A stretch of 33,967 nt of DNA from an uncultured Candidatus Sumerlaeota bacterium (GTDB lineage Bacteria; CAYMEV01): positions 62,001 to 95,967 of the forward strand of contig CAYMEV010000014.1 in assembly GCA_964389675.1 (NCBI GenBank). The letters run 5' to 3'. Each line of letters opens with the position of its first letter. Positions within the stretch are counted from its first letter, which is position 1. The notes beneath the pieces are model-generated. The model searched no databases, was not told the origin of the DNA, and saw only the letters and a list, made by a program, of their open reading frames with translations. Positions 1-33,967 of this stretch are shown in pieces. The position numbers and the translations under genes are program-made.

Positions 1-297
1 AGGAATTTATGCATAGGGTGTGCTATCTGTGTCAATCTATGCCCTGAAGGGTTTGCAATGAAAGATGGTATAGCTTATGTTACAGACAGCGATGCGGATT
101 GCGTGGATAAAGCAATGGAAGAATGCCCGACCGGGGCAATAAAGGAAGATGGCCTGGGGGAAAATGAGCTGGCTGATAATGATATGCCGCCTTCAAATAT
201 GCCTCGGGCAGGCCGGGGAAAAGGCAGAGGCATGGGAAGAGGGCCCATGGATGGAAGGGGTGCAGGGAAAAAGAAAGGCGGAAGAAAAAGGAGGTAA
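1..297 (+). CDS. 4Fe-4S ferredoxin with Gly/Arg-rich C-terminal tail (5' partial)
   Basis: Frame is open from base 1: RNLCIGCAICVNLCPEGFAMKDG...AMEECPTGAI (CxxCxxCxxxCP plus distal CP). The ORF-track start at 58 is internal. Tail is GRGKGRGMGRGPMDGRGAG. Confidence 0.85.
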   Translation, partial: RNLCIGCAICVNLCPEGFAMKDGIAYVTDSDADCVDKAMEECPTGAIKEDGLGENELADNDMPPSNMPRAGRGKGRGMGRGPMDGRGAGKKKGGRKRR

Positions 298-300
298 TTT

Positions 301-663
301 ATGCCATGGATCAAAAAAGAGATTTGTACTGGCTGCGGTGTATGTATTGACAGTTGCCCGGTTGATACCATATACCTCGAAGATCAGACAGCAATCATTG
401 ATATGAATGGATGTATCAGGTGCGGTATATGCCATGATGCCTGCCCTATGGACGCAGTAAGGCATGATAGTGAAAAGACTGAAGAAGATATCCAGTCAAA
501 CCTTGATCTGACTGAAAAGTGCATGAAAGAATGTATTTTGCACCTTGGCAGTGAAAAAGAGGGGCAGAAATGCCTTAACAGGATGATCAAGCATTTCAGC
601 AGGCAGAAAAAGGTGATTGAAAAGACACTTGCAGCATTGCGGGATATCAAGGGTCAGCCCTGA
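301..663 (+). CDS. 2x[4Fe-4S] ferredoxin-domain protein with helical C-terminal extension
   Basis: CTGCGVCIDSCP and CIRCGICHDACP motifs; GGAGGT RBS just upstream. Confidence 0.9.
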   Translation: MPWIKKEICTGCGVCIDSCPVDTIYLEDQTAIIDMNGCIRCGICHDACPMDAVRHDSEKTEEDIQSNLDLTEKCMKECILHLGSEKEGQKCLNRMIKHFSRQKKVIEKTLAALRDIKGQP

Positions 664-719
664 TATGGTTCTTATAGAAAATTTAAGCTTCAGATGCCTG
701 AAAGCTTCATCATTGCCTG

Positions 720-1352
720 ATGGATAAAATAAAAATATTTGATAAATATTTCAAAGAATATGACGATTGGTTCATTGAAAATGAAAAACTGTATCTCTCT
801 GAGATGAAAGTAATCAGGAGCCTGATGCCTTCATTTAATGAGGCTCTTGAGATAGGTGTGGGAACCGGCAGGTTTGCTTCTCCCCTGGGTATAAAGACAG
901 GGGTTGAGCCATCGGAAAATATGGCCGGGCATGCCCGAAGGAGGGGTATTGATGTCCATACAGGGATCGCGGAGGATCTGCCCTTTGCTGATAACAGCTT
1001 TGACCTTGCATTGATGGTCACCACGGTATGCTTTGTGAATGATGCGCTTAAGTCAGTCAGGGAGGCTTACAGGGTGCTTAAGGAGAATGGCTGTCTTATA
1101 ATCGGGTTTATTGATAAAGAAAGCGAGCTTGGAAAAGAATATCAGAGGAAAAAGGAAAAAAGCCGATTCTACGGCCCTGCAACCTTTTTTTCAACCCGGG
1201 AGATTATCCGTATGCTGAAAAAAGCACATTTCACAGACCTGAAAATAAAACAAAGCCTGTTTTTCATAAATGGCGGGATTGATACAGAAAGCATGGCGGA
1301 TGGATATGGGTCAGGGAGTTTCGTGGCCGTAAAAGCCATGAAAAAAGGATAA
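720..1352 (+). CDS. Class I SAM-dependent methyltransferase
   Basis: Motif I LEIGVGTGRF; AEDLPFADNSFD; EAYRVLKENG. Confidence 0.9.
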   Translation: MDKIKIFDKYFKEYDDWFIENEKLYLSEMKVIRSLMPSFNEALEIGVGTGRFASPLGIKTGVEPSENMAGHARRRGIDVHTGIAEDLPFADNSFDLALMVTTVCFVNDALKSVREAYRVLKENGCLIIGFIDKESELGKEYQRKKEKSRFYGPATFFSTREIIRMLKKAHFTDLKIKQSLFFINGGIDTESMADGYGSGSFVAVKAMKKG

Positions 1353-1389
1353 GGGTATAAAGCAGAAATTATAACATTAAGCTGTTTTT

Positions 1390-1398
1390 TGCTATAAT
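1390..1398 (+). promoter_or_regulatory. Extended -10 promoter element
   Basis: TGCTATAAT about 36 nt before the ATG at 1435. Confidence 0.45.
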
Positions 1399-1434
1399 AT
1401 TGTTTATTTACCTAACCATAAAGGAGGAGGGATA

Positions 1435-2094
1435 ATGAGAACAGTAATTTTTCTGTTAATTCTGGGGATTCTTCTGCTTCCTGCAGGCTTAAGAGGGGAG
1501 ATCCTTACTGCCACCCATACTGTCACTCAGGCAGATCCTGCCGGAGATGTAAGTGACAGCGGTGATGATCCCGGCAAGGATATAGTGGAAGTCACAGTAG
1601 AAACAGACGGAAAGCAGATGAATATCACCATTGTTCTTGACAGGGAGGCGAAGTATTATCTGGAAGGGCACCAGGCAGGTGATGTAGCAGATGTCATTAT
1701 CGATGCGGACAATAACTGCAAAACTGGTGGAAAACCCTTTTTCTACCAGGGGGAAGGCGGATTTGACTACCAGATCCAGGTCGGCATGTGCATTGAATAT
1801 GAAAATGGAGGGATAGCATGTGCAGGAGCGCTGAATAATGTAAAAGCAGTCAACTTCTTTTCCACCTATGACCTGGACAGGTTCGCAGAAGGTGATAAGA
1901 TGGAAGATATCAGTGAAACCTTCAACTGGAAGGACAGGGGTAAAGATATACAGGGAGCGAGTGTGGAGGTATCCATCCCCTATGACCTGATGAAGCTTTC
2001 CCCCGGCCAGAAGATAAGGCTGGCTGTGAAGGAGAGGGATGATGCAACCTTCAAGGAGGAATACCTGCCCGAAGTACTGCTTACAGTCAAATAG
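1435..2094 (+). CDS. Secreted hypothetical beta-sandwich protein (possibly DOMON/carbohydrate-binding-like)
   Basis: AAGGAGG RBS; hydrophobic signal peptide; DPAGD and DADNNxxTG acidic motifs. The fold assignment is an inference. Confidence 0.6.
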   Translation: MRTVIFLLILGILLLPAGLRGEILTATHTVTQADPAGDVSDSGDDPGKDIVEVTVETDGKQMNITIVLDREAKYYLEGHQAGDVADVIIDADNNCKTGGKPFFYQGEGGFDYQIQVGMCIEYENGGIACAGALNNVKAVNFFSTYDLDRFAEGDKMEDISETFNWKDRGKDIQGASVEVSIPYDLMKLSPGQKIRLAVKERDDATFKEEYLPEVLLTVK

Positions 2095-2343
2095 GCATTA
2101 GAGCATGTTATCAGGGTGCCTGCGGAATACAGGAACTGGACCCCTGCACTGCCTGGATAGTTTTCTCGGGCCTTTACCCCTGCTATTAAAGATGGATTAT
2201 GAAAGCAGTCATCAGGCTTTCCTTTATAATGCAGGCCCCTGATCTGTCATTAGAATTGCATAATAAGCACTTTTTTATTTATCTTACCGGCATTTAATGA
2301 AGATGAGCCTGCAATTAAATTTAGATTTGTATTGCAGGATTTA

Positions 2344-2370
2344 TTGACAGGGTCAGCTGTATGATATAAA
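2344..2370 (+). promoter_or_regulatory. Putative sigma70 promoter for the CGGC/radical SAM/DUF89 operon
   Basis: TTGACA at 2344 and TGnTATAAA ending 2370; the 15-nt spacer is short. Confidence 0.4.
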
Positions 2371-2455
2371 CATATTGGACAGACTGGCAAAAATGCAGGA
2401 TATAGTGTCCTGCCTGAGTTAATTTTAAATTCTATGTAAGGAGAGAGAAAACAGA

Positions 2456-2893
2456 GTGAAGATAGGAATCATAATATGTGACCGCTATAAAAGCTGTGCA
2501 GGCGGAAAATGCTTCCGCTCAGCGAAAAACAGGGAGGGAGCCTTTGATATCTACAGTAAGGATGAGCCTCTCGATGTGGTAGGCTATACAACCTGCGGGG
2601 GATGCCCGGGGGGAAACATTGAATACTGCCCTGAAGAAATGATAAAAAACGGGGCCGAAGCAATTCACCTGGCTACTGGTCTTGTTGTGGGATACCCGCC
2701 CTGTCCCCGCATCGATCATTTCAAAAGATTCATTGAGGAAAAGTACAAAATACCAGTTGTAATAGGGACACACCCCATCCCCCAGAAGTATCTGATTACA
2801 CACAGGAATCTTGGAACCTGGCAGGGGGCGAAATGGGCTGAAGTTACCTCCCCAACCATGTGTGGTGAAGCTTTAAGGAAGCAGTACGACTGA
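2456..2893 (+). CDS. CGGC domain protein
   Basis: KIGIIIC...CAGGKC, TCGGCPG, IHLATG, PPCP, VVIGTH; GTG start after AAGGAG. Confidence 0.9.
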   Translation: MKIGIIICDRYKSCAGGKCFRSAKNREGAFDIYSKDEPLDVVGYTTCGGCPGGNIEYCPEEMIKNGAEAIHLATGLVVGYPPCPRIDHFKRFIEEKYKIPVVIGTHPIPQKYLITHRNLGTWQGAKWAEVTSPTMCGEALRKQYD

Positions 2894-2898
2894 CAATC

Positions 2899-3867
2899 AT
2901 GTATAAATACCTTTTCGGGCCTGTACCCTCAAGAAGGCTTGGTATGTCACTCGGTATTGACCTTGTGCCGAAAAAAGTGTGCTCGCTTGACTGTGTCTAT
3001 TGTGAAGTAGGCAAGACTACGAAACTTACAGTGGAAAGAATGGAATATATCCCCTGTGATAGAATAATCAGTGAACTGAAGCATTATTTTGATAATAATC
3101 CTGATCCTGATTATATTACCTTTTCAGGCTCAGGCGAACCGACACTTAATGTCCGCATAGGGGATATTATAAGCTTCATAAAGGGCATAAAGCCTGATGT
3201 GCCTGTAGCCGTGCTGACAAACGGGACTCTTCTATGGGATAAAAGGGTAAGGGAAGATATTGTTTCTGCTGACCTTGTCCTTCCTTCACTTGATGCTGCG
3301 ACTGCCGATGTTTTTAAGAAAATAAACCGGCATGAAGAATCACTTGATGTAAAAAGGCATATAGAGGGACTGGTTGAGTTTAGAAAGGAATTTGCCGGCA
3401 GGATATGGCTTGAGGTCTTCATCCTGCCTGGATATAATGATACATACGAGGAACTGGCAGAGCTAAAAAAGGCAATAATCAGGATAAGGCCTGATTCTGT
3501 CCAGCTTAACAGCCTGGACAGGCCCGGCACACTGCCCGGCCTGAAGGCTGCCAAAAGAGAAGAACTGCAGAAAATACTCGACCTGTGGGGCCTGGAAAAT
3601 GGTGAGGTTATTGTATCCGCACCGAAAAGGAAAGAGTTGAGGGCCTACAGGAAGGATGCTGAGAACGCTATACTGAACACAATAAGAAGAAGGCCGTGTA
3701 CTGCTGATGACCTCGCTGAAATTCTCGGAATGCATATAAATGAGATAAACAAGTATCTTGATGTACTTGAAGCTGAAGGGAGAATAAAGGCTGTAATGCA
3801 GGACAGGGGCGCTTTCTATCAGGAAAATAAAGAGATAAACGGAGATGATAATGAAAACAGCGATTGA
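2899..3867 (+). CDS. Radical SAM protein (COG0731/Tyw1-related type) with C-terminal winged-helix
   Basis: FGPVPSRRLGxSLG N-terminus, CSLDCVYC, SGSGEPTL, VLTNG; C-terminal RRPCTADDLAEILG HTH-like segment. Confidence 0.88.
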   Translation: MYKYLFGPVPSRRLGMSLGIDLVPKKVCSLDCVYCEVGKTTKLTVERMEYIPCDRIISELKHYFDNNPDPDYITFSGSGEPTLNVRIGDIISFIKGIKPDVPVAVLTNGTLLWDKRVREDIVSADLVLPSLDAATADVFKKINRHEESLDVKRHIEGLVEFRKEFAGRIWLEVFILPGYNDTYEELAELKKAIIRIRPDSVQLNSLDRPGTLPGLKAAKREELQKILDLWGLENGEVIVSAPKRKELRAYRKDAENAILNTIRRRPCTADDLAEILGMHINEINKYLDVLEAEGRIKAVMQDRGAFYQENKEINGDDNENSD

Positions 3868-4723
3868 ATGTATCCCATGCCTCATAAAGCAGGCAGTAGA
3901 TTCAGCAATGCTTGTAACAGATGATGAAAGGGCGATAGGCAATATACTGAAGATGGTCTTTGCAGAGTTTTCAAAAATCGACCTGTCATTGACGCCACCA
4001 GAGATAGCCAGTATAGTGCAGTCAATAATAAGAAACGAGCTGAAAAACAGCGACCCGTACCTTTTGATTAAGGAAAAATCCACGAAAAAGGCTTTTGAAC
4101 TGGCACCGGAGGCTGAAAAAGCAATATATGATTCAGAAGACCCTTTTTCCACATCCATTGCATTTGCAATAGCCGGTAATATACTGGATTTTGCAAAAAA
4201 TATAAGCTGGGATGAGGAGCTTATTTCCAATACTTTTTCAGTAGCTCTTGATAAAGCATCAAAATTTGATAAGAAAAAGGTCAATAGCCTTTTCAATGAG
4301 TTAAGCAATGCTTCAATTGTGCTTATGCTCGGGGATAATGCAGGCGAAGCGGTATTTGATAATATACTGATAAAAAACCTGCCGGGAGCAGCCAAAGTCT
4401 ATTATGCCGTCAAATCATCACCGGTAATTAATGATGTTACAATGAAGGAGGCACTGCAGTCAGGAATAGATAAAAATGCCGTGATAATTGAAAACGGTGC
4501 TGATATTCCGGGAACAGTCCTGGAAACCTGCTCCCCAGAGTTCATTGATATCTTTCACAGGGCAGATGTGGTTTTGTCCAAGGGGCAGGGCAATTATGAG
4601 ACACTCAATTCAGAAAAAAGGAAGATATGGTTCCTGTTCCAGGTTAAATGCCCTGTTATTGGAGGGCACTGCGGTTTTGACAAAGGAAGCTGGATAATCC
4701 TTGAAAAGCCATCCATTTATTAG
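3851..4723 (+). CDS. DUF89/ARMT1-like damage-control phosphatase
   Basis: ECIPC, DPY..K, AGNILD, DNAGE, IND, KGQGNYE, VKC motifs. GGAG at 3841 favours the ATG at 3851; overlaps the upstream gene. Confidence 0.9.
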   Translation: MKTAIECIPCLIKQAVDSAMLVTDDERAIGNILKMVFAEFSKIDLSLTPPEIASIVQSIIRNELKNSDPYLLIKEKSTKKAFELAPEAEKAIYDSEDPFSTSIAFAIAGNILDFAKNISWDEELISNTFSVALDKASKFDKKKVNSLFNELSNASIVLMLGDNAGEAVFDNILIKNLPGAAKVYYAVKSSPVINDVTMKEALQSGIDKNAVIIENGADIPGTVLETCSPEFIDIFHRADVVLSKGQGNYETLNSEKRKIWFLFQVKCPVIGGHCGFDKGSWIILEKPSIY

Positions 4724-4782
4724 AAGGCGGTCATTTATAATATCAGTTTTTTAAATATAGACTATAGCCTGCAAATATGATT

Positions 4783-5391
4783 TTATGATGCCAGTTTCTC
4801 TCCTAAACGAAACGCCTTTTCGAGATAGGTTTCTATTCCCCGGGTTTCCAGTGCCCCTGCATAAAGGTCTCCTGTCAGTCTGGTATTCAGACAGCTTTTC
4901 ATCACAGCCTTGATCTGTTTGCCTGCATCATTGCAGACAGGCTTTAAAATTGGCGGTATTGTGGCATTTGTTATTATTATCCCAAGCCTTCTTTCTTTAG
5001 GGGATCTTGGTCTCGGTATGCCCTTTATGCCGAATACCTTTCCCTTAGGCTCTGCAAAGCACCAGACAATCCTTTCCAGGAATATTGACACGAGACCCGT
5101 TACACATCCGGAATGCAGGGGATTTCCCATGATATAGGCATCTGCCTCATAAATAAGGTCATACAGCATATCCATGTCATCACGCATAGCACATCTGACA
5201 TAGGGTTCATTTGTAACAGCATCCCTGCATTTAAGGCAGTTCATGCATGGCTTTATATCATAATCGATCAGGTCCACCCTGGTAATATTTATATCCGGCC
5301 TTTTTGCCTTTGCGCCCTCAACTGCCTTATTTATGAGAGTTTCAGTAGATTTGCCCTTTCTCGGACTGCCTGATACTGCTAATAGGTTCAT
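4783..5391 (-). CDS. Flavodoxin-fold iron-sulfur flavoprotein (NADPH-dependent FMN reductase family)
   Basis: GSPRKGKST FMN-phosphate loop; CMNCLKC-x11-C cysteine motif; start moved to MNLLAV after GAAGGGAG. Confidence 0.85.
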   Translation of the reverse strand: MNLLAVSGSPRKGKSTETLINKAVEGAKAKRPDINITRVDLIDYDIKPCMNCLKCRDAVTNEPYVRCAMRDDMDMLYDLIYEADAYIMGNPLHSGCVTGLVSIFLERIVWCFAEPKGKVFGIKGIPRPRSPKERRLGIIITNATIPPILKPVCNDAGKQIKAVMKSCLNTRLTGDLYAGALETRGIETYLEKAFRLGEKLAS

Positions 5392-5492
5392 TGGATTGTC
5401 TCCCTTCAAAAAATATGATTATGCCTGATATTATATTTCAATTTTAGTTCAATATCAATACCAATTGAAGAAAGTAAATCTAAATTTATTGC

Positions 5493-5521
5493 TTGTCTGC
5501 AAATCCCTGGAGGATTATAAT
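5493..5521 (+). promoter_or_regulatory. Putative sigma70 promoter
   Basis: TTGTCT-17 nt-TATAAT upstream of the 5558 CDS. Confidence 0.55.
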
Positions 5522-5557
5522 ATAAGTCAGTGAATCCTTCTGGAGGGAGGCAAAAAT

Positions 5558-5899
5558 ATGATGAAGAGCAAGGCTTTATTTATTATTTTTATGCTCATGG
5601 CTTTATCTGAACTTCACTCTACAAAGGTATATACGGTGGATTATGAAAGCCGGGCTGATGTAAAGGTATATGTGGTAGAATATGAAAGCCAGGCTGACCT
5701 GAATGTCTACAGGGTTGAATATGAGAGCCAGGCAAAGAAGAATGACGGAAAATGGTATTTTACCAGGTATGAGAGCCGGGCTGAAAAGAAGATATTTTTT
5801 GTTGAGTATGAAAGCCAGGCAGATGTGAAGATATACTTTGTTGAGTATGAAAGCCAGGCAGGCTGGCGAAGCAATGAAAAAAAGCATCTGTTCTATTGA
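5558..5899 (+). CDS. Secreted short-repeat protein (DUF6150-like)
   Basis: Signal peptide followed by six YES(Q/R)A-containing repeats of about 13 aa, e.g. KVYVVEYESQADL. Confidence 0.75.
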   Translation: MMKSKALFIIFMLMALSELHSTKVYTVDYESRADVKVYVVEYESQADLNVYRVEYESQAKKNDGKWYFTRYESRAEKKIFFVEYESQADVKIYFVEYESQAGWRSNEKKHLFY

Positions 5900-6132
5900 T
5901 AAAGCAGTTCAGAATAGGTGATGCATGTTCCTCTTTGAACCATTCCAATTTCTTCCCCGGGGAAGAATAGCATAATGTCGCCGTGTCATATGATTCAATA
6001 ATTCCTTAAAACAGGCCTAAAATTATTAGAGATTTTTCTGAAAGTATCAGAAATAAAAGACAGGGTCGGTGCATTTATTGAAAAGCACAGGAGTTCATGC
6101 TCAATTCTACAGATTTTCTGGCAAGGTTTGTA

Positions 6133-6161
6133 TTGACAGGCAGAGTATTTAAATATAAATT
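6133..6161 (+). promoter_or_regulatory. Putative sigma70 promoter
   Basis: TTGACA-17 nt-TAAATT upstream of the 6260 CDS. Confidence 0.45.
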
Positions 6162-6259
6162 TGAAAAAAACTTGCAGCAGCTGTCCGGGATTTATAATAA
6201 ATAACTGTTAACCGGAAGTGGCAGGTACAAATTATAACCTTGAACTGTAGGAGAACAAG

Positions 6260-6679
6260 ATGAGATTCTTATTCATTATGAACAGATCAGCAATTGCAGG
6301 AGCTCTATCAGGAACACTGTTTCTGGGGATTGCTTTCCGCCTGATAACCCTTTTAATAGCATATATCCGCACTGATCCACTGAACCTTACAATGCATAAC
6401 ATGGCGGAAGTGCTGCTGCTTAGCCTTGTATTAGGGATTATCGGGGGGATATTGTTCTGCATTCTGCATGAAATATTTAAAGACATGAGATTGAAGATCG
6501 CAGGAATGATCAGCTCCATTTTCCTCTTTGTCACACTGGGCCTGGTACAGATCTTAAGAGGGTTTATCAGCCTTTCCCTGCTTCCTGTCCAGCTTGCCAT
6601 GTTCCTGCTGGCCCTTGCCATGTTTCTGCTTTATGGAATATTCCTGGCCGTTCTGGCTGAAAAACTGATAAAGAATTAA
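6260..6679 (+). CDS. Hypothetical 4-TM membrane protein
   Basis: AGGAG RBS; four hydrophobic segments. Confidence 0.7.
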   Translation: MRFLFIMNRSAIAGALSGTLFLGIAFRLITLLIAYIRTDPLNLTMHNMAEVLLLSLVLGIIGGILFCILHEIFKDMRLKIAGMISSIFLFVTLGLVQILRGFISLSLLPVQLAMFLLALAMFLLYGIFLAVLAEKLIKN

Positions 6680-6681
6680 GG

Positions 6682-6873
6682 GTGAAGAATATGAAATCTA
6701 ATACTAATATTTGCTGGCTGCCCTTCCTGTTTCTCCTGTTGGGAACTATCGGCCTGCTCTTAAATGAATTTGCCGTTAAACTGGATACTGCATGTGTCAT
6801 TATATCTGCACTGCTGAATCTCATCGGGCTGTTCATGCTGTTTGTCTATCCGGGATACATCAGGAAAAGATAA
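6682..6873 (+). CDS. Small 2-TM hypothetical protein
   Basis: Begins 2 nt after the previous stop; two hydrophobic helices and a basic C-terminus. True start may be the ATG at 6691. Confidence 0.55.
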   Translation: MKNMKSNTNICWLPFLFLLLGTIGLLLNEFAVKLDTACVIISALLNLIGLFMLFVYPGYIRKR

Positions 6874-7314
6874 GATACAGATTAAAAACAGAGTGGCCAT
6901 TCATGGTAAAAGATAGGTCTCTCTCCCTTCAGGAGTGAGAGCAAACAAATATCTGGATCATGTATAATCTGTATAATCCATGCATATATCCTCATAGTCT
7001 GTTATGGATCTGTTATGCATAATTCTGCTTTAATCCAGTATTACAGTTTAACCTCATATTTAAGCAAAAATAAAAGCAGGGCCAAAATACACCTTTTAAA
7101 AAAAATGCACTTACTAAATCAATAACACTTAATGACTGCAGTTCTAATATTTGAAAATGGATTAATATTTTTTCAGCAAATAAAAATTTATTATAAAAAG
7201 TAAAATATTGGTTTGATAAAATTGATTAAACTGCAAAATTATGCTAAAATAATAAAAAGCATTATATGACTTACTAAAACTGAATTAAGAAAAAATAGAA
7301 TGGAGGGGGCCTTT

Positions 7315-9333
7315 ATGAAGTATTATTTTTCAATGATTCTGTTGATCAATGCTTTTTCATTTGCCTATGCCCAGCCTGATTTTCTCTGGGCTAATCAGGC
7401 CGGAGGCGCAGGCAATGAGGTTTCCTTTTCAATTGAGACTGATGGCTCAGGTAATTCTTTTGTTTCCGGTTACTATGAGGGAACAGCATCATTTGGCACT
7501 TATGACCTTGTATCTGCAGGAAGTTTTGATGTATTTATAACCAGGCTGGATACTGACGGTAATTTCCTGTGGGCAGTATCCGCAGGAGGGACAGGAGCTG
7601 AATTTATATATGGAGGAGCTCTTGACACTTCCGGGAATTATTATCTGACAGGCTTTTTTATGGGAACAGCAAACTTCGGTCCAACTATGCTTGTATCTAC
7701 AGGATATCAGGATTTTTTTATTGCCAAAATTGACACTGATGGCAATTTCCTCTGGGCCAAAAGAGCAGGAGGAGCTGAAAATACCATGGGATATGATGTG
7801 ACAGTAGCTTCATCAGGCAATATATACTGCACAGGACAATTTTACGGGACTGCTTATTTTGGATCAACAGAGCTGATAGCAGGAGCTTCATCTCAGGCCC
7901 TTTTTGTAACTGCACTGGATGCTGATGGCAATTTCTTGTGGGCAAGGAGTGCAGGTGGTGATGATAGTTATACCTATGGCCTGGGTATTATTACTGATTC
8001 CTCTGAAAATGTATATATTACCGGCACGTATTTTGGTTCTGTCTCATTTGGCCCATACAACATTAGCAGTGCAATTGGCGACTATGATATTTTTGCAGCA
8101 GCCCTTGATGCAAACGGCAGCTGGCTGTGGGCCCAGAGTGCCGGAGGAAATTACCCTGACGAGGGACGGGGAATTGATATCGGGCCTGACGGCAATATTA
8201 TTATTTCTGGATACTTTTTTGATTCAGCATCCTTTGGCTCTATTGACATTGTATCTTACGGTGGCTCTGATATATTCTTTGCCAAAATTGACCCGGACGG
8301 CAATTTCCTGTGGGCAGTATCGGCAGGAGGAACAGTAAGTGATATAGCATATTCTATAAAAATAGATTCTGCTGGAAATATATATGGAACAGGCCGTTTT
8401 GAGGGCACTGCATCCTTTGGTTCAAGTTCAACAGAGCTGATATCAGCCGGAAGTTTAGATGCTTTTATCGCCATGGCTGATCCTGACGGTAATTTCATCT
8501 GGGCTGAAAGAGCAGGCGGGACAGAATATGACATCGGGCAGGGTATCAGCCTGGATGATTACGGCAGGGTGTATGTTTCCGGGTTTTTCTCCGGGACAGC
8601 TTACTTTGATTCAATTGAAATTGTCGGAGGTGGTTATGACGATGTTTTCATTGCAAAGCTTGAGGGTGGCCCCGATGCATCGATCCTGCCCGCTGATATA
8701 ACATATTCGCCAGGCCTTCCTCAGCCGGGTGATACAGTGACAATCAATGCCAGGGTATATAATCTTGGCGACACTGAGCTTGATTCAGGAAATGCAGGTT
8801 TTTACTGGAGCATTGAGCCTGACGTAGACCTTCAGCTGATCGGGACAGTCCCCTTCGGACCTTTACTGCCTGGCGATTATGAAGATGTTGCTGTTGACTG
8901 GGTGACAGCACCGGATATGGACCCTATGAGCTATATCATCACTGTTGTGCTGTCGGATGTGCTTGCCTGGGAATCAAGAAAAGATAATAATACAGCATCA
9001 ATGGAGCTTCCCCTTCCTGTTGACCTTGGATACTTTTCTGCAACAGGGATAGGGAACAGGGCGAATATTGCATGGATGACAGTCTCTGAAACCGATAATC
9101 TCGGATTCAATATATACAGGATGAGAGGGGATAAAATAAATCAGTTCATAGCATTTTTTCCTGTAAGGCTGAACTCAGACCTTATTCCGGGACAGGGGAC
9201 GTCATCAGAGCCAAAGACATACTGCTTTACCGATTATGTAAAAAACCATGCAAATTATATCTATATACTGGAATCTGTCTCAACCGGGGGAGAGACCCAG
9301 GAATTCAAGACAAGGCTTGAATGGCTTAATTAA
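7315..9333 (+). CDS. Secreted SBBP-like beta-propeller protein with CARDB-like Ig domain and LPVxL C-terminal module
   Basis: Signal peptide (..AYA/QP); about seven repeats of DxxGNxYxTGxFxGTAxFG...DxFIAKxDxDGNFLWAxxAGG; PQPGDTVTINARVYNLG...ESRKDNN; LPVDLGYFSA...WMTVSETDNLGFNIYR. GGAGGGGG precedes the ATG at 7315. Confidence 0.85.
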   Translation: MKYYFSMILLINAFSFAYAQPDFLWANQAGGAGNEVSFSIETDGSGNSFVSGYYEGTASFGTYDLVSAGSFDVFITRLDTDGNFLWAVSAGGTGAEFIYGGALDTSGNYYLTGFFMGTANFGPTMLVSTGYQDFFIAKIDTDGNFLWAKRAGGAENTMGYDVTVASSGNIYCTGQFYGTAYFGSTELIAGASSQALFVTALDADGNFLWARSAGGDDSYTYGLGIITDSSENVYITGTYFGSVSFGPYNISSAIGDYDIFAAALDANGSWLWAQSAGGNYPDEGRGIDIGPDGNIIISGYFFDSASFGSIDIVSYGGSDIFFAKIDPDGNFLWAVSAGGTVSDIAYSIKIDSAGNIYGTGRFEGTASFGSSSTELISAGSLDAFIAMADPDGNFIWAERAGGTEYDIGQGISLDDYGRVYVSGFFSGTAYFDSIEIVGGGYDDVFIAKLEGGPDASILPADITYSPGLPQPGDTVTINARVYNLGDTELDSGNAGFYWSIEPDVDLQLIGTVPFGPLLPGDYEDVAVDWVTAPDMDPMSYIITVVLSDVLAWESRKDNNTASMELPLPVDLGYFSATGIGNRANIAWMTVSETDNLGFNIYRMRGDKINQFIAFFPVRLNSDLIPGQGTSSEPKTYCFTDYVKNHANYIYILESVSTGGETQEFKTRLEWLN

Positions 9334-9341
9334 GAATATAT

Positions 9342-9367
9342 AAAGGGACAGCTGGCGCTGTCCCTTT
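9342..9367 (+). terminator. Intrinsic terminator-like hairpin
   Basis: AAAGGGACAGC-TGGC-GCTGTCCCTTT, a perfect 11-bp stem 8 nt after the stop codon. Confidence 0.7.
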
Positions 9368-9514
9368 GCTGCAGATCTGAGCAGTCAGAGATATTGCTGA
9401 GTATCATAATTTTATATGCTTTATAACTGCTGTAAATGTAGTGGCACGGAATTAATAAGAGCCTTTGCCTGAAGCATTTTTTTATTATTTTCCCTTAATA
9501 TATAATATTTTGTC

Positions 9515-12500
9515 TTGAAAAAAGTATTAAGCCATGCTAATTTATACAGCATGATAAAGCTAAAACTTCCAACCAAATTTATAACAAAGGCCGCAGTTTT
9601 CGTTTTTATCAGCATTATCTTTCTATCTCTATCTCTTTATGCCGGGGAAGGCAGTAATGACCTTACGAGAGAAATACTGAAAGAGAAATACGGCGATAAT
9701 GCTGAAGATATCCTTAAAAATCCGGGATTGGGTCATTACCTGGATGCAGAGGAAATATTAAAGCCCCTTCCTGAGAAGGGTGATTCAAGCAAAGCACCGC
9801 CATCAGGCACTGTAAGCCCTGTTGCTGAATTTGACCCTGCTGAGGCAGTCCTTATAAGGTATCCTCTCGGGATACCGTATTCATTGATAGCAGACCTTTC
9901 AAACCATACAACAGTGATAACGCTTGTATCAAGCTCAAGCCAGCAGAGTACAGTTGAATCCCTTTACAGCTCCAACGGTGTAAACCTTGCAAACTGTGAG
10001 TTTGCAATCTATGATACTGATTCTTACTGGACAAGGGATTACGGGCCATGGTTCATCAGGGATGGTGAAGATGACATAGCCATAGTTGACTTTGAATACA
10101 ACAGGCCCCGTCCTGATGACAATGATGTACCCTTCAATATGTCCAGTTACCTTAGTATGCCGTATTATTACATGAGCCTTTATCATACAGGCGGAAACTA
10201 TATGAATGACGGCTACAGTATCGCAGCATCAACCGACCTGGTCTATGAGGAGAACTACAGTATGACCGAAGCTGAGGTTGACGCCATGATGCAGGATTAT
10301 CTCGGGGCTGATACCTATCATGCTGTTCCCGACCCGAATAATACCTATATAGACCATATAGACTGCTGGGGAAAGTTCCTTGCTCCGAACAAGGTCCTTA
10401 TCAGAAGGGTCCCTACAAGCCATGCCCAGTATGATGAGATAGAGGCTACTGCAGATTATTTTGCAAACCAGGTATCTGCATACGGGACTAAATACAAGGT
10501 TTACAGGGTTGACACACCCTCAGACCAGCCCTATACCAATTCCCTTATCCTGAATGATAAGGTTTTTGTTCCTATTACCGGATCGCCAACCTATGACAAT
10601 ATGGCAATTGCAGCCTATCAGGATGCCATGCCGGGTTATGAGGTGGAGGGTTATACAGGATCATGGGAGAGCACTGATGCCCTGCACTGCAGGACTCATG
10701 AGATTGCAGACAGGGGAATGCTCTATATCAGGCATTATCCCCTCATGCCTTATCAGCCTGTGCAGTCCGGTTATACTGTTACAGCTGATATAATCCCATA
10801 CAGCGGATCAGCCCTTACTTCAGGTGACCTGAAGGTATATTATCAGACAGAGGGCTCTTCAAAGTTCAGCTATGTCCTGCTTCAGCATGTTTCAGGCAAT
10901 TCATATGAAGCAACTATACCTGCCACACTTGAATCACAGACCATGAGCTATTACATTACAGCAGGCGATGCATCCGGCAGGACAGAGAATCATCCATATA
11001 TCGGCCCGGCAGACCCCCATCAGTTCATGACCATTGAATCAGATATTGTATCACCGGTATCGCCTCTGGATTATGAGAGTGATATCTCTATTGAACTGGA
11101 TGAGCTATGCTGGTATTTTGATTCAACTGTGCTTGAGATTGAGGGATTCAATATATATTTAAGTACTTCGCCTGACTTTTCTACAGGTACATATACAGAT
11201 TATATGGCATTTAGCGAAAGTGTAGATGATACATACTGCTACAACACTGAAAGCTATGCTTTTGAAACAAGTAAAACATATTACTGGAAAATAGGCCTGG
11301 TGACGAATGATATGGAGATTGACTGGACTGATGAGTGGAGTTTTGTTACATCATCCTATGCGCCTCCGGCAAACCTCTCTGCATCAACCATCTACAGCGA
11401 CAGGATAGAACTGGGCTGGGATGTTCCCGGGACGATGCTGAAGGGAATATCAGTATCGGGATATAATGTTTATAGAAGCACACAGTTAAATGGCACATAT
11501 ACCAAGATCAACTCAAGCCTTGTAACTACTCTGTATTATACGGATTACTCGGTATCCTGCCCTGAGACATGGTATTATGCTGTTACAGCTGTCTACAGTG
11601 ACAGCATGGAGAGTGCTTTAACAGATGGCGTTATGGGAATGACATCAGAGGGAACATATTATGCTCTATCCTTCATGTCAGACCCTGAGTCAACAGGTGC
11701 GATATTTACCGGTGCAGGAGATTATACAGAGGGAGCACCTGTGGATATTTCTGTAAATTCCCCGGCCGGATACAGCTTTCTTTACTGGACAGGTGCTTAT
11801 GCAGGGCTTCTTGATGATGCCTATTCACCTTCCGCTTCATTTACAATGCCTGCTGATGATGTTATAATGACTGCAGTCTTTGAGGAATCCCAGTATGACT
11901 TAAAGGCTGTTATAGGGCTTGAGAACCCTGCTTATGAAGGAGTATGGCTGTGGAACTATTCAGACAGCAAGGCAAAAGGCTCAGTATGGACAAATATCCT
12001 GTCAGGCCAGACTGCAACCGGGATTTCAGCAGGAGACATTACCGGAGACGGCAACCTTGAAATAGTGGTCAATTTTCAGGACTACGGTTTATGGTACTAC
12101 ACTACCGCAGGCGCATCATGGGTTAATATCATGTCAAATTCAGTTACATGCACAGACTTTGCGCTTGCTGATACAAATTCAGGTACCCCTGTCCAGGTAA
12201 TAGCATCGTTCTCAGGGAACGGGCTTTATAAATGGGAATATTCAAAAGGTACCTGGGTAAGCATAATAGGCCAGACAGCTACAATTGTGACAGCTGCCGA
12301 CATCAACAGGGACGGGACTGATGACCTTGCCCTGGCATTCAGCGGTGTTGAGGGTATGTTCACCTATGATTTCACAACGCAAACATTTACGAGGCTTGTC
12401 ATGGTAAGCCCTTCCCAGATGACATCAGATGATATTACCGGTGATGGCTATGACGAGATCGTATGCGTATTTGACGGTTTCGGCATCTACCTTGTAAGGA

Positions 12501-12940
12501 ATATACCGGATAAGAATGCCGGATCTCAAAAAGAACAGCTTTATGATATTGACCTTATAAATGATATACCCGAAAGCCGTAAATGGTACTCCAGGGACGG
12601 AAGCAGCAAAGGAATACAGTTCAACAGGATCACATACGGCTCCCCTGATGAAGGCCACCTTATAGGGACAGGCGATATTACGGGCGGGACAGGATCAGAG
12701 ATCATAATGACCTATAACGGTGATGCATACAGCTACTGCTATGAGACCCTTTCATGGTCTATCATGGTTTATGCTCCTTTCAACAGAATAATATCCGGAA
12801 AATTTACAAACTCTTCATGGGATGACCTTATCGTGTGCGACAGCTCCACAGGAAGCATATACCTGAAGAACGCCTCACTGGGTTCATGGGAAATGCTCCT
12901 GCAGTCAGGCCATACCCATGCGATGGCGCCTCTGGAATAA
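9515..12940 (+). CDS. Secreted agmatine deiminase / Porphyromonas-type peptidyl-arginine deiminase family protein with Ig/FN3 and FG-GAP-like repeat domains
   Basis: WTRDYGP, RPxDN, GGN, HID, YTNS and ALHC catalytic-type motifs; APPANLSA...GYNVYRS FN3; GDITGDG repeats. Start uncertain (TTG 9515 or ATG 9551). Confidence 0.85.
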   Translation: MKKVLSHANLYSMIKLKLPTKFITKAAVFVFISIIFLSLSLYAGEGSNDLTREILKEKYGDNAEDILKNPGLGHYLDAEEILKPLPEKGDSSKAPPSGTVSPVAEFDPAEAVLIRYPLGIPYSLIADLSNHTTVITLVSSSSQQSTVESLYSSNGVNLANCEFAIYDTDSYWTRDYGPWFIRDGEDDIAIVDFEYNRPRPDDNDVPFNMSSYLSMPYYYMSLYHTGGNYMNDGYSIAASTDLVYEENYSMTEAEVDAMMQDYLGADTYHAVPDPNNTYIDHIDCWGKFLAPNKVLIRRVPTSHAQYDEIEATADYFANQVSAYGTKYKVYRVDTPSDQPYTNSLILNDKVFVPITGSPTYDNMAIAAYQDAMPGYEVEGYTGSWESTDALHCRTHEIADRGMLYIRHYPLMPYQPVQSGYTVTADIIPYSGSALTSGDLKVYYQTEGSSKFSYVLLQHVSGNSYEATIPATLESQTMSYYITAGDASGRTENHPYIGPADPHQFMTIESDIVSPVSPLDYESDISIELDELCWYFDSTVLEIEGFNIYLSTSPDFSTGTYTDYMAFSESVDDTYCYNTESYAFETSKTYYWKIGLVTNDMEIDWTDEWSFVTSSYAPPANLSASTIYSDRIELGWDVPGTMLKGISVSGYNVYRSTQLNGTYTKINSSLVTTLYYTDYSVSCPETWYYAVTAVYSDSMESALTDGVMGMTSEGTYYALSFMSDPESTGAIFTGAGDYTEGAPVDISVNSPAGYSFLYWTGAYAGLLDDAYSPSASFTMPADDVIMTAVFEESQYDLKAVIGLENPAYEGVWLWNYSDSKAKGSVWTNILSGQTATGISAGDITGDGNLEIVVNFQDYGLWYYTTAGASWVNIMSNSVTCTDFALADTNSGTPVQVIASFSGNGLYKWEYSKGTWVSIIGQTATIVTAADINRDGTDDLALAFSGVEGMFTYDFTTQTFTRLVMVSPSQMTSDDITGDGYDEIVCVFDGFGIYLVRNIPDKNAGSQKEQLYDIDLINDIPESRKWYSRDGSSKGIQFNRITYGSPDEGHLIGTGDITGGTGSEIIMTYNGDAYSYCYETLSWSIMVYAPFNRIISGKFTNSSWDDLIVCDSSTGSIYLKNASLGSWEMLLQSGHTHAMAPLE

Positions 12941-12957
12941 TAATGTAATAAACATAC

Positions 12958-12985
12958 AGGGCAGTGCGATGCGCTGCCCTTTTTT
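12958..12985 (+). terminator. Intrinsic terminator
   Basis: AGGGCAGTGC-GAT-GCGCTGCCCT followed by a T tract. Confidence 0.8.
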
Positions 12986-12996
12986 ATTAAATAGAA

Positions 12997-14286
12997 ATGA
13001 AAACAGGGTTTATTATGGCTCATCACACAGTAAAGAAAGGTTATCAGGACCTTGTAAAAAGGCTTAACAGGTTTCCGCAGGGAGCCCCTCCCAGTGATAC
13101 ACTCTATCAGATCCTGTCCATCCTGTTCACTGAAAAGGAAGCCAGGCTTGTATCACTTCTTCCGATAAAGCCGTTTACAGCAGAAAAGGCTTCCAAAAAC
13201 TGGGGTATGGCTATCCATGAAGCTGAAAAGGTACTGGATGAGCTTGCATCAAGGGCCATTCTGCTTGATTCCCTGCACAACAATGAAAAGTACTATATAC
13301 TTCCGCCTCCGATGGCAGGTTTTATAGAATTTTCGCTTATGAGGCTCAGGGGGGATATTGACCAGAAACTTCTGAGTGAGCTTCTCTATAAGTATATCAA
13401 TGTAGAGGAGGATTTCATTACAGACCTTATGGCAAGGGGGGATACCAAACTTGGAAGGATGTTTGTCAATGAAAAGGCCCTGTCCAGTGAAAATGCCCTT
13501 TATGTACTGGATTATGGAAGGGCAAGCCATGTAATTAAAACAGCCTCTCATATAGGCATCGGGATCTGCTACTGCAGGCATAAGATGTCACACATGGGCA
13601 GGGCATGTGATTCTCCCCTGGAGATATGCATGACCTTCAATACAACAGCTGCTTCCCTTATAAGGGCAGGGTATGCAAAGCAGGTGAGTGCTGACGAATG
13701 CATGGAACTCCTGTATAAGGCATATGATTACAACCTTGTGCAGTTCGGGGAAAATGTCCAGAACGAAGTAAATTTCATCTGCAACTGCTGTAAATGCTGC
13801 TGTGAGGCAATGATTGCCGCAAGGAAATTTGCATTCCTGAATCCTGTCCATACGACAGGCCTTACTGCCAGAATTGAATCATCCTGCACCGGATGCGGGA
13901 AATGCGTATCAATCTGTCCTGTTGATGCAATAGAGCTTGTCAGCGCTGAAGAAACAGGAGGAAAGCAAGGAAAGACAGCTGTAATTGATGAAAGGCTCTG
14001 CCTCGGGTGCGGCCTGTGTGAAAGGAACTGCCCGGCTGGCAGCATAAAGCTTGTACCGGGGAAAACCAGGACCATAACACCTGTAAATTCTGCTCATAAG
14101 GCTGTAATGATGGCTATAGAGAGGGGGAAACTTCAGAATCTCATATTTGACAACCATGCTCTGTTCAGCCACAGGGCCATGGCTGCAATACTTGGTGTGA
14201 TAATGAAGCTTCCTGTTGCAAAGCAGATACTTGCACTAAACCAGATAAAGTCAAAATACCTCGGGAAACTGCTTTCCAGCAGGTAG
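12997..14286 (+). CDS. Cysteine-rich 4Fe-4S dicluster domain protein
   Basis: CYCRH, ICNCCKCCC, and two CxxCxxCxxxCP motifs; start may be 13015. Confidence 0.85.
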   Translation: MKTGFIMAHHTVKKGYQDLVKRLNRFPQGAPPSDTLYQILSILFTEKEARLVSLLPIKPFTAEKASKNWGMAIHEAEKVLDELASRAILLDSLHNNEKYYILPPPMAGFIEFSLMRLRGDIDQKLLSELLYKYINVEEDFITDLMARGDTKLGRMFVNEKALSSENALYVLDYGRASHVIKTASHIGIGICYCRHKMSHMGRACDSPLEICMTFNTTAASLIRAGYAKQVSADECMELLYKAYDYNLVQFGENVQNEVNFICNCCKCCCEAMIAARKFAFLNPVHTTGLTARIESSCTGCGKCVSICPVDAIELVSAEETGGKQGKTAVIDERLCLGCGLCERNCPAGSIKLVPGKTRTITPVNSAHKAVMMAIERGKLQNLIFDNHALFSHRAMAAILGVIMKLPVAKQILALNQIKSKYLGKLLSSR

Positions 14287-14402
14287 AAGAATTTATTATA
14301 GCACCTTTATGAAGGTCTTTCAGGAAAATATATATAAGGGGCTTCCCTGCTTGAATATTTAAATAAAAATAATAAATATAAAAATTATTATGGAGGTTTA
14401 TT

Positions 14403-15516
14403 ATGTCATTAATTGGCGGTGTTTCAAGTAATGTTATATCGAGGGCAGTACCTGATCTGAATCCCATTGCGGACTCGATAAAAACTGCCGGTTCAAGCCA
14501 GGCAGGGCCTGCATGCGGATTATCATCAATTAACACAAGCATGGGAAATCTGTTTGAAAAAGCTCCTGATATGTCAAAAACCCTGCAGAACAGTATCTCC
14601 AACAGCAGTATAAGGCCTTCCACCGCAGGCACGGTTCAGAGGCCATCAGTACTCGATTTTCCCGGAAGTTTAAAACCCTCAGGTGTTACAATTTCTCCGG
14701 GGCAGGTACCAGGAGGTGTGACCATATCACCTGATATAAAGCCTCAGGGTGTTACAATATCCCCGAATGCAAAGCCTCCTTCAGAGGGCATCAATCAGGC
14801 CACGCTTACCATTACAGCTGAAACAATGCCGTCAAGAGCAACTATAGCTCAGGACCGCAAGCCTGCAGGGGTTACGATCTCCCCCCGTATGCAGCCTTCA
14901 GGAGTTACAATATCCCCTCACATGAAGCCTCAGGGCGTTACAATATCCCCGAATGCAAAGCCTCCCTCAGAGGGCATCAACCAGGCAACGCTTACCATTA
15001 CAGCTGAAACAATGCCGTCCAGAGCAACTATAGCTCAGGACCGTAAACCTGCAGGGGTTACGATCTCCCCCCGTATGCAGCCTTCAGGAGTTACAATATC
15101 CCNNNNNNNNNNNNNNNNNNNNNNNNNNNNNNNNNNNNNNNNNNNNNNNNNNNNNNNNNNNNNNNNNNNNNNNNNNNNNNNNNNNNNNNNNNNNNNNNNN
15201 NNCTCACATGAAGCCTCAGGGTGTTACAATATCGCCCCATGTAGCAAGGACACTCCAGAATACGGCTGCCCAGGGATTAATGGAGCAAAGAACAGGGGTT
15301 ATGAGCCAGTCCATCTCTGATAATCTGCACAGGCTTGCTGACAGAGCAGAAAAAACAGAACAGAGTCTAAGAAGCATGGACGAAATGGAACATATGAACC
15401 CTGGCGAGCTGCAGAGAATAGTTCAGGCATTGCAAGGGCTGGATATCATCTACAGTAATTTCATGAAGAATCTGATGGACATACAGAATGCTGCCATAAG
15501 GAGTCTGAAGCTATAA
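14403..15516 (+). CDS. PxGVTISP tandem-repeat protein with T3SS needle (SctF)-like C-terminal helical hairpin; one gene spanning the assembly gap
   Basis: GGAGGT RBS. Removing the 100 Ns joins the 14403 and 15208 ORFs in frame (337 aa). C-terminus is NPGELQ...SNFMKNLMDIQNAAIRSLKL. The gene is well supported; the function is inferred. Confidence 0.65.
14673..15237 (+). repeat. Nested coding repeats: 33-bp (11-aa) units inside 186-bp (62-aa) units
   Basis: Nine visible PxGVTISP motifs; 186-bp copies start at 14739 and 14925. Confidence 0.95.
15103..15202. other. Assembly gap (100 N)
   Basis: Run of N inside the tandem repeat. Confidence 1.
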
Positions 15517-15522
15517 GCGCCT

Positions 15523-17610
15523 CTAATCCTGCCAGAAGGATTCAGGCGCTGAAACCGGAGCAAATCCTGTGATCTTTGCATCTGATGACCTGTGTATGCA
15601 TATCATATTAGCAGATATAATACCGGGAAAAACATTCTCTTTGTTCCTGAAGTAGTTATCAGGGCTGTATAAAAATGGCAGATGCCAGTAAAGGTCATAT
15701 CCAAGCGACTGCAGGTAAGCAATAAGGGCAGGTGCCCTGCTTCTGCGGTCATTCTCAACATATAAAAAAGGCTTATGCTCTTTTATTGTCCTTTCAGCAC
15801 CCTTCAGCACTTCAAGTTCCATCCCCTCAACATCTGCTTTTATCAGCGTGCATGAAGAAAGCTTCAGGCTGTCAATGGTGCTTGTTTTGACAGGGGTTCC
15901 TGTCGGGACTTCCTGGAGCTCAACCCCCCCGAAATTGTTGTCCTGGCTGTAATCAAGACAGGGAAGATACAGCATGCCTTCTTTACTGCCCAGTGCTTCG
16001 CTGAAGCATATTGCATTCTTCCGGTTATTAAGCGCAAGGTTATTGCAGAGCGTTTCAAAAAGGGTTTTTTGAGGCTCGTAAGCATAAACAGAGCCTTCAT
16101 CCCCAACGATTTCAGAAAATACAAGTGTATGAGGTCCTATGTTTGCACCAGCCTCAACCACTGTACTGCCTTTATGCAGGACCTGACGAAATATGTGGCA
16201 CTCATCCTCTGAATATTCGCCATAGAGCATAAGGCTTCTGCCTACAACTGTGTCAAACCTGTTTGTCCACATCAGGCCATGCCTGGTTCGGAGGAGTATA
16301 TTTATGCCATCTTCAGCTAATCTGTATTCGTGCGGTTCTTTCAGCCTGATCTGTTTATTATCATTCATCAGCCTGCCGGCTATTTCCCGGAATACATCTT
16401 CCCATTCCTGAGATGCCTTTCTTCTAAAAAGCTTCATGGATGGGTACCATGGTGTCCTTTCACCCTCTATCTGCCATACCCAGAAAGGAACAGTGCCCAG
16501 GACATTCCAGACAGGGACACCCATAGCCCCTGCAATATGTGCTACTGCGGTATCAGGGGATATCAGAAGGTCAATATTATCAAGTACAGCAGATGTATCG
16601 ATGAAAGAACAGCCATTGTTGTCCAGGTCTTTACCAAGGTCAGTGATCTCCGGTTTCAGTATCCCATTCTCGATCTGATCTGAACCAGGGCCTTTCTGCA
16701 ATGAAATAAGCTGAGTATTATGCAGGTGCATAAGGGGCTCCATGGAAAGCAGGGGAAAGCTTCTCAGTAAATCGCCATGGAATTCAGGATTGCCCTGCCA
16801 GGCAATGCCTATTTTGAAGCCCTCATACTTATCAATCCGTTTTTTCCAATAATCTGAAAGGTTTCTATCAGCAGAAAGGTAGGGAACTGTTCCCGGAGTG
16901 GACTTTATATCTTCACCAAGTACAGCAGGGACATCCTGGAAACTGCAGAAATAATCACAATTCAGTTCTTTTTCATCATGGGATATCAGCCTGTCTATGC
17001 CCAGGCAGTTTTTAAGCAGGCATAATAATGACCTGCTGCAGGCTACAACAGTTGTGCACTTATAGATGCTTTTAAGGATCGATGCATACCTTGCAAAGAG
17101 GACAGTATCTCCGAGCCCCTGTTCCGCATATAGAAGTATGGTCCTGTTGTCAAGGTTCTCGCCATTCCATTCAGGCTTTGAACAGGGCGGGAGCTTCATG
17201 CTTTCAAGCTTCCAGCGCCATCTGTATTCCTGCCATCCTGTCCTGAAACTGCCTCTAAGCAGGTGAATGATCCCTTTATATGTGTGGCCGTATGCATCGG
17301 AGGGGTCTATGGAAATAATCCTCTCATAGCATTCAAGGGCATCGTCATAACTGCCGTTCCAATAAAGCACATCCGCCTTGTTCCTGTATGCCCTTATAAA
17401 ATCAGGCTGGATTGAAACAGCCCTGTTGAAAAAATCAATTGCCTCTTTTGGCCTGCCTGTTTCATAATACAGCAGGCCCATATTATTCCATGCATCAGGA
17501 TTTTCTTCATTTTCTTTTAAGACTGACATGTAGATCTCTTCAGCCTGGAGAAAATTTCCTGACTGCTGTAATTTCAATGCCTTCTGAAGAATTTTTTCTG
17601 ATTTATTCAT
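15523..17610 (-). CDS. TPR + GT-B (GT9-like) glycosyltransferase + FkbM-family methyltransferase fusion
   Basis: N-terminal TPRs; GWQEYRWR, EQGLGD, GIAWQGNP, SLQKG, DTAVAHIAGAMG, TPWYPSM; then VEAGANIG, YEPQ, KADVEGMELEVLKGA. Confidence 0.9.
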   Translation of the reverse strand: MNKSEKILQKALKLQQSGNFLQAEEIYMSVLKENEENPDAWNNMGLLYYETGRPKEAIDFFNRAVSIQPDFIRAYRNKADVLYWNGSYDDALECYERIISIDPSDAYGHTYKGIIHLLRGSFRTGWQEYRWRWKLESMKLPPCSKPEWNGENLDNRTILLYAEQGLGDTVLFARYASILKSIYKCTTVVACSRSLLCLLKNCLGIDRLISHDEKELNCDYFCSFQDVPAVLGEDIKSTPGTVPYLSADRNLSDYWKKRIDKYEGFKIGIAWQGNPEFHGDLLRSFPLLSMEPLMHLHNTQLISLQKGPGSDQIENGILKPEITDLGKDLDNNGCSFIDTSAVLDNIDLLISPDTAVAHIAGAMGVPVWNVLGTVPFWVWQIEGERTPWYPSMKLFRRKASQEWEDVFREIAGRLMNDNKQIRLKEPHEYRLAEDGINILLRTRHGLMWTNRFDTVVGRSLMLYGEYSEDECHIFRQVLHKGSTVVEAGANIGPHTLVFSEIVGDEGSVYAYEPQKTLFETLCNNLALNNRKNAICFSEALGSKEGMLYLPCLDYSQDNNFGGVELQEVPTGTPVKTSTIDSLKLSSCTLIKADVEGMELEVLKGAERTIKEHKPFLYVENDRRSRAPALIAYLQSLGYDLYWHLPFLYSPDNYFRNKENVFPGIISANMICIHRSSDAKITGFAPVSAPESFWQD

Positions 17611-17764
17611 AAATAATAGGGAGAATGCAATTTCAAATCCGTATTTCTCATTAAATTAGAGTATCCCAATTGACTAAATTTTGCAAAAAATATCAGGCTG
17701 TCTTCAGCATTTAGTGTAATACTGGCCTGAGGGATAAATATCTGATGATAACTGGCAGATTTTT

Positions 17765-18151
17765 CTATTCCAGTAACTCTTCCATCATTTCATCATTAAG
17801 GGTCCTGAAATGCATTATGTGTATGGTAACAAATGCGCCTGTCAGTGCAAGTACTGTTACAATCCAGATATTGCCAATGGCAATCATTGAAACTGTCATG
17901 GTCAGCCACAGGGTGATTATGGAGATGGTTTTTGTTTTTGCCGGTATGGCCTTATACTGGTGATAGCATTTTATATAGGTTCCCAATATTCTGTGCCTCA
18001 TCAGCCAGTTATACAAATATGCCGAGCTTTTCAAAAAACAGCCGGCTGAAAGAAGAAGAAAGGGCGTAGTGGGAAGCAGGGGGAGAAATATTCCTGCAAT
18101 TCCCAGGCCCAGTGAAATGAATCCTGATATCAGGAGAATAATTCTTCTCAA
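17765..18151 (-). CDS. ybaN: YbaN/DUF454 family inner-membrane protein
   Basis: LGIAGIFLPLLPTTPFLLLS signature; TTG start after AAGGAG. Confidence 0.88.
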   Translation of the reverse strand: MRRIILLISGFISLGLGIAGIFLPLLPTTPFLLLSAGCFLKSSAYLYNWLMRHRILGTYIKCYHQYKAIPAKTKTISIITLWLTMTVSMIAIGNIWIVTVLALTGAFVTIHIMHFRTLNDEMMEELLE

Positions 18152-18169
18152 CTCTCTCTCCTTACAGGA

Positions 18170-18192
18170 GCTGCGGCAGAGCCTGCCGCAGC
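18170..18192. terminator. GC-rich hairpin between katA and ybaN
   Basis: GCTGCGGCAG-AGC-CTGCCGCAGC perfect 10-bp stem with no clear U tract; may be an attenuator or mRNA stabiliser. Confidence 0.5.
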
Positions 18193-18205
18193 CTGTGTTA
18201 TTATG

Positions 18206-19657
18206 CTATTCTGCTTCACTTAATGGTATCCCCAGTGCTTCAGCAACGCCTCTGCCATAAGCCTCGTCGGCTTTCATGCAGTTTTTGATATGCCTTATCT
18301 TTATATGCTTTGGGGCATCGCCCATATTGCGCGCTGTATTTTCAAAAAGGATTTTTTTCTGTTCAGGGCTCATGAGGTTAAACAGGGCTCTGGGCTGAGA
18401 GTAGTAATCATCATCCTCCCTGTGGTTCCACCGCCCTGCTGCACCTTCAAGGGGCAACGGGGGTTCTGAAAAGTCCGGCTGTTCCTGCCATTCTTCATAG
18501 CTGTTAGGCTCATAACCCAGTGTGCTGCCGTAATTGTCGTCAACTCTCATGGCTCCATCCCTGTGATATGCATGGAACGGGCATTTCGCCTTATTGACTG
18601 GGATTAGGTGATGATTTACCCCCAGCCTGTACCTCTGGGCATCGCCATAGGAGAAAAGCCTTGCCTGAAGCATCTTGTCAGGAGAAAACCCGATACCCGG
18701 GATTATGTTTGCCGGATTGAAAGCCGACTGCTCAACATCAGCAAAATAATTCTCAGGGTTCCTGTTAAGCTCCAGCACTCCTACTTCATGCAGGGGATAA
18801 TCACCATGGGGCCAAACACGGGTTACATCAAAGGGATTGAAAGGCACTTCTGAGGCCTGTTTTTCAGTCATTACCTGAATGGACATGGTCCAGCGCGGGA
18901 AATCCCCCTTCTCAATGCTTTCAAAAAGGTCCCTCTGGTGGCTTTCCCTGTCTTTTGAGATAATTGCCTCCGCTTCCTGGTCTGTCAGGTTCTTAATGCC
19001 CTGTTGTGTTTTCAGGTGGAACTTGACCCATACCCTCTCATTTCTGCTGTTTATCATACCGAAGGTATGGCATCCATATCCGTTCATGTGCCTGTAGGAA
19101 TAGGGTATTCCCCTGTCGCTCATGGTGATTGTGACCTGATGGAGAGCTTCCGGCAATGAGGTCCAGAAATCCCAGTTGTTCCTGGCACTGCGCATATTGG
19201 TTTTGGGGTCTCTCTTTATAGCATGGTTCAGATCAGGGAATTTCAGTGCATCCCTTAGAAAAAAAACAGGGGTATTGTTACCCACGAGGTCCCAGTTTCC
19301 CTCTTCGGTATAAAATTTTATTGCAAACCCCCTGATATCCCTTTCTGCATCCGCGGCACCTCTTTCTCCTGCTACAGTGGAGAACCTTACAAATACACCT
19401 GTCTTCTTGCCAATTTCTGAGAACACTTTTGCCCTGGTGTATTTAGTTATATCATGGGTGACAGTAAAATGGCCGAATGCGCCTGATCCCTTTGCATGCA
19501 TCCTCCTCTCAGGGATTACCTCCCTGTCGAAGTGTGCAAGCTTCTCAATAAACCATGCATCCTGAAGAAGCATTGGGCCTCTTTTGCCTGCAGTCTCAAC
19601 ATTCTGATTATCAGGAACAGGAGCTCCTGTAATCCTGGTAAGTTTTTTCTTGTCCAT
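18206..19657 (-). CDS. katA: Monofunctional small-subunit heme catalase
   Basis: [17 protein letters not shown] active site, [21 protein letters not shown] proximal Tyr motif. Confidence 0.97.
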
Positions 19658-20052
19658 TATTTTCCTCCTTTTTTACATTTATTGCAAATTCCATAAAAAT
19701 ATATTGTAAAGCCTGTTATACTGTCCTTAATATTTTCCATTGCGCTCTTTAATATGTCTTCAGTGAAGGGAAGGCTAAAGTCTCTTGCTGACCCGCACTC
19801 ATTGCATATAAAATGATGGTGAGGATCAGCCACTGCATCATAATGGTCAGCTTTGTCCCCGAAATCCCTTCTGGTAATCCTTCCTTCCTCAATTAGTATC
19901 TCCAGGTTCCTGTATATATTGCTTAGGCTTATATTAATATCCTTTCCTCTTAGATAGGTGTAGATATCAATAGCTGTCGGGTGTGTATCAGATTTTCTTA
20001 TGCAGCTGTAAATTTTCTCTCTGTGAGAGCTTTTTCTTCTTTTTGTATTCAT
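19657..20052 (-). CDS. perR: Fur-family peroxide-sensing repressor
   Basis: HPTA, YRNL, YD...[18 protein letters not shown]; stop overlaps the katA start (TAATG). Confidence 0.8.
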
Positions 20053-20077
20053 AGTTAATAATAATTCTTATTACTAT
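20051..20077. promoter_or_regulatory. Putative PerR/Fur operator
   Basis: Imperfect palindrome ATAGTTAATAATAATTCTTATTACTAT overlapping the perR start; minus-strand TATAAT adjacent at 20076-20081. Confidence 0.55.
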
Positions 20078-20494
20078 TATATTTGTTTTAAAATTATTTC
20101 AATAAAAAAATTTTTTAATATAAAAATGAGAAAAAGCATAAAAGGCCATTAATTTTCAGAAAATACATAAATACCCTGAGTGCAGTGGTTTATCTGCGAC
20201 CGCCAGACAGCTGTTTCATATATGTTATGATGGCAGTCATAAGGCTTGCTGTGTATTCACCGGAAGGATCACATCTAAGGTTACAGTCAGGATATATAGA
20301 TCCCCATTTGACTATTTTCTGCAAAAAAAACTGCAAATAAGCCTTTTAATTTTGGATAAAAATATAGTATTATTATTTTTTAGCCTGAAGTTTGTGGATC
20401 ATTGGAATATTGAACCTTTCATAGCAGAAGATAAGGCAAGAATTTCTGAATTGCAGAGATTTATCGTATGGTATCAAACTGTTAAGGAGGAGAT

Positions 20495-21328
20495 ATGATG
20501 CAAAAGCTGGAAAAGAAAGCATTAAAGGAGATAATTTATTTCAGTATCCTGTCCTATTTGCTGGCCTGGGCATACTGGATTCCCTTCATGGCACGGGGGA
20601 ACGAAGGCATGAGGTCTTTCCCCGGGCCCTACGGCTTTGCCAATGGCATGTTTGCTCCGATGATAGCAGCACTCATAATGAGGATCTTTATCTCGCGTGA
20701 GGGACTGGGAGGCTCAATGGGAATAGTAAGGCATGTCCGGTATTATGCGCTGGCTATGCTGATGCCTATGCTTTTTACCCTGATTCTTGTGGGTACCATT
20801 ATCATTACTTCAAGGATCAGTTTTACCTGGCCCGGGAAGAATCCTCTTTATATTGCGGTTTTGCTTCTTATGCTGAAAAGCCTTAAAGAAATCCCGCTGG
20901 GAATAGGGGAGGAGTATGGCTGGAGGGGGTACCTGCTTCCAAGGCTTATGCCTGCAGGGGAAGCCTGGGCAACGGTGATACTTGGTCTTATATGGGCTTT
21001 CTGGCATCTTCCGATGATGGTTCTTGGCATGAACTATCCAGGTCAGAATGCAATAATATCCAGTATAGTATTTGTTGTATTTGTAGTGCTGATGAGCTTT
21101 CCATTCACCTGGCTTTATCTTGCCTCAAAAGGCAGTGTCCTGGTAGTTGCCCTTTTCCATATATCCCTTGATGTATTTACTGATACATTCTGTTCACCTG
21201 CATGCCTTCCGGGTGGAAACCAGCTTTTTGTCAGCAGTGCCGGTATTATCAGCTGCTGTCTTCTTGCGGTGATCATTGCTCTGCGTTATACAGTGTTTAA
21301 GGGCATTAAGGCAGAACAAAAGGCCTGA
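20495..21328 (+). CDS. CPBP (CAAX/Abi) family intramembrane glutamic endopeptidase
   Basis: GEEYGWRGY, WAFWHLP and later conserved His; multiple TM segments; AAGGAGG RBS. Confidence 0.92.
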   Translation: MMQKLEKKALKEIIYFSILSYLLAWAYWIPFMARGNEGMRSFPGPYGFANGMFAPMIAALIMRIFISREGLGGSMGIVRHVRYYALAMLMPMLFTLILVGTIIITSRISFTWPGKNPLYIAVLLLMLKSLKEIPLGIGEEYGWRGYLLPRLMPAGEAWATVILGLIWAFWHLPMMVLGMNYPGQNAIISSIVFVVFVVLMSFPFTWLYLASKGSVLVVALFHISLDVFTDTFCSPACLPGGNQLFVSSAGIISCCLLAVIIALRYTVFKGIKAEQKA

Positions 21329-21534
21329 AAATACGACAGGATAATTCTGTAATTTTAATCTTTTATGTTCTGATTAAATAGAGCGATTAATATATATTTA
21401 TTGTCACAGCGGCCATTCCCGGCTCAAAAATTTGCCAGCAAGCATTAAAATAACGGATACTATAAGGCCCGGATCAGGAATTTTTTTGATTATGCCATTG
21501 CTTACCTTTAATATTTATACAAAAAGCTCTAATT

Positions 21535-22155
21535 TTGTTTTTGAAAAAGGAGCAAAGTCAGAAAGGCTATGGTTTGCTTTTGCAGAAATTAAAAAATTTT
21601 CTTGATGATTCATCCAGCTGGGCATGGGGAAAATTCCCTATTTTCAGGCTGATACTTCTTCTGATATTTGTCTATGCATGGTACAGGCATATACAGGACC
21701 CGAGGTACGGGAGCATATTCTTCGGCCTCAATTTTGGTATTCATGAGCTTGGACACTTCGTATTTGCACCTTTCGGGCAGTTCCTGATGATCCTGGGGGG
21801 TTCGCTTTTCCAGTGCCTGGTCCCTGTTATAGGATTTGCCATGTTTCTTTACCAGAAGGATTATTTCGGAATAGCTTTCACTTTTGGATGGGAAGCAACC
21901 AATCTTTATTATGTAGCGACCTATATTGCGGATGCCAGGGCAATGAAGCTTCCATTGCTCACTCCTTTCGGTGTTGAGGCATATCATGACTGGAACTGGT
22001 TTCTTTCCAGAACAGGGCTTCTCAGGCAGGATATACTGATAGCGTCAATGGCAAGGGTACTGGCATCAGCCTGTATGGTCATATGCCTTGCTTACGGAGG
22101 ATGGCTGGTATGGATCATGATCAGATCGTTCAGGGCTAACTGGAGTTCATCATGA
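21535..22155 (+). CDS. Membrane protein with HExxH motif (M50-like zinc metalloprotease)
   Basis: IHELGH in hydrophobic context, GGSLFQ, YIADA, HDW; start uncertain. Confidence 0.7.
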   Translation: MFLKKEQSQKGYGLLLQKLKNFLDDSSSWAWGKFPIFRLILLLIFVYAWYRHIQDPRYGSIFFGLNFGIHELGHFVFAPFGQFLMILGGSLFQCLVPVIGFAMFLYQKDYFGIAFTFGWEATNLYYVATYIADARAMKLPLLTPFGVEAYHDWNWFLSRTGLLRQDILIASMARVLASACMVICLAYGGWLVWIMIRSFRANWSSS

Positions 22156-22273
22156 TCAGGATCTTTATCCCGGCCCCTTTTTCAAAGTATTTTAATTATC
22201 TGGTGTTCAGGCTGTTTGCAAAATGAGAAATTTATAAATTATTTATACATTAATTAATGCAGGGGCCAGGTAT

Positions 22274-22681
22274 ATGAGCAATACAGCAGTTTTTATAATT
22301 GTTGCAGCTGCAATTACAGGCGGGCTGGCTTTCCAGTTTTTCATAACATGGCGAAGTCACCAGAAGGACTACAGGGAACATCTTGGGCCCGTCTTAAGAT
22401 CTCATGGCCTTCAGCTTCTTTCCTCTAAGTGGCAGGGGATAGGCAAGACAGGGCCTTTTCCGAAATTCGAGGTGAGGATAGGCAGGCCGCAGACCCGTAT
22501 AGGCAATATACGCGGAGAATACAGGGAATACAGGCTGGTGGTATGCAGGGGTCAGGAAAAAAGGACATGCACCCTATGGGCACTGCTTGAGTTTGAAATG
22601 TTCCGGCTTAAGCGCATACGATGGAGGGCAACAGACAGGGATAGTATTCCGGAATACGCACTTAGCCTTATTGAAAACTGA
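22274..22681 (+). CDS. Hypothetical protein with N-terminal TM anchor
   Basis: 135-aa ORF, AGGGG RBS, hydrophobic N-terminus. Confidence 0.6.
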   Translation: MSNTAVFIIVAAAITGGLAFQFFITWRSHQKDYREHLGPVLRSHGLQLLSSKWQGIGKTGPFPKFEVRIGRPQTRIGNIRGEYREYRLVVCRGQEKRTCTLWALLEFEMFRLKRIRWRATDRDSIPEYALSLIEN

Positions 22682-22839
22682 ATAATTAAAGCCATCAGTA
22701 ATGATCAGGGATTCTTATCCAGGAAGAATGCCTGGCCCATTTAAATCCATGGCAGAGGAATATGAAGAAGGCCTGATGTTCTGCAGTATATCAGCCTTTT
22801 ATAGCTCCACCCCGGGAATATTTTTTTATGTATAAATAA

Positions 22840-25800
22840 CTATGGCATCAGAGGGTTTTTAATTGCTTCTGCTGTTTCATCAGCCTGTATTAACAGATAT
22901 TCTGCCTTTTTCTTATTACCCATTTTTCTATAAGCTTCTGACATCCTCTTTAGAATGAGAATGCAGAATCTTTTATCACTGATATCCATAAGGAGCGGTT
23001 CTGCTTTAATATAATATTCTAATGCCTTCGCAGAATCTTCTGTATCCTCATAGATCATTGCTGTATAGCACAGGGCCTTGCAGTATTCTTCCGTGTATTG
23101 TGACTTATCAAGAAGCTTTAAGGCTTTTTTACAGTAATTCATAGCGATATCATATTTTTTCTGCAGATAATACAGGTAGCCTATGTCCCTGTCTATTATA
23201 CCGATGCTTGCCGGGTCTTTCATTCTGACAGCATATTTCCTTGAATCCTGATAGCATTTCATGGCCTTTTTGTAATCTCCCAGCTTTAAATATATCTCAC
23301 CCATGTTTTCCAGATATATGCTGCAACCTAAAATATTTCCAATATTTTTGCATGTTTCTGCTGCTTTATTTGAATATTCCAGAGCTTTGTCATATTGTCC
23401 GATATCTGTATAGATGCTCCCTAAATTTCCAGTACTGTTAGCATACATGTATTTATCCCCGATCTCTTCGGATATCTTTTTCTGATCTTCATAAAGCCTG
23501 ACAGCATTTTCATAATCATAGGATTTTTCATATAGTGCAGCTATGTGGCCGAGCGATCTTCCGTATCCCTTACGGTCTCCGATTTCCTTGAATATATTTT
23601 TTGATATTTCAAAATAATCCATTGCCTTATGCAGTTCATTCCTTTTGCTGTAAATATTTCCCATATTACCCACAGACATTGCGGACAGTTTTTTATAGCC
23701 GATTTCCTTGCTTATTCTGTACTGGGCTTCAAAGCATCTTAAAGCGCTGTCCAGTTTTCCTAAAGCCTTGTATAAAACTCCGATATTTCCGGTATTAACG
23801 GCGTATAGCCTCTTATTGCACGTTTTTTTAAATATCCTGCCGGCTTCCTTGTAATACTTCATGGCTTCCCTGTATTCATTTCTATATCTCAGTATATTGC
23901 CGATGCTTCCAAGAGTTGATGCATATGATGTTTCATTCTCAGGATCTTTGATTAGTGTCAGTATCTCATGAAAGCACTTGTATGCCTTATCAAGATCAGC
24001 AATTGCGGTCAGTGCATTTCCCTTTGACCTGAGATTCATTATATAGCCTTTCATGTCTGAAAGACCGGAAGATATATTAAGCCCTTTTTCTGAAAGGCTC
24101 AGTGCCTTATCAATATCCCCCCTCATGATTGATATCTCTGAAAGGTTCATATAAGCAACTGCCATCTGATCCCTGTAATCCCATCTTTTTGCCATATCAA
24201 GGGCCTTAATATATTTTTTTTCAGAATCCTTCAAATTTCCGTCAATAACGTACAGATAGCCGATATTACACAGGGTTTTTATGACCTTTTCAATATCTGC
24301 CTCTCTATCCAGGTATTTAATCAGGCGCGTGTAATAGTATATTGCCTTCGAATTCTGGTATTTGGCACTGGTTCCTTCAGCAGCCATGTCCAGGTAGAAC
24401 CTGGCTTTTTTATTGTTCTCAGCCCTGTCATAATGGTCAGCCAGCTCCTCATAATGATTTTCAAGATCATTCTCATACAGGCTTTCAATGACTTCACCTG
24501 CTAAATTATGGATCAGTCTCAATCTTTCCTTCAGCTGTATATTATATACAGTATCCCGTATTAAAGCATGATGGAATATGTACTTAAGTTCATTCAGCTT
24601 ATGCCATACCTGCTCCTTATCACCTTTTGTCAGTATATCAGCAAGCCGGTACTCATCAGAATTCTGCAGATTATGCAAAATTCCCCTCAGAACCTTAACT
24701 GCAAATTCCCTTCCAAGGACTGACGCGGTCTTTATTATCTCTTTGAGCTCAAAGCTGAGCTTGTCAATCCTTGATATAACTATCTGGCTGATCTTTTGCG
24801 GTATTTCCTCAATACTGGCAGTCAGTCTCATATTCTCATCAAGCAGATTGTTTTCCTTAATATACAGTATGATCTGTTCCAGGAAAAACGGGTTGCCGTC
24901 GCATTTACCAGTTATGAACCTCCTGGTTTCCCTGGGGATTTTTCTGCTTTGCAGTTTTGCCTCAAGGAAGGGTGTTATATCGCTTGTCAGCATTTTCCCT
25001 ATGCTTATCCTTTCTGTTTCTGTTTCTTTGTCAGGCCTGAAAAACTCGAATAAGGATCCGTCATCTGAAGGCCTGCAGGCTGAAATGATGGCAATGGGAA
25101 AGCCTTCAATATTATTGATGAGCCTTTTTATCAGTTTCAGGCTGTCCTCATCAATCCACTGGCTGTCGTCAATGATAAGGATAAGAGGGTTCAGGAGCCC
25201 TAAAGACAAAATGAAATTTTTCAGTGCTATTATGGTATTGTCGAATTTTCCCCTGGCATCAAGCATTGTTATCAGTGAGTCCTCATATTCCAGGCCCAGA
25301 AGAGATGCAATAATGGATTCCGTCCTTATAAGCTCTGACCTGATTTCTTCATTATCTGTTTTCTCGATATGTTTTTCGTATTCAGCCCTGAACAGTTTTG
25401 TGTTCTCTCTTTTCGTGTTTTCAGGGTTCTGGCTGAAATACCTCTCCAGGAAGTATATAAAAGGGTTGAATGATTTCTTTAATATCTCATCGCATGGTAA
25501 ATACAAAAAGGAAATTTTGTAAGCAGAACAGGTTTTTGCTTCAGCAGTTCTCCTGAAATGCTCCAGAAACCTGGTCTTGCCTATCCCTGCAGGGCCGTCA
25601 ATATAGATTATGCCGGCAAACCTGCCATTATATACAGGTTCTAACGCCTTATCCAGAAGCATTAATTCCCTTTCCCTGCCTATGAACGGGTCGCCGTGGT
25701 ATATCTCATTATACTGCTTGATCTGCCCCTCCAGGCTGAAAGTCCCAATATCCCTGTTAAAGCCTTTATACCTGTAGGTCCCGCGTTTTACTGCATCATA

Positions 25801-26907
25801 TCTGGTTTTAAGATTATTGAATAAATTCTCATCTATTAGTATCTCACCCCAATCTGCTCTGGTCATCAGCCTGGATGAAAGGTTGACCATGCTTCCGATT
25901 GCTGTATATTCGGCTCTAAGAGGGGAGCCTAAAAAGCCGGTGAAGGCCCTTCCTGAGGTCATTCCTGCCCGGAAGCAGAAATTTGGGATATCTCTAAGGC
26001 CCAGCATAAAATCAGATGCCCTTCTCAGCATATTCTCCCTTGCAACAGGAGCACCGAAAAGCACAAGTATTACAGCGCCCTTGTCCCCGAAAGCAGCTCT
26101 GTTGAAATATCCACCGTACCTGTAAACCATCTCTGTTATCTTTTCTATGGCCTTTAAATACCTGCCCTTCAGCCTGAAATTTACCATGCATGAAACAATA
26201 TTCCTGAATTCGCCTTTTTCTTTAAGCTCTATCACCTCGCGCGGGAAAAATCTCTGAAATATGGTGCTATCTGATCCTTCACACCCGTTATAATGGTCTG
26301 GCTCATAATTTTTTTCTGCAGTATCTGAGATATCAAGGATAAAATAATCCTGGCCAATCCTCCTGCATTTATCATGCCCTATTCTGTCATAATAGCTTCT
26401 GTCAGCTATTATCTGCATGCTTTCTGCAAATCCCTGCGCATCAGCGCTCCTTTTTACCGGGTCTCCGGAAAAAAGGAAAGTATCATAATCCTTTCCCCTT
26501 ATAATACGGTATTCTGACCTGCCGAAAGACATGCCTGCTTTGACATATATTGCAAATCTTCCATATTTTGTCTCAATTATAGAGTTCTTTTCTATAAAAT
26601 TAAAGATCATTGCTGCAGAATTATATGAATAAACAGGGCTTTTTACATGGAAAAAGGCCGTAAATGCATCTCCTTCAAAAGTTGATATAAATCCCTTATG
26701 ATTTTGAATAATGCTGATACATGGAGAAAAGATGCGGTTGATGATGCCGGTGAGGACCTCAGCCCCTTCTATGCCATGGGACATAAGCTTTTCGGTGATA
26801 TCAGTGAACCCCTTTATATCTATCGACATTATATAGCCTGTGATCCGGCCTTTGCTTATATTCTGCCTGTATCTGGAGCATATAAAACCAGGAAGGAGGT
26901 TATACAT
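22840..26907 (-). CDS. Tandem class III nucleotidyl cyclase + STAND AAA ATPase + TPR protein (soluble adenylyl cyclase-like)
   Basis: SIDIKGFT, FEGDA, GDKG, VNLSSRLM; FIGREREL, Walker A GPAGIGKT, Walker B IIDDSQW, GNPFFLEQ; long TPR array. Start at MYNLLP (26907) is supported by the paralogous fragment at 31012. Confidence 0.92.
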   Translation of the reverse strand: MYNLLPGFICSRYRQNISKGRITGYIMSIDIKGFTDITEKLMSHGIEGAEVLTGIINRIFSPCISIIQNHKGFISTFEGDAFTAFFHVKSPVYSYNSAAMIFNFIEKNSIIETKYGRFAIYVKAGMSFGRSEYRIIRGKDYDTFLFSGDPVKRSADAQGFAESMQIIADRSYYDRIGHDKCRRIGQDYFILDISDTAEKNYEPDHYNGCEGSDSTIFQRFFPREVIELKEKGEFRNIVSCMVNFRLKGRYLKAIEKITEMVYRYGGYFNRAAFGDKGAVILVLFGAPVARENMLRRASDFMLGLRDIPNFCFRAGMTSGRAFTGFLGSPLRAEYTAIGSMVNLSSRLMTRADWGEILIDENLFNNLKTRYDAVKRGTYRYKGFNRDIGTFSLEGQIKQYNEIYHGDPFIGRERELMLLDKALEPVYNGRFAGIIYIDGPAGIGKTRFLEHFRRTAEAKTCSAYKISFLYLPCDEILKKSFNPFIYFLERYFSQNPENTKRENTKLFRAEYEKHIEKTDNEEIRSELIRTESIIASLLGLEYEDSLITMLDARGKFDNTIIALKNFILSLGLLNPLILIIDDSQWIDEDSLKLIKRLINNIEGFPIAIISACRPSDDGSLFEFFRPDKETETERISIGKMLTSDITPFLEAKLQSRKIPRETRRFITGKCDGNPFFLEQIILYIKENNLLDENMRLTASIEEIPQKISQIVISRIDKLSFELKEIIKTASVLGREFAVKVLRGILHNLQNSDEYRLADILTKGDKEQVWHKLNELKYIFHHALIRDTVYNIQLKERLRLIHNLAGEVIESLYENDLENHYEELADHYDRAENNKKARFYLDMAAEGTSAKYQNSKAIYYYTRLIKYLDREADIEKVIKTLCNIGYLYVIDGNLKDSEKKYIKALDMAKRWDYRDQMAVAYMNLSEISIMRGDIDKALSLSEKGLNISSGLSDMKGYIMNLRSKGNALTAIADLDKAYKCFHEILTLIKDPENETSYASTLGSIGNILRYRNEYREAMKYYKEAGRIFKKTCNKRLYAVNTGNIGVLYKALGKLDSALRCFEAQYRISKEIGYKKLSAMSVGNMGNIYSKRNELHKAMDYFEISKNIFKEIGDRKGYGRSLGHIAALYEKSYDYENAVRLYEDQKKISEEIGDKYMYANSTGNLGSIYTDIGQYDKALEYSNKAAETCKNIGNILGCSIYLENMGEIYLKLGDYKKAMKCYQDSRKYAVRMKDPASIGIIDRDIGYLYYLQKKYDIAMNYCKKALKLLDKSQYTEEYCKALCYTAMIYEDTEDSAKALEYYIKAEPLLMDISDKRFCILILKRMSEAYRKMGNKKKAEYLLIQADETAEAIKNPLMP

Positions 26908-27205
26908 AACTGCCTGATCCTCTAATAAAGGATTTCTCAGCATATTTAACTATGAAAAGAAACGCCATAACTTATATAATAAACTCTGGTAAGGCTTGTT
27001 GCAATACTTTATTGCTAAATTGCAAAAACTTTCTTTTATATGTGCAGTAATTTGACTAATAGAATCTTAGATTGCTTCCATCAGGAGATGCCAGAATAGA
27101 TACTGCATTTTAGCCCTGAAATATTTTAATTCCAGGCAGGGATATTTAGGTTGAAATTTCATTCTTATGGAATTAATATCTACAAAAATAAGTAAGGGGG
27201 ATTAT

Positions 27206-27802
27206 ATGGACAGGGAAAATGTACTTTCACGCTATAATGAACTTAAGAAAAAAGTAATAAAAAGGAAAGAGCAGTTTGACAGGCTGATGAGTTTCCTGGA
27301 GGGAAAAACCGACTGGCTGAGATCCCCTGCAAGTACAAGGTTCCATTTAAGCGAGGAAATGGGGCTTTTAGCACACTCTGTAAATGTTGCAGAGACGCTG
27401 CTGCTTCTGAAAGGCCTGCTTGCACCGGAAATATCAGATGAATCCTGTGTAATTACAGGCCTTCTGCATGACCTGGGCAAAGCAGGCGTTCCGGGCAAAC
27501 CCCAGTATATTCCTAATGAACCGTCAGAAAAGCAGAAAATGTACCAATACAAGCCAAATTACCCCTACAGGTTCAATAAGGACCTGGTATATTTAAGCGT
27601 GCCCGTAAGAAGCCTGTATATAATTTCAAGGTTTGTGGACCTTACAGAAACCGAAGCCCAGGCAATCGTCTACCATGACGGCCAGTATGTTGACGACAAC
27701 AGGTCTGTTGCAAACAATGAAGAACCCCTTACCCTCCTGCTTCAGTATGCTGACAACTGGAGCGGTTTTGTCCTGGAGAAGAAGGAAGAGGGTAAAGATT
27801 AG
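27206..27802 (+). CDS. HD-domain phosphohydrolase (YhaM-like HD domain without OB fold)
   Basis: PASTRFH, HSVNV, LLHDLGK, YHDG, YAD; AAGGGG RBS before the ATG at 27206. Confidence 0.88.
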   Translation: MDRENVLSRYNELKKKVIKRKEQFDRLMSFLEGKTDWLRSPASTRFHLSEEMGLLAHSVNVAETLLLLKGLLAPEISDESCVITGLLHDLGKAGVPGKPQYIPNEPSEKQKMYQYKPNYPYRFNKDLVYLSVPVRSLYIISRFVDLTETEAQAIVYHDGQYVDDNRSVANNEEPLTLLLQYADNWSGFVLEKKEEGKD

Positions 27803-28053
27803 GGCTTTTCACAGCCTCATCATCATTTCATCTATGCAGATAATACCAGTCCCTGACTGATGTCCTGCCTGTCATGATAAAGGCCGTTCTAAAAACTGAT
27901 ATAAGGAATAATATGGGAAAAAAGCCTTCTGGGCAATTGCCCTATTAAGCCTGCAAGCCTTCTTAAATATCATATTTGCTCTTAAAAATTTCTTGCATCC
28001 CTGCTTTTTCTAATACATTATGAAAATGTATTTCAGATATGAGGTAGTATCTT

Positions 28054-28656
28054 ATGAATAACCGATTGACACTGGACAGGTTTATAAAACAGTATGACAG
28101 GGAGGATGCCGTTGTGCTTCTTGAGGGCAAGCGCAAGGTAGAGGAAAATGATGCTGAAAAGCTGATAAAATTGGGCAGTATCCTTGCCTGCCGTACACAG
28201 CACATGATCTTTCGCTCAGGGAATGCCCCGGGAGCGGATGAGCTCTTCTGCAGGGGTGTGGCCTCTGTGGATGCAGACAGACTGCAGACTGTCATCCCTT
28301 ATACCGGGCACCGGCAGGAGCAGAACCTTGCCTCTGACATAATATCCCTTGGAAGCATTGACCTGGCAGAAGAAAGCGAGCTTATAAGGCAGACACTCCT
28401 GAATAAGAAAAACTCCAGTCTTATAAAGGATTATGTCAGGGGAATTATTAACAGATATACAATAAAAGCGACATATCTCATAAGGGATACGCTCAAGGTA
28501 ATAGGCACAAAAAAGATAAAAAAAGCATCATTTGCGATCTTCTATGATGACCTGGAAAATGGCATGTCAGGGGGGACAGGCCATACCATGATGATCTGCA
28601 TGCATAATAAGGTCCCTTTCATAAACCAGACTGTCTGGCTTGAGTGGCTTGAATAA
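28054..28656 (+). CDS. SLOG-superfamily (DprA/LOG-like) nucleotide-binding protein
   Basis: LLEGKR, RSGNAPGADELF, and SGGTGHT glycine motifs; GAGGT RBS. Confidence 0.7.
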   Translation: MNNRLTLDRFIKQYDREDAVVLLEGKRKVEENDAEKLIKLGSILACRTQHMIFRSGNAPGADELFCRGVASVDADRLQTVIPYTGHRQEQNLASDIISLGSIDLAEESELIRQTLLNKKNSSLIKDYVRGIINRYTIKATYLIRDTLKVIGTKKIKKASFAIFYDDLENGMSGGTGHTMMICMHNKVPFINQTVWLEWLE

Positions 28657-28691
28657 CCCTGTCCTTTATCTCCTGGCTTACAGCTCTATCC

Positions 28692-29093
28692 TTAAAAATC
28701 CGCCAGTGGGTTCTTGTCCCATTTAATACAGATCTCATTGTATTCCTTCCTGAACTCCTCTTCCTGGCTTTTCATGGATTTAGCCATTTTTTCTGTCTTC
28801 TTGAAGAACAGGGATATAACAATGATTATCCCGTTCAGGAAAATAATGAGCAGAAGCCCTATTTTGCCTACAATCAGCCCATAAAGGCCTACAAACAGCA
28901 TGATGCCCTGTATTGCTATCTGAAGCAGAGCCATCTTCATCTGGGTCCTTACCATATCCTTGAACTTTTCAAGGTCAATCCTGGTATCTATTGCCCGGGT
29001 ACCCTGCAGAAACTTTCTTATCTTGATATGGGATACAGTGCCGTTTATTATGGCCAGGAAGAACAGCAGTATAAAAATTCCCTTCAATGTCAA
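28692..29093 (-). CDS. Hypothetical 3-TM membrane protein
   Basis: TTG start after AAAGGAG; three hydrophobic segments. Confidence 0.7.
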   Translation of the reverse strand: MTLKGIFILLFFLAIINGTVSHIKIRKFLQGTRAIDTRIDLEKFKDMVRTQMKMALLQIAIQGIMLFVGLYGLIVGKIGLLLIIFLNGIIIVISLFFKKTEKMAKSMKSQEEEFRKEYNEICIKWDKNPLADF

Positions 29094-29307
29094 TGCATTA
29101 CTCCTTTATAAATTTTTTTATCCACATAAAAGCTTTCATAATCAAAAGCAGATTATTGTTAGATCTCTTCTGATAATAATAAAACTGCTGTCAGGGTATG
29201 TCAAGCCTGTATATTAAAGAAAAAATATTCGGCAGATCTGTCGCATGGTTCGTAAAAAACTACCGTGAAATATTCCAGCAGGCCAGTAAAATGCGAATAT
29301 AACTAAT

Positions 29308-29323
29308 TGGCATATATTTTGCT
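29308..29323 (+). promoter_or_regulatory. Sigma54 (-24/-12) promoter
   Basis: TGGCATATATTTTGCT: GG-N10-GC, close to consensus TGGCAC-N5-TTGCW; 67 nt before the 29391 ATG. Confidence 0.7.
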
Positions 29324-29390
29324 TATAATTAATAGCGAGTATGAGGGAAGATAAAGATAAACTTATATTCTTGGAAAGGAGGTAAATTAA

Positions 29391-29582
29391 ATGGAAAGAA
29401 GATATCTATACGGTGTCCCTGTATGCAGGATACAGGTCTTCTTATTGCTTTTTTCTATGGTATTATTCAACAGTTCAGGTTTTTTGCCACAGCTTGCATC
29501 TGCACTGGCAGTCCTTATGATCATAGATGGCAGGCATTTGCCGATACCATGCAAAGAACTGCAGGCCCATCAGGAGGCATGA
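29391..29582 (+). CDS. Small hydrophobic hypothetical protein
   Basis: Perfect AAAGGAGGT RBS; hydrophobic core. Confidence 0.6.
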   Translation: MERRYLYGVPVCRIQVFLLLFSMVLFNSSGFLPQLASALAVLMIIDGRHLPIPCKELQAHQEA

Positions 29583-29585
29583 GCT

Positions 29586-29855
29586 ATGTATTATACTGTA
29601 AATTCTATTAATCAGACAGAACTGGCAACTCTGTCAATTGATGACTGCATGACAGACAGGGAGATAATTAAAAAATTCATAAATTATTACCCGGTAAGGC
29701 TAAGGTATCGTCTGAGCAGGAAGATCTGCTGGGAATCATATGATAACTGGAAAATTAAGAGATATATGAACAGCTGTTTTATTGTGCTGATGGTATTGGA
29801 TTCAGCAGGGTATATAATAGATTCAGTGCATCTAAAAAGAATCTATGTCATTTAA
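29586..29855 (+). CDS. Small hypothetical protein
   Basis: AGGAGG RBS; starts 3 nt after the previous stop. Confidence 0.6.
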   Translation: MYYTVNSINQTELATLSIDDCMTDREIIKKFINYYPVRLRYRLSRKICWESYDNWKIKRYMNSCFIVLMVLDSAGYIIDSVHLKRIYVI

Positions 29856-29870
29856 AGGGGGAAACTGCTG

Positions 29871-30266
29871 ATGATAATCCTGACAGAAGAAGAAAAGAAG
29901 CTGGCAAAGCTTCAGATAATGGCAAACTTTATCAGACAATTCTGGGATGATCATGACAACAGTGACTATTATGATATTATAGACAATAAGCTTGACCTGG
30001 GCTATCTCGGCCATGACGGGGAATTCATAGAAATAAGCGAGACTGATGCTTCATGGGATGATGTGTTTTTTTCAATGGAAATATCAGGCAAAAGGCAATG
30101 CCTGATAAATCCCGACTGTGATTTTATCATATTCAGTTCCCTTGATGCAGTCCTTGAGAGGGAATCTGACTGGCAGAAAGAGGACAGTGCTGATGACTGG
30201 AGCCATAAGATAATGGAATTTCAGGAGATGGAGGATGATATCCTGGATCTTCTCTGGTGGGATTAG
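29871..30266 (+). CDS. Highly acidic, Trp-rich hypothetical protein
   Basis: AAGGGGG RBS; D/E-rich sequence ending DDILDLLWWD. Confidence 0.7.
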   Translation: MIILTEEEKKLAKLQIMANFIRQFWDDHDNSDYYDIIDNKLDLGYLGHDGEFIEISETDASWDDVFFSMEISGKRQCLINPDCDFIIFSSLDAVLERESDWQKEDSADDWSHKIMEFQEMEDDILDLLWWD

Positions 30267-30268
30267 TC

Positions 30269-30835
30269 CTACCTGTCGGCTTTGAGAAGTATTGCCTTTA
30301 TCAGCCTTATAAAAAATTTTCGTTTTTCCCTGTCAGGCCTTCTGCCTGTGTTTTGTCTGTTCATAAGGTCTATAACAGATTTCAGGGCCCTGTTATCGTT
30401 CATAATAATGTCCATATCCTCAGGTATCTCAATATTAAATGATTCTCTGCCATTATCATGTGCTTTTTCTTCCGGCTGGCGTGTCCCGGGATATTCATCA
30501 CCCTGCTGTATCTCTCTGAATTCTGATGCAGTAAAAAGAACAGCTCTCTCCCGTGAATAATCTTTCCAGCCGCACTCATGGAACAGAATCCTGGAAAACA
30601 GGACAAGGTCCCTGCCATTAGGGTTTACTTTGCCTGCTCTCGGATATACTTCAAAAAGCAGCCTTATTGAGCGCTTGTCAGCTGATATAAGTTCCAGCCT
30701 CTTTATGGAGGCATATCTGGCATTGAACTTTGCCAGGGCATATTCTATATCATTTTTCTTATCCCTCAGGGATATGGATCTTCCTTTTTCATTCGGGGAT
30801 TTAAGCCTGAAAGTAACAGCATACTGTTTTATCAT
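30269..30835 (-). CDS. Hypothetical basic protein
   Basis: Long ORF; AAAGGAG RBS favours the MIKQY start at 30835; convergent with the 29871 gene, 2-nt gap. Confidence 0.65.
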   Translation of the reverse strand: MIKQYAVTFRLKSPNEKGRSISLRDKKNDIEYALAKFNARYASIKRLELISADKRSIRLLFEVYPRAGKVNPNGRDLVLFSRILFHECGWKDYSRERAVLFTASEFREIQQGDEYPGTRQPEEKAHDNGRESFNIEIPEDMDIIMNDNRALKSVIDLMNRQNTGRRPDREKRKFFIRLIKAILLKADR

Positions 30836-31011
30836 TAGCCTGCTCCTTTGATAAATATAATAGATCAAATGTGCATGCTGTTCAAATATAATTTTATTCT
30901 TCCAAAAATATGATCATAATTATTCTTTATAATTTGCATGACTGATAGCATATATGTATACTGATAAATATCCCAAAATACCAAATGTATCTTCTGGGAG
31001 GTTTAGATTAG

Positions 31012-31191
31012 ATGAAGAACCTGGTCCCGCGGTTTATTCTGGATAAGTACAGCAAAAACCTACTCTCCGGCAAATTTAAGGCCTATACCATGTTCATTGA
31101 TATATCAGGCTTTACCCCGATGACCCAGGACCTTATGTCCCATGGCAATATCTGGTATGCAAAATTTCTTTTGTGTTTTAAAAATTATTGA
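31012..31191 (+). pseudogene. Truncated N-terminal fragment of a class III cyclase paralogue
   Basis: GGAGGT RBS then MKNLVPRFILDKYSKNLLSGKFKAYTMFIDISGFTPMTQDLMSHG, colinear with the first 45 aa of the 26907 gene; then 14 unrelated codons and TGA. Confidence 0.85.
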
Positions 31192-31241
31192 AAAGACTTT
31201 GCATAAAAGATTTTTGTAATATGGACAGACTTTTCTTATGC

Positions 31242-33967
31242 TCAGTTAATATCGGTTAATTTGTAATTTATTATTATTTCTCCAGTTCTTGAATCTATTT
31301 CACAAATAAATTGCTCCATAGGATGCATTGGCTTAATTAAAATTGTATATATTTTATTTCCATAAAATTTTAGAAATGAATTGCTATAACTGTAAATATT
31401 ATAATCTGTTGTCTTATTCTGCCATATTACAGTACCTGTCTTAACATCAACTGCATATAAAAAATCATAGAAAGAACCAAATCCGCTAATATCAAGTCTA
31501 TATATAATATCTGAACATAGCAGCAATTGGGAAGCATAGCCATAATCGCCGGGTAAAAAGCAAGACTCCATCCATCTATTAATACCTGTATTGATGTCCA
31601 TATACTGCAGATAGCTAAAATTCTCCAGGGAGCCTGGGCGGGGCGGTCTTTGTTCTTCCATAATGATCTCACCCTGCAGATTTTTAAGAGGATAATAAGC
31701 TGTCCCTATATGTGGTGATATTTTTCCCGGGACTCTGCTTACAAAACATAAGTGATTTTCAAATGTGAATATCTCTCCTCTAACTTCACCATTTGTTCTG
31801 TATTTCCATAATCCAATTCCGCTATTCTTATCAATAGCATAGATGTTCCAATTCCAATTTCCAATAAAGATTATATCATTGCAGATTGTAGGAGTTGAGC
31901 TGATACCTCCACTTATATGGAATATCCATTGTGTTCTGCCATTAAAACGGTCTATTGCATAAACATATCCCCTGTCTGTCCCAAAATACAGAATATCATT
32001 ATTAAGTAATGGTTTTGAAAGAACATTTCCAACAATTTCAATTTTCCACTTTTCTTTGCCGTTTTTTGAATCTATAGCAAGGAAAAAATTATTAGAACCT
32101 GTCAAATTAATGGGTGTACTTCCTGACTTATGAATAAAACAGCTTCCTATATATATATTATCTTCATATATAACTGGAGGAGAATTAAGAATTTTCTGAC
32201 CAAGATCATATTTCCATACAAGGTCACCTGTAGTGAGATCCACTGCGTAGTATGCATTAGATATTACCTTCTCTTCAAAGTCACTTAATATTTTTTTTAT
32301 GGTCTTTCCTTTCATTCCTTTTTCCAGCTTTGTTTTTAATTCAGAGTCATTAATTTCTCTTCTTGTACTGCTTACGATACCTGCCTCAAATAATAATATA
32401 GGCAGGTCGAAAGCAGATGACACTTTAAAAAGTGATGCAGGTGCGACCTCTTCAAATGGATACTTTACAGAATGTATTATTTTCCCTTTATGAATATCAT
32501 ATGCTGAAATATGGCATTCTGACGGATATATCCGTATGTCTTTTTCTTTTTGTTTGTTTATAAGATCATAGAAAACTATAATATTTTCTGATGATAATGG
32601 ATATGATGCAGCCAGATCTCGCTGCCTAGTTTCCCAGCGGAATTTATCCTGCATACTCGAAATAGCGTATAAAGCTGTGTAGCAGACATCACTGTTATAT
32701 AACTCTGTTCCATAATACATTACTTCATCATGTATTACCGCGGGTGAATTAAGCTCATCAACGATATAGTAATAACTGCTGCAAAGCCTCGGATTGTGGG
32801 GCTGGTGCTTGTCCCTATTTTCAGGAATACCAAAAATGCTGCCACTCGATCTTCGATAGTTTTCATTGCCTGTTCGCCACCATGTATTACCAATACCAAT
32901 CTGATGGATCATCTCTCCTGAGATTATTATCTGATTACTGGGTATTTCTGATTCTAATTCTTCTACTCTATATTCTGCAGGAATATTGGTATAGATTTCC
33001 CTGCAATAGATTTCATATTTCCAATCTTCTGTACCTGTGTGTGCATTAAAGCAGTACAGATATTTGTAACCGTATTTTTTTTCATTATCATCAACGATGC
33101 CGGTAAAATAGACCCTTCCTTTATTCACAGCACATTGCATTATCTTTTGAAATGGGCCTGCTTTCCAGATCTCCCTGCCTGAATCTGCATCCACTGCATG
33201 AAAGTGATCTGTACCCAGAAATACAATTCCCTCGTATATGGCAGGAGAGTTCCTGGTAGATGCTCCCATGCTGATCTTCCAGATGAGATTCCCTTCTGTG
33301 TCTATGGAATATAAATGGCCATCCTGGCAGTTTATGAATATTCTGCCTTTATATATGGCAGGTGTTGTTTTAATTTCTCCCTGAGTTTTATACTTCCATA
33401 CAATATTGCCTGTCCCGGTATCTAATTTGTATAAATGCCTGTCCATACTGCCTATATACAGAGAACCCTCATAGATCTTGGGACTGGACAGGTGAAGTCC
33501 AGGGATCTCGGATCTCCATATCATGTCTCCATTGTCCTTATTAAGCGCATATACATATCCGTATGCAGTGCCGAAATAGACTGTACCATCAAGGATAACA
33601 GGGGAGGAGAAGACAGCAGGAGCAACAGGTCTTGAATAATCTGTAACATCCTCCCTCTTTACAGATGGCCTGCCTATTCTGGCCACCCATTCTTCCTTTC
33701 CTGAATCAATATCTACTGCATAAAAATGGCCATCATCCGTGCCAAAATATATTATTCTGTTAAATACTGCCGGTGTGGAGTGTATTAAACCCCCGTGCTT
33801 TATTTTATAGATTAGATTACCCTTACAAAGCTGTGGTCCATCCTCTGGCTGTTCCTCTTCAATATGGATTCCCCTTATTCCATCGCCCGGATATACTCCT
33901 GTATTCTGAAGATCTCCACCGAACTGGGGGGCAAAGCCCGGATAATCTATATGCCATACTCCATCCT
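31242..33967 (-). CDS. PQQ-like/BamB-type multi-beta-propeller protein (5' partial)
   Basis: Many SSPxIxxGxVYFGxxDGxxYAxDxxxGxxxW repeats. The frame stays open beyond 33686 to the window edge (QFGGDLQNTG...STPAVFNRIIYFGTDDGHFYAVD). Confidence 0.9.
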   Translation of the reverse strand, partial: DGVWHIDYPGFAPQFGGDLQNTGVYPGDGIRGIHIEEEQPEDGPQLCKGNLIYKIKHGGLIHSTPAVFNRIIYFGTDDGHFYAVDIDSGKEEWVARIGRPSVKREDVTDYSRPVAPAVFSSPVILDGTVYFGTAYGYVYALNKDNGDMIWRSEIPGLHLSSPKIYEGSLYIGSMDRHLYKLDTGTGNIVWKYKTQGEIKTTPAIYKGRIFINCQDGHLYSIDTEGNLIWKISMGASTRNSPAIYEGIVFLGTDHFHAVDADSGREIWKAGPFQKIMQCAVNKGRVYFTGIVDDNEKKYGYKYLYCFNAHTGTEDWKYEIYCREIYTNIPAEYRVEELESEIPSNQIIISGEMIHQIGIGNTWWRTGNENYRRSSGSIFGIPENRDKHQPHNPRLCSSYYYIVDELNSPAVIHDEVMYYGTELYNSDVCYTALYAISSMQDKFRWETRQRDLAASYPLSSENIIVFYDLINKQKEKDIRIYPSECHISAYDIHKGKIIHSVKYPFEEVAPASLFKVSSAFDLPILLFEAGIVSSTRREINDSELKTKLEKGMKGKTIKKILSDFEEKVISNAYYAVDLTTGDLVWKYDLGQKILNSPPVIYEDNIYIGSCFIHKSGSTPINLTGSNNFFLAIDSKNGKEKWKIEIVGNVLSKPLLNNDILYFGTDRGYVYAIDRFNGRTQWIFHISGGISSTPTICNDIIFIGNWNWNIYAIDKNSGIGLWKYRTNGEVRGEIFTFENHLCFVSRVPGKISPHIGTAYYPLKNLQGEIIMEEQRPPRPGSLENFSYLQYMDINTGINRWMESCFLPGDYGYASQLLLCSDIIYRLDISGFGSFYDFLYAVDVKTGTVIWQNKTTDYNIYSYSNSFLKFYGNKIYTILIKPMHPMEQFICEIDSRTGEIIINYKLTDIN

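Follow-up and report, generated by a model that had tools for sequence, protein, structure and literature searches.

Introduction

The needle, tip and filament proteins determine what a type III machine can touch and, to our knowledge, nearly all those described come from cultured pathogens. The closest described systems for the protein analyzed here are the SctF needles (YscF, MxiH, EscF; PF09392, TIGR02105), with 70–120 residues, and the SctA proteins such as EspA (PF03433). In the part of PMC10333785 that we cite, the N-terminus of SctF is described as facing outwards, SctA as binding SctF in the way that SctF binds SctF, and EspA as prolonging the needle in the form of a filament. Flagellins, also axial substrates of type III secretion, have conserved terminal helices and a variable exposed middle, and the sections of Abby and Rocha (PMC3459982) cited here give a profile similarity of SctF to FliC/FlgL; Myxococcales-type systems are stated in those sections to lack SctF.

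We have analyzed a stretch of 33,967 nucleotides (the window, throughout this text) from an uncultured sediment bacterium. Its genome (G000; 3.57 Mb, 58 contigs, 93.8% complete) occupies a very isolated position: among 400 other genomes there is a single congeneric one (G001), and the others listed are related at the domain level only. For one gene of the window, the target from here on, a previous reading of the sequence had proposed an orphan, greatly extended needle-, rod- or filament-like subunit that displays a repeat. In the full texts of the literature, supplements aside, we came across no matching description of extended needle-like proteins in uncultured bacteria, of Myxococcus needles or of sigma-28 control of non-flagellar systems, a weak indication in itself. 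What appears to be new here is a variant of the needle superfamily, as judged by profile comparison, that is extended by an N-terminal domain specific to the lineage and by a variable repeat.

The gene and its repeat

The target is one gene of the plus strand, located at 14403–15516 and interrupted by a scaffold gap of 100 Ns (Table 1). The list of open reading frames splits it into two frames, 14403–15320 and 15208–15516 (the latter is in frame already from 15205), because the gap sits within a tandem repeat and its length is arbitrary. The repeat unit is the same on both sides of the gap, and therefore we are dealing with a single gene. The protein starts at 14403 with MSLIGGVSSNVISRA and ends in SNFMKNLMDIQNAAIRSLKL, positions 15322–15516 being the final 64 codons and the stop of the open frame. 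The length is a lower bound of at least 233 + 103 residues (at least 336), plus the repeat units lost in the gap, so that the description as greatly extended with regard to needles of 80–90 aa holds. All the contigs from four public DNA runs terminate within the repeat, none of them spanning the gap or revealing a copy-number variant, and the G001 ortholog has an assembly gap at the same place.

Three parts can be distinguished in the protein: residues 1–89, the xKPxGVTIS repeat, and a C-terminal helix-loop-helix of about 85 residues that is predicted. The long Pro/Thr/Ser repeat that had been described is real. Tandem Repeats Finder detected a period of 33 (2.8 copies) and one of 186 (2.0 copies with 94% matches), and the sequence shows at least nine xKPxGVTIS units, the nine visible ones being distributed as eight before the gap and one after it. 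Two higher-order units of 62 residues are identical at 173/183 nt, and the codon differences between them are seven synonymous and two non-synonymous. The number of repeats varies sharply among close relatives, from two units in the ortholog P0002 to at least nine in the target. Such a variable number of nearly identical DNA units fits a length-variable exposed spacer.

The genes next to the target are unrelated to T3SS (a PPAD-like protein, a 4Fe-4S protein and a TPR-FkbM methyltransferase protein), and the gene order around the G001 ortholog is the same. We have found no needle chaperone, translocator, class II chaperone or T3SS cluster gene beside the target. The window has 29 open reading frames of at least 80 aa, and the domain scan covered 15 of them plus three proteins from other loci; there was no T3SS gene among these 18 proteins, in agreement with what had been said of the window, the target and 13 other window frames being the 14 that lay outside the scan.

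Table 1. Features of the target gene, with positions counted from the first nucleotide of the window
Feature	Positions	Strand	Basis or remark
Promoter-like site, degenerate, ATAGCACC-N17-GGAAAAT	14298..14329	+	3/14 positions differ from the motif
Ribosome binding site GGAGG	14392..14396	+	6 nt upstream of the ATG, read from the sequence
N-terminal family-specific domain, residues 1–89	14403..14669	+	Conserved among the orthologs and the 204-aa paralogue family
Pro/Thr/Ser-rich repeat, 8 xKPxGVTIS units, two 62-residue units	14670..15102	+	Sequence, Tandem Repeats Finder
Scaffold gap of 100 Ns within the repeat	15103..15202	.	Sequence; contigs of 4 runs
Final repeat unit after the gap, HMKPQGVTISP	15205..15237	+	Sequence
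Predicted helix 1 of the C-terminal hairpin	15262..15375	+	AlphaFold2 of P0002 (helix 121–158, pLDDT ~39–60), mapped by alignment
Loop with NP turn, MDEMEHMNP	15376..15402	+	Alignment and P0002 model
Helix 2, SctF-like C-terminal helix, Q/K/D as in needles	15403..15513	+	hhalign; gapless alignment of 26 sequences
Stop TAA	15514..15516	+	Convergent neighbour gene ends 6 nt beyond

The C-terminal tail and the needle proteins

Curated models do not recognize the tail. Pfam and NCBIfam gave no relevant match on either half of the protein, and none to PF09392 at E ≤ 10; the search of the whole genome with PF09392 was equally negative at that level. P0002, which at 205 aa is the shortest ortholog (79% identical), matched this model at its C-terminus along profile positions 4–70 of 71, with E 0.27 and 11.9 bits against a cut-off of 29.4. 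When the whole family was used as a profile, the best match among PDB sequences had an E of only 0.25. Matches to PF09392 below threshold (23–26 bits) appeared in 4/401 genomes, at the C-termini of frames of 111–269 residues, and a profile made from the family plus these sub-threshold proteins detected needle-like tails in 20/401 genomes. Proteins of 170–572 residues in the databases also carry needle-like tails, among them a protein of 170 aa labelled as from a 'Myxococcales bacterium'. Two members of this wider needle-like set (P0011, and a frame of G176 in its long reading) have starts that resemble Sec signal peptides.

Six reference needles were picked by their gene context, that is, a location between sctL and sctI/sctJ, next to a TPR chaperone, or both. 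In G192, G023 and G343 the needle gene (113–119 residues) is located beside sctL, in a run with matches to sctJ and sctN that in the first two genomes also includes sctI. That of G207 (about 73 residues) forms a tandem pair within a cluster next to a TPR chaperone, and those of G376 (112 residues) and of G000 itself (98 residues) are directly before one. With PF09392, four of five context-validated needles gave nothing and the fifth E 0.13, and therefore a missing Pfam match says little in this lineage.

By hhalign, the C-terminal profile of the family (five sequences) matched the six needles with 96.7%, E 4.3e-10 and a score of 54.3, the aligned span of the query being 25–69 of 70. As controls, 100 shuffles of the columns scored 10.6 on average (sd 2.3, maximum 16.9) and the reversed profile 10.7. 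The three sequences of target type on their own still gave 91.7% (E 7.6e-7). The six needles in turn matched YscF/MxiH/EscF with a score of 24.8 (shuffle maximum 13.8), and the tail profile reached 93.6% with a set in which YscF and MxiH were included. Direct comparison of the family with YscF/MxiH(/EscF) gave no significant match (scores 16.1 and 14.1). We are thus dealing with a transitive homology, going from the family to the environmental needles and from these to YscF/MxiH/EscF. Of the needle-like tail originally proposed, the similarity to needle families thus stands by way of divergent environmental needles, and what fails is a direct match to the canonical needles or to curated models.

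An HMM built from YscF, MxiH and the four sub-threshold PF09392 matches, with zero family sequences, agrees with this. Among the 12,485 open reading frames of G000, the first three places were for the 98-aa needle candidate (E 2.2e-4), the paralogue described below (0.011) and the target (0.23). The final 41 residues could be aligned without gaps in 26 sequences, canonical needles included, with Q, K and D positions in common. In 11 sequences including YscF and MxiH, the Q and D were invariant and the K nearly so, and the three positions are kept in all six family members.

The sequence that had been read as helix-NP-helix at the C-terminus, with the ending quoted then, is indeed present in the frame 15208–15516, and a helix-loop-helix is predicted for it at low confidence. 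The NP turn is three residues nearer to the conserved block than in YscF by both hhalign and the gapless anchored alignment, which reproduces the shift of about three residues noticed previously. NP is found in two of three orthologs (two of six family members), being absent from the G001 ortholog and the three paralogues. The AlphaFold2 model of P0002 (mean pLDDT 46.6, pTM 0.24) has a helix at 121–158, a loop at 159–167 and a second helix at 168–204, with pLDDT of 39–72 along the hairpin. With this low-confidence model, Foldseek gave no match in the PDB at E ≤ 0.001, and a wide VIA-align search gave as best matches designed helical bundles (Z 7.0, a value below the meaningful level for helical proteins), with no needle among the best 50; given the quality of the model, these searches speak neither for nor against a needle fold.

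Taking all these data together, we consider it very probable, from sequence comparison, that the final ~45 residues share their ancestry with the C-terminal helix of needles from a group of environmental T3SS lineages. The target resembles SctF in this helix with its gapless Q/K/D pattern, in a helix-loop-helix predicted at low confidence, in having no Sec signal and in belonging to a genome with a non-flagellar T3SS. It differs from SctF in its size, in the family-specific domain of ~90 residues and the variable repeat that precede the hairpin, and in a turn that is closer to the conserved helix and not conserved. It also differs in not being beside needle chaperones, in falling under every curated cut-off and in sharing the genome with a separate short needle.

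The N-terminal domain and the paralogues

Residues 1–89 are non-hydrophobic, Ser/Ile/Val-rich at the start, and have neither a signal peptide nor a membrane segment. The maximum Kyte-Doolittle mean over 19 residues is 0.83 for the protein, i.e., there is no hydrophobic segment, and the claim that its N-terminus lacks a Sec signal is thus borne out. The alignment of this domain has 22 invariant columns (four sequences), and its profile retrieved only P0005, P0004, P0002 and P0008 among the proteins of 168–2000 residues in an index of 5.8 billion, the last one being an additional protein of the paralogue type. Its comparison with the N-terminal regions of needles was not significant. The tail was equally rare: HMMER with its 102 residues against 1.84 billion representatives gave three matches (its own fragment, P0002 and a spurious TPR protein), and a word-index search with P0002 returned itself alone.

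Both G000 and G001 have a paralogue without repeat, of 204–207 residues (C2:237207-237821 in G000), that has the N-terminal ~90 residues and the C-terminal domain in common with the target and weakly matches many coiled-coil families. Both genomes known to carry the family also carry a T3SS. Between the two, identity is 96% for the needle, 87% for the paralogue and 57–75% for the genes flanking the target. The target itself has 57% in the N-terminal domain and 36% in the tail, and this last value makes it the fastest-evolving gene of the set compared. As far as protein identities tell, 36% in the tail against 96% in the needle is unlike the behaviour of a core conduit subunit.

A Pro-rich repeat protein of 483 aa on contig C32, first picked up through the promoter motif only (see below), was the best match of the N-terminal-domain HMM outside the two G000 genes of the profile (E 0.016). 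Together with its G001 ortholog it scored 21.6 by hhalign against the N-terminal domain (shuffle maximum 17.4). Its tail was not significant against either the family or the needles and is not needle-like. This hints that the N-terminal domain may be a common export or chaperone-binding module.

[quoted passage not shown]

The proposal of a needle-like subunit presupposed a type III export apparatus somewhere in the genome, and the search of all contigs found one complete non-flagellar T3SS. The single FHIPEP gene passes the SctV model (749.6 bits, cut-off 692.25) and fails that of FlhA (615.9 against 772.1). There is one FliP gene, and a flagellin domain is absent genome-wide. A cluster on contig C3 contains sctD (FHA type), a sigma factor, sctI (just under its cut-off), sctJ, a FliG_M-like gene and sctL/N/O/P/Q/R/S/T/U, with an FHA domain also in sctQ. 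Of the two secretins in the genome one is of PilQ type and the other of no recognized type. BLAST of tip, translocator and gatekeeper proteins of the Ysc and LEE systems, which evolve fast, gave no match among the G000 frames, a weak negative for that reason.

The needle-like gene of 98 aa is located at C21:757-1053 and is followed by a TPR protein (C21:1068-1487) with LcrH/SycD, SctY and CdsG chaperones as best models. From this arrangement and its similarity to the other needles, it is likely to be the needle of this T3SS. The genome has therefore its own short needle gene, and the target is an extra, extended paralogue. The label 'orphan' that the target had received is right in that the gene is away from those of the apparatus, and wrong if taken as unique, because the genome has the needle gene with its chaperone and the 204-aa paralogue. 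On the whole, the earlier reading finds support in part.

Across the 401 genomes, the needle-like profile was found in 20, SctV above its cut-off in 14, and both in nine. After removing the six training genomes, the figures were 14/395 and 10/395 with an overlap of five (Fisher 6e-6, computed over related genomes that are not independent). In G293 the gene of an extended needle-like protein is directly before lcrH-like and yopB-like genes, which is the place of the tip gene in the Yersinia operon; G376 has two extended needle-like proteins 8–13 kb from sctV, and G101 tandem sets of proteins of 500–620 residues with a needle-like tail. These predicted proteins of other T3SS genomes lend support to a structural role for extended needle-like proteins.

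A candidate promoter motif

We compared the upstream regions of eight genes chosen beforehand. In seven of them we detected TTAGCA(A/C)C, followed after 16–17 bases by nGA(T/A)AAT. The motif was defined after inspecting these same regions, and more trust can be placed in the counts of exact sites. In G000 (both strands, 7.1 million positions) there are three sites of the exact form, TTAGCAAC-N16/17-nGATAAT. They precede the needle gene by 29 nt, the first gene of the sctV operon, which encodes a TPR protein, by 75 nt and the paralogue by 98 nt. Two sites have one difference, one of them preceding the C32 gene, and there is a site with two differences 35 nt upstream of sctI. On this evidence the candidate motif ties together the needle gene, the sctV operon and the 204-aa paralogue.

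The copy upstream of the target is degenerate (Table 1). At the matching place the G001 ortholog has TTAGCACC-N17-TGAAAAT, with two differences, and between both genomes the two blocks are conserved over a surrounding sequence that has diverged. The background for a region of 220 nt is 3.8e-2 for up to three differences and 3.3e-3 for up to two. For the target itself, the link through the motif is suggestive, not strong.

The sigma factor within the T3SS cluster has FliA as its best solved relative (E 5e-26), and we take the CGATAA-type -10 element to fit sigma-28 promoters. A FliA-type sigma factor seems to govern the system, through a candidate promoter that can be recognized. This is like the sigma-28 (FliA) regulons in the FliA-like factor and the -10 element, and unlike those of flagella in that the candidate regulon would belong to a non-flagellar T3SS and the genome has no flagellin.

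Possible role of the protein

The explanation that we favor is that the target belongs, as an extended member, to the superfamily of T3SS needles (SctF) and serves the single T3SS of G000, a reading to which we give an even chance from the sequence data. Rather than the needle itself, it probably is an unusual add-on part or a cargo of the injection machine. The protein is rather likely to be a T3SS substrate, and its assembly as a needle-associated subunit has a chance that at best is even. The protein would be exported through the T3SS, with the non-hydrophobic Ser/Ile-rich start and the N-terminal domain of ~90 residues possibly acting as signal and chaperone-binding region. The needle-like helix-loop-helix would then dock on the SctF needle or co-assemble with it, as SctA proteins (EspA, for example) bind SctF. 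Because the N-terminus of the needle subunit points outwards, this arrangement would expose the N-terminal domain and the variable Pro/Thr/Ser repeats, and these could act as a spacer, an adhesin or a variable surface. Whether such an exported subunit docks on or joins the needle by its tail, with the N-terminal domain and the repeats outside, is in our opinion a balanced question.

The likeness to SctA/EspA is that of a second, longer subunit that binds and extends the end of the needle, an idea that we take from the part of PMC10333785 cited above. EspA has 192 aa, about the size of the ortholog poor in repeats and of the paralogue. The comparison with EspA called for by the original proposal gave no similarity: against EspA from E. 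coli O145 the hhalign scores were 10.9 and 12.4, not significant, and there was no match to PF03433, for which EspA itself gives 85.7 bits. The target is also outside any translocator operon, and the likeness would be one of function, by analogy. The likeness to flagellin is one of description, and the target departs from it in a genome devoid of flagellin domains and an N-terminal domain that is unlike the needle N-termini.

Against a core structural role we note the fast evolution of the tail, the place away from the T3SS genes and the weak copy of the promoter, as well as the signal-peptide-like starts of two members of the wider set. For these reasons a role as cargo or regulator stays a serious rival of the docking subunit, even if we consider it rather unlikely. 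The protein would be exported by the T3SS without being a building block, its helix engaging the needle chaperone, the export gate or the end of the needle. It could then act as a controller of polymerization or length, a plug, a secreted adhesin or an effector, without polymerizing. A contrast in conservation like the one between tail and needle would be expected if the protein were cargo or faced a host. The C32 protein, whose tail is not needle-like, has a weak similarity to the N-terminal domain, and the one-difference motif before the C32 gene together with this domain suggests one export module with different cargoes. However, all six members of the family keep the K, D and Q, which would be dispensable in a simple docking tag, and extended needle-like proteins occupy positions of structural parts in G293 and G376.

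We consider it improbable that the target is unrelated to T3SS, i.e., a lineage-specific coiled-coil or surface protein that resembles needles by helical periodicity and composition. The absence of a curated family match for the target and of any T3SS neighbour found, the generic helical bundles of the structure search (Z 7.0, nothing by Foldseek at E ≤ 0.001) and the weak matches of the paralogue to many coiled-coil families would fit this. Yet the shuffled and reversed profiles, which keep the composition (the reversed one also the periodicity), scored 10–17 against 54, and an HMM free of family sequences ranked the needle candidate, the paralogue and the target first to third of 12,485 frames. 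Besides, the paralogue has the exact motif, whose two other sites are upstream of the needle gene and of the sctV operon, and a T3SS is present in each of the two genomes where the family is known.

That the target is the main needle subunit is hardly credible and was rejected on finding the 98-aa gene of C21: PF09392 finds no needle in the genome at E ≤ 10, as this idea would allow, but that gene is directly before an LcrH/SycD-, SctY- and CdsG-type TPR chaperone, is 96% conserved in G001, carries the exact motif and has relatives between sctL and sctI/sctJ in G192, G023 and G343.

Returning to the extended member of the needle superfamily, a more elaborate version can be conceived, unlikely to hold in all its parts. 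The needle would have a decorated extension made of two or three paralogous long subunits (the target, the 204-aa paralogue and perhaps the C32 protein) under sigma-28-like control, with a common N-terminal export module and a hypervariable repeat exposed on the SctF needle. The adjacent TPR-methyltransferase(-glycosyltransferase-like) protein may modify the repeat.

Implications

These data indicate that the needles from a group of environmental T3SS lineages escape the curated models, and that in those lineages a needle-like tail is apparently reused on much longer proteins, combined here with a lineage-specific domain and a strain-variable repeat. The 170-aa 'Myxococcales bacterium' protein bears on the absence of SctF from Myxococcales-type systems, as stated in the sections of PMC3459982 cited. 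The recognizable candidate promoter provides a handle for finding T3SS substrates in an organism that cannot be cultivated. If the decorated extension were true, a flagellin-like solution, with a conserved core and a variable, modified surface, would be found in a non-flagellar system. If this applied more widely, the needle-like tails on proteins of 170–620 residues would represent an unrecognized class of T3SS parts in environmental bacteria, one that would include lineages said to lack a needle.

Type III secretion genes outside the window

[quoted passage not shown] Genes for family-2 glycosyltransferases are located soon 3' of sctU and immediately 3' of sctV. A Pfam search of this genome detected no needle. 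The true needle operon is likely the one on contig C21 (see table), which is kept in the congeneric genome with 96% (98-aa gene), 69% (139-aa TPR protein) and 56% (108-aa protein).

The target, i.e., the window protein with the needle-like C-terminal helix, has a 204-aa paralogue whose gene bears the exact sigma-28-type promoter. Its divergent pairing with an anti-sigma-factor antagonist (STAS) gene is also kept in the congeneric genome. It is conceivable that the T3SS sigma factor is under partner-switching control. A candidate for a further T3SS substrate is the Pro-rich protein of contig C32, with a gene directly preceded by the promoter motif with one difference and an N-terminus weakly resembling the N-terminal domain of the target. 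Its congeneric ortholog, as with the target, is interrupted by an assembly gap.

Features of the window and of its genome (C, contigs; L, loci)
Feature	Location	Strand	Remarks
1141-aa protein	window 9515-12940	+	signal-like start
695-aa protein	window 15523-17610	-	convergent neighbour of target
Catalase and Fur-family regulator genes	window 18209-20052	-	
1367-aa protein	window 22843-26943	-	STAND-like signalling protein
sctV locus	C1:161941-166000 (L001)		
T3SS cluster	C3:~97300-110700 (L003)		
98-aa needle-like gene	operon C21:757-1835 (L036)		
139-aa TPR protein	same operon		matches LcrH/SycD, SctY, CdsG chaperone models
108-aa protein	same operon		without family
204-aa target paralogue	C2:237207-237821 = L011:10208-10822	-	
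STAS gene	L011:11035-11379		divergent to paralogue
483-495-aa protein	C32:18701-20188 = L064:1202-2689	-	long Pro-rich repeats (…HVGGQN.PPSPPP…)

Other genes of the window

The 695-aa neighbour combines N-terminal TPR repeats with an FkbM methyltransferase domain, and residues 333-379 of its middle part show a faint likeness to heptosyltransferases (E 3e-4). The congeneric genome retains its pairing with the target; that it modifies the Ser/Thr-rich repeat of the latter is pure speculation. The 1141-aa protein, conserved in the congeneric genome (69%), contains a Porphyromonas-type peptidyl-arginine deiminase domain, an InlB-B-repeat-like domain and FG-GAP repeats. In the 1367-aa protein, numerous TPR repeats accompany an AAA_16 ATPase and an incomplete adenylate/guanylate cyclase domain. 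The Fur-family regulator gene lies 5' of the catalase gene on the same strand, a PerR-like arrangement; the genome is otherwise rich in 4Fe-4S proteins.

Needle-like tails and needles in other genomes

The same needle-like C-terminal helix was found on proteins of 170-620 aa from T3SS-bearing genomes (loci L056 and L057 in G101, L052/L053 on contig C47 of G376 and L047 in G293; database proteins P0006-P0014). Tandem arrays are frequent among them, and in many of these proteins another common motif (…VLRESY…EDL…) lies N-terminal of the tail. The 170-aa protein P0010 carries the label 'Myxococcales bacterium', in contrast with a passage of PMC3459982 that reports SctF, the needle subunit, as absent from Myxococcales-type systems.

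Position within T3SS clusters identifies needle genes of 73-119 aa in five genomes (L062 in G192, L063 in G023, L061 in G343, L059 in G376 and L054 in G207). The Pfam needle model PF09392 gave at most one match to them, a weak one (E 0.13). The needles of these environmental lineages appear to escape curated models.
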